The translations under genes were made by a program, and so were the position numbers. Shown here piece by piece: positions 1 through 64,000 of a stretch of 64,000 nt of DNA. The notes under the pieces were generated by a model. It saw only the letters and a list, made by a program, of their open reading frames with translations. It made no database searches and was not told the DNA's origin. How positions within the stretch are numbered: position 1 is the stretch's first letter; the number at the start of each line of letters is the position of its first letter. The stretch is from Antechinus flavipes (lineage: Eukaryota). Location: positions 257,052,001-257,116,000 of the forward strand of contig NC_067403.1 of NCBI RefSeq assembly GCF_016432865.1, written 5' to 3'.

Positions 1-479
1 TGACTTGCTGAGCTACCCGAGACAGGTAGGTGAACTCGGGTATCCTGGATGCGCCACCCAACACTGTACCCACTGCAGACCACCTACATGCCCCCAAAGG
101 GAATCATTCTTATAAAGACTTCTGGGACATACAGGATCCCCCCCTTTCCAAAGAAGCTCCAGAAAGGCTGGCCTAAGCCGCTACCCAAGGCAAAAGGGAT
201 GGGGAGGGTGCGAAACGCCAATGTGTGGGCTGGGATGCCCCCGAGCCTGGCAATACACCACACTCGGCCTGAAGCTTGATGAGAAGGTAGGAGCCCTGGC
301 AGAGACTCAGTTCTGTTGTTTTACAAAGCAGGAACAGGAGGCTCAGAGAAGCTAAGTGCTTTGTCCACAGTCACAGAGCCAATGAGTGGTAGAAGGCCTC
401 TGAGTCTGACCTACTGACTCCCAGCCCAGGAAACACACACAGTCCTTCACAATCTGGGACCGAGGAGGAGAGTAAATAC

Positions 480-1500
480 TTAACTGATTACTTGTGGCCA
501 AGATGGCTTCCTGAACAGAGCGCCGAGCTGCCCTGCAAAAACCCCAAAGGCCCCACATCTCACATGGATCCTACCTCGGTCGGCAAAGACCTTGCCAGAA
601 AACCCATAGGCCCCGGAAGACAGGTTTCCAGCAAATCTGGTCCTGCCTCCCAGCAGAGGCGATAACCAAGGGAAAGTCCCTGCAAAAGGCCCGGGGGTAG
701 CTGCGGCCCACAGAGAGGAAAACGCTGACACTATGTCGGTTCCAGCACAGGGGAGAGGGCCAAAGTCCCTCCTTTACAAGTCCTCTGTCCATACCTCACT
801 GGGTTGATTGTTGTTCCAAGTCAAGCAAGATAATGTATGGAAAATATTTTTCAAACCTTAAAATTTCTAAAATTGTCAGTTATTATTATTATTGTCTCTT
901 AAAATAAAACTTTTGAAAAATCAAAAAAAAAAAAAAAAAAAAAACAAGTCCTCTGGACCCAGGGGGGCCTAGCTCTGGCAGGTATGAGAGGGAGGGGCTA
1001 ACTCTGGCAGGTATCCAGGGGGGGCCTAGCTCTGGCAGTCACACTAGGGACCCTGGGGGCCCAAACTCTGGCAGGGACCCAGGAGGGGGCCCTAACTGAC
1101 AGCCCACACAGAGCTCTCCCAGAACAAAGCCCTGGTTTAGGATCTAAAGATGGAGAGATGAGCAAACCAAGAAAACACTCCCCAGAATTACCAATGTCAT
1201 AGACCTAGTGACAAATAAAGGGAATGTATGAAATCCAAAGAGCCAGAGTAGAAGAGTCAACCTCCTTCCAACTGCAGAGACAGGGAGGAATGACCTTTCC
1301 CCAAGGGGTGTTTGAACAGCCCAAGAGTAAAGGATGGAAGGGGAAGAAGCAGCAGAGGAGCTGAAGGTCAAAGGTTGGCACAAGAGGCCCCACTGAGTCG
1401 GAGACACGGAAAACAGCAAGATGGAGGGAAAGAGACCGAAAGCAGGGGAGAGCGTCAGCACCAGGCCGCGTCAGCACAGGAAGCTTGAAAAGCAGTCTGG
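480..1500 (+). mobile_element. Degenerate L1-like 5' UTR and ORF1 start, with a short internal tandem repeat (GGGGCCTAGCTCTGGCAG-type units, ~960-1100)
   Basis: Starts with GGCCAAGATGGC, similar to the L1-like start at ~27115. Followed by an ATGAGCAAACCAAGAAAA ORF1-like start near 1158. No intact ORF. Confidence 0.45.
776..955 (+). mobile_element. 156-bp L1-mediated insertion of a polyadenylated transcript 3' end
   Basis: 12-bp TSD ACAAGTCCTCTG at 776-787 and 944-955. Insert has a MIR-like tail, AATAAA at 903-908 and a poly(A) run of about 22 nt. Confidence 0.75.
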
Positions 1501-3005
1501 ATCCATCATTTCCAGAAGGCCCAAATAAGACTGCTCAGGTCTATTCAGAACAGTAATGACTGGCTCTTACACGGGATTTTGCAGTTTGCAAAGCCCTTTA
1601 TATGTCCTCTCATCCATCCTCACAACAGCCCTTGAATGCTGGGTACTAATATCATTCCCATATTGCAGGTGGCTAGTCCATAGCTGAGGCAGGACCGGAA
1701 CTCAGGTGTTCCTGACTCAGACCCCAGGAAAAGCACAGAAGAAAAAGAACCAAGAATATCACTGAGCTCACGTGTCACAGAAGAGATTCTGCAGCCAGAA
1801 AGAAGCAGGATCTCGCAAGACCTGGAAGCTTCTACCAGAAGAGAGAAGAGTTGGGAATATGATATTCCAAAGAGCAAAAGACGTAGAGACCCAGCTCCCA
1901 GAATAACTTTGCCTGCAAAGCTAAATATGATCTGATATTTAGAGGTGGGGGCGGAATGGACTGTGGGGGAACCTCTAAACATTTCTAATGAAAACACCGA
2001 AAAGCTGACTAGGAACTCGGAAATGCAGCCCCAAGAGAAACCTAGAAAAGTCAATGTGATCCAATGGAAGGAGCTTCATCATACGGTTAGTATCCTAACA
2101 GGAGGAGGAGAAACTGAGGTGCTTCCAGACCCCAAGATCTGAGGCTCTGAAGCAGGCGGACAGCTTCTCATCGTTGGAGGATCTTAGTGGAAGAAAGAGA
2201 AAGGAGGCTGAAAGCAGGAGGAAAGAAGAGGGAGGTGGGATTAGCTGTTTTTCAATCAGAGGAGAAGAAGGGAGTACAAACACGGGGGAAGCCCAGACGG
2301 AGGCGTTCCCTCTTCTCTGACTGATGAAGGGTTTACACACATGGAGAAATGCAGAAGAGGATGCAGGAGAGGGTTAAGGGGGAGGATGATCCAGGGAGGG
2401 ATAATAATCACAAGCAAAACAAACTTCCTGAAGGCAGTATTAAGGGGAGGTGAAGAAAATCAGGTATTAAAATCCGAGGGAGGGCCCTTCTTTCAGGAAG
2501 TAACAGAGCAAGCCAAGATCTGTGCCCGTCATGGGCTAGTGTTTCACTGTAAGAAGAGAGAATCCTGGGAAGTCCGGCCTATGCAGGGTCAAGTGAGCCC
2601 AACTGGGAGAACTATTTCTACACAGACAACGCAGAAAACTTAAGACTGCTGCCTGAGGCAATAACCTTCGTGCTTCCAGAGGACCTGGAATAAATAACAC
2701 CCTCATCGAGTGTGTTACTCACTTTTAGGGATGAAGGCAGAGGAGCAGGAAGAAGGACCAGGCCGGCCCCTCTCGGGATTTGTTCGCTTCACTAAATTTC
2801 TCTCTGGGGTTTAAGGGCTGAGGGAAGAGTCACAGTGGTAGCAAAGAGAGGCCCACCACGGACACCTTCCTTTAATTCCGGCAAGAGAACAGAAGTTCAG
2901 GAGAACAGACAAGAGGGACAGTTCTGAAAGAGGGAAAAAGGCAAGCAGGATAAAACAGACACTCTCTGTTTCGTACACAAGCGTCTTTTTGTGTTCTACA
3001 CTCAC

Positions 3006-3031
3006 AGGAGCGCATGAGGTTTGGGGTATTT
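3006..3031 (-). other. Candidate 26-nt internal exon of the minus-strand gene
   Basis: Minus strand reads ttgtttgtttttattctgaacag|AAATACCCCAAACCTCATGCGCTCCT|gtgagt: T-rich acceptor and consensus donor. No protein match recognised. Confidence 0.3.
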
Positions 3032-6000
3032 CTGTTCAGAATAAAAACAAACAACAGCTAAAAATACTTCATTCTGAGCTTGGTTTAGTTCTCAGAGCAG
3101 CCGGAAGGCCTTGCCCTTTCTTACCACAGTACGAGTTCTAGAACTCTTTACTTAGAGCGGGGCCCAAAGCGAACAAGTGGCCGGTGGCCCGGGCTCTGGC
3201 CGAGGTCTGCCCTGGGCCAGGCTGCCCAACAGCTGACCTCCAGTCCACAGAGCATCCTTCCAACTCGCCCTGACCCAGGCCCCAGGACTGCTCCTCCCCA
3301 TCACTTGCTACAGGGTCCATGTCTCCCCACACCTTTCCTCCTCCTCCCCTCCCCCCCCCCCAGCCTTTCTCTTCTCCAGATTTAACAGGCCTGGGTCCTA
3401 AAATCAATCTTAATCAAGCAATCGGGCCCAAGATCTTGGGTTCATCATCTCTAAAATGGAAAGGTACAGACCAGGCAGCTGGGGCTTTTGAGGACCCTCC
3501 CGTCTCCCTCCTGGCCTCCTTCTGAGGAGGTTCATCCTTTGATAAGGATCCCCCTTCTCGTGGCTCAGCAGCCGTCCTGGCTCACCACTGTCCCCTTGTC
3601 CTGGCCAAGTTCATTCCCTGAAGGCAGGTCTAAGACTTTGTCATGTTGCTGCTGCTCAGTCATTTGAGTCGTGTCTGACTCTGGGACCCCACGTGGGGGT
3701 TTCTTGCAGGGACACTGGGGCGGTGGCCATTTCTTTCTCCAGCTCATTCTACAGATGAGGAAACTGAGGCAGACGGGATGAAGGGACCGGCCCAGGGTCA
3801 CACGGCTAGTCGGCGTCTGAAGCAGGATTTGCACTCAGGCCGAGGCGTCTCCCTGGCCCCAGGCCCAGCGCTCTACCCACTGTCATGACCAATATCACAT
3901 GGCTTGCCTTCTCCCGGTATTGAAGATGCAGAAAAGGCGGGGAGAATTTAAAACTCAAAACTTTTGCAATGCAACTGGGAGATATTTACGAAATATGTTT
4001 TAAAATCTGTAGGACTCTGCACTGACCCTCCTGAAGTCCCTGCGCTGGAAGCGGCCTGAACCCGTCGGGACCCTTCTGGGGGCTGACTCCACTACGCAGA
4101 ATGCCAACGCTCACTCGGACTGGGCAAGCGCCGCCTCCGCCTTTATCTAGGCCAGCCAACAGCACCCAGGAAGGGCTGGGCTGGGAGCCTCGCGTCCCCG
4201 GGCTCCCGGCGGGATGTTCCTGCACCAAAGGAGACCAAGGCAGGGCTGCCCTGTAGCAAACAGCCCTTGAGGGCTCTGTTCCCAACTGTTCCCGGACTGG
4301 CAGCCGAGCTCGCCAGCCTAGAGTTTCCTCGGGCCCCTGTCCTAGCCTCACAAACTTTCAAAATCCCCACGAGGCTCGGGAGTTGCCTCCTTTGCCTTCT
4401 CTGTCCTGAGGACGCTGTTTGTCAGGGCTGAGGCTGACTTCCAGGCCACGGCAACCCTTTACTGCCTTTCCCCAGGCAGCTCTGCACGCCCCCGGGAGAG
4501 CAGCTGCGAGCAGCCCCCTCCCAGCCCCCTTCTGGGTCACACTCCCCAGAACTATCGCCTTCCCTGTCCCGCTACGTCCCTCAGGGCCGTAGACATTCTG
4601 GGCCCCAGAATTCAACTTGGACGCTGTCTGAAGGCCAGGCCCTTCCTCCTGAGCCCGCGTCCCAGGGGAGCCCAGAAGGGAGCAGGGTTCTCCAAGGTCA
4701 CGCTGGCACAAGCGCTGGGGGCCCGGGGAGGGTCCACGTGGCTGAGGCATGAGGTCCGCGCTCCCAGGGCCGGGAAGGCTTTGCTGGGCTTGTTATCAGG
4801 ATCATGTTCCCCACAGCATCTGTCAAAGATTCCACCCGCCTCAGGAAAGTTACAGAAGGGCCCGCACCAGCCAGCCTCGGCCGCGGGGAACCCTCAGGGC
4901 TGCGCAGGGCCCGGGGCTCGCACCTGGAGGAGCCGGTCCCCCACGCGGACGGAGGCGGGCGCCCTCTGGCAAAAGTGGAGATGGGGAGCGGGCCACGCCA
5001 GAGCCGGGCTCCGGGCCCTTGTTCTCGTGGGCCATTTCGGCCATGTCTGACTCCGTGAGCCCACAGATACTGGAGGGTTGGCCATGTCCTTCTCCGGCTC
5101 ATTTTACAATGAGGAAACTGAGGCAGACTGGCTGAAGGGACTTGCCCAGGATTAGACAGCTTGCAAGTGTCTGAGGCTGGATTAGAACTCCCATCGAAGT
5201 CCAGCTCTCTGTGAACTATGGCACCCCCTGAAATCACCCACCGCTCTCTCACTGCTATGGCCCATCTGTCCCACTTCCATAAGGGGTTCCTATGGTAGGG
5301 TTCCAAGGTCCACCAGCAGCCCGAACTGCTGGGCCGGGGGCCAGGCGAGCCCCCTCCCCAGCCCGGGCTCTGCCTTCTCCCCCGGTCCTCCCCAGGAGCA
5401 CCGCCTGCTGTCTGCTCTGCTGCCTCCCCAGACCGAGCCCTGCCCCCACCTGGGCCAGGCCATCTGCTTGCTATTCCTCCCACGGCCCGGAGTCTGCCTA
5501 TTCAGTCCTTCTGGCCGGGAGCCCGCCACCCTTCCAGCCCTGCTCAGCTGGGAGCTCCTTTCCTCTGCAGCGTCCGAGCCTGAAGGAGCGCAAGGATGGG
5601 AAGGCGCTCCTCCACGGCCGGCGCTGCCGCTCAGGACCGTCCTGCAGGCTGGTGTCCGTCGGCTCAGGGGCAGGCTCCCCATTTCCCAAGGCTGGGAGAA
5701 GACTTCCCAAGGCCGAGCCCCGTCCCTCCCCTAACAGAAGGCCTGCCAGGCTCCAAAGTGCTTTCTGAAGGACAATGGCCGAGTCCTAAGGCCAGGGGTG
5801 CAGAGTGGATAATGAAAGGGCCTCTGGATGGAGGAGCCCTCTGGGGGGGCCTGCGCCTCATTAATCACCGTGTCAGTCAGCCCCCAGAAGAAGCCAGCCT
5901 CAAAGTCACCCTCTGTCCTCGCCTCTCCCTGGTGGCCAATCAGCTGCCCCGGCGGGCCCACCCCCCCACCCCCCATCTCTGGCTCCGTGGCACTGATCCA

Positions 6001-6798
6001 GGCCAGGGCCTTATCGGGCCTCTCCAGCAGGACCACACTCTCCCCACCTCCAGGCTCCACCTTCTCCCATCCGTCCTCCGCCTCCTTCTCAGCTCAGTCT
6101 GTCAAAAGGGGACCATTTCAAAACGAGCAAACACCAAGGCCTGACAAAGACTCGGACAGCCCCTGGGTGGGAAGCTCAAAAGCTGAGAAGTTTCAGGCAA
6201 CTCCACAGAGCTTGGCCTCCAGCACAGACATTGCTGGGGGGCGAGGGGAGGGGCGGGCAAGGCGTCCGCACCCCGAAGACTCAACTGGGCAGGGAGCGTC
6301 TTTGACCAGAGCTCCCCTTGGTCTCTTCCCAGGAGAAGGGCAAGGGGAATTCACACAGGAGCATCTTCAGGACTGAAGGGGAAACAAGGAAAGCAGGACA
6401 ACCGTCCTATCTGAGGGAAAAAAGCAATGACAAAGTCAAGCTGTCTATCCCCTGCAGGTGAGCCTTTCGGCCACAACGCAGACCCCAGTGAAAGTCTCCG
6501 TCCCATCTTTTTCTAAAGTCCGAGGCTCCAGATCCCAAAGTCGAATAAAACAGACCCGGCAAGAGGGAATCGGAAACAATGGGATCCAATAAGCCAGCAT
6601 CCCATAAAGCAGAAAACATAAAGTACTTAGGAAAGAATCCCAGGCTGATTAAAAATGCTGGAGAAACTGGAAAGCAGCCAGGCAGAAATTAGCTCAGTCC
6701 TTTACGCCACCTTCCACAATACTTTCTGAATGATACATGACCTTAATACCAAAGATCACATTAACAAAGATTAGAAGAGAAGCGGATGACAGGGATGA

Positions 6799-6823
6799 GT
6801 GTGTGTGTGTGTGTGTGTGTGTG
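6799..6823. repeat. (GT)n microsatellite
   Basis: Direct dinucleotide run. Confidence 0.95.
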
Positions 6824-7039
6824 AGATACATGTTAACTGTTAACACATGTATCTTGGAGACCAAACCCTTATCAGAAAAATCTGAAAAAAATCATCTTCC
6901 CATTCAACTACTTCCCTTCTGACTGAAGCTGCATTAATTTTGTCTATACAGAAGTTTATGTATTCTTACCCAAACGAGTGATAGATGCCTTTATATAGGA
7001 TAAAAATAGAAAACTCTGGCTTCAAGCTATTCCCCAATT

Positions 7040-7800
7040 GACAAGAGCCCAAAAGACACGGACAGATCTCCGAAGAAGACAACTACGTGAAGGGATTCAC
7101 TAATAAGCCTTTAAAGAAAACCAAAACAACTCTGCGGTTTCACGTCATCACCGGCAAGTTGGTTAAGATGACGGCAATCCGGTTTGTGGAATGACAGGCA
7201 CACAAGGGCAACGCCGGGAGAGCCGTGCCCCGGTGAGGCCATTTTGGAAAGTCATTTGGAATCGTGCAAATAAAAGTGAATTAAACGTGCGTATCCCTGG
7301 ACTCTGAGCCTCCATTACGGCCTTATGCTCCAAGGAAGTTCCGGATAAGAACAAAGTCCCCACATATGCCAAAATGCTTATAGCAGCCCTTTCTGTGAGA
7401 GCAAAGAAGTGGAAACAAGAGTCCATGTCCCTTGCCTGGGGAATGACTAAACCGAGCTTGGTTTCTGAATAGAATGGAATAGTCCCGTTCTCTAACAAGT
7501 ATGATAAATCTACACAGAGATCTAAATGAACCGATGCAGAGCCAAGAAAACACTTCACACAATGACTACAACAATGGAAATGCAAAGAAACTCGTGCAAA
7601 AAAATCAGAAGTGAATGTCGTAAACTTATTTTAAAAATTATGGCTCCAAAGAAATATGAAAAGACATTCCCAACCTTGCGCTTCATGGAGGTGGGAGGTC
7701 CACAGCTGTTACTTGTAGGCATGTTTTCAGACTTTTTCAATATATATTAATCAGCTGTGATTTTTATTTCCTTTTCCTCTTCTTTTTCTTTTTTTAAAAA
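7040..7800 (+). mobile_element. Old L1 ORF2 C-terminal/3' UTR remnant
   Basis: Degenerate L1 motifs (ACAACTCTGCGGTTTCAC, ATAGCAGCCCTTTCTGTGAGAGCAAAGAAGTGGAAACAA). No open frame. Confidence 0.55.
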
Positions 7801-10146
7801 CCTTTTAAAAATACTCTTGGGTTGGCTCTCTGGAAGAGGGAAGGGGAGGGATACCAGGGGAATTTAAGATGATGTAAAAAACAAAAGACATCAATTAAAA
7901 CCCATTGAAAACAAAAAACAAAGACCAACATAACTAAATTTCTCTGACAGGAAGAAGAGAAATCGGGTTGGGGGATAGGAGTAGAGAAGAGACTGTATAG
8001 AATTGACAGAATTACAGAAGAATTTAAATTAATCAGAATTTTTCTTCTCTCCCTGAAACTTTTAGGAAAAAATCTTAAAGAAACAAATCTTGATTTAAAA
8101 GGGTTTCCTTTAAAAAAAAAAAAACATTTCCAGGGTCAGTCCTAAGGAAACTAGCCCAGGAAAGTCCTAAGCACAACAGTCTGGTCCCTGCTGGAGGCTT
8201 CCGAACAATGAACAAGTGCTTATTTGTGTGACCCCCTTGCACAGGGCCATGCTCAACTCCTCAGTGTTGTCCCCGATTTTAGTATATCTACTGCCGAATT
8301 TAGTCAAAGGCCCCAACCTTGGCTGCCCAGAGTCCATTCCTTCTCCCAGAGGTCAAATTATACTTAAGGACTTCTCACAGAAAGTGCTGGTCCTAAAAAC
8401 CATTTGGTGCTATCGCTTATCTTGGCACTTGTGCCACGACATCACCATTTGCCCAGCCAGAGCGCCCTCAGAACCCCCACCCCGGGCTTGGCCATCTGCC
8501 CTGTAGCTAAATGCTTCCAATTAGATGATAAGGTCTTTGAGAGAAGGGGAGGCTCATTATCCATCTGATTCTGCCCCCCCAGAAGATTTTCTGGTCCATT
8601 CCCCATTAATCCACTTCCCTGAACATTCTGGGAAAGCAGGTTTGACTAGAGCTGGAGGCTTTGTCCGGCCGGGCCTTCCAGGCAGAGATTTCTGCCCTGC
8701 CCCACAACAAGAAGAGGAAGTGCTCGCTTGGGAAGCTGAAGAGGCCTCTCCGAGCTCTTTTGTCCCTTTTGACAAGGTCCGAGTCACTTCTCTGGACACC
8801 TCACTGTCTCCTTGCCCCACTGGCAGCAGCCCTCTCATGCCTCCTCCACGGAGGCCCCCCGACGACCTCTTCTGCACTGGGCTGGGATGAACAAAGCCAG
8901 GGATGAGGGAAGGGTCGCAACAGAGAGGAAGCAGAGCAGCAGAAGGGGATGGAAAACCCGGGCCCCTTCTCTGCCGGCCGCCCCCCATGTAGCCATGTCA
9001 CCTGGAAAGGAGAAACGCTGCCATGATTTCCAGCACTCTCTACCCACTGACGACGCTTCCCGCAACGGTCTTACCCAAAGAACAGCAGGTCCACTCGGAC
9101 TTTCTAACTCCATTCACCCTCAAAATGCTCACTGTCCCCCAGAGACCTCCTCTGCTAAACCTCGAGACAAAGAATTTCAGGGACTGAGTCTCAAGGAGCC
9201 TGTCAAGCTTTCTGGCTCAAAGAAGCCTCCAAGCACAGGATTTGGGGCTGAGAGGGAGCTCCGAGATTATCTAGTCTTCCATTTACAGACAAGGAAATGG
9301 AGGCTGCAGTGGCAGAACTGGAACCCGGATCCTGACCCAAGGCCAGCGCCCTTTCGGTTACGTCGGGCTTCCTTGCAGGAGCGCAGCCCGGTCCCAATTC
9401 ATCTCTGGGGGTCAACTGAGACGGGCCCGGGCTCCTGTCGGCCCGGAGAGTCTTGGATCACAAGGGGACCGGGGGCTCGATCCAAGCGCGGGCACATCTG
9501 ACCAGGAACAGATGGCAGAGAGAGTAACCCAAGTCAGCCGTGGCCCAGCCGCACCACATCAGAGAAAGACACGGTTGCACACACGGGCCACGTGGGTTAG
9601 TTTTCCAGGAGTCAAAAGAGATGTCTCCCTGCCCCGTCTGGACCTGGCTCCACGCTCGGCTGGTGAAGCCGCCCTCTGACCAGCTCCCCCTCAGAAGAGG
9701 GCAAAGTAAAGGGTCACGATGACACGATAATAAGAGCAGGACCCAGGCGGCGCCCCCCCCCAAAACAAAACACCCCCAACAATTTCACAAGCAGTTTTTC
9801 TCAGCCACCCTCTTCCCTGGCAGCGCCAAGGACAGGAGCAGGCACTGGGGTGGCAGGGACATAAAGAGACCTACTGAGGGAGCCTCCGGCACACGGCTGA
9901 GGCTGGGGGGATGGGAGGAGTTTTACAAATTGTTACAAAGGCCTCTTTTTGGTGACTCAGTTTCCTTCTGAAACATTCATGCCCCTTTTTGAAAACCTAA
10001 GCGGGACAGATCCCAAAGAGACACTGAACGGGGCAGGCTCTGTCCTTCCAGGTGAGCCCCGGGGAGCGAACGAAGCAGCAGAACCAAGAGTTCTTAAACA
10101 TATCATTCCTGGGCTCCATGAAACAGGCAGGAAAAAAGCCGGTGAG

Positions 10147-10820
10147 TGTTGGAATCTTTACAAGCTTCTAACTCATTAGAGTTGATAGATTATTGATCTG
10201 ATCTTACAAGAAGATGTTTTGGGCCAGAACCTGAAACAAGGTACTAAGTAGAACTAATTGATACAATGCTTGTGTTCACACCTTTACTCATGGGAGTTCA
10301 CAAGTATGAGAGATTCACAAACTTTGTGATTTCTAACTTTGTGAATTCACACCTCCCTTGAAGCTTTTAGGGCCAGAGAGCACTCTGGGAGAAACCCATA
10401 ATCCCTCTCTCTCGCATCCCACAATTCCTCTCTCTCAAACAAATAGAGCTTCAAAGGGGCCAGTCAGAAGAGTTTTCAGGGGAAGAAGCTACCAGTGGAG
10501 AGTTCAACTGAAGATTGAGAAGGCTCTCTCAGAGGCAAGACAGATTCAACTTGTGCTGGCTCTGGAGCCCGAAGAAAGCAGAGGCAGAAGCAAAGGACGA
10601 AGCGGCAAGAGCTCTTGGAAGCAAGCAGAGAGATAGGTCTCTAAGCAAACTGGGCTATATTGGAGACAATAAAAGATCTGAACTTTTATCACCCGGCTGC
10701 GTTTTGGGGTAATTATTTATTCTTAACTGAAACTAAGGCTGCCTCCAGAAAATCTCCCTTCTCCCAGAGAGAACCATCATCTCATATTTTATTATTTTAA
10801 AGAAGAAAAAGAACACTACA
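10147..10820 (+). mobile_element. Solo ERV LTR (674 bp)
   Basis: TGTTGGAATC...CACTACA termini, exact 6-bp TSD GGTGAG (10141-10146, 10821-10826), AATAAA at 10668-10673. Homologous to 62004-62474. Confidence 0.9.
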
Positions 10821-10897
10821 GGTGAGCTTCCCTCTCACTTCAAGGGAAGTCCCGGAACCTTGATTCATACACACAGTCTTGACTCCACCAAGCAGAT

Positions 10898-11262
10898 CAC
10901 ACCTGCACATGTACCTGCGTGCACACCTGCACACACACCTGCACACGTACCTGCACACAAACCTGCCTGCGCACACACCTGCGCACATACCTGCGCACGC
11001 ACCTGCGCACACACACCTGCACACGCACCTGCGCACACACACCTGCGCACGTACATGCACACGTACATGCGCACACACCTGCACACAAACCTGTGCACGC
11101 ACCTGCGCACATACCTGCACACACACCTGTACACACGTACCTGCACACGAACCTACGCACACACCTGCACACACACTTGCACATGTACCTGCGCACACAC
11201 CTGCGCACACACCTGCACATGTACCTGCGCGCACACCTGTGCACATATCTGTGCACACACAT
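10898..11262. repeat. Degenerate (GCACACACCT)n-type minisatellite
   Basis: Repeated CACCTGCGCACA/CACCTGCACACA units; explains the His/Thr- and Cys/Val-rich ORFs. Confidence 0.9.
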
Positions 11263-11576
11263 GGTGTCACAAATCACAGTTCAAGGCGCTGGGCGGCAGA
11301 CTCTGCGACAGGGCTGGGGGACCCGAGCTGAGCCGTATACACCTTGTTTCTTCACTTGCAGAAAGGGCCTTCTGGGCCCATCTCAGCTCCCAATCTCCCA
11401 TAAAGCTACCAGAACCAACTCAGGTGAGCAGAGGGTTGGGGGGGGGGGGCGCTTTTGTTTCTCTCAGCCTCAGTTCCTTCACCTGTAGAATGAAGATGTT
11501 CTAGTGGGACATGCATCATGCCATGATGGAAAGAAAGCGGGCCTTGGAGTCCTGAAGCTGGAGGTAGGTTCCAGTC

Positions 11577-11717
11577 TTTTTTTCCCCCTGAGGCAATCGG
11601 GATTAAGTGACTTGCCCAGGGTCACAGAGCTAGGCAGTGTTAAATGTCTGAGGCCAGATTTGAACTCAGATCCTCCTGACTTCGGGACTGGTGCTGTACC
11701 CACTACCCAGCTGCCCC
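11577..11717 (-). mobile_element. Marsupial tRNA-derived SINE (Mar1/WSINE/MIR type)
   Basis: Reverse complement of GGGGCAGCTGGGT...GAGTTCAAATCTGGCCTCAGACA...GTGACCCTGGGCAAGTCACTTAA; same family as 38472-38635. Confidence 0.8.
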
Positions 11718-12524
11718 GGTCTTTCTTCTGACTGTAGGGGACTGAGGGGACCCTGAGGGACAAGTCACCACCTCTCCTTCCCCGAGCCACTGCCCAAGAG
11801 CCAGAACTTCTGGGAGGCCCAGGCGGGGCTGTCACGTGGCGTTCTAGACACGGTCGGCCAAGGTAAACGTCCCCTTGGCTATCTACCTCTCACGTCAGCC
11901 GCGGCCACAAAACCCCCGGGCTCCAGACACTCGCGGGCGCTCTCCCTCTCCCCCCCGAGCCCTCGGCCCCTCCCTGGTTCCGTGCATCCTTCTCTGGGCC
12001 CGCGGCCCTAACGCTGGCAGATGTGGTCTCTGGAGGGGAGGTACGCTCTCAGGTTCCCTTCCGCCCGAAGGGCCTAAGCCCAGAGTGCCCGTTACCGGCT
12101 CTAACCTGACTGAACTTCAGCAGAATGAAAAGGCACAAGGATGGCAAGACATCCCCAGCCGGGGGGAGGGGGGAGGGGAGAGAAGCGGCGGGGCTGACCG
12201 GGAAGGGGCCTGGGCAGTGACGTCAGGCCCAGGAGAAGAGGATCCCTGCAGGCCACAGACACTCCCGGAGCCACAGGCCCCACATGGCAAACTCTGTGTT
12301 TATTTGTAGAACATTTCCCAACGGAGGCCATTGTTTTTTCACCCCTGGCAGCTGACAAGCACCGGCCACGCCCTGTCACCTGCAGGAGCGAGCGGGGACA
12401 AGGGACCCGTCACGAGCCCCACGACTGCTGCAAAGTGGGACAGTCTAGGCCCCGGCTTCTTCTTTTTAAAATAGCTTAATAGAAATAATGATGGCGAGCT
12501 CCCCGGGGGCAGAGGGAAGGGTTG

Positions 12525-13005
12525 GCAAAGAGATAGAGACAGAGAGACAGAGGAGAGGAGAGACACAGGCAGGGACAGAGACACAGGGAGACAAACACAT
12601 AAGGAGACAGAGACAGAGACAGAGACAGAGAGGAGATAATTAGAGGCAGAGACACAGAAAAAGGAGGAGGCAGAGAGAGGGAGGGGGGAAGAGAGAGAGA
12701 GACAGAGACAGAGAAACAGAGACAGAGAGAGATAGAGGAGAGGAGAGACACAGGCAGGGACAGAGACACAGAGAGGAGAAGAGTATTAGAGGCAGAGACA
12801 TAGAAAAAGGAGGAGAGAGGGGGAGGGAGGGGGGAAGAGAGAGAGACAAAGAGAGAAAGAGAGAGACAGAAACAGAAAAGAAGAGAAAAAGAGGCAGAGA
12901 GAAGAGAGCTAGAGACACAGAGAAACCTAGACAGAAAGAGAGAGGCAGAGAGAGGAGAGACAGAAATAAACATAGAGAGACACAGAGAGAGAAAGGGGGA
13001 GGGCG
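12525..13005. repeat. (GAGACA)n / AG-rich low-complexity tract with an internal ~190-bp duplication
   Basis: Direct reading. Confidence 0.9.
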
Positions 13006-15396
13006 GGAGAGACGCTGTGACTCAGGGTGCTAAGGCCGGGGAGACGGTCTGCAGTGATTCATTCAGGGTCACCCAGCCAGGGTCAGGCCCGGCCTCCGTC
13101 ACGGCTCCTGCCGCTCATGGAGAGGGGATGACCCACGTCCCTTTTGATGATGTCACCAGGAAATGTCCACACTAAAATGTGCTGAGAACACTGACCTGAG
13201 GAAGAACACGGTTGTCATGACAAAAAAAAGGGGGGGGGAAGCAGAGTTGACCCTCGTCACACAGGGAGGGCGTCGCGGGGCCCCACCGACTCCCCCAAAG
13301 CTTCCTGGGGCCCCAGCCGCCCCCCATCCGGCTCTCTCCCCATCGTGTCTCCCCGCCTCTGGCCCAGGCACCGCGGCCAAGGGCCTGCCCGCCCTCTGCT
13401 CAAAGGCCGTCAAGCTTCTCATCACCTCTAGAGGGAACGGCCCAAAGAAAGGGCAGAGCCTACGAACGGGCAGCTTGGGCGAGAGTCACAGGACAAGAGC
13501 TGATCGCTGATGGGAGCTAGGAGTTAAACTCTGCCCCGCCCCTCATCAGACTGGCTAAAAGGACAGACCAGGAAAAGGCCGAGGGACGGGCAAAGCTTGG
13601 GCTCCTCGTGCCCTCCCGGGGTGGGTCGGGAACCTTCTGGAACAGTGGCCCCCCACACCCCGAGGTCAGGCCCCAGAGGAGCACGACCATTCGGGGCAGC
13701 GCCTTTTGGGCGGAGAGTGGTCCTTGTGGGGAAGCCGGGCGCGCTGGGATGAATCGTGGGCCGGGACTACGGACGACGGGTCCAGAAACAGCGCGGAAGA
13801 AGTCGCAGGGCTGACGCCAAGCAGAGCGGGCTGAGCCCGAGCCCCCCCAGCGACCGGCCGAGTGCTCCGTGGGACGGGCGGCCCCCATGGAGGAGCCCTG
13901 AGCGCAGAGAGAAGCGACCGCTTTCCTCCGCTTCCTCTCTGCAGCCTGGCTACCAGGGAAGCGTCGTGCTCGGCCCCGCAGGGACGGTCCGGCTCGTTCC
14001 CCTCTCCATGGAAGGAGGAAGAAAAGTCCAAACTCAAAAAAAGCCTTAAGTGAATGTTCAAACTCATTTTTGAAGAACATCATGGAGCCCAAACCCCTTC
14101 ATCCAAGGCCTCAGACACCCGACAGAGACCCTTCTCCTGGCGTTCTCTCCCGGCCGCCCCCCGGAGGCAAGGCCGGTGCCGGGAGCCAGAGGGAGCTCTT
14201 CCCAACAAGTGCCCCACGCGGGGACGGCAGCAGCCTCCGGTCTCCGGGCCTCCGCCCCTGAGCTTGATGCCGATTGTCCACCTGTGTCCTCGCCCTGGCG
14301 TCCGTCCCCGGACCCTCCGAGAAGCTCTGGGGGTCCCTGCAGGGAGCTCGGGGCCTTCCACGTGGGAGGCTTTAAATAAACACATTGAATGAAAAAGAAG
14401 CCAGCCTGCTGCCAGCTGGTGCCCAGCCCAACGCCCCGTCCCTCCGTCAGTGGTGGGCCAGGGACCAGAGGCCCCTTTCTGGTGCAAAGGGCACCAGCGT
14501 GGCAGGGAGGGGAGAATGGAAGTCAGAAGAGGCAGCGAGGGACAATGGAAATACCACTGTCGTTCCTATCTTTGTAGTAGTAATGGCCTTTCTGGGCCCC
14601 AGCTTCCTCATCTGTAAAATGGGTTCAAACCTTCTCTGGGCATTTCCTTTGACTAACCAAGTCACTGACTCTGGGCCTCAGTTTTCCCATCTGTACACCA
14701 GAGGTCAGAACGCCGTCATCCTCCACCTTGAAGGACATTAGAGGTCGGGGGAGAAGCTGCACCTTTCAAGGGCTACACGAAGGTAAGCCGTTGTTGCCGA
14801 CATTCCTCAGCCCTCCCGCTGACCTCGGACGCCCAAAGAATCTTGGGAGTTTGGGTAACAGGAAACAGCCCTTGGGGTCTGGGGACCTGTTTTTCTGAAC
14901 CATTATCTAAAGAAAAAAAGGGGCGATTCCAATTTCGAATCCTGCAAAGGCCCGGAGCGGAAGGAGCCAGGTCTGGGGGGAGGGGGCGCGGGCTGCCTCA
15001 TCAGCTGTACTGCAGGCCCAGATGTGCCTCTGGGACGCTGCTAAAGGCCGGGGCTGTTCCCGTTCAGACCCCGGGCGACAAGTGCCCACTCTCTGCTGGC
15101 ACGCTTCTAGGCATGGCAGAGAGCAAAACCCGGCCTCGGAGTTCACGTTCTGTCCCAGCAAACAGCGCACGTCGAAAAAAGCAAAATACGGAGAAACGAA
15201 GCTTGGGGAGCACCGTGGGGAGCACCGTCGGCCGCCCGGTCGGGCTGGGGAGCCCTGCCCCCGCCCCACTCCTTCCGTCCCTGCCAGCCTCCTGGCCCGC
15301 CCTACACCTGGGAGCATCTTCCCTGGCGGGAAGCCTTCCCTTCCCATCTCACTAAACCCCATCTCTGCAGGGGGCCTTGCTCAGTCTCCAGCAGTA

Positions 15397-15440
15397 GCTG
15401 CTGCTGCTCCTCCTCCTCCTCCTCCTCCTCCTCCTCCTCT
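15397..15440. repeat. (CTG)n(CCT)n compound trinucleotide repeat in a CpG-rich patch, possibly an alternative first exon of the minus-strand gene
   Basis: Direct run. Octamer-like TTTGCAT nearby (~15474) and a possible minus-strand donor A|GTGAGA near 15350. Confidence 0.6.
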
Positions 15441-17499
15441 TCCCCTCCCCCAGATTTATCTCTCTCCAGCTAGTTTGCATATATCGCTGTTTCCTCTTCA
15501 ACTCCAAACCCCGGGAGGTCTTCCTCTTGTGCTGAGGGGGCCCAGCCCCCAGCCCAGCCACGCGGGGGGGAGAAGCTTGGGACGAGAGCGGGGCAGGGGC
15601 CAAGGCCTCTGGGGACCCAGCAGAAGACTCTATTTGCTCTTAGAGACATTAGGAAACCAGAGAATTTTCCTGGGAAGGTGATGGGACAATGGATTGGGAA
15701 GGACGGACGGGATCCCAGCAGCCACTGCGGTCGGCCAGTGTGCCCCGGGCGAGGGCCACTGGGGGCGGGGGGGGACGTCACAGTGGAAATGGGAGAGACT
15801 AGAGACTGGGGATAAGGGCGAGATGGTGAAGACCAGAACCCAGCGCCTACGTTCTAGATCTGGGAGACTGCCAAGATGGTGGTGACAGGAGAATCAGAGA
15901 GAGGTGAGGGCTTGAGTACGAAACCGAAACCCCGTTTTGCCATGAAGAGTTTGGGGCCGGCCCAGAGGCCGGCGGAGGTCAGAAGGGAGCTCGGCTGGGA
16001 ATCATCAGCCCAGGCCAGACCAGACGGGGTCCACGGGATGGCGGAGTAAAGAGGGAGCCGAGGGCCTGGGGGCGCTGCCAGCCGGAGGCAGGGGGAGAGG
16101 AGGCGGGAGGGACGATGGGGTCATTTAGGAGGTAGAGACCAGGGCCACCTTGGGAGAAGCTTCGGCTCTAAAGGCCAGCCTCCAATGCCCGGCCCAGGGC
16201 TTTGTCATGACCCCTTAAGGGCCAGGAGGGCCCAATCAGAACCAGGGGTCTGCGGGAGCCAGGCCGAGAAGGCAGGTGAGAGAAACCTGACAGGATAATG
16301 GGACCCACAACTCCTCAGGCCCAGGGCCTTCCCCCGGCAATGGCTGGGCCCAAACCAGCTGAACTGCTCCCCGCCTCAGACTCCCCATCTGTAAAATGGG
16401 GATTCAGCAGTTCTGTCCCAGCAGCCCAACCTTCTCCTGCTGCCTCCCCCAGCCCCCGACACCCCCGAAGTCATAACAGCCCCTTCGGCTCCAGCGAGGT
16501 GCTATTTGTTAGGGGCTGGGCTAAGAGGATGCCTCAGTGGGGCTCACAGTAGGTGCCTCATAATTGCTTCCTCCTTCTGAGTCATTCCCGGGGTCATTCA
16601 TTTCTTGGGGGGAGGGTGGGCCCCCCCTCCTGCCCCAGCCTAAGCTGCTGGGCCCGATCCAGACGCCCCGGAGTCCCCACCTCCAGGGCAGAACTGTCCC
16701 AGGGAGAGGGGCAAAGGCCAAGGTGCCGTGCCCGGGGGATGAACCCTTCCCTGGGGAGCCTGGCTCCCTGGGGTGCTGGTCCTGGGCCCCGAGGGCAGGC
16801 CCGGGAAGGAGCTGGGGGACGGCCAGCAGAGCACCTCCCTTAATGTGTGGTCTGAGGTCCAGGAAAGTGACTAAGGTCCAAGGTCACACTGCTGGGTGCA
16901 GTCCGGGATGACCACGGACTGTCCGTATGCTGCAGGCGCACAATTGCTGCACACTTTCCAAACTGAGAGCTCCCGGGGGAGGGGGGCCGTGCTGATTTTC
17001 CCTCTCTGTTCGCACTACGGGGAGAGCCGGCGCCTGGCACACAGCAGATACTCAGAAGGGGAGGAGGGTCAGGACCAGGGGAAGGCGAAGAGGGGGAAAG
17101 GGGAGGAGATGCAGCCCGGGACCAGAAAACCCATTAGTTAGGCGCCTTGGAGAGCAAAAGCCCAAGTTCCCCTCACTACAGATCCGGGAGAGGTGGGGGA
17201 GGGGCGGAGCCTCAGTCTCCCCCTCCTTCTTGGCTGCCGGAGGATGGGGGACACCCGGCAGAAAATGGGAATATGCGGGAAGGGGGGCCCTTGGGGCACC
17301 CGCGAGTGCCCTCGGCCCCTTCATTTTACAGAAGAGCAAACTAAGGCTCCAAGAAGTTAGGAAACGGATCGTCCGGGGTCTCAGAGAAAGGGGGCTTAAG
17401 GCTTCTCTCCGGGACTCAGTTTCCACACCTGTACAAATGGGGCGAGGAGGGGGGAAACTACCGAGTCCCCTCCGGGTGCACTGCACTCATTACACAGAA

Positions 17500-18500
17500 T
17501 GACAAACTTGAGAGGGTCGCGTCGGAGGATGAGGTGGCGCGGGGGGGGGGGGGAAGGGGGGGAGAAGACCCGGGGTCACGTGACGCTTGCGTGGGGGGGC
17601 GCGTCCCTGCCCCCGCCCGCCCCTTAGAGCCCCGCCGGGCCCGCGCCTCCACGCGCGTGTTACATAAACGTCCGCGCGCGCTCCCCTGAGGGCGGGGGCG
17701 GGGAGAGAAGGGAAGGAACGAAGAGGAGGAGGAGGAAGCTCAGGGCGCGGGACTCACCGCAGCCTCAGACCCAGATTCTGCCGCCTCCGCCGCTGCTGCC
17801 CCTCAGCCACTGCCACTGCCGCCGCCGCCTCCACTGACAGTTGCGCTGCAGCCCCGCGCAACCGAACTTGCTTCGGCTGCTGCCCCGCCCACCCGATGTC
17901 CATTGGGCGCCACTGCCCGGCCCCTCTTTCCATTGGCCATCTCTCCCCGTCACTCACCACTCCCTAGGCCAGCCCCTCCCCGCGCCCGCCTGTCAGTCAC
18001 TTTTAAGCCTTGGCGCCGCGCGCTCGCCCCGCCCCCGCGTCCCGAGCAGGCCCAGCCAATGGCCAGCACGACTTCTAGGGCCCGCCTCCTCCCGGCTCCC
18101 GCCCCTTTCCTCTGGCCCGGAGCTCCCACGTGGGCTGTCGAGCCCCCGGTCTTCGCCGGCCCGGGCGCCGCGATAGGCGGAAGCGGCTGGACTGAGGTTC
18201 GCAGTGATTGGTTGATTGAGGGGGTGGGACCCCCGGGTTCATTCATCTGAGCCGCACGTGTCATTTAAAACCGCAACCATAACAGGGCCCAGCTGGGCGG
18301 GGACAGCGGAAAGCCCCGGGCGGCCCCAAGGGAGCGGCCGAAAGGAGGAATCGGCGGGGACGGGGCGGGGCCCCGCGGCACAGCTTGGGAAGCTGGAAGT
18401 CTGAACAGGGGAGCGGGGACCTTTATCTCGCTTTACTGGGGGGAGACTGAGGCGCAGGGCAAAGGGAGAAATCACGCAGTCGGCAGCTGTCTCCTCCCCT
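17500..18500 (-). promoter_or_regulatory. CpG-island promoter of an unidentified minus-strand gene
   Basis: High CpG density, GC boxes, CCAAT boxes (~17900, ~18056, ~18208), CACGTG at 17577, 18127 and 18255, D-box-like GTTACATAA at 17659-17667. Confidence 0.8.
17758..17885 (-). other. Probable non-coding first exon (5' end approximate)
   Basis: GGC/GCA-rich 5' UTR-like sequence ending GCTGCG|GTGAGTC (donor = rc of ACTCAC 17752-17757), just downstream of a CCAAT + GC box. No ATG inside. Confidence 0.65.
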
Positions 18501-18857
18501 CTCCCCGTGTCAGTGCTTGGAGTTCGAATCCTCTGTGAAAATGAAAGGACCGGACCCGAAGCTCAGGGAGCTTCCTCCCAGACTCCCAGCCCATCCCTGG
18601 GTTCTTCCCGAGGAAAGGGCCCTCGAAGGCGTTATGCAAACCCACCTCCACACCTGGCCTTCCCTCCGCACCCTCCCCCTCTGGGAACCTCTTCACGCCT
18701 CGGACCCCTTTCTCCCCCCCCCCCTTTCCCCTCCCCTTCCTCTCTCCCTCCTCAGCCGATCTTGCTAGCCCGGGCTTGAAGGACCCTGCCTCCGATCTCC
18801 AGGGTGGGCAGAGCCGGGAATACGGCCAGCCTGTGCCCGGAGGGGCCGCGCTGGGGC

Positions 18858-19359
18858 TGTTGAGGTCTAGATTTGGGGACCTAAACGAGATTAGGGTTTA
18901 GTTGAGGTCTAGTGGCAGGTTTGGGGCACAGGGAGTCAAGCAAAGCTCCCCTGCAGCCCCCTTGGATTCGGCGCAAGGATACGGGGATTAAAGGGGTCTA
19001 GTACCGGCGAGTTCCCAATAAAAGCTTTATTGGCCGGAGAGCTAGACTGATAAAAGAGGTTTATTATTGGGTGATTAAAGTATAGGCGAAGGTGGAGATA
19101 AGGAGGGCACGGGCAGAGGGTCCTCACATGGCGGCATGTTTGGAACCTCTGCAAAGAGGGGGTCCCAGTGTCTCCCTTTTATAATAGGAGACTTAGCTCG
19201 CGGGGCTTCTGGGTGCAGCCCCAAAGTTGGCTCAGATCCCGGCGGGGCTGGGACAGGATCTTCTGTTGGAATTCAAAGGGACCAGGATGTGTGAGTTAAA
19301 GAGCAATTTACATTATTAACTAGGAGGGGCTGGGAATCGAGAAGGGAATCTTTCCCGCA
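18858..19359 (-). mobile_element. LTR-like element (ends approximate)
   Basis: On the minus strand: TATAAAAG (rc of 19176-19183) about 120 bp before AATAAA (rc of 19060-19065), TG...CA-type ends, lower GC than flanks. No TSD confirmed. Confidence 0.5.
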
Positions 19360-22300
19360 TCCGGGCCAGGGAAGTGAAAGCTCGGCCCGCAAGCCTCTAG
19401 CGGTACTTGAGCCACGTTTGTGGGCCTGAATTAGGTGGGGAATGAGGCTTTAGAGCAAGCCTGGAAGAGGCGGCCTCAGAAAATAGTTCCTGGGGGTCAC
19501 GGCCGCGGCCTCCATCTAGGGCCTTCCCCAAATCCTCTCTTGGCCTCCTTTTCACCTGCACCCCCCCTTGGGAAGAGGCAGAATTCATTTCCCGCCGGCG
19601 CTCCGTGGATGTGGATTGTACGGTCCCCCGTAGAATTGGTGGCGGCTGTCCCCACCCCCACCCCACCAATACACACCCTGTCTTATCTTCCCTCCCCCAC
19701 TCTCTCTCACCTCGGAACAAAAGGGCCTTTGGCCTTTTTCCAAGCTTACCTGAAAACGCCGATCACTTTTCCCCAAGCATAGCTTTCTCTGAGATTGTCC
19801 AAACTTGCAAAATCTCCTCTGCTATTTTCCAGTTTTCCTGCCCGCTTTTCCCTCCTCTCCCTTCTCTAGAAAAACCCAAAGGAGAACAGCCCCGAGGCTG
19901 CCTCACCCCAGTCCCCCTAAATGCCCCAATAAATTCTCTTTCTGGGGGGTGGGGAGACTGCCTGAGCCTGAATTCTTTCAGAGACACCAAAATGTCCCAG
20001 ACCCCCGGCCCAGACCCCCCGGCCCAGGCGCTTATGGGACTTTGGGCATGTTGTTGTTCAGCTGTGATCCCATTAGGGGTTCTCTTGGCAAAGATACAGA
20101 TGAGAAAACTCGGGCCAACAGTTCCCAAGTGTCCGAGGCCGGATTTGACCCCCGACTCTGAGCCCCCTCTTTCCCTCAGCGGGAGGGGCGGGGCCGTCTG
20201 GTGCCCGTCTTTGTTTGGCCAGTGCCCGGCACAAGAAGGCACTTCAGTGCTTGTTGACGTGAATGAAGCTCTGTAAGGCTTGGCAGGCTTTTTAGCTCGG
20301 AACCTCTGGAAAGCCATGAGGAAAAGGCAGTGGAAGGAGGAAGGGAGAACAAAGGCGGGCCTGTGAGCTTCAGGGGGGCCGGAGGGGGGTCTCCGGCTGA
20401 CTCGGGAGGTCACCAGACTGTCAGGGACTTGCTGAGCTCACCTATTGCTGGGGAAGGAGAAATGGCGCCGGGGTGCCTGAGGCTGCTTCCCTCCCCTTCC
20501 CATTCTCCCTGCCCCTCTAGAGGGCCCAGTCAGCCTGGGGAGGAAGGGGCCTGGCCCTCCCGATGGACCCCCCGGACCCCCATCTCCCGGATCTGGCCTT
20601 TGTCAGTGCTTCTCCCCCAGCACTGGACAGAACCAGGCCTGGGAAAAGGAGGGGCTGGTACTGGGGTCCTCCATGAAGGACCTTTGAGGGGGGTCTCTTA
20701 CTCATTTTACAGAGGAGTAGACCGAGGCCGGGGACCACCCAGACTCCCCCAGTGTCCCCCAGGAGTCGGTAGCCCAGCCTCATGTTCCTCAGGAAGCCCT
20801 TGGCCAAACATCACAACTCTCAGGGGGCCCCTGCACGGGTCTCCTTGGGGAGATGGTGGGCTTGGGCCCCACTCACTGCTGCTGGGAACAGAAGAGCTGA
20901 GAATTGTGGGGATTCAGGTTTTCCTTGAATGTTTGACCTTAGGTTGGCAAGGTGAGTCACGGGGGAAGGGGGGGGCTGCTCCCCCTGAGATACGCTTCTG
21001 GAGGGGGCCTTTTTATGGGGGCATTTTACAGAGGAGCAAACCGAGACCCAGAAAGGCCAGGCCATTTGCTCAAGATCTCAGGTAGGCCTAAGAAAGCTGG
21101 AGTTGGAACCCGGGCCTCCCAGTGTGATTTTCATGTGCATGTTGTGAGGGGATGAGAAAAAAGTTTTTTTCTTTTTTTTTTTTCAACTATTCAGCAGCTC
21201 TCTATGGGGCCGAGAGCCCTGGCTGCCCGGGAAGCCCAGGCTGGTGAGGGGGGCTGCAGACAAGGCCCCTTTTCTTTCTCCTCCTGGCACACTGAGGTCG
21301 CAGCTCCCTTGGCCGGTCCCTCTGCCGTGGAATCGCTCTTGAGTCATTTGAAACACCCTTGGCAGGGAAGGCCGGGCCCTGGGGGACAGATGGAAGAACA
21401 GGGGGGCTTCAAACACTGCTCTAAGGGCCGCAGGGACGTGATGGGAGAGGGGGTGGGTCCCACTAACCCCAATGTGGATGACGGTGCCGGTCTGCTTCCT
21501 GTCTGGGGAGCCAGAAGCTGATGGTGGCCAAAGGAGAAGGGCGAGTCTGGGACTCCTGGCTGGGCCAAGGGCGGGAGTTGTTTTGGTGGTTGCTCACTCC
21601 CCCGTTTGGCCCCGTTTGGGATTTTCTTGGCAAAGCTGGAGAGTTTCGCCTTTCCCTCCTCCGGCCCATTTTACAGATAGGAAACTGAGGCAAGAAGACC
21701 CCAAGTCACACAGGAGGAAGGCTCTGAGGGTGGACGTGGGCTCGGGAATGACCCTGCCACACTCTGCTAAAGGTGGAGCTTACATGGCCCCAGCCCCACA
21801 GTACTGTCTTTCTCTTCCAGGGGCCTCCCTGGGACAGAGGGACTTTTCCCAAGGAAAAACCCCACCCGGTTTTCTTGCTTTGCCCAATTCTCCCAGATTT
21901 TTTTTCCTGTTCCTCCTTACCCACATCCCAGCTTCTTAACCCTTCCCCATCATAGGATGTGGTCTCTTAGCCGAACATGGGGGCGCAGAATGATTCTCCA
22001 TAAGTGTTTTCTGCTCGTGCTCGTTTTATGTACCATGTCCCGGGTCGGGCACGAGCTTCTTGGGAGAAAGTGGGTGGGAAGCTCGGCCTGTGTCTCGGGG
22101 CAGCAGCTCAGAGTCCGAGGCCCGAGGGACAGAAGGGAGGGATCGAAGGCTTAGGCCCAGAGCCGCGGAGCAGGGACTTAAGTCTGGGAGCCCATGGCCC
22201 AGCGCTGCCCCAAACACTAATGCGAGCGGGGGCGCCGGGGCCCATGGGAAGGCAGGGCTGGGCTCTCCGTCCAGCTCCGTTCCACCAACTGGGCCAGTGT

Positions 22301-23158
22301 CTGTACGGGGGGCTGGAGGTACAACAGCCCCCGTCCTCGAGGGGTTTCTGTTCCGCCCGGATCCTCTTACAATTAGTATAGTCAGCAGAGGGCAAGGAAA
22401 ACTTTTTGGCGGGAAGGAGCCCGGGCACCTACTATGTGCCAAGGGCTGCTCTAGTTACTGGGCTAGGCTGGAGCTGGAGGTGAGAATAGAAAGCAGAGAA
22501 GAAAGGCCTCGGGTCATGGTCTGCCATCCCAGTGCCGGCCCTGGCAGGTCCCTGGCGACTTCCCTTGGTTTGTGGATGGAGGCTGAACAGGAGGCCCAGG
22601 CTCGGACCTCAGCGTCCCCCCCCCAGCCCCCAGCCCTTTTCCCCTCCTTCCACTCCAGCCTGTCAGCTGCTCAGGAACCCGGCTTCAGTCACGGGGCTGG
22701 CAGTGTTACAAATACAGCTAATCTCGGGCCAAGGCACAGTCAGGAGGAGCTGGGGAGGGGCAGAGGGCTGAGGAAGTGCCCCATGGGGGAGGTCGGGCCA
22801 GGAGGGTACTGGTGCCCCCCAGCAGCTTCCTGGGCCAGGCAGGTCCTAGATCGACCCCCCCCTCCTCAGAACAGCCCAGGATCCGGGGGCCCAACCTGGG
22901 AGCCCCCCTTCAAGCGCCTCTCGGACCCCTGGCTCAGGTCTACTCTAAGATTAGATCTGAAAAGGACACACTAGTCTGATCTTCTGGCCGTACAGGTCAG
23001 AAAGCCACAGACCCACAAAAGCAAAGGACACATCCAAGGTCACCTGAGTATTCACTGACGGAGCTGGGATGTGACCCTGGTCATTTCAGCAAGTAGCCAG
23101 CCCCCCTCCTCCTCCCTGTCTCCCCACTTCTCCCAATCCCTTCCCTTTCCTCTCCACT

Positions 23159-23643
23159 NNNNNNNNNNNNNNNNNNNNNNNNNNNNNNNNNNNNNNNNNN
23201 NNNNNNNNNNNNNNNNNNNNNNNNNNNNNNNNNNNNNNNNNNNNNNNNNNNNNNNNNNNNNNNNNNNNNNNNNNNNNNNNNNNNNNNNNNNNNNNCCCAT
23301 TTCTGTCTCTCTGTCTCTCTCTCTGTCCCTCCCCTCCCATTTCTCTCTGTCTCTCTGTCTCTGTTTCTCTGTTTCTGTCTCTATTTCTCTGTCTCTCTCT
23401 GTCCCTCCCCTCCTCTCCCCTCCCATTTCTGTCTTTCTGTCTCTCTCTCTCTGTCTCTGTTTCTCTGTCTCCCTCTGTCCTTTCCCTCCTATTTTCTGTC
23501 TCTCTCTGTCCTGCTCGTCCCATTTCTGTCTCTCTCTGTCTCTCTGTCTCTGTCCTTCCTGTCCCAATTCTGTCTCTCTGTCTCTGTCTCTATTTCTCTG
23601 TCTCTCTCTGTCCCTCCCCTCCCATTTCTCTCTGTCTCTCTGA
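23159..23643. repeat. 137-N gap or mask (23159-23295) within a (TCTCTG)n pyrimidine-rich tract
   Basis: Direct reading. Confidence 0.9.
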
Positions 23644-25619
23644 TAAAGCAGCATCCAGGTTTCCACTCTACCCGGAGCCCATTCATAGGACCTTTTGCCC
23701 AGGGCATGGTGCTGCTCAAAGAGCATGTGGGTGATTCCATACACAGTACAAGAGAGTAGTGAAAGTGTTGCCTTGCAGTCAGCTCAGCGATCTGCTGCTT
23801 CCTTCCTGGGCCCCTGGCCAAGTTATCGAAGCTCTCTGGACCTCGGTTTCTTCTTCGCCAAAAAGGCGTAGGAGAGCCGATGGCCGAGCTTCCTCCCGGT
23901 TCTGTCCTGGCTGGCTTCCCCCTCCTCATGACATGGCATTCCTGTTACACATGTATTTCCACACCTTGCCTTGCCTCTGCTGTCCTTCCAGACTTGGAAA
24001 TTTGGGCCTTGGGGCTGTCCTGCTGAGTGAAATGGCTGATTGATTAACTTCCCTGGCCTGTTTGTCCTGTTGGACCTAGAGCTGGGACTGGAGAAGGTAG
24101 ATTCCTCTGGTAGGAAAGTATAGTGATCATCCCCATTGGGTATAAAGAGTCCAGTCTATAGTTTATAGCCCAGAATCTGGCAACTCAGAGACTTCGGAGC
24201 CCATCTAGCACAACAACATTTTCTCAAAGCCCTGTTAAGGGGAGCTGTGAAGCAAAAGAGCTCACCAATGCTTTGGAGTAGAAGAAGAAAGGTTTTGCCC
24301 AATAGGACCAGAAGGGAAGGGCAAACAGAGACACCGCTTTATGTGTGCAGATCGTGCCTCAGAGGACCCAGGATATCAAGATCTGTGATCTAGAGTTGCA
24401 AGTCATCCTGGGTACAACCAGGAAACCTGGATTTCCCCACTCATTGAACTCCTCGCAAACGCCTGAAAGTGTGTGTCCATTTTGATTGATTATTATTACT
24501 TTGCCTTAGCAGTTAAATGATTTATGTTTAAGAAACAATCATATAACCAAAAAATGCATAAAATATCTGAGAATGGCCATACGCAAATGCACTTGTAGAG
24601 ATTCAGTCACAAAGTTCTTAAAGAAATAAATACCTGGAGAAATATTAAATGTCCATGGATAGGCTGTACCAATATAACAAAATTAAGAAAACTATACTTT
24701 ATTCATTTATACTTTTAATGACATATAAATGAGGATCAGGAGCTGCAGTGATGAGAGTAAGAATGTTTGCTTCCCATACTGGAGTGACTTCCTTGGGCTA
24801 TTAGAAAAAGCTTGAGTGGTGACCAGACGGATGTGGATATGGTGGGCCTCAATCTGGGGAGTCAGGGGGTCACAGACCTGTCAGTTTGAGTATAAATTGA
24901 GATAAACAAACAAGCAGCAAGAAAGACACAGAGAGAAGACTGGAGAGAAATAGACAGCCTAGAACAGATGATGGGATGGAGATGGTGGATCTAGAGCGTC
25001 AAGGTATCATACCTCCATCTGTATCTAGTTTGTCCTCCCCTAATTCTGTTCTAGTTCTAGGTCTGACTAGAACAAATCTAACCGCTATTTAATAGAAAAA
25101 CCTTGACGTACCAGGACCCATCTATTATGTTCTTCCAAATCTGAGCTTTTCCAGGCTAACCGTCCCCATGTCCTTCAACCAGTCCTCAGAAGAATAACTT
25201 TGCTGGCAGCTCAGGTCACTCCACGGAAAGGTCTCGAGCTGACAAAGGACCACGGATGACAGCTCTTCATTCAAATCTACTTAATTGTCCTATTGTCTAG
25301 GCCACATCTCTCTGTCTTTTCCCCAACAATAGCATGAGACTTTGCCAGTCTAGGTAAACGAAGCTAATGAATAGTCATAAGAGGCATGAATTAGGATATG
25401 CGATAGTCGTTAATATAACAAATCCCAAGACACAAAGGGAGACTTATATGAATTGATACAGGACAAAGAAAACAGAACCAGAAGAACAAGGTTCAAAATG
25501 GCGATAAGACCGTAAACAAACACGGCGCTACAAGAGACAATTGACCTCTCAGATCAGGTAAAGGGATTTGAAAAGAGCTGGAGATTCCAGGAAGAAGAGA
25601 GGAGGAACTACAGCCTTTG

Positions 25620-26697
25620 GAGAAGAGAGGAATTTATGACCAAAGAACTAGAGAACATTATGAAAGGCAAAACGGACAAACTTTGAGTTTTGCCCAATAG
25701 AAATCAACAGAAACAAAATCAAAATTAAAAGGGAAGTACAAAGCTGGGAAAAAATCTTTACAGTCAGTATTTCTGATAAAGATCTCATTTCTAAAATATA
25801 AAAAGAACTATGTCAAATCTATGAGAATACAAGTCATTTCCCTGTTGATAAACGGTCAAAGGATATGAACGGACAAATTAAAGCCGTCTAGAGACAAATG
25901 AAAAAATGCTCTAAATCATGTTGGATCAGAGAAATGCAAATTAAAATGACTCTGAGGTACCACCTCACATCTCTCAGACTGGCTAAGACAGGAAAAGATG
26001 ATAAATGTTGGAGGGGATGTGGGAAACTGGGACACTGATGCATTGTTAGTGGAGTTGTGAAATGATCCAACCATTCCAAGAACAATCTGGAACTATGTCC
26101 AAAGGGTTATAAAACTGTGCATATCCTGTGACCCGGCAGAGCCATTATTGGGTTTGTATTCCAAGGAAATATTAAAGGAGGGAAAAGGACCCTCATGTGC
26201 AAAAATGTCTGTAGCGGCTCTTTTTGTGGTAGCAAAGAATTGGAAAATGAATGGATGCCCATCAAGGGGGGAATGGCCGAACAAGCCGTGGTACATGAAG
26301 GTGATGGAATATTATTGTATAAAAAATGATGGACAAGCTGATTGTAGAAAATCCTGGAAAAATTTACACAAACTGATGCTGAGAGAAACAAGCAGACCCA
26401 GGAATACATTGGACACGGTGACAGCAAGAACCTGCGATGATCTACTTTGAAAGGCTCGGTTCTGCTCAGTGGTTCAGGGATCCAAAGCAATCCCAATAGA
26501 CTCTGGACAGAAAATGCCATCTGCATGCAGAGAAAGATCTAAGGAGACTGAATGTAAATCAACACAGGCTATTCTCATTTCTTTGTTTTGTTTGTTTTTT
26601 TAAATCTCCCATGTTTTTGCCCTTTGTTCTGATTTTTCTCTCCCACCATGATTCATAAAGCAGTGTGTATTAAAAATAAATTAATTAATTAAAAAAG
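25620..26697 (+). mobile_element. 5'-truncated L1 (ORF2 C-terminus + 3' UTR)
   Basis: Translates to L1 ORF2 C-terminal motifs (KEILKEGKGPSCAKMSVAALFVVAKNWKMNGCPSRGEW). A-rich tail at ~26670-26697. Frameshifted. Confidence 0.85.
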
Positions 26698-27111
26698 AAG
26701 CCACAGCAGTTCTGAGCTAGATTTGCAAAGAAGTCATTTTGGTAGCTGCTTTTGCTTAATTGTGTGTCAAGAGATGTTGACAAAGAAGTAAATATAAATT
26801 CTAGACAAAATAAATCCACCATGTTAGAGGAAAGTAGTACCTCTCAAGCCAGAGCAATCAAGGAAGACCTCTTAGAGGAGGTGGCACTTTTTGAGCTCCA
26901 CTTGGAAAAGAGCTGGAGATTCCAAGAAGAAGAGAGGAGGAATAACAGCCTTCCAAGCACGGAGAAGACTTGGACAGACTCGGAAGTGGGAGATGGGATG
27001 TCATATGCAGAGAACACAGCAAACAGGTCAGTCCATCTAGAAGGTAAAATGCTCAAAGGGGAGTATTGTAATCAGCCTAACAAAATGGGGGAGTGGGAGT
27101 GAGTGTGGGGC

Positions 27112-28550
27112 GGACTTCTGGCCAAATGGCCGTCTGAACAGATCTGTTCCAGCAAAAACAAATCGCATCAGGCTGTAAATGATCCAGAAATGCCCTGAGA
27201 AGCTACAGTCAGTGACTACCCCACCCTCCAGAACTGCTCAGTCAGCCTGGAGTCCAGGGCAGCATAAAAGAGGGCCTCCGGTCAGCGCCAGCCAAGACAA
27301 GCGAGTCCGCCGTGATCCAGCTGGGCCAGAGATGGCTAGCCTGCGGGATTCTGTGTTCAGAGACAGCGGGGAAGAACCACAGGGGATTGAAAAGCCCCAG
27401 CGGGGACCTTGGATGCCCCACAGCAAGAGCTGGCGATCCAGATGTGATCAGGAGACCGCAGAGCTCGAGGTCCCCCGCGCTCCCTTCTGAGATGCCGTAG
27501 AGGGCCTCGAGACCGAGGAGCTCAACATGAAATCTGGGAGGGGCTCAACTGCAGGGGAATGACCCGCCAAGCAGGGCTGACCACGCTGCAAAAGCGGAGT
27601 GGGGAGGACGGTGCCGAGTTTGGCCCTGACATCAGCTGGACAGAGAGACATCGGAGAAAACACTGGGCAGCCCGAGATCTGCGCCAATTCACAGACGCCA
27701 CAGAAATCCAACCTGGTGGGAAAAAGGGGTGCCATGATCACAATCAGCAGAGATAAAGGAAAAGAGGGATTTTCCAGGAGGTCAACATGAACACCTAGAA
27801 GAAATAAAGAAAGGAAATCAAGACTTTTGAGGAAAGAAGAATTATCTCTGGGGAGAAAGTGATAATTACTCAAGAAATGGGGAAGATGTCAAAAGATAGC
27901 CAGGTACCTCAGTGGACAGAAAAAGACCTGGAGGTATCAGATCCAGATAGCTTTGTAACCCTAGATAAGTCACTCTGCCTCATCCCTCATCTGTAAAAAT
28001 GGGGGTACCATTAGCACCTACCTCCCAGGATGGTTTGTGAAGATAAAATAAGTTAATATTTGTAAGTGCTTTGCACACTAAAGAGCAACGTAAAAATGCT
28101 AAAAAGTGCAAAAAGGAAGAAATCGACTCCCCGAATAATCTACCCAAGAGAAACCAGACTCCATGAGTCAGCATAAAAATATTACAAGAAAATCAAAAGT
28201 TGGAAAACTAAAAGAAAATATGAGATATCTGATATCAAAAGAAATGAATTAGAACACGGTTCAAAGAGAGGTCACCGATGAATCACTGGACTCCCTGAAA
28301 CCAAAGATTTTTTTTTTTTTTTTACATCTGAACATTCCATTTCAAGAAATCATACGTGAAAACTCCCAGTTCTATTAAAATCAAAGGACAAAGGGAAAAC
28401 AGAAAGAATCTGTCAGTAGCTTCCCGAAAGAAATTCTAAAAAGAAAAGTTCCATATTGTAATGACCAAAGTCCAGAGCTTCCGTGTCAAAATAGAAACTG
28501 CAGGCAAGCAGACCGAAGAAACTTAAGTATCAATAAAGTAGACAAGACAA
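27112..28550 (+). mobile_element. Degenerate L1-like 5' UTR/ORF1 remnant interrupted by a MIR (~27880-28110)
   Basis: GGACTTCTGGCCAAATGGC start, A-rich ORF1-like segments. MIR core CTCATCTGTAAAAATGGG. Confidence 0.45.
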
Positions 28551-30439
28551 AGCGGTTGTTACTAGGCAAGATCTTAGAGCGTGGTATTTCTGCTGCAAAT
28601 CAGGTAGAAAAGTCCCATGTTCCTTTGGGTGCGAAGCAAGTGATGATACCTGTTCCTTAGTGTTCTTTCCACTGATGAAATCATATCAACTTCTCTTTTA
28701 CTTTTTAAATTCATTTAAAGTTTTTGAGTTCCAAATTCTCTCCTTCTTTCCTGCCTTTCCCTCAGTTATTAAGGAGGCAACAATATTTTATCCATTTTAT
28801 ATGTGAAGTTTTGCAAAACCTATTTCCATATTAACCGTCCTCTCGGTTGTCATAAAGTCCCAAGCTTAGTCCGATGGTCTAACATTAGAAACTGATAGGA
28901 TGGTTAATGCTGTGGCACCTTGACAAGAAGGAGCGGTTCCCAGGTGATTCTCACAGGGGCTGCCCCGAGTGGTTGGCGGAGGGCACCGGACTTGAGCCCT
29001 GCTCCGGGTCTCGGGCTCAGACTATCAGATCATCAGGTCTATGATGAATGTGAGTCACCCCTGACAGAAAGGAGACGGACCCAAGTCCAGAAGCAGACAT
29101 TCATTTTGGCCATTTGGTGGATTTGTTTTGCCTGCCTATGTTTATTTCCAAGAAAGGTTTGGCTTTTTTTTTTTTTTTTTCTCTCATGGTTTTTCACTAG
29201 AGGACAGGGAAGGGATTCACAATAATGATGTCAGAGAAAAGAGGACCACCACTGAGACCTTTAAAAAAAAATGCAGCGAAGAGAACAGAAGGGAGCACAG
29301 ACTGCAGGATAGTTTTGAAAAAAACATGAATTATTGAAAAACCGAGAGGTCTGAAGTAGAAACTCATGGTTTACATGTGATTCTCTTATGTGCTACTGAA
29401 TATGAAAATGCTTTTTTTGTGAATATGGTAAATAAGGAAACCTCTTCTTGAATTGAAATCTGGCCTCAGATACTTGCTAGCTGTGTGACTCTGGGCCAGT
29501 CACTTCACTCTGCCTCAGTTTCCTCATCTGTCAAATGGGCGGGAGAAGGAAATGGCAAACTCCAGTCTCCCTGCCAAGAAAATCCCCAGTGAGGTCATAA
29601 AGAGCCAGCCACCTGATACGACTAGAATTTCCACACCCAAGCTAGGAATCCAGAGGGAGCCCCAGACTTGGGAGTCTTTGTCCAGAACAGAACTCATTAT
29701 CTTTCCTTTTACGTCCACCCTTCCTCCCCCTTTCCCTTGGAGGCCCCACTGGGTCTGAGTCATCCAGGATGGCGTCTACCATTCCTCCCCGCCTTTATTC
29801 TCCTCCTCCCCTCTCCCAGCCAGGGACCGGTTGCTGCTGTTCCCCTCCCCCAACAGCTCCTTCACCCGTGTCCTCCTATGACCATCAGCCATTACTTCCC
29901 ACTTGATCTACGGCAATAGCCTCTTAATTGAGCTTCTTGCCACAAAAGCTGCTTATATTACCCTCCCACTCAGTAAACTATCTCGAGGTGGGCAGGCCTT
30001 CAGAGCGGGCCAGCAGCTAATTGCCGAGGCCAGGGGCCAGGGGTCAGGCACCTTGGAGCCTTGGCAAGGGGTGGGGGGGGGTGGGCAGGGGAGGCTGTCC
30101 CTGCCTGGTATGGGCACTGCCAGGGCTTGGTGGGACGCAGTCCGCCCTGAGGCCATAGCGATAGGAGAGGGACTTCCAGGCCACTGGTGCTTGATGTTCC
30201 CTGCCCATAATGGGCAACAGCAGCCCTGTCCAGGCCTTGGGGTGCTCCTGACCAGTCCATTATCATTCCTGGATAATGCCCACTCCCAGCAGCCCTCACG
30301 AGTCCTGGACCGGTGCTAGAAGCAGGGGCAGGTGGGTGCTCCCAGGGCAGCTGTGGGAGAAAGGCCTGGGGCACAGTCCAGCCCTCCAAGACCCAGAAGT
30401 CTGGGGGAATTCAGGAGGAGAGTGACCTGAGCCCAGCAG

Positions 30440-30762
30440 CAGGGGGAGCCCCTCAGACAGAGCCTACAGGGAGAGAGAGGCCCCAGAGAAGGGGGGTAAC
30501 GGGGACCCCAGGAGAGCCCAGTGCAGGGGGTGCCCCTCAGAGCCTACAGGGAGGAAGAGGCCCCAGAGAAGGGGGGTAACGGGGACCCCAGGAGAGCCCA
30601 GCGCAGGGGGAGCCCCTCAGAGCCCAAAGGGAGGAAGAGGCCCCAGAGAAGGGGGATAATGGGGACCCCAGGAGAACCCAGCGCAGGGGGAGCCCCTCAG
30701 AGCCCAAAGGGAGGAAGAGGCCCCAGAGAAGGGGGATAATGGGGACCCCAGGAGAGCCCAGC
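30440..30762. repeat. 80-bp minisatellite, 4 copies
   Basis: CCCCAGAGAAGGGGG recurs at 30481, 30561, 30641 and 30721. Confidence 0.95.
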
Positions 30763-31209
30763 TCCAGAGGCCCCAGACCAAGAGGTCCAGTCTGAAGGCT
30801 CAGCAGCACCCACCATTCAGTCAGGGAGTTTGCCCCAAGGGCAGCCTTCCCCCCCCAATGGAGGAAAAGAACGCCAGAAGAAACCCTGGTCTGAGAGGCA
30901 GCTGGGGAAAGCTACGTGGTGGTGGTGGGGGGGTGAGCATCAACCCTCCCGGGGTTCAGGGACAGCCTGGGAGGGCAAAAGCTGCTCTGATCCCGGGGCC
31001 AGAGGTGGGGAAGAAGCAAGGGACCCAGGCTGGGAGAGCTGGGAGAAAGGGGCCTTTGAGGGAAAGGGGCGGAGAAGGATGGCTCCAGGACTGGGTGTCC
31101 TCAAAAGTAGAACGGAGCGGACCCAAAGAGTATTCAAGAGGGAAACTGGGAGGGAAAGGAAGCTCATTAATCAAAGTAAGAGCGAAGGCCCTTTGCCGAG
31201 AGGAAGGGA

Positions 31210-31545
31210 GGGTGAGATGGGGGGATTGGAGAAGGGAGGAAGGAAGGAGGGAGAGGAGAGAAGGAGAAAGGAAGAAAGGGAGGGGAGGAAAGGGAAAGTA
31301 GGGGAGGGGAAGGAAGAGGGGAAGAGGAAGGAGAAGAGAAAGAAAGGGGGAAGGAGGAGAAAGGAAGTGGGGAAGAAAAGAGAAGGAGGGGAGGAAGGAG
31401 GGGAGGAGAGGAAAAGGAAGGAGGGAAATGGGAGGGGAGAAGGAAGGGATGCTGGGGAGGGGGACAAAGGAGGAGAAGGAAGGAGGTGGAAGGAGGGAAA
31501 GAAGGAAGGGGGAGGAAAGGAAAGGGGGGAGAGGAGGAAGTCTGG
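31210..31545. repeat. Polypurine (GGA/GAA) low-complexity tract
   Basis: Almost pure A/G. Confidence 0.9.
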
Positions 31546-31899
31546 GTCTGGAATGGCTTCTGTCCCCCTACATCTCCTAAACCCTCTCTCTCCCACTGTC
31601 CACAGCTGCTCTTCCAGACCCTCTCTTCCCTCCTCAAACCCCATCACCCAGGCACCTTCTGCCCTTCCTCCTTCACCCTCTGTCCCATGATGAGGTGGCC
31701 CCAGTCCTGACCCAGACAAGGCCCTCTGCCCGCTCCCCTCCAGCCACGGCCCCTCAGCCCTCATCTCCCTTTTCCCTCTCTCCCTCTCGTGTGGCTGCAA
31801 ACGTACCAGTCTCCTCCACCCTCACTGTCTGCCAGCCCCGCGCGCCCTCCCTCCCCGCTGGCCTCCGTCTCCCTTCTGCCCTGTGTACCCAGACTCCGA

Positions 31900-33185
31900 A
31901 GCCCATGGGGCCCCCCCTCCCCTTTCCTCCCGCTCTCTTGCTAAGGCTCCTGCCCTTCTCTCACCTAGACCATTCTCTCTGACATGACTGACGGTCTCCC
32001 GGCTGCTCATCCAATGGCCTCCTCTCCATCCTCGGGGTCCCTGACCTCTGTATACTTCCAGCCCCCTCCTTCCTCCCTTCTTTTCTGTTTTCTGCTCCCC
32101 CCCCTTTCTCCTACCTCTCTGACTGCACCTTCTCAGTCTCCTTTGGTGGCTCCTCTTCCAAACCCCAGCCTCTAACCCCAGGGGTCCCTGCGGGCTCTGT
32201 GCTGGGACCCTCCTCCCCTCCCTGTAGACCCTTCACTTGGGGATCTCAACAGCAGCGCCATGGGGGGGGGGGGTTTCACGGCCGTCTCCGTGCTGATGAT
32301 CGTCCTCCCGCCCCAGTCTCTTGGCCCACCTCCAATCGCATTCCTCCCACCGCTTCTCAGATGTCTCATAGTGGATTTCAGTGTTTTAAACTCTAGGTCC
32401 CAAACAGGACTCCTCTTTCCCCCTCACCTCCTCCCCAACTTCCCCAATGACTATTGAGGGCACCAGCCTCCTCCAGTCCCCGGGGCTCCCAGCCTGGATT
32501 CCTCATTATCTCAGCCCCCCAGTATCCAAACTCTTGCCCAAACTTGTCAACTTCACCTTTGCAGCATCTCTCCAGGACCCCCCTTTTCTCCCCACCCTCC
32601 ATCACCGGATCCCCAGATAATTGGATCTGCCCGCCTCAGTCTCTCCCCACTCTAGTCCATCCTTCATTCAGACACTAAAAAGATTTTCCTAAAACCCAAT
32701 TATATTGTCTGCTTACTCAATAAATTCTAGAAGCTTCCTATCCCCTCAAAGAGCAAATATAAAATATTCTATTTGGCATTCAAGGCTCCTTAGCCACCCT
32801 CCCAGCCTTCTGACACCTTGTTCCCCAATGGACCCTTCCATTCAGTAACACGGCCTCCTCCCTGTTCCACAAACAAAATCCTCCAGCTCTTAGCTCCCCG
32901 AGTTTTTACTGATCGGCCCCTTTACCTGGGATGTTCTCCCTCCTGTGTTCCTACTCCTGACCTCCCTGGTTTCTTTTAACTCCCAACTAAACTCCCCCCT
33001 GCTACAGGAAACCCTCCCCAACCTCTCAATTCTAGTGCCTTCTTCCTATGAATTATTTTCTATTTTTCCTATATATAATTTATATATGTAAGTATGTATG
33101 TATTGGTTTGAATATTGTCTCTCCTATTAGATTGTAAGCTCCTTAGTATACAGTAGGCACTTAATAAATGCTTATTGATTGATTT
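31900..33185 (+). mobile_element. L2 LINE 3' portion
   Basis: Ends with the L2 terminus TTAGATTGTAAGCTCC...TAGGCACTTAATAAATGCTTATTGATTGA. Confidence 0.7.
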
Positions 33186-33619
33186 AGTGGGATTGACAGC
33201 TGGTGAAGGAAGGATGCAAGCTTTGCTGTGCAGTAGTGAGTGCCCAATTGAGGCGGAAGAGCTCGATCCCCACAGCTGTGAGACTTCCTGCATTGAGGGT
33301 GCAGGACCCGAGAGGGCAGGTCGGGGCTTGGGTCTGGAAAAGGAAGAGCAGCAGTAGGACAAGGGCCCCTGAGTGGAGCCTCCTTCACCGACCGATGACC
33401 TAGAAAAGCTGATGATGCAGGACGCCACAGCAGGGAGGAGAGCAGGGGCAGGAGGAACTCTTGGCGGGCAACAGGGACAGCACTTAGGGAGCAGAGGAAG
33501 GAAGGATTTTCTGGGAACTGGCGTGTAGAGCACACACTCCACTGACCGAGGCGATGGAGACCCAAACTTCTCTGCTACCTTTGTTCCTAACACAAACCTT
33601 GTGAACATTGAAAAATACT

Positions 33620-34830
33620 TTTTTTAAAGCTCCCTTTTTGCAAACAAGATGATATATATCATATACTTAAAAAAATCTTAGCGAATCAACTAAAAACTAA
33701 TTGAAATAATTAACAACTTTAGCAGAGTTCCAGGGTATAAAACAAACCCACATAAATCATCAACATTTCTATATATTAACCAAGAAAACCCAGCAGCAAG
33801 AGATAGAAAGAGAAATTCCTTTTAAAATAATCGTAGACAGTGTCAAATATTGGGAGTGTACCTGCCAAGACAAACCCAGGAACTATATGAACACAATTAC
33901 AAAATATATCTCACACAAATAAACACAGACTTCATTTTGATTGGAAAAATAGTCATCACAGCCAACATAATTAAAAAATGACAATGCTATCTAAATTAAT
34001 TTGCTTAGTCAGTGCCATGCCCAGCAAATTGATAAAAATATTTTTATAGAGCTAGAAAAAATAATAAAATTTATCTGGAAAATCTAAGGAATCAAAAAGA
34101 AAAAAAAAAAAAAAGAGAGAGAGAGAGAAGGAAGGTAGCCTAGCAGTACCAGATCTTAAACTGTGTTACAAAGAGATAATTATCTGGTAGTGAGTAAGAA
34201 CTGGAATGTTGTATCAGTGGAAAACACAGTAGTGAATGACCATAGTAATCTAGTGTTTGATCAACCCAAAGATCCAAGTTTTGGGAACAAAGAAACCATT
34301 TCTTGATAAAAATTGCTGGGAAAACTGGGAAAGCAGTTTGACAGAGACTATGTAAGGAATAATAGCTTATATCATATATGAAAGTCAAAATAGGGACAAG
34401 GTTGAAACAAAGAATAATATCATAAGCAAACTAGGAGAGCATGAAAAATGATACCTGTCAGAACATCTGTCGTTCAAAAAATGAGCAAATGAGATAGAAT
34501 TAGGAATGTAAAATGGAGACTTTTGATGACATTAAGCTAATGTCATGAAAAGTTAAAAAGTTTTGTACAAACAAAACCAATGCAGCCAAGATTATTACAA
34601 GGAAAGCAAGAAACTTGGGAGAGGGGAAATTTTTAGCAACAAATTTCTCTAATAAAGGACCAATTTCTCAAATATAGAGAGAATTGAGTTGAATTTATGA
34701 GAATATAAATCATTTCTCAGTTGATAAACAGTCCAAGGAGATGAATGGGCAATTTTCAGAAGAAAAAATCAAAGCTTTCTATAGTCATATGAAAAGATGT
34801 TCTAAATCAGTATTATTAGAGAAATATAGT
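33620..34830 (+). mobile_element. Degenerate L1 ORF2 fragment
   Basis: A-rich, similar to 63243-64000 (AAACCCACATAAATCATCAACATTTCTATAT). Many stops. Confidence 0.75.
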
Positions 34831-35159
34831 AAAGCAACTTCCCTCGGGAAACAAAGAGAGAAAGGAGATAATAAATGTGAGGACTGAGAGTCTACTTCCT
34901 CTCTGGAGAAATCTGGCTTCCCTTGGAGCTGAACGCCGAGGAAACTTTGATTCTGGGAATAGACAAGAATGAGCCTTCCTGACTCCAGGCCAGAAACTCT
35001 TATCGACTGCCTCCAAATTCTATCTAAGATAACACCAATAGCAGCCAGAGTGTCTTGTGGGAAGATCTGTTGAAGCTAAAGTTTCCATATTACATTTCAA
35101 GTCATGATTCAAATTCCTTTCTGACAATATCTTCCTTTTTTTCCCAGTGGAAACAAGAG

Positions 35160-35545
35160 TTTTATTTTCTTTTCCTTCTTTTTTTATTAAAGCTTTTTAT
35201 TTCCAAAACAATTGCATAGATAATTTTCAACATTCACCCTTGCAAAACTCTGCTTTCCAGATTTTTTTCACTCCCTTCCCCCCCATCCCCTCCCCTACAC
35301 AGCAAGTCATCCAATATGTTAAACATGTGCAATTCTTCCAAACATATTTCCACAATGTTCATGCTGTCCAAGACAAATCAGATCAGAAAGGAAAAAAAAT
35401 GAGAAAGAAAACGAAATGCAAACAAGCAACAACAAAAAAGGAAAAATACTCTGTTGTGATCCCCCCTCGATCCCCACAGTCTCTCTCTAGATGCAGATGG
35501 CTCTCTCCATCACAAGACCATTGGAACCGGCCTGAATGTCGAAAT
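35160..35545 (-). mobile_element. L1 3' UTR fragment, antisense
   Basis: T-rich rc tail, then AAAGCTTTTTATTTCCAAAAC...CCCTTGCAAAA; same family as 36295-36870, 52505-52890 and 61423 onward. Confidence 0.75.
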
Positions 35546-36294
35546 GAGCCACGTCTGACGATATATTCTCAAAAAGCGTCATTCACTTCTCAAATCTACC
35601 CTTCTCTTTCAAAATTCTCTCCCATTGCCAACACTGATGAAAATATGAAAAATACTACCTATGCCCTGGTCATTGGCCAAGTCATTGTAACCCTTGGCAA
35701 AACTCCCCAGATTCTGCCTGGAAGCATTGTCTGGGCCCACATGAATTACCAGAAATGATTGATAGTCATTCTGTTGAACAAGTCTTGGGGAGTTCAGTCA
35801 AGTCTTAGGGACCTACCCTGGGGAAATAAACAGATTTCTTTATTGTTGTATCTTTACCTCATCTGGGCTCCAGAACTACCTCCTGAGATGAGATCATAGT
35901 TATTAGGTGTAACCCTTTGCAAGCCTTCAGGTGGAACAGAAAGTTCTTCCCAACTCCTAGCAGAAGGAACTCCATCCCTGCCCCGGGTGTTCACACCAGG
36001 TCTCCCCAATTAAATTGGAAGCTCCTGGAGGGCAGGGCCTCTTTGTCTTTCTGCCCTTTCTCAGTTACTCTTACCCTATCTGTTATATAGTAAGTGCTTA
36101 ATAAAGACTGGTTGCCATGCTCCCCGTAGTCTTGTTGCCTCCCGCTTCATGAGAGTTTCATTTTTGCTGATTTAGCTCCCCGTATTCTTGGATCCGTCTT
36201 TCCTTCTCCCTTTGGGCCACTTTTTTTCTAACCCATAACCTCCAGCTCTGTCCGTATCCCCTCAGCCTCTTCAGGCCTTTTTTCTTCACAGGGA

Positions 36295-36870
36295 AACTTA
36301 GTGGACGCCCATCAGCTGGGGAATGGCTGAATAAGTTATGGTTTATGAATGTTATGGAATATTATTGTTCTGTAAGAAACGACCAGCAGGAGGATTTCAG
36401 AGAGGCCTGGGGAGACCGACAGGAACTGATGCCGAGGGAAATGAGCGGGACCGGGAGATCACTGCACAGAGTGACAGCAAGATTAGGCGATGAGCAATGA
36501 TGTGGCTCTTTCCAACAATGAGGTGATTCTGGGCAATTCCACTAGACTTGTGATGGAGAGAGCTGCCCGCATCCAGAGAGCACTATGGGGATGGAGTGTG
36601 GCTCACAGCATTGTCTCTCTTTTTGTTCTTTGCTTCCATTTTCTTTTCTTTCTCATTTTGTTCCTCTTTGATTTTTCTTGTGCAGCAAGAGAAGCATAGA
36701 AATATATATGAATTGTACATGTTTAATGAACATATATTGGATTACTTGCCATATAAGGGGAGGGAATGAGGGGAGGGGGAAAAATTGGAACACAAGGTTT
36801 TGCAAGGGTCGGTGTTGGAAATTATCCATGCATCTGTTTTGAAAATAAAAAGCTTTAATTAAAAAAAATG
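36295..36870 (+). mobile_element. L1 3' end fragment, sense
   Basis: GCCCATCAGCTGGGGAATGGCTGAATAAG...GAAAATAAAAGCTTTAATTAAAAAAAA. Confidence 0.8.
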
Positions 36871-36939
36871 TTTTATTCCTTAAAGAAAGACTCCATTCCA
36901 CCTGCTCTGAGGTAACATGGGAGCAAGGGTCCCTGGGAA

Positions 36940-37790
36940 CAAGAACATTTAGACCGCTGCCGTTCCCTGCCTTAAATCCACCTTTGCGGTGATCTTGGGA
37001 CCAGAAAATCTTCCGCAGAGAGACAGGACAGAGTCTGAGCAATCCCCCACTGGAAATAACCCCCGCCTCCCCGCTCTGTCTAAGGGCCTCGATGATGGAG
37101 TCTGGGAGCACACTGGCCGGGAGGGGGCGCTTTCTGCAGCTTCCGAGCCCCGTGCCGCCTCTCTGTTTGCATCCTCTGACTTGATGGTTCCGAATTGCAG
37201 GAGAGGAGGAGGAGGGGGCCCAGGACGGGAGGGGAAAGCGCCGACCGGAGCGGGCCGGAGAGGGGGGGGGGGGGGGGCGGGGGGCGGGGCCGATCCGGGC
37301 GCGGCTGGCGCCTGCAGGGGGAAAGGCGGACTGATGGCGACTGCCGGCCCCGGACCCCCTGCAGCCAGTCTGGGGGGTCGGAGGGAAGGCACTAAGCCCC
37401 GTCCTTCTCTAGCTGAGGGGGGGGCAGTCGGGCCCTTCCCCTCCGCACCCAGACTTCTCGCGGGGGGGGGGCAGGAGGATTCTCTGACCCCCGGGGGGGG
37501 AGGCGCTTAATTTTAAGCTTAATTTCCTACACACGCAGTGGTGAAATCCCACGGGGTGACTGTTTGGCACGGGGAGGGCGACGGGAGGGGAACGGAGACA
37601 TTGGGGGGGGGTTAGGGAGGGCAAGGGGGGAGGGGCGTCTAAGAGAAGTGAGACTGAAAATGTGACGTTTAATAATTTGAGCCGTATTGCGGCCATTTCA
37701 TCCTCTTCCTTCGGAGAGCTCCGGGAAGGGTTAATAATCCAAGGGGCGCCCATGCTTGCAGTCGGAGCGCCCTCTTGTGGCGATCACTGG
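36940..37790. promoter_or_regulatory. Second CpG island with no assigned gene
   Basis: CpG-rich, GC boxes and G-runs (37260-37290), YY1-like GCGGCCATTTC at 37689-37699. Confidence 0.65.
37766..37782 (-). promoter_or_regulatory. CTCF-like motif, reverse orientation
   Basis: rc = CGCCACAAGAGGGCGCT, matching CCASYAGRGGGCRC closely. Confidence 0.55.
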
Positions 37791-38471
37791 GTACTGCAGC
37801 CTCTCAGGAAAGAGCTATGCACGACTCGGGCAGCCCTAGACCGGTCGCTTCAGGACAGCATCACCTGGTGGCCATCGCAGATATTGCACCCAGATAATTA
37901 AGCTTCTCTGGGTGTTTTTGTGGGTCTGTCTTGTTCCACTCTTCGTGATCCCATGCGGGGCTTTCTGGGTGAAGATACTGGAAAGATCTGCCATTTCTTT
38001 CTGAGGCTCATCTTACAGATGGGGAAACTGAGGCAAGCAGGGTTAAGGACCTTGCCCAGGGTCACCCAGCTAGTAAGTGTCTCAAGCTGGATTTGAACTC
38101 AGCTCTTAACTTCAGACCCTGCAACTTTGTCCACGTTGTCACCTAACTGCCCAAGTTCTGAAGTAGGGAGCAAAAACACTGTTATCCCATTTTACAGATG
38201 AAAAAGTAAAACAGAGTCAGAGATGGGGAATAACAGATCACACTGGGAAACTGGCATTCCTATTTACTCCCAGAGAACAGGGAGGAATCACTGGAGGAGG
38301 GGGGAGGGGAAGGGGGAAGAGCACTCCGGGGTCCTCCGGGCTCCCTTCCTGCCTCCTCTGGACCTAGGACCCAGCCCTTCGCTAGGCAAGATGGACAATA
38401 CAAGCACGCCCTCTGCAGAAATCCTCTCAGACCCAAGCCATCATATAAATCCATGAGTAATAGCACAAGCT

Positions 38472-38635
38472 GGGGCAGCTGGGTGGTCAAGTGGCTAGAG
38501 CACCAGCCCTGCAGTCAGGAGGACCTGAGTTCAAATCTGGCCTCAGACACTTAACACTTCCTGGCTGTGTGACCCTGGGCAAGTCACTTAACCCCAAGTG
38601 GCTCAGCAAAAACAATCAAACAAATAAATAATAAT
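38472..38635 (+). mobile_element. Marsupial tRNA-derived SINE (Mar1/WSINE type)
   Basis: GGGGCAGCTGGGTGG...GAGTTCAAATCTGGCCTCAGACACTTAACACTT...GTGACCCTGGGCAAGTCACTTAACCCC plus A-rich tail. Confidence 0.85.
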
Positions 38636-39269
38636 AGCTCGAGCTGCCTCATTTCCCCCCTCCAGGCATTTTCCCTGACGGTGCCGCTCCCCTGATGTTC
38701 TTTTCCCCCTTATTTCTATCTCTGGGGCTTTTGACCTTCCTTTAAGTCCCAACTAAACCCCAGTTTCTACATCCCCCCAAGGCTGCCTTCCCTCTGTGAC
38801 TGTCCTCATTTTATCCTATATGTTTCTCCTTTGTAAGCAGTTGTTTGCATGTTGCTTCCACATTTAAAAAAAAAAAAAGCTACTTGAGGATAGACTCTGT
38901 CTTTTGCCTTTCTTTGTATCCTCGGCAGTTTGCACTGGCATACAGTAGGTGATTAATAAATGCTTATCGACCCACAGACTTAAAACATTATGGCTAAATT
39001 CTCCCTGTCCCTGACGCTGCTATACTGGGCCGCCCCTGCTCCTCATTCACGCCCCTGACAAAACGTGGTCTTGGGGGCTCCACCCCAGACCCCCCTTGGA
39101 TGTGTCCCCCACAGACTCTGTTTCCCCTTCTCCCCTGCCAGCTTCCAGAGGAACTCGAGCGCAGCCACACTGCTCTGCCCCCCCCCCCCGTCCTAGTTGG
39201 CTTCTTCTAACTCCCACATTTCTATTCTGGGGTCTCTGGGGCACCTTCCAGCTGGTGTCCTAGGATCCT

Positions 39270-39860
39270 TTAGTGCTAGGAGAGGAGGGAGGAAAGGGGA
39301 GAGAAAAGAAAGGAAGGAAGAACGGAGGGAGGCGGGGAGGGGAAGGGAAGAAGTAAATGGAAAGGAAGGAAGGAAAGAAGGAGGAAGGAAAAAAGGGAGA
39401 GAGGAAGGGGAGAANNNNNNNNNNNNNNNNNNNNNNNNNNNNNNNNNNNNNNNNNNNNNNNNNNNNNNNNNNNNNNNNNNNNNNNNNNNNNNNNNNNNNN
39501 NNNNNNNNNNNNNNNNNNNNNNNNNNNNNNNNNNNNNNNNNNNNNNNNNNNNNNNNNNNNNNNNNNNNNNNNNNGAGAGAGGGAAAAGGAAGGAAATTAA
39601 GGAAAGANNNNNNNNNNNNNNNNNNNNNNNNNNNNNNNNNNNNNNNNNNNNNNNNNNNNNNNNNNNNNNNNNNNNNNNNNNNNNNNNNNNNNNNNNNNNN
39701 NNNNNNNNNNNNNNNNNNNNNNNNNNNNNNNNNNNNNNNNNNNNNNGAGAGAGAGGGAAAAGGAAGGAAATAGATGGAAATTAAGGAAAGGGAAGGAAGA
39801 AACACAAGGAGGAAAGGAAGGGAAGAAGGAGGAAGAAAGGAGGGAGAGGAAAGAAAGGGC
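39270..39860. repeat. Polypurine tract with two N gaps or masks (39415-39574, 39608-39746)
   Basis: Direct reading. Confidence 0.9.
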
Positions 39861-40427
39861 AGAAACCAGCATTTATTGTGTACTCTGGGCCAGTCACTGT
39901 GCTAACACAATATTAGCTCCTTTATCTGCTCAACAACCTTGGGAAGCAGATGCTGTGATTGTTCCCATTTTGCAGCGGAGGACACTGAGGCAGACAGCAG
40001 TTAAGTCATTTGCCTGGGATCACACAGCTAATAAGGGGCTGAATTTGAACTTAGGGCAAGCCGTCTATACAGGACACCTCTGGCGGAACGACTAGGACTG
40101 CCCTTGGGATCAAGAGGGCTGGGTTGGGATCTCAGCTCTGGTCCTTCCTGGTTGTGGGACGTGGACAAGTCGGAAGTTCTCTGAGCCTCAGTGTTCTCAT
40201 CTGTGAAATGGGGAGAGGGCAGCTGGGGGCGAGGGGGAGGGGCGGTGGTGGTCAGGGCTCCCTTTGACCTGGAGCTCGCTGTGGTTTGCACTTTGGAGCT
40301 TCAGCCGCTCCAACCTTTGGTCCCTCGTCACCTGGCGGCTGGGTGTGGACTCCCCCGGCCGAGCAGCGGCAGCTCCGGGTACTTAGGAGAGAGCCGGGCC
40401 CCGGGCTGGTCATTCCCCGCCGCGGCC

Positions 40428-40742
40428 ATGGTGACCACTCGGAGCCAGTCCCTCAGGCTCCCCCGGGCCTCCTATAACAAACTCCAGGACGCGTGGGGGG
40501 ATCGCTCAGAACGCAAGGGGCTGAGCCCCCTCGTCCCCCAGGGCCGCCAGCAGGGCCCCCGCTTCCAGAGGTCCCTCAGCCTCCGGCCCCGGAGAGAAAA
40601 GCGGCCGCCGGAAGCCAGCGGGGGCCTCCCCGAGGGCGGGGACTCCCCTCCTCCCGACGGCGCTGCCGGGAACCCCGGGGACACGGAGCAGCTGATCCAA
40701 GGCAAGGCTCGGGGGAGGCAGCGAATGCACCAGTATAAGAAG
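40428..40742 (+). CDS. Coding exon 1 (105 codons) of a predicted two-exon gene, C1orf115/RDD1 (DUF4710)-like
   Basis: Strong Kozak GCCGCGGCCATGG, open frame MVTTRSQSLRLPRASYNKLQD...RGRQRMHQYKK, perfect phase-0 donor AAG|GTAAGT, inside a CpG island. Confidence 0.7.
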
Positions 40743-41516
40743 GTAAGTGATGGGGGCTGGGAGGAGGGAGGCTGGGAAGGGCCCCGGCCGCCCTCCTGAG
40801 CCAGGCCCTAAGACAGAGACCCAGAGCTGGGCCGTGTCTGGTCCCGAGCCAGATCTGGCCACGGCCCCATGAGTCTGGAGGGGAAAGTGAGGCGGGCGAC
40901 CTTGCCCAGCCCTCCCTCATTTAACTCCACTTCACTTGCCTGATCTCTGACATCAGGGCCCTCCCAGAATGAAGGATAAACAAAGTTTCCGTCCGTAAAA
41001 TGGGAACGATAAGGCTTCGAGGGTCTCCTTCCCTGGGCTGCCCCCCAGAATCCCTCAGCGCTCTGGACGAAGCTTCCCATAAGCCGAGCAAGCGTCCTCC
41101 CATTTCACAGCTGAATACACTGAGGCTAGGCGACGGGGCAGACCCCAGAGAATTCCGTCTGTGAATGGGATCCCTGTGGCTGTCGTTCTGGTTTGGGGGG
41201 AGCGCTGCCTGATTCCTCATCGGGGGCCCTCACGGCTTCATTCCCAGCGCTTGCGGGGGCTTTCCCTGAGGACCTCCTTCCCCGGAGCATCCTGGGACTC
41301 TGGAGGGGGCGTCCTGGAGACCCAGAGTGGCCGGGCGGCCAGCAGCACAGCCGGCGTCCCCAGGGCCCGGGGCTGGAAGGGGGAAGGGGCGACGGAGCTA
41401 GCTGACATCCCCGGCCGAGCTGGGACGGGAGGCGGGGCAAGGGCTGCTAGGGCTCAGCCGTCCCCCCGGGACACAATTCCTCCCCACTGACCGTCTTCTG
41501 CCTCTCTGGCCCCCAG

Positions 41517-41627
41517 CAGGTGGATCATGCCCTGAGAAGAACGTGGGGGAGCTTCGTGGCCAACCTCCCGGGGGTGACCCTCAGCCGCTCGGCCCCGCCC
41601 GGCCCCGCCCAGGACTCTGCCAGCTGA
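41517..41627 (+). CDS. Coding exon 2 of the same gene: (Q)VDHALRRTWGSFVANLPGVTLSRSAPPGPAQDSAS*
   Basis: Branch point CACTGAC (~41485-41491), pyrimidine tract, tandem CAG CAG acceptor. Both acceptors are in frame with exon 1. TGA at 41625-41627. Confidence 0.7.
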   Translation, partial: QVDHALRRTWGSFVANLPGVTLSRSAPPGPAQDSAS

Positions 41628-42650
41628 AGGGGGGCGGCGGTGGGCAGGACCCCCTGTCCCAGCTTCCTCCGGGCCCGGGATGACCAGAACTTCCAGGGAG
41701 TCCCCAGGCTCCTCCGGGCGGACGCCGGCGCCGCTCTGCTCCTTTATTTATAATTTACAGCCTCGTCCCTTCCTCGGCCAAGCGGCGTCTCCTCGGGTGC
41801 CTTGCCCGGCCCCGCGGCCCGGGCGCCCCCTCCGTCCTCGCGGCCCGGGCACCCCCTTGGTGCTCCTGGCCGGCCGCTGACTTCCTTCTGGAGGCCGAAG
41901 CCATTGATCTTTCTGGGGCTCTGCCCCAGAAGGGGAGGCCGGCCCTTAGCCTCAGCAGCCTCCCTGGGGTGAAGGGAGATATTCAGGGGCCTGGAGAGCG
42001 AGGGCTGCTGACGCCGGACTCCTGCTGAAGCCCTCTCTGACCCCTGACCCCCTGCCGGGACCTCGCTGCCCCCCGAGAACAGACCCCCCCCTTCTCCCTC
42101 GGGTGGGCTCCTGGGCCCGGGATGCTCTTCCTCCTCATCTCGGCTTCCTGTAGCGGGGCTGACATCCCGCCTCCCCAGGAAGCCTCTCCCGGCCCCCTCA
42201 GCCCCAGGCCCTTCCCCGGAGCGACTGCCTCCGATTGACCGATGCCGGGCTCCTTCGCAGGGGACTGTGGACAGGGGGTCTCCCTATTCGATTGTAGCCT
42301 CTCGGAAGAGCTTTTGCTTGGCCAGTGCCCGGCACACAGCAGGCACTTAATAAATGCTCACGGAGCCACGGATTGGCCGAAAACCTGCCCTCCAATACCT
42401 CCCTCTTCTTCCCGGCCTGAGCAAGGATGCTGCCCTAGGGAAGGGCCCACCCTGGGCCTTTGGCCGCGGTCCCTTCCCTTCCAAGGGGCCTGGGCGGGGG
42501 CTGGCTGCACCAGGAGGGGCCAGAGAGGCAGAGGGGGCCCGGCTGTGCCGGGGAGTGCCCGCTGCTCTGTGACCTGCCCCTCCCCGCCCGACCGGCCGCA
42601 CACTGACAGGGCCGGGGCCGGGACCGGACACAAGTCACCATCTGCTGATG

Positions 42651-42656
42651 AATAAA
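42651..42656 (+). terminator. Candidate poly(A) signal of the two-exon gene
   Basis: AATAAA followed about 20 nt later by GU-rich GTGTCTCGTT. AU-rich TTTTATTTATAATTTA in the putative 3' UTR near 41745. A second AATAAA near 42349 lies in an L2/MIR-type tail. Confidence 0.5.
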
Positions 42657-42835
42657 GGCCCGATGCTGCTCCGAGGTGTCTCGTTCAGAGGCCGCCGCCC
42701 GCCCCCTTCTTCCTCTGGCCCATCTCCCCTCCCTTTTCCCCCGGAGAGGACATGGCGACTGAAATGGGGAGAGGGAGACTGAGGGAGGGGGGAACGGGAT
42801 GGAAGGCGGGGATGGGGAGACGTTCAGCATTTCTT

Positions 42836-42850
42836 CCACCAGAGGGTGCC
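42836..42850 (+). promoter_or_regulatory. CTCF-like motif, forward orientation
   Basis: CCACCAGAGGGTGCC, one mismatch from CCACCAGAGGGCGCC. Confidence 0.5.
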
Positions 42851-43096
42851 CACTGGCCAGCAGCAGAGCCATCCTTCCAAAGGGGCGGGTCCCTGAGATT
42901 GGAGAGGAAGGAGAGGGGGCCGCAGCCAAGCTGGCTCCCCGAGCCCTTTCCCCGGGACCCTCTCGTGCCTCCGAATCCCGAAACATCAGCAATGAAACCC
43001 TTTCACTTCCCAAAGTGAAGCATGATGGTAGCAGGAGCCCCGGACTGGCCGGCAGCATTCTGAGGTGCCCTCTGGCCCGCCCAGCCTGCATGGCCT

Positions 43097-46000
43097 GTGA
43101 CCTGGACAAATAATCATTTCGGGCTGGGGGGGACTTTGCTATTGACCTTGACAAATACTTGTTTTGGACTGGGGGGATTTTGTTAGTGACCTTGAAAAAC
43201 AACTGTTTGGGGCTGGGGGGGAACGACTTTGTTAGTGACCTTGACAAATAAACATTTTGGACTGGGGGGGACTTTGTTATTGACCTTGACAAACAACTGT
43301 TTTGGGCTGGGAGGACTTTATTAGTGACCTTGACAAATACTTATTTTGAACTGGGGGGACATTGTTAGTGACCTTGACAAATAACATTTTGGACTGGGGG
43401 GACTTTGTTATCGACCTTGACAAACAACTGTTTTGGGCTGGGGGTGACTTTGCTAGTGACCTTGATAAATAACTGTTTTGGATTGGAGATGATTTTGCTA
43501 TTGACCTTGAAAAACAACTGTTTGGGGCTAGGGGGACTTTATTAGTGACCTTGAAAAATACTTATTTTGAAGTGGGGGGACATTGTTAGTGATCTTCACA
43601 AATAAACATTTTGGGCTGGGAGGGACTTTGTTAGTGACCTTGACAAATAACTGTTTGGGGCTGGGAGGGGATGACTTTGTTAGTGACCTTGACAAATAAC
43701 ATTTTGGACTGGGGGGGACTTTGTTATTGACCTTGACAAACAACTGTTTTGGGCTGGGGGTGACTTTGCTAGTGACCTTGATAAATAACTGTTTTGGATT
43801 GGAGATGATTTTGCTATTGACCTTGAAAAACAACTGTTTGGGGCTAGGGGGACTTTATTAGTGACCTTGACAAATACTTATTTTGAACTGGGGGGACATT
43901 GTTAGTGACCTTGACAAATAAACATTTTGGGCTGGGAGGGACTTTGTTAGTGACCTTGAAAAACAACTGTTTGGGGCTGGGAGGGGATGACTTTGTTAGT
44001 GACCTTGACAAATAACATTTTGGACTGGGGGGAGTTTGTTATTGACCTTGACAAACAACTGTTTTGGGCTGGGGGGTGACTTTGCTAGTGACCTTGATAA
44101 ATAACTGTTTTGGATTGGAGATGATTTTGCTATTGACCTTGAAAAACAACTGGGGCTAGGGGGACTTTATTAGTGACCTTGACAAATACTTATTTTGAAC
44201 TGGGGGGACATTGTTAGTGACCTTGACAAATAAACATTTTGGGCTGGGAGGGACTTTGTTAGTGACCTTGACAAATAACTATTTTGGGCTGGGGGGAGGG
44301 GACTTTGTTAGTGACCTTGACAAACAACTGTTTTGGGCTGGGGGGAACTTTGTTAGTGACCTTGAAAAACAACTGTTTGGGGCTGGGAGGGGATGACTTT
44401 GTTAGTGACCTTGACAAATAACATTTTGGACTGGGGGGGACTTTGTTATTGACCTTGACAAACAACTGTTTTGGGCTGGGGGTGACTTTGCTAGTGACCT
44501 TGATAAACAACTGTTTTGGATTGGAGATGATTTTGCTATTGACCTTGAAAAACAACTGTTTGGGGCTAGGGGGACTTTATTAGTGACCTTGACAAATACT
44601 TATTTTGAAGTGGGGGGACATTGTTAGTGACCTTGACAAATAAACATTTTGGGCTGGGAGGGACTTTGTTAGTGACCTTGACAAATAACTATTTTGGGCT
44701 GGGGGGAGGGGACTTTGTTAGTGACCTTGACAAACAACTGTTTTGGGCTGGGGGGAACTTTGTTAGTGACCTTGAAAAACAACTGTTTGGGGCTGGGAGG
44801 GGATGACTTTGTTAGTGACCTTGACAAATAACATTTTGGACTGGGGGGACTTTGTTAGTGACCTTGACAAACAACTGTTTTGGGCTGGGGGGACTTTATT
44901 AGTGACCTTGACAAACAACTGTTTTGGGCTGGGGGGAGGGGACTTTGTTAGTGACCTTGACAAACAACTGTTTTGGGCTGGGGGGAGGGGACTTTGTTAG
45001 TGACCTTGACAAACAACTGTTTTGGGCTGGGAGGGACTTTGTTAGTGACCTTGACAAATAACTATTTTGGGCTGGGGGGAGGGACTTTGTTAGTGACCTT
45101 GACAAACAACTGTTTTGGGCTGGGGGGAACTTTGTTAGTGACCTTGAAAAACAACTGTTTGGGGCTGGGAGGGGATGACTTTGTTAGTGACCTTGACAAA
45201 TAACATTTTGGACTGGGGGGACTTTGTTAGTGACCTTGACAAACAACTGTTTTGGGCTGGGGGGAGGGACTTTGTTAGTGACCTTGACAAACAACTGTTT
45301 TGGGCTGGGGGGAGGGGACTTTGTTAGTGACCCTGACAAACAACTGTTTTGGGCTGGGGGGAGGGGACTTTGTTAGTGACCTTGACAAACAACTGTTTTG
45401 GGCTGGGGGGAGGGACTTTGTTAGTGACCTTGACAAACAACTGTTTTGGGCTGGGAGGGACTTTGTTAGTGACCTTGACAAATAACTATTTTGGGCTGGG
45501 GGGAGGGGACTTTGTTAGTGACCTTGACAAACAACTGTTTTGGGTTGGGGAAACTTTGTTAGTGACCTTGAAAAACAACTGTTTGGGGCTGGGAGGGGAT
45601 GACTTTGTTAGTGACCTTGACAATAACATTTTGGACTGGGGGGACTTTGTTATTGACCTTGACAAACAACTGTTTTGGGCTGGGGGGGTGACTTTGCTAG
45701 TGACCTTGATAAATAACTGTTTTGGATTGGAGATGATTTTGCTATTGACCTTGAAAAACAACTGTTTGGGGCTAGGGGGACTTTATTAGTGACCTTGACA
45801 AATACTTATTTTGAAGTGGGGGGACATTGTTAGTGATCTTGACAAATAAACATTTTGGGCTGGGAGGGACTTTGTTAGTGACCTTGACAAATAACTGTTT
45901 GGGGCTGGGAGGGGATGACTTTGTTAGTGACCTTGACAAATAACATTTTGGACTGGGGGGACTTTGTTATTGACCTTGACAAACAACTGTTTTGGGCTGG

Positions 46001-49000
46001 GGGATGACTTTGCTAGTGACCTTGATAAATAACTGTTTTGGATTGGAGATGATTTTGCTATTGACCTTGAAAAACAACTGTTTGGGGCTAGGGGGACTTT
46101 ATTAGTGACCTTGACAAATACTTATTTTGAAGTGGGGGGACATTATTAGTGATCTTGACAAATAAACATTTTGGGCTGGGAGGGACTTTGTTAGTGACCT
46201 TGACAAATAACTGTTTGGGGCTGGGAGGGGATGACTTTGTTAGTGACCTTGACAAATAACATTTTGGACTGGGGGGACTTTGTTATTGACCTTGACAAAC
46301 AACTGTTTTGGGCTGGGGGATGACTTTGCTAGTGACCTTGATAAATAACTGTTTTGGATTGGAGATGATTTTGCTATTGACCTTGAAAAACAACTGTTTG
46401 GGGCTAGGGGGACTTTATTAGTGACCTTGACAAATACTTATTTTGAAGTGGGGGGACATTGTTAGTGACCTTGACAAATAAACATTTTGGGCTGGGAGGG
46501 ACTTTGTTAGTGACCTTGAAAAACAACTGTTTGGGGCTGGGAGAGGATGACTTTGTTAGTGACCTTGACAAATAACATTTTGGACTGGGGGGGACTTTGT
46601 TAGTGACCTTGAAAAACAACTGTTTGGGGCTGGGAGGGGATGACTTTGTTAGTGACCTTGACAAATAACATTTTGGACTGGGGGGACTTTGTTAGTGACC
46701 TTGACAAACAACTGTTTTGGGCTGGGGGGAGGGGACTTTGTTAGTGACCTTGACAAACAACTGTTTTGGGCTAGGGGGACTTTATTAGTGACCTTGACAA
46801 ATAGTTATTTTGGACAGGGGGGACTTTGTTAGTGACCTTGAAAAACAACCGTTTTGGGCTGGGGGTTGGGGAGACTTTGTTATTGACCTTGACAAATAAA
46901 CATTTTGGGCTGGTGGAGACTTTGTTATTGACCTTGACAAATAAACATTTTGGGCTGGGGGGATGACTTTGTTAGTGACCTTGAAAAATAACTGTTTGGG
47001 GCTAGAGGACTTTATTAGTGACCTTGACAAATACTTATTTTGGACTGGGGGGACTTTGTTAGTGACCTTGACAAATAAACATTTTGGGCTGGGGGGATGA
47101 CTTTGTTAGTGACCTTGACAAACATTTTGGACTGGGGGGACTTTGTTAGTGACCTTGACAAATACTTATTTTGGACTGGGGGACTTTGTTAGTGACCTTG
47201 AAAAACAACCGTTTTGGGCTGGGGGTTGGGGAGACTTTGTTATTGACCTTGACAAATAAACATTTTGGGCTGGTGGAGACTTTGTTATTGACCTTGACAA
47301 ATAAACATTTTGGGCTGGGGGGATGACTTTGTTAGTGACCTTGACAAACATTTTGGACCGGGGGGACTTTGTTAGTGACCTTGACAAATACTTATTTTGG
47401 ACTGGGAGGACTTTGTTAGTGACCTTGACAAATAAACATTTTGGACTGGGGGGAGGGGATTTTGTTAGTGACCTTGACAAACAACGGTTTTGGATTGAAG
47501 ATGACTTTGCCATTGACCTTGACAAACAACTGTTTCGGGCTGGGGGAACTTTGTTAGTGACTTTGACAAATACTTATTTTGGACTGGGGGGACTTTGTTA
47601 GTGACCTTGACAAATAAACATTTTGGGCTGGGGGGATGACTTTGTTAGTGACCTTGACAAACAACTGTTTTGGGCTGGGGGTGACTTTGCTATTGACCTT
47701 GACAAACAACTGTTTTGGGCTGGGGGGGACTTTGTTAGTGACCTTGACAAACAACTGTTTGGGGCTGGGAGAGGATGACTTTGTTAGTGACCTTGACAAA
47801 TAAACATTTTGGACTGGGGGGACTTTGTTAGTGACCTTGACAAATACTTATTTTGGACTAGGAGGACTTTGTTAGTGACCTTGACAAATAAACATTTTGG
47901 ACTGGGGGGACTTTGTTAGTGACCTTGACAAATACTTATTTTGGACTAGGAGGACTTTGTTAGTGACCTTGACAAATAAACATTTTGGACTGGGGGGATG
48001 ACTTTGTTAGTGACCTTGACAAACATTTTGGACGGGGGGACTTTGTTATTGACCTTGACAAATACTTATTTTGGACTGGGAGGACTTTGTTAGTGACCTT
48101 GACAAATACTTATTTTGAACTAGGAGGACTTTGTTAGTGACCTTGACAAATACTTATTTTGGACTGGGGTGGGGACTTTGTTAGTGACCTTGACAAATAA
48201 CATTTTGGACTGGGGGGGGGACTTTGTTAGTGACCTTGACAAATAAACATTTTGGGTTGGGGGGGACTTTGTTAGTGACCTTGACAAATACTTATTTTGG
48301 ACTAGGAGGTCTTTGTTAGTAACCTTGACAAATAAACATTTTGGACTGGGGGGATGACTTTGTTAGTGACCTTGACAAACATTTTGGACCGGGGGGACTT
48401 TGTTATTGACCTTGACAAATACTTATTTTGGACTGGGAGGACTTTGTTAGTGACCTTGACAAATACTTATTTTGAACTAGGAGGACTTTGTTAGTGACCT
48501 TGACAAATACTTATTTTGGACTGGGGTGGGGACTTTGTTAGTGACCTTGACAAATAACATTTTGGACTGGGGGGGGACTTTGTTAGTGACCTTGACAAAT
48601 AAACATTTTGGGTTGGGGGGGACTTTGTTAGTGACCTTGACAAATACTTATTTTGGACTAGGAGGTCTTTGTTAGTGACCTTGACAAATAAACATTTTGG
48701 GCTGGGGGGATGACTTTGTTAGTGACCTTGAAAAATAACTGTTTGGGGCTAGAGGACTTTATTAGTGACCTTGACAAATACTTATTTTGGACTGGGGGGA
48801 CTTGTTAGTGACCTTGACAAATAAACATTTTGGGCTGGGGGGATGACTTTGTTAGTGACCTTGACAAACATTTTGGACTGGGGGGACTTTGTTAGTGACC
48901 TTGACAAATACTTATTTTGGACTGGGGGATTTTGTTAGTGACCTTGAAAAACAACCGTTTTGGGCTGGGGGTTGGGGAGACTTTGTTATTGACCTTGACA

Positions 49001-50647
49001 AATAAACATTTTGGGCTGGTGGAGACTTTGTTATTGACCTTGACAAATAAACATTTTGGGCTGGGGGGATGACTTTGTTAGTGACCTTGACAAACATTTT
49101 GGACTGGGGGGACTTTGTTAGTGACCTTGACAAATACTTATTTTGGACTGGGGGATTTTGTTAGTGACCTTGAAAAACAACCGTTTTGGGCTGGGGGTTG
49201 GGGAGACTTTGTTATTGACCTTGACAAATAAACATTTTGGGCTGGTGGAGACTTTGTTATTGACCTTGACAAATAAACATTTTGGGCTGGGGGGATGACT
49301 TTGTTAGTGACCTTGACAAACATTTTGGACCGGGGGGACTTTGTTAGTGACCTTGACAAATACTTATTTTGGACTGGGAGGACTTTGTTAGTGACCTTGA
49401 CAAATAAACATTTTGGACTGGGGGGAGGGGATTTTGTTAGTGACCTTGACAAACAACGGTTTTGGATTGAAGATGACTTTGCCATTGACCTTGACAAACA
49501 ACTGTTTCGGGCTGGGGGAACTTTGTTAGTGACTTTGGCAAATACTTATTTTGGACTGGGGGGACTTTGTTAGTGACCTTGACAAATAAACATTTTGGGC
49601 TGGGGGGATGACTTTGTTAGTGACCTTGACAAACAACTGTTTTGGGCTGGGGGTGACTTTGCTATTGACCTTGACAAACAACTGTTTTGGGCTGGGGGGG
49701 ACTTTGTTAGTGACCTTGACAAACAACTGTTTGGGGCTGGGAGAGGATGACTTTGTTAGGGACCTTGACAAATAAACATTTTTTACTGGGGGGATTTTAT
49801 TAGTGACCTTGACAAATAAACATTTTGGACTGGGGGGAGGGGATTTTGTTAGTTACCTTGACAAATAACTGTTTTGGATTGGAGATGACTTTGCTATTGA
49901 CCTTGACAAACAACTGTTTTGGGCTGGGGGGGGACAACTTTGTTAGTGACCTTGACAAATAAACATTTTGGACTGGGGGGGATGACTTTGTTAGTGACCT
50001 GACAAACAACTGTTTTGGGCTAGGGGGACTTTATTAGTGACCTTGACAAATACTTATTTTGGACTGGGGGGAAATGACTTTGTTAGTGACCTTGACAAAT
50101 ACTTATTTTGGACTGGGGGGACTTTGTTAGTGACCTTGACAAATAAACATTTTGGGCTCGGGGGGGGGGGGGATGACTTTGTTAGTGACCTGACAAACAA
50201 CTGTTTTGGGCTGGGGGGGACTTTGTTAGTGACCTTGACAAACAACTGTTTTGGGCTGGGGGGAACTTTGTTAGTGACCTTGACAAATAACTGTTTGGGG
50301 CTGGGAGGGGATGACTTTGTTAGTGACTTTGACAAATAAACATTTTGGACTGGGGGGACTTTGTTAGTGACCTTGACAAATAACTGTTTTGGACTGGGGG
50401 GAACTTTGTTAGTAACCTTGACAAATAAACATTTTGGGCTGGGGGGATGACTTTGTTAGTGACCTTGACAAATAACTGTTTTGGATTGGAGATGACTTTG
50501 CCATTGACCTTGACAAACAACTGTTTTGGGCTGGGGGGAACTTTGTTAGTGACCTTGAAAAACAACTGTTTGGGGTTGGGGGGGGACGATTTTGTTAGTG
50601 ACCTTGACAAATAAACATTTTGGGCTGGGGTGGGGACTTTGTTAGTG
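43097..50647. repeat. 7.55-kb tandem array of ~43-46-bp monomers (roughly 170 copies) with higher-order repeats
   Basis: Consensus GACTTTGTTAGTGACCTTGA-(C/A)AAA(C/T)NNNN(G/A)TTT-TGG(G/A)CTGGGGG. The marker GATTGGAGATG recurs every 316 bp (43481, 43797, 44113; 45725, 46041, 46357). A segment is duplicated at 1972-bp offset (identical or near-identical ORFs at 47166/49138, 47323/49295, 47554/49526). Confidence 0.97.
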
Positions 50648-51436
50648 CAGGGAAGCCCCTTCCACTGATACATTTTCTGCTGTGTCTGCTGTCCAAGGTA
50701 GGGGGGTAACAGTCGCCATTGGCTCCCATCGCCTCATCACAGCCTCTCTGGCTCAGGAGGGGCCTAGAGATTGGGCCTGGAGCCCGGAACCAGCGCCTCG
50801 CCTTCCTCAATGAGGATGGGCGCGGGATCCCGGCAGCCCTGGCTCTGGAGGGAGCTGATGCTCTGAGGGGAGCCCAGAGAGGCTGATTTCCCTCTTGGAT
50901 TGTCCAAATTTTATTTCTTCTCTTCCCACTCCTTCTCTGGTCTAATGTCATGGAAGCCCAAACATAGCTGCCTCTTTCATAAATATATGTATATTCCAAT
51001 TCCCATATTCACACATATATATTCTATCATTTAACAGGTTTAAGTTTTGAGTCCCAGATTCTCTCCCTTCCTCCCCTCCCCCCATTGAGAAGGCCAGCGC
51101 TGTGAGGCAGAGATTACACATGGAGTCACCTCCTTCCCAAGTGATCCCATCTGAGCTTGTTAAAAACACTGGGAGGGAGGCATCCTGTGCCCATTTTACA
51201 GATGGTGGAACTGAGGAAGACAGAAGTGAATGTGACATCCCTAGCTGCACAGCCGTCCGTAGATGGTGGGTCTTGTTTGAGGAGCAGCCGGGAGGCCCGA
51301 TGGGGTCGAGGCCTGGAAACAGAGGATTTCTGCCAGGAATTTGCCACCAGCAGCTTCTGACCCCGTGCCTCCTCGGCCCAAGAGCTCTCTGCTGCCCAGC
51401 CGCTTTTTCACCTACTTCCCTTCACACGGGACACAT

Positions 51437-51650
51437 AAAGCGTACTAAGTACCCAGCACATAGTAGGTGCTATAGGAGACAATACACGCTTCTACTTCAC
51501 GGGGATCTCGGGGGATAGTATTTATAAAGTACTTAGTGCCTGGCACATAGTAGGTGCTATAGGAGACAATACCTGCTTCTACTTCATAGGAATCTGGGGG
51601 AATAGTATGTAAAGCACTTAGTACCTGGCACATAGTAGGTGCTATACAAA
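51437..51650. repeat. ~86-bp tandem repeat, 2.5 copies, built from an L2/MIR-type tail
   Basis: CACATAGTAGGTGCTATA at 51457, 51544 and 51629. Confidence 0.85.
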
Positions 51651-52504
51651 TCTGAGCTATTGTTGTTGCTGTCGTCAGCCATAAGAGCCTTCACTGGGCA
51701 CAGGGAGAAACTGAAATCCAAACAGAAGATTATTAAGTCGGCCAGGAGCCTGAACATGTGTTCACATGAGGTGACGGCCCTTGCGGGGGGGGGGCATTTC
51801 AAGGAGGGCAGATGTGGGTAATAAAGTGCAAACCCATCTTGTGACCAGTCTGTGACTGGGAGGCAGCTCTGGCCTTCCCCAGGAAAATCTCATCAGCATG
51901 ATAAGAATGGGAAGGGGAAGGGGAGGGAATAAGCAGTTAGGAAGTGCCTACTATGTGTCAGGTGCATGCTAAGTGCTTTACAAATATCACTTCATTGGAT
52001 TCTCACCACAAACTTGCAATTGCATTCCCCCCCATAGTCAATTTCACAGTTAAAGGGAAATAAAGAAGAGGTTAAGGGACTTTATCAGGGCCACACATCC
52101 CGTGGGGGTTTATAGTGAGTCTTCATCAGGGGGGATCCAGCGGTCTGGGGGTGGGGAGACTCAAAGACCACAACAAACTGCTAATTGACGTTAATTGGTT
52201 AAATGGAACCGGGACGCTGATCATTGGCAGTTAATGTACTAGGGGGGAGGCTCCGGCTGATGGAGTTTTAAAAAGGTATCATTTCCCTGGAACTACGAGG
52301 GGTGGAGAGAGTCCTCCAGACTTTGGGAGGCCACCTCCGGTCCACCCTCCCTCCAGCCTCCCCCTGAGACAGTGGCGTACACAGATGCCATGGCTGCCTC
52401 CTCCTGGGGGAGGCTGCCATTTTCTGGGCTTCTCTCAGGTAGGGGATTTGCCAGCTCCCAGAGGAAGCTGAATGAGACGACACACCTACTGACACAATTC
52501 TATC

Positions 52505-52890
52505 TCTTTTTTGGGTCATTTTTTGGTTGAAGCTTTTTATTTTCCAAAGCTTGTGTTCCAATTTTCCCTCCCTTCCCCCACCCCCGTTCCTAGAAGGCAA
52601 GTAATCCAGTATATGTTAAACATGATAAAAATGTATGTAAATTCAGTCTATGTGCATATGTTTATATAATTATCTTGCTGCACAAGAAGAATCAGATCAA
52701 AAAGAAAAAAAAATGAGAAAAAAACGAAATGCAAGCAAACAAAAAGTGAGAGTGCCATGTTGGGGTCCACACCCCGGTCCCACAGTCCTCTCCCCATCAC
52801 GAGATCACGGGAACCGCCCCGGATCGGCTCGTTGTTGAGAAGAGCCACGTCCATCGGGACTGATCGTGGAGTAATCCTGCCGTGGCCGTG
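52505..52890 (-). mobile_element. L1 3' UTR fragment, antisense
   Basis: Homologous to 35160-35545. Confidence 0.7.
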
Positions 52891-54940
52891 ACACAATTAC
52901 ATCAGAGAGAATAGCAAAAGCTGTTCCTTACATAGCATCTGGTGGTTTGCAGAGTACTTTACGTTGAGCCTTGTGATGGACGTAAGCAGCCCAGGCCCAT
53001 TTTACAGATGAACAAACTGAGAAATGGCAGGAGGGAGACGCCTTGGCTAAGCCTCAGCTGGATTCTAGACACAAGCTGACCAGAGCCCGGGTCTGCACAA
53101 GGCAGATGGCACACCCTGGGGGCATTTACCATCAGGCCATGGTGTGCCCTCCGGCCTTTGTACCGGGCACCAGGAGGATTCTGTCTCTCCTCTTCCTACA
53201 TCTGGGCTAAGAGGGCCGAGAGCTTCATTCGCTTCCTCTTTATTTACCTGCGTCAGGTCAGAAACAAAAGCTTTTGCCGTTGAATTGAGTCTCTCTTGGA
53301 TATTTCGGTGCTAGAGAAGGGATTGGCTGGAGCCCCAGGTGGTGAGGTGCAGAACTGATCCCCCCCCAAGCAGCCCCCGCAATCCATAGTGGTCAAGAGG
53401 GGCTACGACTGGAACCCTCTTCCCGTCTCTGTCTCGGCCTCTGACCCTATCCGTCCCTGGGATCTTCCCCCAGATCTGTCCCTCGCTTCTGATCTCCGTG
53501 CATGTTTCTCTCCCCCTCCATCCCCATCTCCGTCTCCATTTTGATTCCTTTCTCTGTCTACAAGAGAAAGCAGGTCCCCGGGCGCCTGAAATGGCTGACT
53601 AGCCCCGACTTCCTCTTCTCTCTCTGGCCAATCCGCGCGTTCTTCATGACGCAGTGAGTAATTTGCTCTCCATGGCTCCGGCTTCTGCTGAAATCCATCC
53701 ATGAGTGGGAATAACAATTCCTGCCCTCCCACTGTTCTCAGGGGAGTTGGGAGGAACAAACGAAATCGTTGCTGGAAGTGAAGAGCAGAACGGCTCTCCC
53801 GTAGACCCGGGCAGGATTAAACATGGCTGGAAACGACATGTATGTTGCCTATGTATGTGAAGCTGTCCCAAAAGTCTCAGGGCAGCTTAAAGCTCCAATA
53901 GCATCCCACAGCACGAAGACTTTGGGGACACAATGTATAGCCACGGACAGACACATGTAATACACATATGCCTATATGTGACAAGCCCCGTGTGATGAGA
54001 AGGACAGTCCTACATAAGCTATGGGGAGGCAGAATAGACAAATCTAGCTTCTTCCCCCCATTCTTCTCCAAGAGACATTTTAATTCCCACCAGGAAATGA
54101 AGCAGGAGGTTGGAGTGAGAGGCTGCTACGCTGCTCTTCTCAGAGAAAAGGGCTAACATGACATCTCTTTCCTTAAATTTATTAATCGAAGGGATGTGAT
54201 TTTTAGCTTCAAGCTAACTTCTGATGCTGTTTCAAATTTAGAGGGGAAGAAGGAGCCCCAGGCCTACGTCCAAGACTTGCCCCCAGTCCCACAGTGCACA
54301 CACACTTAGCAATTAGCCAAGAAAATCCATTGAACCAAACCAGTAATAAAACGGAAATCAGAGAATATGTATCAGACACTGCAGAACTGAGTCAGAGATA
54401 ACAGCTTAAGCTGGATCATCCCCCAGGGAGAAACTGCACCAAGTCCCTCTTGCAACAAGCTGGGGAGAGGGACATGATGGAGACCGCCAGCCCCTCCGTG
54501 TCTTCCCAGTCTTTTCCTTCAGCCCCTTGAGCTGGACTGGACGTCATCCTTCTCTCTCAAAGCTGGAAGCCGGGAGTGCCCGGAAGGACCCATCATTTGC
54601 ACCCATCAAGGGATAGTTCCATTCTTCTGGGCTCTGGGGCTGGGCTCCCAGTCTGTGGGGAGATCTATTTGGGGTCAAAGCCCAGCTTTGTTACTAGCGG
54701 GATAACGTAAGCAAATCTTTTCCACTTGTAAGTGGAAAGTTTCCCTCTCTTGTGTAACCCAAACACCCCAGACTCTGGACTTTCCCCCCTAGATTGCTTC
54801 TCTTAAGTTAATTTGGCCCCATCTCAAGCCTCCTCTGGGAAACAGCTTCCCATGCAAGCACCCCAAGTAATACTGTTTATTCATTACAAGATAGACTTTC
54901 AGTTCATAATGAAACAAATCAAAACAAAGTCCTTCTGGGA

Positions 54941-54941
<1 letters not shown>

Positions 54942-54984
<43 letters not shown>
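54942..54984. repeat. (CA)n microsatellite
   Basis: Direct run. Confidence 0.95.
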
Positions 54985-54986
<2 letters not shown>

Positions 54987-55599
54987 ACTCTTGATTCTTC
55001 TGGTGAGCCCTGGTTTTCCCCCAGAAATCTGTTCAATCTTCCCAACTTTGGTTTGACGTCCCCCTTGGAAACTGGAATTTCCTCTGTTAGTAAAACTACC
55101 CATTCTCCCCCCAACCCCAACAATTATTCCATTCATTTTGTATATCATTTGTTTTTCCTTATCTGTGCCTATGTTGTTCTCTCTCCCATCCTAGTAAAAT
55201 ATTAGCCCAAGGAAGTCAGGGGCAGTTTTAGCTGCATCTGCACGTGGCCCAGTACTAGGCTTAGAGTTAGTTCTTAATAAATGTGCTTAGGACAAAGGCA
55301 AGAACTCGTGCTCAGAGACTGCCATCCCTGCTTCCTGACCTTCCTCATGCCTTTGTGATAGTAGCTGGGACTGGGGCTTCCTTTAAAAAGGGCTGGCTGG
55401 ACAGCTCAGGGAGGCAGGGAGGTGGTCTTGTTCTCAAGGTGGGGGCTGAATTGTAGAGTTCCCAGGCCGCTGACTCTTGGGAGGCTACTTTATCTGAGTA
55501 TCAGGCTTAATATCCCTTCAGTCAGCTTCAAACGGGGCCTGAGAGGGAGCTGAAACCCCCCAAGGCAATCCTGGAGAGGTTAAAGGCAGGAAATCTCAG

Positions 55600-55900
55600 C
55601 AGCAGTCTTGGTTGTGTCCTTTGTTCTCGAGAGCCCAGTTACAGTGTGCCCGACTGTGGCCCATCAGACCCATATGAGCACGGAGTGCTCTGCCACGGGT
55701 CGGACACAAATAGTCCATGTGAACATTTTTTTGGGGGGGGGCGGGGCTTCTCTAACTTTGAACATCTTGCATTTCTTTTGGACTAATTCAATCCTGCTTG
55801 GTTCACAGACTCAGCCCCTTCTCTGACGAGGTACGCCATGCTGGGCGGTCCTGAGCTAGTGTCTCCCATGTAATATAATTGATGGCAGTCTGAGGTTCTC
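55600..55900 (-). mobile_element. Probable RTE-type LINE remnant
   Basis: GGTCGGACACAAATAGTCC and CGCCATGCTGGGCGGTCCTG...GTGTCTCCCATG resemble marsupial RTE sequence (from memory). Confidence 0.4.
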
Positions 55901-58297
55901 TAATTCAGCCATCTTAGATGGGATATCGCAGCTCATTCTGAGAAGAGAGAAATGGACTATGAACATCAGCTCAGTGGCTAAAGCTCCCTCGGGCCCTGAA
56001 ATCTGCCCACTCACACAAGGTCTCCCTTTTCCCAAGGAGGAATCCACGTTTTCAATGGACAAACATCCCAGGCCTTCGGATTGTCTATGAGATCTGTGTG
56101 ACTGGCCTGGAGTGGGATCTGTCTGGGCGGGAGGGTGAGGAACAAGCCTGTGGCTTGACTAGAGCAGAGGCCGGGTAAAGGGCTAAAGGGATGAAGGGGC
56201 ACCCAGGGGTCCCAGAGTCCGGAGTGACTTGAGCGGAGCCACTTCCTTGATCCGCTCTCGGATGCGTCATGTTCTTCGGGTGGAGAAGACTGGACCGTCT
56301 TTGGCTTTGTGAGTCACTTCCAGTGTCTATTTCTGGGCTTTCCTTAGTTACCAATTTTTGCCCTTTGGAGTTGGAAGGAGATAGCTTGAGAACAAGGTAA
56401 AGGCAATCCTCCTAGAGGGGTGGAGTTTGGCCCTCTCCTTTTACTAAGGCACTGGAGGCCATCCACTGGGAGTGACTTCCTTTCTCCCTCACACCTTTGA
56501 TCCCTCTGTAAAAAGACAATAAAGTTTCCAAGGTGCAAAGGAAAGATTTGGAGTGGGGGGAACTGGGTTCAAATCTCACTTCTGACTCTTTCTATCTTTT
56601 GTAGTCTTGACTAACTCACTTAATGCCTCAGTTTTATCAGCTGTAAAATGGGGATTTCTTCCAACTGTAAATCTATTGCCATGAATTTTAGGATCCCTCT
56701 CCATCATTCCCCAGTCTCTTCTTCAATCTTTGACCTTGCCAAGGTCCTCCTGGCTGGGGGGGTTTCCTCCAGGGCTGCCCTGCCTGCTCCGGGCCCTCTC
56801 CCTTGTCCCCCTCACCGGCCCCCTCATGGAAAGGCGACTCCCAGATCCAGAGCCAGCCCGGTGTCGCACTCTGAGTCACAAACTACCTCGCAGACATTTC
56901 CATGAATGTTTCGGAGAACTCTGACTCAAGGCATCCCCCCCAGAAGGCGTTGCCGCTCCCTTGCAATCTCCCTCTTCCAACCTTGTCTTTCTTTGAAGGG
57001 CCCCGCTCCCCGACTCCCAGCTTGGGGACCTCAGCTCCTCACCCGGCTGTGCTTATGCCTTCCAGATTCACCATTCCTGCCTCGGCACCGTCTGGCATCC
57101 AATCCGTTCCTTCCACTCACAAGCCATCACTCAGCGCTCTCAGCCCCTGCAGGACCCCCTAACCCTGGTTCCCCACCCCAAGCTTCCCAGGCTTGTGGGG
57201 AAGAGCAGGTAAGATTGTACTGGAAAGTGCTTTGGAAACCTCCCAGTGGTAGACTTTTCCCTGAAGTAGCACCACCCATCTCTGGCCCAGCCAGGGGAAT
57301 TGACCGAGAGGCCCGTGCATCCTGAGACTTATGGACCCTGGGCTTGGGGGCCGTCCTTCCTGGGCTGCGGGAGTGCCCTTTCTCCAGCTCTGGGATAACC
57401 CCCTCGTGGCCATCAGTGCCAGGGTTCTGTGGGTGCTCACTCTATCCCACGGGCACTGTACCCACTGTACCCACGTGGCCCAGGTCGGCTGTTGGTGCTC
57501 CCAGATTGCTTGAGAACCTCGTGCACCTGAGGACATCGTGCCCTCCTCAGCAGCCCTGGTGCTCCCTGGGGCACGGGCTCATGGGTGTTCCTGGAAGCCG
57601 GATGGACGGCCTCAGGATGCGCCGTGTATCGGGCCTGACTCCAGTCCTTGACACTGGGGGGTCCTCCCAGGGAGGACTCTCTGTACCCACAGTAGGTCTG
57701 GAAGAGACCCGCTCAGACTGGCTGAAGCCATCCCTTCCAGGTAGTCCCGGCTCCAGACCTGGCCGCCAACTGGTGGGAATGTAGATCTAAACACTGGCTT
57801 TCTAGCTCTCTCCAGCTTCCATGCTGCATGAACGAGGGCAGAGATCCTGGGTTCAGATCCCAGCTCTGCCAGTTTGGGTCATTCTGGACGAGCCATTTAA
57901 TTTTGCCAGGTCTTGGTTTATTTCTGCAACAAGAGGGCTTCTAGTAAATCTCTGATCCTAGCTCAATCCACCTGGTGTTTTTACAGTTCAGTAAACTGAG
58001 ACCTGTCAAGGGAAGGGGGTTGGAGAAGACATTCATCTTCTCCCAGCCCGGAGGAGCCCTCCCTCCCTCCCTCCCTTCTCTGCTTCCTACCTGAGCCTCC
58101 CATTAGGCCTGAAGCACCAATTACCAGGAATCACTTTTTCCTGATTGTGTCTGGTTTCCTTGGCAACCTCTCTAGAAGCAGCTCTGGGGCTCAGACCTCT
58201 TCTCCAAACACTGCAAGGATTCTAGGATGGCCTCCTCCCCCACTCCTTTGTCTCTCAGAGCCAAGTTAAAGACCCCTGCTCCCAGCTTTCCCTTTCA

Positions 58298-59586
58298 CCC
58301 CCACCACTTAGGACCCCAACACTTAGGGCCCCCAACATTTAGGGCCCCCACTGCTTAGAGTCCCAGTACTTAGGGTCCCCACCATTTAGGGTCCCCACTG
58401 CTTAGGGCCCCCACTGCTTAGTGCCCCCACCACTTAGGGCCCCCACTGCTTAGTGCCCCACTGCTTAGAGCCCCACTGCTTAGTGCCCCCACTGCTTAGA
58501 GTCCCATCACTTAGGGTCCCCACTGCTTAGGGCCCCCACTGCTTAGTGCCCCCACCACTTAGGGCCCCCACTGCTTAGAGCCCCACTGCTTAGTGCCCCC
58601 ACTGCTTAGAGTCCCATCACTTAGGGTCCCCACTGCTTAGGGTGCCCACCGCTTAGGGTCCCCACCACTTAGGGCCCCTACTGCTTAGGGCCCCCACTGC
58701 TTAGGGCCCCCACTGCTTAAAGCCCCACTGCTTAGAGCCCCACTGCTTAGTGCCCCACTGCTTAGTGCCCCACTGCTTAGTGCCCCCACCACTTAGGGCC
58801 CCCACTGCTTAGTGCCCCACTGCTTAGAGCCCCACTGCTTAGTGCCCCCACTGCTTAGAGTCCCATCACTTAGGGTCCCCACTGCTTAGGGCCCCCACTG
58901 CTTAGGGCCCCCACCACTTAGGCCCCCACTGCTTAGAGCCCCACTGCTTAGTGCCCCCACTGCTTAGAGTCCCATCACTTAGGGTCCCCACTGCTTAGGG
59001 TGCCCACCGCTTAGGGTCCCCACCACTTAGGGCCCCTACTGCTTAGGGTCCCCACCACTTAGGGCCCCCACCGCTTAGAGCCCCACTGCTTAGAGCCCCA
59101 CTGCTTAGTGCCCCCACTGCTTAGAGTCCCATCACTTAGGGGCTCCACCACTTAGGGTCCCCACCGCTTAGGGCCCTCACTGCTTAGTGCCCCCACTGCT
59201 TAGTGCCCCCACTGCTTAGTGCCCCCACTGCTTAGAGCCCCACTGCTTAGAGCCCCACCGCTTAGGGCCCTCACTGCTTAGTGCCCCACTGCTTAGTGCC
59301 CCACTGCTTAGAGTCCCACCACTTAGGGTCCCCACTGCTTAGTGCCCCCACTGCTTAGAGTCCCATCACTTAGGGTCCCCACTGCTTAGTGCCCCCACTG
59401 CTTAGAGTCCCATCACTTAGGGTTCCCACCACTTAGGGTCCCCACCGCTTAGTGCCCCCACTGCTTAGAGTCCCATCACTTAGGGTCCCCACCACTTAGG
59501 GTCCCCACCGCTTAGGGCCCTCACTGCTTAGTGCCCCCACTGCTTAGTGCCCCCACTGCTTAGAGTCCCACCACTTAGGGTGCCCA
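58298..59586. repeat. 16-17-bp minisatellite (CCCCCACTGCTTAGGG and variants), about 75-80 copies
   Basis: CTTAG recurs every 16-17 bp followed by GG, TG or AG. A ~358-bp internal duplication (GGTGCCCACC at 58641 and 58999). Confidence 0.97.
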
Positions 59587-60631
59587 TACCAAGGCCTTTC
59601 TTCCCCAGACTTTGCAAGTGTCTGAGCATGGGAAGCAGAGCTGGGGACTAAGAGCCTGAAAGACCTGGATTCAGATACTACTTCTACACATGGCTACCTG
59701 GGAGTTGCTTCTTTTTGGGGCACTTCCCCAAGACTAAGTGGCGGAGCCGGGGCTCGCCTGAGGGCGTTTCCTGTGCCCAGCCCCCCACCCCCTTTGTGGG
59801 CTGAGCTCTTCCAGTAACGGCCCCCAAGCCCTTTCACTTTTTGGGTTCTATGATTCCCTGTGTCCAGGGTCTTGTCACACAACATGTGCTGCTTGATGGG
59901 TATTGGGCACTCTAGTGTCTGAACCCCAGAATCTTGGGCGTGGGAAGGACAGAAGAGGCAGTTGCTCTAATCTGGGGCTGAACTGAGGTTCAGACTCCCC
60001 CTCCCGGGACCTCCTCACCCCCATACCCGGTCTTGGTGCAAGAACCTCCCTCCTGAGGGATAGCTCCAGGCTAGAAGGCTTTCCCTGACCCTGAGCTTAA
60101 TAGGGGGCATTTAGATCCCAGTGGGACGGGAGGAGCGCCCTCTTCCACGGACTGAGCTCCCCAGCCCTTCTCTTCTCCCGCCCCAGGTCCTCCTCCATTA
60201 CGGGCTCCAGGCTCCTGACTTTCTTGCCCTTGGTCTTCTCCAGTGAAATGATATCCTGGCCAAAATGGGCTGCCCCTAATGGCCACCATCCCAAAGTGGG
60301 GACTGATCAGCTAAGCTCTGGCCATTGCCCCAATGGCTGCTCCTTTGGGTTGTTGGCCCACGCTGAGCTTCCGGTTTACTGAAACTTGTAATTTTCAGGT
60401 TGACTATGGTGTGAGCGCAGCCTCCTCCACCCCAACCTGGGAAACTGGTGTAGACCTTGATCTGCCCACTGAAATGCTTAGAACGTTCAGCATAGGGTTC
60501 TAGTTTTCCAAGACCCTTTTAGAACCTGGCTACCATTCAAAGGGTCCCCTGACTCAGACTGGCTCGTTCTTCCCAGCTTGGAGGCTCTACAAGTCTGAGG
60601 TCTTAGTCCGGAGCCCGCCTTGTAGTGGGTT

Positions 60632-61282
60632 TTTGTTTGTTTGTTTGTTTTTTAATAATTATAACTTTTTATTGACAGAACCCATGCCTGGGTAATTTTC
60701 TACAACATTATCCCTTGCACTCACTTTTGTTCCGACTTTTCCACTCCCTCCCTCCACCCCCTCCCCCAGATGGCAAACAGTCCTTTACATGTTAAATATA
60801 TTACAGTATATCCTAGATACAATATATGTGTGTAGAACTGAGCAGTTCTCTTGTTGCACAGGGAGAATTGGATTCAGAAGGTAGAAATAACCCGGGAAGA
60901 AAAACAAAAATGCATGTGGTTTATATCCATTTCCCAGTGTTCTTTCTTTGGGTGTAGCTGCTTCTGTCCATCCTTGATCAATTGGAACTGAGTTAGGTCT
61001 CTTTGTCGAAGAAATCCACTTCCATTAGAATACATCCTCAAACAGTATCGTTATTGAGGTATATAATGATCTCCTGGTTCTGCTCATTTCACTTAGCGTC
61101 AGTTCACGTAAGTCTCGCCAGTCCTCTCTGTATTCATCCTGCTCCTCATTTCTTACAGAACAATAATATTCCATAACATTCATATACCACAATTTGCCCA
61201 ACCATTCTCCAATTGAATTCATCCATTCATTTTCCAGTTTCTGGCCACTACAAACAGGGCTGCCACAAACATTTTGGCACAT
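60632..61282 (-). mobile_element. L1 3' end fragment, antisense
   Basis: Minus-strand ORF 61025-61282 (EWLGKLWYMNVMEYYCSVRN) is the L1 ORF2 C-terminus. T-rich rc tail at ~60632-60660. Confidence 0.85.
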
Positions 61283-61728
61283 CTTGTAGTAGGTTTATTA
61301 ACAGACTGGCTGATAAGCGTGGGGCGACCCTTCTGGCGATCACTTCTTATCTAGGCTGTTTCCACAAATAACAGTCATTGCCCAACCTGCCCCCGCCTCC
61401 AAACTCCTGGAAGAGACCTAACTTTTCTTTTTTTATCGAAGCTTTTTATTTTCAAAACATATGCAAGGATAATTTTTCAACACTGACCCTTGCAAAGCCT
61501 TGTGTTCCAATTTTACCCCCCTTCCCCTACCCCTTCCCCTAGATGGCAAATAATGCAATATATGTTAAACATGGTAAAAAAAATTATGTAAATCGAACAT
61601 AAGCATACACATTCATACAATTATTGTGCTGTTCAAGAAAACTAATCAAAAAGGAAGAAAAATGAGAAAGTAAAGAAAATTCATTTCTGTCGAGTTGAAC
61701 GATTTCCTGTCCTGCTCTCCAACGTCCT

Positions 61729-62713
61729 CTCTCCTTTGCTGCCTGATCGTTGCCATCATGGGTCACATGCAGGCTCCTGGGAAGGCCTGTCCCAGTCTGC
61801 TCTGCCATGTGCTGATGCTCATCTTGGCTGCTATGAAGGAGCAGATCTATCAACTGGCCAAGACGGGCCTGGTGCCCTCCCAGAGCCGGGCAATCCTTAG
61901 GGATTCTCATGGTGTGGCACAAGGACTCTTGGTAATAGGCAGCAATATTTTGAGAATTCTAAAGTCCGAGGGACTCGCCCCTTCCCTTCCTGAAGGGCTT
62001 TATTGTTGGAATCCTTACTAACTGCTAACTAATTAGAGTTGATCTAATCTTACAAGAAGATGTTTTGGGCAGAACCTGAAACAAGGTACTAAATAGAACT
62101 AATTAATACAAGGCTTGTGTTCACACCTTTACTCATTGGAGTTCAATGAGTTCACACCTCCCTTGAAGCTCTTTGGGCCAGAGAGCACTAGCATAAATAG
62201 AGCTTCAATGGGCCAGTCAAAGAAGTTCTTCAGAGTGAAGAAGCTACAAGTCGGGATTTCTCCGGAATGAGATGAAGAGTGGAGCTGGCTGGAGGCTGAA
62301 GAAAGCAGAGGCAGAGGCTGAAGGACCAGACCTTTGGATTTGGCGACATTCGGAGAGAGCTCTTGGAACCAAGCAGAGAGATAGGCCTCTAAGTTAACCG
62401 GGCTATATTGGAGATAATAAAAGATCTGAACTTTTATCACCTGACTGTGTTTTGAGAAGAAAAAGATCACCACACTTTATCACTTGATGAAGAAAGCTGT
62501 TGCTGTTCAAAAGCATCTTGAGAGAAACAGAAGGCTGAGGGTTCCCAATTCCGTCCGATTCTGAATGAGAGCCGAATTCATTGGCTCGGTACTACGAGAC
62601 CAAGAAAGTGCTCCCACTCAATTGGAACTATGAATCATCCACAGCTGCTGCTCTGGTTGCATAAATATTAGTTTATGTACTAAAATAATAGTCATAACTA
62701 ACTAAAAAAAAAA
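61729..62713 (+). pseudogene. RPS13: Processed pseudogene of ribosomal protein S13 (uS15), frameshifted and split by a solo LTR
   Basis: TOP-like 5' UTR CTCTCCTTTGCTGCCTGATCGTTGCCATCATG, ATG at 61758. MGHMQAPGK...[16 protein letters not shown]...[10 protein letters not shown]...[19 protein letters not shown]|HLMKKAVAVQKHLERNR match MGRMHAPGK...KEQIYKLAKKGLTPSQ...[20 protein letters not shown]. TAA at 62662-62664, poly(A) at ~62704-62713, no introns. Confidence 0.95.
62004..62474 (+). mobile_element. Solo ERV LTR (471 bp), same family as 10147-10820
   Basis: TGTTGGAATC...CACCACA termini, exact 6-bp TSD CTTTAT (61998-62003, 62475-62480). Confidence 0.92.
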
Positions 62714-63242
62714 GAAAATAAAATTCAAGCAAACAACAACAAAAAGAGTGAAAATGCTGTTGTGAGCCATACTCAGTCCCCACAGGCCTCTCTCTGGGTA
62801 CAGACAGCTCTCTCCATCACAAGATCACTGGAGCTGGTCTCAAACATCTCATTGTTGGAAAGAGCCACGTCTGTCAGAATTAATCATCATATAATCTTCT
62901 TCTTGCTGTGTACAAGAATCTCCTAGTTCTGCTCACTTCCCTCAGCATCAGTTCCTGTCAGTCTCTCCAGGGTTCTCTGATGTCATCCTGCTGATCGTTT
63001 CTTACAGAACAATAATATTCCACAACACTCATATACCATATTCAGCCATTCCCCAGCTGATGGGCATCCATTCAGTTTCCAGTTTCTGGCCACTACAAAG
63101 AGGGCTGCCATAAACAGCAATGTGGGTCCCTTTCCCTCCTTTAGGATCTCTTTGGGATGCAGAGCTAGTAGAAACACTGCTGGATCAAAGAGTTTGATAA
63201 CTCTTTGGGCGTAGTTCCTAACTCTCTCAAGAATAGTTGAAT

Positions 63243-64000
63243 CTGGTTCAATATTAGGAAAACTATCAGTATAATTGGCCACATTAATAACCAAATTAAC
63301 AAAAACCATATTATTATTTCAATAGATGCAGAAAAAGCATTTGATAAAATCCAACATCCTTTCCTATTAAAAAGACTCAAGCGTTTAGGAATAAATGGCC
63401 TTTTCCTTAAAATATTCACTAGCATCTATTTAAAACCAGCAGTAAGCGTCATATGTAACGGAGACAAACTGCAACCATTCCCAATAAGATCAGGAGTGAA
63501 ACAAAGTTGCCCACTATCACCGTTACTATTCAATATTGTATTAGAAATGCTAGCTTTGGCAATAAGAGTTGAGAAAGAGATTAAAGGAATTAGAGTAGAC
63601 AATGAGGAAACCAAATTATCACTCTTTGCTGATGATATGATAGTACACTTAGAGAACCCCAGAGATTCTACTAAAAATTATTAGAAATAATCCACACCTT
63701 TAGCAAAGTTGCAGGATACAAAATAAACCCACATAAGTCATCAGCATTCTTATATATCACTAACAAAACCCAACAGTTAGAGTTACAAAGAGAAATTCCA
63801 TTTAAAATAACTACTGATAGTATAAAATATTTAGGAATCTATCTGCCAAGGGAAAATCTGAAACTTTATGAGCAAAACTACAAAACACTTTCCACACATA
63901 TTAAGTCTGATCTAATCAAATGGAAAAATATTAAATGCTCTTGGATTGGGCGAACAAAAGATGACAATACTACCTAAACGAATCTATTTGTTTAGCGCTA
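63243..64000 (+). mobile_element. L1 ORF2 reverse-transcriptase fragment, sense, running off the window
   Basis: [16 protein letters not shown]...[16 protein letters not shown] (FADD motif) and [15 protein letters not shown]. Frameshifted. Confidence 0.92.

Follow-up and report, generated by a model that had tools for sequence, protein, structure and literature searches.

The stretch between positions 40428 and 41627 of the window, i.e., the whole 64-kb segment of Antechinus flavipes DNA that was analysed, very probably holds the antechinus ortholog of FACI/C11orf86, a known gene of two coding exons that is annotated by NCBI. When the segments 40428-40742 and 41517-41627 are joined at their GT...AG borders, they reproduce exactly, in a script comparison, a 141-aa NCBI protein (P0001) that is named 'uncharacterized protein C11orf86 homolog [Antechinus flavipes]' and has entries in NCBI, UniRef, and nr. 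This letter-for-letter agreement is far beyond chance, and it bears out the two-exon spliced gene that was proposed in the initial annotation. The same annotation had described the gene as unrecognised, which is incorrect, given that the exact protein was already listed by NCBI as a C11orf86 homolog. A word search with exon 1 returned P0001, at 100% identity, together with 11 other marsupial entries, 10 of which are named C11orf86 homologs. As it is identical to the exon pair, P0001 was used as the query in the whole-length protein analyses.

The antechinus gene is thus already known, through its RefSeq model and through the earlier study of its eutherian orthologs in knockout mice and cells, and it carries little weight as a discovery. 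The useful outcome is a negative one, that is, the "novel marsupial paralog lost in eutherians" can be struck off. No second copy of FACI was found by tblastn within the 64-kb window. One other entry observed in the databases, P0005 (metaclust, 120 aa), is a devil-like FACI protein without 24 residues of the disordered middle, and probably reflects an alternative gene model or an erroneous one.

The gene and the conserved block upstream of it are organized as follows:

40310-40324, + strand: conserved promoter block CCAACCTTTGGTCCC, about 105-120 bp upstream of the ATG
40428-40742, + strand: FACI coding exon 1, translated as residues 1-105 (105 codons), ending in ...YKK
40743-41516, + strand: FACI intron of 774 nt, phase 0, GTAAGT...CAG
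41517-41627, + strand: FACI coding exon 2, translated as residues 106-141 plus the TGA stop
41628-42656, + strand: presumed FACI 3' untranslated region, with candidate AATAAA signals at 42349-42354 and 42651-42656

The start codon at 40428 has a G at both -3 and +4, and no in-frame ATG precedes it in the reading frame, which is open from 40191. The first exon ends at a phase-0 donor, AAG/GTAAGT, with the intron starting at 40743, while the 3' end of the intron presents a branch point of the CTGAC type (41487-41491), the A of which lies 26 nt upstream of the AG, followed by a pyrimidine tract at 41492-41513 (18 pyrimidines in 22 positions). The acceptor is a tandem CAG/CAG (41514-41519), so that exon 2 may begin either at 41517, which gives 36 residues and a protein of 141 aa, or at 41520, which gives 35 residues and a protein of 140 aa, dropping Q106. 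The TGA stop ends at 41627. The signals that had been reported for this gene, i.e., a Kozak ATG, a phase-0 GTAAGT donor, a branch point, a pyrimidine tract, an acceptor, and a stop, are therefore all present where they were placed.

The account of the 3' untranslated region stood only in part. It had been described as AU-rich and as carrying an AATAAA, but the region that follows the stop is approximately 70% G+C, with a single short AT patch at 41744-41758. The AATAAA is indeed present, though the first on the + strand (42349-42354) is found 722 nt past the stop, followed by a second at 42651-42656. Both signals are kept in the devil and the dunnart, and the koala has lost the first. A fragment similar to the core of a MIR SINE (GGCACACAGCAGGCACTTAATAAATGC, 42320-42360) was observed to supply this first AATAAA after the stop. 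Further downstream, a tandem array of 44-45-bp units that forms an array of nuclear-receptor sites (43097-50647) begins about 1.5 kb past the FACI stop.

The protein belongs to the DUF4633 family (FACI/C11orf86), and not to the C1orf115/RDD1 family. The whole protein matches the Pfam profile of DUF4633 (PF15464) at 84 bits (E 1.1e-23), with residues 3-131 covering positions 4-112 of the 113 in the profile, where the gathering score is 27 bits both for this profile and for that of RDD1 (PF15828). Exon 1 alone scores 54 bits (E 2.2e-14) over profile positions 4-88, and exon 2 takes up positions 90-112, which indicates that the splice joins the DUF4633 profile seamlessly. A profile built from 11 marsupial proteins recovered 150 proteins at E <= 0.1, and the best 120 of these 150 matches all carry PF15464, most being named C11orf86 and more than 100 being eutherian, including human. 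In BLASTP comparisons, the eutherian C11orf86 proteins among the matches listed share 35-47% identity over approximately 90% or more of their length. The proposal that the gene was lost in eutherians is thus refuted, over 100 of the matches listed being C11orf86 proteins of eutherians, human included. When residues 84-141 were submitted to the ESM Atlas, the feature search gave the C11orf86 cluster and nothing else, and the structure search yielded generic long helices.

The family has been characterised in mouse and human as FACI/C11orf86 (PF15464, DUF4633; PMC8938335, PMC10114425, PMC12302249), where the YxxL and DxxxLI motifs were defined (PMC8938335 and PMC10114425), and the pattern R-x-x-S-[LF]-R corresponds to the PKC-alpha sites S9 and S37 of the mouse protein (PMC12302249). 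All five of the published FACI motifs, A-E, are found in the antechinus protein, in the published order:

40440-40457, + strand: motif A, RSQSLR (residues 5-10), of the R-x-x-S-[LF]-R PKC-alpha site pattern
40473-40484, + strand: motif B, YNKL (residues 16-19), YxxL sorting motif
40569-40586, + strand: motif C, RSLSLR (residues 48-53), of the R-x-x-S-[LF]-R PKC-alpha site pattern
40680-40697, + strand: motif D, DTEQLI (residues 85-90), DxxxLI motif of AP2 binding
from about 40704 in exon 1, with the exon 2 part at 41517-41582, + strand: motif E, basic amphipathic helix followed by FVANLPGVTL, of PI(4,5)P2 binding

Across the 46 species aligned, the columns without any variation are exactly the residues of these motifs (S8, R10, Y16, L19, R48, S51, D85, E87, L89, R113, and W115), and the hydrophobic tail FVANLPGVTL is conserved. 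Given the same alignment, AlphaFold2 predicted one long helix over residues 83-120 (pLDDT about 82 for residues 101-120) as well as a single helical turn at YxxL, the remainder being disordered. Residues 93-118 have a net charge of +7, and the hydrophobic moment over residues 95-122 is 0.35-0.49, which fits the model, but a moment of this size was matched by 195 of 2000 shuffles and is not exceptional alone. The basic amphipathic C-terminus that had been suggested to bind membranes agrees with what was shown by experiment for the mouse and human orthologs, in which the basic amphipathic C-terminal helix is responsible for membrane binding (PMC8938335).

Both the structure and the coding sequence of the gene are conserved among relatives. 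The phase-0 intron occupies one position, after YKK, YRK, or YQQ, in the antechinus, the devil, the dunnart, the koala, and the Steller sea lion, and the tandem CAG/CAG acceptor is common to the same five species. As this acceptor is conserved, forms of the protein with and without Q, i.e., one glutamine inside the membrane-binding helix, occur as isoform pairs in many species, and they are annotated in other marsupials. Between the antechinus and the koala, the exons are 77-82% identical and the intron 53%. The dN/dS ratio, obtained exon by exon with the Nei-Gojobori method, lies between 0.41 and 0.50 in five of the six species pairs, with a Fisher p of 0.0006 in the antechinus-koala pair, the length differences between the coding exons of the species are all multiples of three, and the relatives compared present no frame-breaking indels. 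The dN/dS check that had been proposed for the gene therefore points to purifying selection.

The promoter block CCAACCTTTGGTCCC is conserved in the antechinus, the devil, the dunnart, and the koala, with 10 bases remaining invariant when the sea lion is added, and it occurs once in the 64-kb window. In human, HNF4-alpha has been reported to activate the FACI promoter (PMC8938335), and, from its sequence, the block is possibly a DR1/HNF4-type nuclear-receptor site read on the opposite strand, the factor being a putative one. Two other elements were observed in the same region. The first is a purine-rich (AAAGGAAGG)n repeat at 39341-39858, 570-1090 bp upstream of the ATG, which spans two masked runs of N (39415-39746). 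The second, just upstream of the promoter, is a fragment similar to the core of a MIR SINE (CTCAGTGTTCTCATCTGTGAAATGGG, 40165-40215).

In a maximum-likelihood tree, the 12 marsupial proteins fall on one side of a branch with a support of 100/100, and the well-supported groups, which comprise two didelphids and three dasyurids, agree with the species tree. With regard to the surroundings of the gene, the 20 largest ORFs of the window outside FACI had no Pfam match, and no other called gene was found within 10 kb of FACI in the devil, the koala, or the sea lion. The human C11orf86 gene lies between PC/LRFN4 and SYT12. No neighbouring coding exon was identified in the window by these scans, whether of these genes or of MARK1 and MTARC, which would be looked for beside C1orf115. 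Strict orthology is supported by the single-copy status of the gene, the tree, the shared intron and motifs, and the conservation of the promoter block with the sea lion.

A hidden paralogy is one alternative to this reading, in which the marsupial and eutherian DUF4633 genes would be old duplicates that were kept reciprocally, so that the antechinus gene would belong to the FACI family without being a strict C11orf86 ortholog. Some features are in keeping with this arrangement, such as the long branch between marsupials and eutherians (about 0.7 changes per column), the identity of 35-47%, and the extra marsupial segments of approximately 15 and 4 residues. However, the searches gave just one gene per marsupial species, the intron position and the tandem acceptor are identical across the marsupials compared and the sea lion, the five motifs are all common to marsupials and eutherians, and the promoter block is conserved with the sea lion. 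A fast divergence is also what one would expect of a protein that is largely disordered and has a dN/dS of about 0.45. Given this, such reciprocal retention of duplicates is very improbable.

It is likewise very improbable that the antechinus gene is silent or decaying behind a conserved frame, the annotated model being one that lacks expression. In favour of this, the antechinus-devil dN/dS is 0.67, not significantly below 1, but that comparison has too few changes for a test (10.5 synonymous and 21.5 non-synonymous). The antechinus frame is intact, as are its start, stop, and splice sites, every motif residue is kept, and the promoter block is conserved.

The resemblance to C1orf115, from which the initial annotation derived its divergent paralog, is genuine but weak. 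The Pfam RDD1 profile (PF15828) matches the whole of P0001 at 20.6 bits (E 5.2e-4), short of the cut-off of 27 bits, and the match aligns residues 93-134 with positions 33-74 of the 77 in the profile, with no gaps, in the same stretch as the earlier alignment with C1orf115. An alignment of this region has also been published (PMC11757849). When the exons were scanned separately (Pfam, E <= 10), the RDD1 match was absent and DUF4633 alone was found, given that the RDD1 match spans the exon junction and is seen only on the whole protein. Among the 46 FACI proteins, RDD1 matches were obtained for eight, all of them marsupial proteins with a KKQVD[YH]AL junction, the seven further proteins having E values of 0.002-0.07, while the match was absent from all 34 eutherian proteins and from the four marsupial proteins without Q. 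As the eutherian FACI proteins have neither the D-[HY]-A-L segment nor the RDD1 match, the match depends on the register of the helix, and not on composition alone.

These sub-threshold matches, in the antechinus and in the seven further marsupial proteins, are what favours an unrecognised and divergent paralog of C1orf115/RDD1, kept in marsupials and lost in eutherians. This origin is scarcely credible, however, when NCBI, UniRef, and nr already list the protein, the gene is present in eutherians, human included, and DUF4633 reaches 84 bits against the 20.6 of RDD1. The initial annotation was right in that the gene is not the C1orf115 ortholog. The N-terminal 90 residues, which were said not to align with C1orf115, align well with the FACI motifs A to D, and the total length, which is similar to that of C1orf115, is so by coincidence, through the marsupial-specific extra segments.

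As an ortholog of the mouse and human protein, the antechinus product would be a small peripheral membrane adaptor. Its disordered N-terminal part would bear two phospho-motifs of the PKC-alpha type (residues 5-10 and 48-53) and the YxxL sorting motif (16-19), and the predicted C-terminal helix (83-120) would open with the acidic dileucine DxxxLI (85-90), which may bind the AP2 clathrin adaptor. The helix would then run on as a strongly basic amphipathic segment, followed by the hydrophobic tail, and the two together would be expected to bind the PI(4,5)P2 of the plasma membrane. In mouse and human cells, FACI promotes the clathrin-mediated uptake of the LDL receptor and restrains intestinal fat absorption, and its phosphorylation frees it from coated pits. 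The gene characterised in these species is expressed in liver and intestine, and is induced by fasting and CREB-H. By analogy with these findings, we infer a similar expression, tissue pattern, and biochemical function for FACI in the marsupial.

When compared with the FACI of mouse and human, the antechinus protein presents the motifs A to E in the same order, and a disordered N-terminus followed by a long C-terminal helix, which is a predicted one in the antechinus. The gene also shares the organization of FACI/C11orf86, with its two coding exons, the phase-0 intron within motif E, and the tandem CAG/CAG acceptor. A purine (AG) repeat upstream of the promoter is likewise common to the antechinus gene and to the mouse and human genes, given that an AG-repeat region was described in the mouse and human promoters in the FACI paper. 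On the other hand, the antechinus protein is approximately 20 residues longer than the eutherian FACI (141 residues, compared with about 115-124), which includes approximately 15 extra residues between motifs B and C (residues 31-45, 40518-40562) and four extra ones, D-H-A-L, just after the exon junction (108-111, 41523-41534). Both of these marsupial segments, the shorter of which corresponds to about one turn of a helix, are absent from all 34 of the eutherian proteins aligned.

The comparison with RDD1/C1orf115 also reveals a number of similarities, in that both proteins are small, with a disordered N-terminus and sorting motifs of the AP2 type, and both have a basic amphipathic C-terminal helix and bind phosphoinositides in the known representatives of each (PMC11757849). 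The similarity of the C-termini of FACI and C1orf115, and the AP2 and phosphoinositide binding that they share, were reported by Kang, Jin and Cheng 2025 (PMC11757849, Fig. 1H), who described a structural similarity without a claim of common descent, the words paralog, ancestor, and duplication being absent from the paper. We would go tentatively further, as the register-dependent RDD1 match was obtained in eight of the 12 marsupial proteins, all of them in the Q form, compared with none of the 34 eutherian ones. FACI and RDD1/C1orf115 may be true distant paralogs with a homologous membrane-binding helix, plausibly duplicates from the early vertebrate genome doublings, of which the marsupials would keep the ancestral register (D-[HY]-A-L) that the eutherians lost, a possibility to which we assign somewhat less than an even chance. 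The human regions 1q41 and 11q13 hold paired genes, such as MARK1/MARK2, ESRRG/ESRRA, and CAPN2/CAPN1. Among the mammalian FACI proteins examined, the helix register recognised by the RDD1 profile is found only in marsupials, and it could help to decide whether these two lipid-handling adaptors share an ancestry.

There are also differences between the two. The dileucine of RDD1 comes before its YxxL motif, whereas in FACI the dileucine comes after it. RDD1 has a hydrophobic helix downstream of the amphipathic one (PMC11757849), whereas the antechinus FACI has a proline-containing hydrophobic tail in this position, with the predicted helix ending at residue 120, before L122-P123. Finally, the match of the antechinus FACI to the RDD1 profile covers only its C-terminal part. 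In C1orf115, the N-terminal part carries the motifs C1 to C3 (PMC11757849).

Follow-up and report, generated by a model that had tools for sequence, protein, structure and literature searches.

Minisatellites, or VNTRs, that have arisen from transposable-element fragments represent a known general class of tandem repeats. An array found in Antechinus flavipes, within a 64-kb stretch of DNA that was analysed as a whole (the 'window'), is like members of that class in its local head-to-tail expansion, its concerted evolution, its higher-order repeats, and its variation in the length of a homopolymer run. It differs from them in its length (7.5 to more than 8.4 kb) and its age (two lineages, at least 17 My), both unusually great for a single-locus array, and in that 85-91% of its units have kept the 9-bp receptor site perfect.

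CENP-B box arrays are centromeric, DXZ4 and FIRRE (CTCF-bound macrosatellites) are X-linked, and with these the binding has been demonstrated. As in those systems, one short block of the unit here varies far less than its remainder. The array nevertheless is euchromatic, gene-adjacent, and autosomal, with a predicted nuclear-receptor site. Human ESRRA23, a 23-bp unit present in one to four copies and displaying a dose effect, is similar in being a tandem unit that has an ERR response element and that varies in copy number. It is dissimilar in that those one to four copies are found in a promoter, versus approximately 170 copies 3' of an unrelated gene. This polymorphism of the human ESRRA gene receives mention in PMC7084735.

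MIR elements have a general enhancer role (PMC4090950). With MIR-derived ESRRB/NR5A2 enhancers, the receptor motif lies in the conserved core-SINE part of MIR, i.e., consensus positions 86-97, with the ESRRB motif preceding that of NR5A2 (PMC12036290). The array's progenitor in turn resembles the MIR core, with the motif its best-conserved block. The known cases, however, are single, dispersed copies in mouse or human cells, whereas here one segment has been tandemly amplified approximately 170 to 195 times at one dasyurine locus, and these are candidate sites. Mouse SINE B1/Alu sequences similarly supply a SINE-borne, multi-copy NR5A2-type site, as outlined for zygotic genome activation in a preprint (bioRxiv 10.1101/2022.05.17.492379). 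The copies described there are retrotransposed genome-wide, with binding shown, unlike predicted sites that are found tandemly in one place.

Literature searches for the motif in a repeat context brought up nothing beyond primer tables and papers on other subjects, and metagenome scans for the unit yielded 0 matches in one case and, in the other, 96 single chance matches with no arrays. What is new here is the identity of the neighbouring gene (FACI), the single-copy state in outgroups, the devil array, birth in place within dasyurines, and a probable MIR-like source.

The original prediction was of a ~170-copy array, and 166 full monomers plus a terminal GTG indeed are counted upon wraparound alignment against a 44-bp consensus, with higher-order repeats. 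Tandem Repeats Finder places the bounds at exactly 43097-50647 with a period of 44/45 and 166.1 copies, and also detects a higher-order period of 316 bp (= 7 monomers). By both approaches the monomers run head to tail with a constant period, i.e., they form a tandem-repeat array. Its parts and flanks are as follows:

43000..43096, + strand: 5' flank, orthologous in alignments to the SINE-head-like segment that precedes the koala and Dromiciops single-copy unit
43097..50647, + strand: the array, ~7.5 kb, 166 monomers of 44-45 bp, with predicted half-site TCAAGGTCA on the minus strand per monomer
43097..44901, + strand: domain 1, a 7-monomer higher-order repeat, as delimited by monomer-to-monomer identity
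44858..45562, + strand: domain 2, near-homogeneous monomers, adjacent ones being 96-98% identical
45562..46739, + strand: domain 3, in which the 7-monomer higher-order repeat returns (lag-7 identity 97%)
46744..50647, + strand: domain 4, other monomer types, with lags 5 and 8, as seen by monomer comparison
50645..50647, + strand: terminal GTG, from junctions read in Antechinus, dunnart, koala, and Dromiciops
50648..51040, + strand: 3' flank, continuous with the sequence directly 3' of the dunnart single-copy unit (CAGGGAAGCCCCTTCCAC...)

Antechinus monomers range from 39 to 55 bp (44, 45, and 49 are commonest), with nearly all of that variation found in the G-run, as insertions following consensus positions 29-35. 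The G-run itself is at consensus positions 25-35 and leads into ACTTTGTT at 36-43, then a spacer consisting of A followed by G (81% of monomers) or T (19%), then TGACCTTGA at positions 2-10, and then CAAAYA...TRTTT. That is the order which had been described as fixed: G-run, heptamer, spacer, receptor site, and AAAYA/TRTTT part. The variant CATTGTT, said to occur at one higher-order-repeat position, is found in 8 monomers, all in the same slot of the 7-mer. Monomer 1, of domain 1, is the most diverged and is nearest to the single-copy form, while domain 4 includes an internal duplication of ~2 kb, 44 monomers apart, that spans at least 16 consecutive near-identical monomers. A G-quadruplex reading was dropped, there being a single canonical motif in the 7.5 kb of array.

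The strong excess of G over C on the + strand (skew of 0.35-0.39) might be expected were the array part of an Xist/Rsx-like long non-coding RNA, serving as its repeat domain. Three-monomer folds, however, are no stabler than shuffles on either strand (z = 0.18, -1.14), 36 AATAAA signals are found within the array on the + strand, and no Rfam family was matched upon scanning the window. In addition, the opossum orthologue of FACI is named as being on chromosome 8, making the locus autosomal there. Such an RNA is exceedingly improbable.

The orthologous locus in other marsupials, examination of which had been proposed along with the original prediction, has the array in the Tasmanian devil and one copy each in dunnart, koala, and Dromiciops. 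Those single units are at the collinear position (dunnart, L003 12766-12812; koala, L004 ~13269 on; Dromiciops, L005 ~13016 on) and the single-copy unit is bracketed by GTG...GTG, as read from the Antechinus, dunnart, koala, and Dromiciops junctions. Both Antechinus array junctions run into flanks that are shared with the single-copy species, with flank identity of 88% between Antechinus and devil and of 75-77% between Antechinus and dunnart. In both devil assemblies the same 44-bp repeat starts from the same junction, and the devil array, consisting of at least 195 copies and at least 8.4 kb, extends beyond the end of the locus. As the unit is single-copy in dunnart, koala, and Dromiciops, and as the devil has the same array, its birth was in place on the dasyurine stem. 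The array thus is not 'satellite-built' in the sense of a dispersed satellite, as had been proposed, but expanded in place out of unique sequence. That origin, as read from these alignments, argues for a single locus rather than a dispersed satellite family. The birth of the array is directly readable, with a single copy in three outgroups and amplification in two descendants with the same junctions, which is uncommon for long arrays.

The reading that we favour, and consider quite likely, is of a locus-specific minisatellite, born in place on the dasyurine stem from the core segment of a MIR-type SINE, and evolving concertedly. A 44-45-bp stretch, ~0.45 kb past the FACI/C11orf86 poly(A) site, was duplicated head to tail, and the GTG microhomology which flanks the unit could have seeded the first duplication. 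Amplification took place in stem Dasyurinae, once Sminthopsis had split off but before Antechinus and Sarcophilus had separated, ~17-29 Ma. This bracket is based on one sminthopsine and two non-dasyurid outgroups, with split dates from PMC5715987. With one sminthopsine genome compared, loss of an array in dunnart, rather than gain in Dasyurinae, is a formal, less probable alternative. Following gain in Dasyurinae, each lineage has undergone independent turnover, via unequal exchange and segmental duplication, i.e., concerted evolution, and the copy number now stands at 166 in Antechinus and no fewer than 195 in devil.

Concerted evolution is evident in the monomers themselves. Monomers of the same array have a mean identity of 0.861 or 0.810, depending on the array, versus 0.790 for monomers of different arrays, and the nearest neighbour of every monomer is in its own species' array. 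Homogenisation within the array is seen as well in the 316-bp period, a lag-7 identity of 0.97, and the 44-monomer duplication. At five monomer positions the same pair of common alleles is present in both Antechinus and devil, which points to an ancestral array that was already multi-copy. The older devil assembly (L001) has many indels and 46% intact sites, versus 85% in the newer assembly, which likely is assembly noise, and conclusions are not based on that older assembly.

The likeliest source of the progenitor unit is the core of an ancient SINE of MIR type, an origin in which we have fairly good confidence. A SINE profile for nhmmer, built from copies in the window and in the orthologous loci, gave E=5.6e-4 for koala sequence immediately 5' of the unit in a restricted search (0.15 at genome scale), and a weak match to the Dromiciops flank (E=0.2). 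The same profile pairs core-SINE TGTGACCCTGGGCAAGTCA with only the first ~18 bases of the dunnart unit (E=0.39). These koala, Dromiciops, and dunnart matches are all collinear, although across the unit proper the MIR match is weak.

The window holds 151 exact instances of TGACCTTGA, always on the + strand and always inside the array, with 1.05 expected by chance and with no further copies elsewhere in the 64 kb. Its absence from 15 monomers (e.g., TGATCTT, TGACTTT, TAACCTT) compares well with the 'about a dozen' exceptions, among a large majority of intact sites, that had been noted by eye. The reverse complement, TCAAGGTCA, is a perfect extended half-site for receptors of the ERR/NR5A type, as the original prediction held, and the array unit by its sequence would be classed as an ERRE/SFRE (TCAAGGTCA; TNAAGGTCA; YCAAGGYCA). 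With perfect sites this dense, one per 50 bp, the array might be viewed as a transcription-factor 'sink', titrating receptors off other targets. The exact 9-mer, however, is expected approximately once per 131 kb on both strands, or ~25,000 times per 3-Gb genome, to which MIR-derived copies are added. The ~300 array sites per diploid nucleus (~150 per haplotype) by this arithmetic would add roughly 1% to those tens of thousands, leaving the sink, which was one of the roles first suggested, quantitatively very implausible.

Both koala and Dromiciops carry the exact half-site in their single copy, as do 91% of monomers in Antechinus and 85% in devil, while the dunnart single copy has CCAAGGTCA, which matches the NR5A pattern only. 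The predicted receptor site of the progenitor is kept across Australidelphia. Where the unit is single-copy, the site moreover falls within the longest invariant run, GGCCTGTGACCTTG, of the 2.3-kb downstream region (three-species alignment of dunnart, koala, and Dromiciops). As the site was the best-conserved block already when single-copy, its multiplicity is one of copies of a single pre-existing site rather than the assembly of a composite, with each unit having inherited the progenitor's monomeric nuclear-receptor site (TCAAGGTCA, ERR/NR5A type).

A composite is what had been predicted, i.e., that each unit is a module of NR5A/ESRR plus SOX/TCF plus forkhead sites at which cooperating factor pairs are bound side by side. 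Viewed in Antechinus, where 91% of monomers have the receptor site, 69-73% the SOX/TCF-like heptamer (CTTTGWW / CWTTGTT), and 86% the forkhead-like heptamer (RYAAAYA), all in fixed order, such a module would seem sensible. Devil monomers, however, retain the SOX/TCF-like heptamer in just 19-24% of cases and the forkhead-like one in 44% (27% in the older assembly), with common variants at positions 13, 14, 37, and 43. Neither motif occurs in the single copy of koala or of Dromiciops, that of dunnart also lacks the forkhead-like one, and the high-affinity forkhead form TGTTTAC is found in no monomer. Both motifs furthermore are short and A/T-rich, and hence frequent by chance. As these two parts are not conserved across the species compared, the composite reading is largely refuted by the cross-species comparison of sequences, and we view it as very unlikely.

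How well the receptor site has been kept relative to the rest of the monomer was part of the original prediction as well. Antechinus positions 2-10 match the consensus in 97.6-99.4% of cases, diversity is 0.024 in this 'core' 9-mer versus 0.169 over remaining positions, and of all 44 circular 9-bp windows in the Antechinus monomer the core has the lowest diversity. In each of the three arrays examined, likewise, no window shows less diversity than the core. That much of the claim stands. Approximately half of Antechinus monomer positions (23-26 of 44) nevertheless are about as invariant, in terms of having variants under 3%, and the chance of an equally quiet window found anywhere in the Antechinus monomer is P = 0.07-0.10, post hoc, i.e., with the core window having been picked after viewing the Antechinus data.

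Treating devil as a replication of the quiet core gives P = 0.0004 when all changes are counted, or 0.006 with substitutions alone, but this test is not independent, as the Antechinus and devil arrays have a common ancestry and vary at some of the same positions. A devil test restricted strictly to lineage-specific changes falls short of significance (0.795^9 = 0.13, with an alternative estimate of 0.06-0.16). With regard to the kinds of variants, the Antechinus core has 10 rare and 0 common, versus 13 rare and 23 common elsewhere (Fisher P = 0.0006, post hoc). The core, that is, receives rare variants as often as is normal or more often, with none of them having spread, and among 22 lineage-specific variants which have spread since the species split, 0 are in the core. 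These array statistics are suggestive of conservation of the predicted receptor site.

The original prediction placed the array about 450 bp 3' of a gene, and a conserved poly(A) signal indeed is found 446 bp before it. The relevant features are these:

40428..40742, + strand: FACI/C11orf86 exon 1, 105 codons with a GTAAGT donor, as read from sequence, at its end (Pfam DUF4633, E=7.5e-14)
41520..41627, + strand: FACI/C11orf86 exon 2, 35 codons plus stop, as read from sequence
42651..42656, + strand: AATAAA poly(A) signal, after which comes a conserved downstream element, GATGC...GGTGTCT

The translation of exon 1 shows 100% identity with an NCBI protein entitled 'C11orf86 homolog [Antechinus flavipes]', and the two-exon reading, of 140 aa, is a near match to the annotated protein (P0001) of 141 aa. 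No further gene was named by Pfam scans of 20 long open reading frames from other parts of the window. The AATAAA probably marks the 3' end of the FACI mRNA. All five marsupials aligned (Antechinus, devil, dunnart, koala, and Dromiciops) have conserved it, at a distance of 446-483 bp 5' of the unit.

A 'super-enhancer', as was originally suggested, is a class defined by chromatin data (H3K27ac, Mediator, or master-factor load). An enhancer role in a more general sense is possible. If the array does act, then it most likely would do so as a dense platform for the monomer-binding receptors of liver and enterocytes (LRH-1/NR5A2, ERR-alpha), affecting FACI from its 3' side, a prospect that we consider less likely than not. 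Failing that, it is a repeat of variable length that is tolerated and in essence neutral. FACI is a lipid gene of liver and small intestine (PMC10114425), which fits the liver/gut option among the tissues first proposed.

A selected version of this enhancer, in which sites bound by LRH-1/NR5A2 or ERR-alpha in liver or enterocytes make up a copy-number-tunable 3' enhancer of FACI, is somewhat unlikely, and we are equally doubtful that selection would be preserving the 9-mer as the rest of the unit drifts. These ideas draw upon a core that is the least variable window in both species, that is without common variants despite normal input of rare ones, and that has been spared by all 22 spreading lineage-specific variants. 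They draw as well upon the single-copy site's position within the longest invariant run downstream of FACI, upon the tissues in which that gene functions, and upon MIR-core sites being ESRRB-bound enhancers in mouse ES cells (PMC12036290). The unit also is nearly CpG-free (observed/expected 0.05-0.06), such that CpG methylation would not readily be able to silence the array. Against these are the post hoc choice of window, the ancestry and variable positions that the devil test shares with Antechinus, and the lack of significance of the strictly lineage-specific test. Selection on one copy among ~170, in addition, is necessarily very weak, and long tandem arrays often are packaged as silent chromatin.

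Four observations count against full neutrality, these being that the quietest 9-mer is the same in both species, that no core variant has spread, that the array has persisted for at least 17 My in two lineages, and that the progenitor site is conserved across Australidelphia.

In its fullest form the proposal would be that a constrained MIR-core site 3' of FACI became 170-195 perfect LRH-1/ERR sites that have been selected for at least 17 My as a copy-number-tunable enhancer in dasyurine carnivores, which is improbable. If true, then this would be a natural case of enhancer strength being set by tandem-repeat length, for which the laboratory dunnart would be the one-copy control. The ~170-fold multiplication of one conserved site beside a gene in any case is a natural experiment regarding effects on expression, with comparison available between dunnart (1 copy) and devil or antechinus (>160), as well as between array-length alleles within species. 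If the array instead is inert, then it is a well-dated example of a transposon-derived motif that has been multiplied without function, and a caution against taking the motif content of satellites as regulatory evidence.

Between the poly(A) signal and the array there is a further feature:

42836..42850, + strand: CTCF-like motif CCACCAGAGGGTGCC, within a conserved ~60-bp block of the five-species alignment

The likeness of CCACCAGAGGGTGCC to the CTCF consensus was judged by eye, and we take it to be a candidate site. The block in which it resides is among the most conserved 25-column windows of the three-species alignment.

The array lies exactly where the original prediction had placed it, at positions 43097-50647, and is read by Tandem Repeats Finder as a single array of 166 copies with a period of 44/45, along with a higher-order period of 316 bp. 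Monomers were cut by wraparound dynamic-programming alignment to a 44-bp consensus, which favours no unit position; over the whole array this yields 166 full-length monomers and, at the end, a GTG, with monomers mostly 44, 45 or 49 bp in length and the surplus bases found in the G-run. The order of parts within monomers is as predicted, the CATTGTT variant indeed keeps to a single position in the 7-mer higher-order repeat, and exceptions to the core, i.e., the ERR/NR5A-type nuclear-receptor extended half-site at unit positions 2-10, do number a dozen or so. Exact TGACCTTGA occurs 151 times in the window versus 1.05 expected, always on the + strand and only within the array, which divides into four domains:

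Two domains: 7-monomer higher-order repeat
One domain: near-homogeneous block
Domain of other monomer types: 3.9 kb, containing an internal duplication of ~2 kb

How such an array could have arisen is seen upon comparison with the orthologous gene region in fat-tailed dunnart, koala, Dromiciops and, by way of two assemblies, Tasmanian devil. In the devil the 44-bp repeat is also present, with a start junction identical to that of Antechinus, and spans no less than 8.4 kb, with at least 195 monomers, extending past the end of the compared DNA. An artefact of assembly is an improbable alternative, given that three assemblies from two species are concordant as to the array's presence, place and scale. 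Dunnart, koala and Dromiciops each possess exactly one unit, in collinear position, directly abutted by the sequence which in Antechinus lies 3' of the last monomer, and this single unit is flanked by GTG...GTG microhomology. Given that lone collinear unit with the same flank, the array was born in place from unique sequence. The expectation of a 'satellite-built' element thus is not borne out, as amplification was in place, from a unique, probably MIR-derived conserved site.

The two devil assemblies disagree on the array, with 63-66% matches and 16-17% indels in the older (L001, 13005-21361) versus 76-78% and 8-9% in the newer (L002, 12924-21366), and with intact receptor sites at 46% versus 85%. 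Long-array statistics are strongly sensitive to assembly quality.

As to the source of the unit, the koala flank immediately 5' of it resembles the tRNA-related head of a MIR-type SINE, while the unit's start resembles core-SINE. Against a SINE profile built from 20, later 68, copies drawn from the window and the compared loci, the koala head gives E = 5.6e-4 when restricted to progenitor regions (those of the single copies) and 0.15 at the scale of all DNA compared. With progenitor regions only, Dromiciops gives E = 0.2, and for dunnart the unit's opening 18 bases can be aligned to the core, TGTGACCTTG-GCAACTCA versus TGTGACCCTGGGCAAGTCA. Matches to the profile at the progenitor are all collinear and correctly spaced. 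Derivation of the unit from MIR is quite likely, our confidence stopping there because the koala E is only 0.15 at the broader scale. Such an origin is consistent with the literature, in which an ESRRB motif, then NR5A2, lies at MIR consensus positions 86-97, within a conserved core-SINE of 65 bp, and ESRRB-bound copies of MIR act as enhancers in mouse ES cells (PMC12036290; for a general account of MIR-derived enhancers, PMC4090950).

Flank identity is 88% between Antechinus and devil and 75-77% between Antechinus and dunnart. In the accepted tree Antechinus (Phascogalini) and Sarcophilus (Dasyurini) together form Dasyurinae, with Sminthopsis outside, and the flank identities agree with that tree. 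The Dasyurinae-Sminthopsinae split is dated to 20.6-28.6 Ma and crown Dasyurinae to 16.7-22.9 Ma (PMC5715987). The ancestral array probably was multi-copy already, because at five positions the same pair of common alleles is found in both arrays. Mean monomer identity is 0.861 and 0.810 within arrays versus 0.790 between them, every monomer has its nearest neighbour in its own array, and no identical monomers are found between the Antechinus and devil arrays; each array has been homogenised independently following the Antechinus-devil split.

The core was predicted to vary less than the rest of the unit, and among the 44 circular 9-bp windows it has the lowest diversity, both in Antechinus and in each of the two devil assemblies (0.024 vs 0.169 for the rest in Antechinus; 0.046 vs 0.227 in the newer devil assembly). 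Upon position permutation, an equally quiet window arises anywhere in the Antechinus unit with P = 0.07-0.10; for devil, with the window fixed in advance, P = 0.0004 for all changes and 0.006 for substitutions only. The core takes in rare substitution alleles no less often than other positions do, but none there has spread: rare/common counts are 10/0 in the core vs 13/23 elsewhere in Antechinus (Fisher P = 0.0006, post hoc) and 9/0 vs 44/14 in devil (P = 0.19). Of the variants that spread after the species split, 13 in Antechinus plus 9 in devil, the core has none; the arrays have common ancestry and overlap in part as to which positions vary. The devil-only figure is 0.795^9 = 0.13, and conditional tests of core conservation give 0.06-0.6. 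Selection per copy among ~170 must be very weak, and any constraint on the core would have to act via the choice of monomers re-amplified.

Evidence independent of the arrays comes from the 2.3 kb 3' of the gene, aligned among Dromiciops, koala and dunnart with 38% of columns invariant. No invariant run is longer than GGCCTGTGACCTTG, at 14 bp; the next are of 13, 12, 12 and 12. This is the strongest indication that the site was of importance prior to amplification, the receptor-site block being one among several conserved blocks rather than a lone outlier. Special conservation of the receptor site is, taken together, suggestive but not decisive.

Motif content among monomers and single copies is as follows:

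Receptor site TCAAGGTCA: Antechinus 91%, devil 85% of monomers (46% in the older, indel-ridden assembly)
Receptor site, single copies: koala and Dromiciops have the exact site, dunnart CCAAGGTCA
SOX/TCF-like heptamer: Antechinus 69-73%, devil 19-24% of monomers; lacking from koala and Dromiciops single copies
Forkhead-like heptamer: Antechinus 86%, devil 44% of monomers; absent from all three single copies

The proposed composite of nuclear-receptor, SOX and forkhead sites does not hold up, since its SOX/TCF- and forkhead-like parts drop in devil and are missing from two and from all three of the single copies, respectively. Going by these frequencies across species, the fixed composite is a trait of the now-dominant Antechinus monomers and not a conserved design. 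Nor does a factor sink seem apt, the calculated ~300 sites per diploid nucleus being small versus ~25,000 chance 9-mers per 3-Gb genome. The array was considered as well as a structured RNA repeat, for which no support was found.

The gene 5' of the array is FACI (C11orf86):

40191-40799: ORF with a Pfam DUF4633 match
40428-40742: FACI exon 1, 100% identical to NCBI protein 'C11orf86 homolog [Antechinus flavipes]', identifying the genome as that of the yellow-footed antechinus
40428-41627: FACI, two-exon gene, annotated C11orf86/FACI orthologue

This is a gene with existing annotation. FACI, fasting- and CREB-H-induced protein, is abundant in liver and small intestine and has a role in lipid and LDL handling (PMC10114425); C1orf115 is a known structural relative (PMC11757849). 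The predicted placement of the array ~450 bp 3' of the gene is matched by a poly(A) signal at 42651-42656, 446 bp ahead of the array and kept, with its downstream element, in five marsupials; because of that signal, the array is probably positioned just beyond the FACI mRNA's end. Of the functional interpretation, what survives is a nuclear-receptor site that is real, inherited and relatively well kept, next to a gene that suits a liver/gut receptor; the composite and the 'satellite-built' origin do not. The array is best described as a probably transposon-derived minisatellite with a candidate transcription-factor motif, a known type, its interest raised by a readable birth, by being at least 17 My old in two lineages, and by the availability of one-copy control species.

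A CTCF-like motif, CCACCAGAGGGTGCC at 42836-42850 (CCACCAGAGGGCGCC in koala), lies downstream of the FACI poly(A) site and ahead of the array, within a ~60-bp block (~42815-42880) that ranks among the best-conserved stretches when five marsupials are compared; it could be a loop anchor or boundary. Upstream of FACI, a purine-rich low-complexity stretch contains 436 N letters in short runs (~39400-39750). Other repeats are found nearby:

30429-30762: 80-bp G/A-rich repeat in four copies at 93% identity, within sequence of 62% G+C
51442-51646: 87-90-bp unit with MIR 3'-like sequence (…GGCACATAGTAGGTGCT…), 2.4 tandem copies
58298-59563: separate array of a 16-bp unit, CCCCCACTGCTTAGGG, ~80 copies, C-rich on the + strand

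The 87-90-bp tandem is a second SINE-derived duplication, less than 1 kb from the big array, and is expanded to ~6 copies in dunnart (L003 16497-17076), which lacks the big array.
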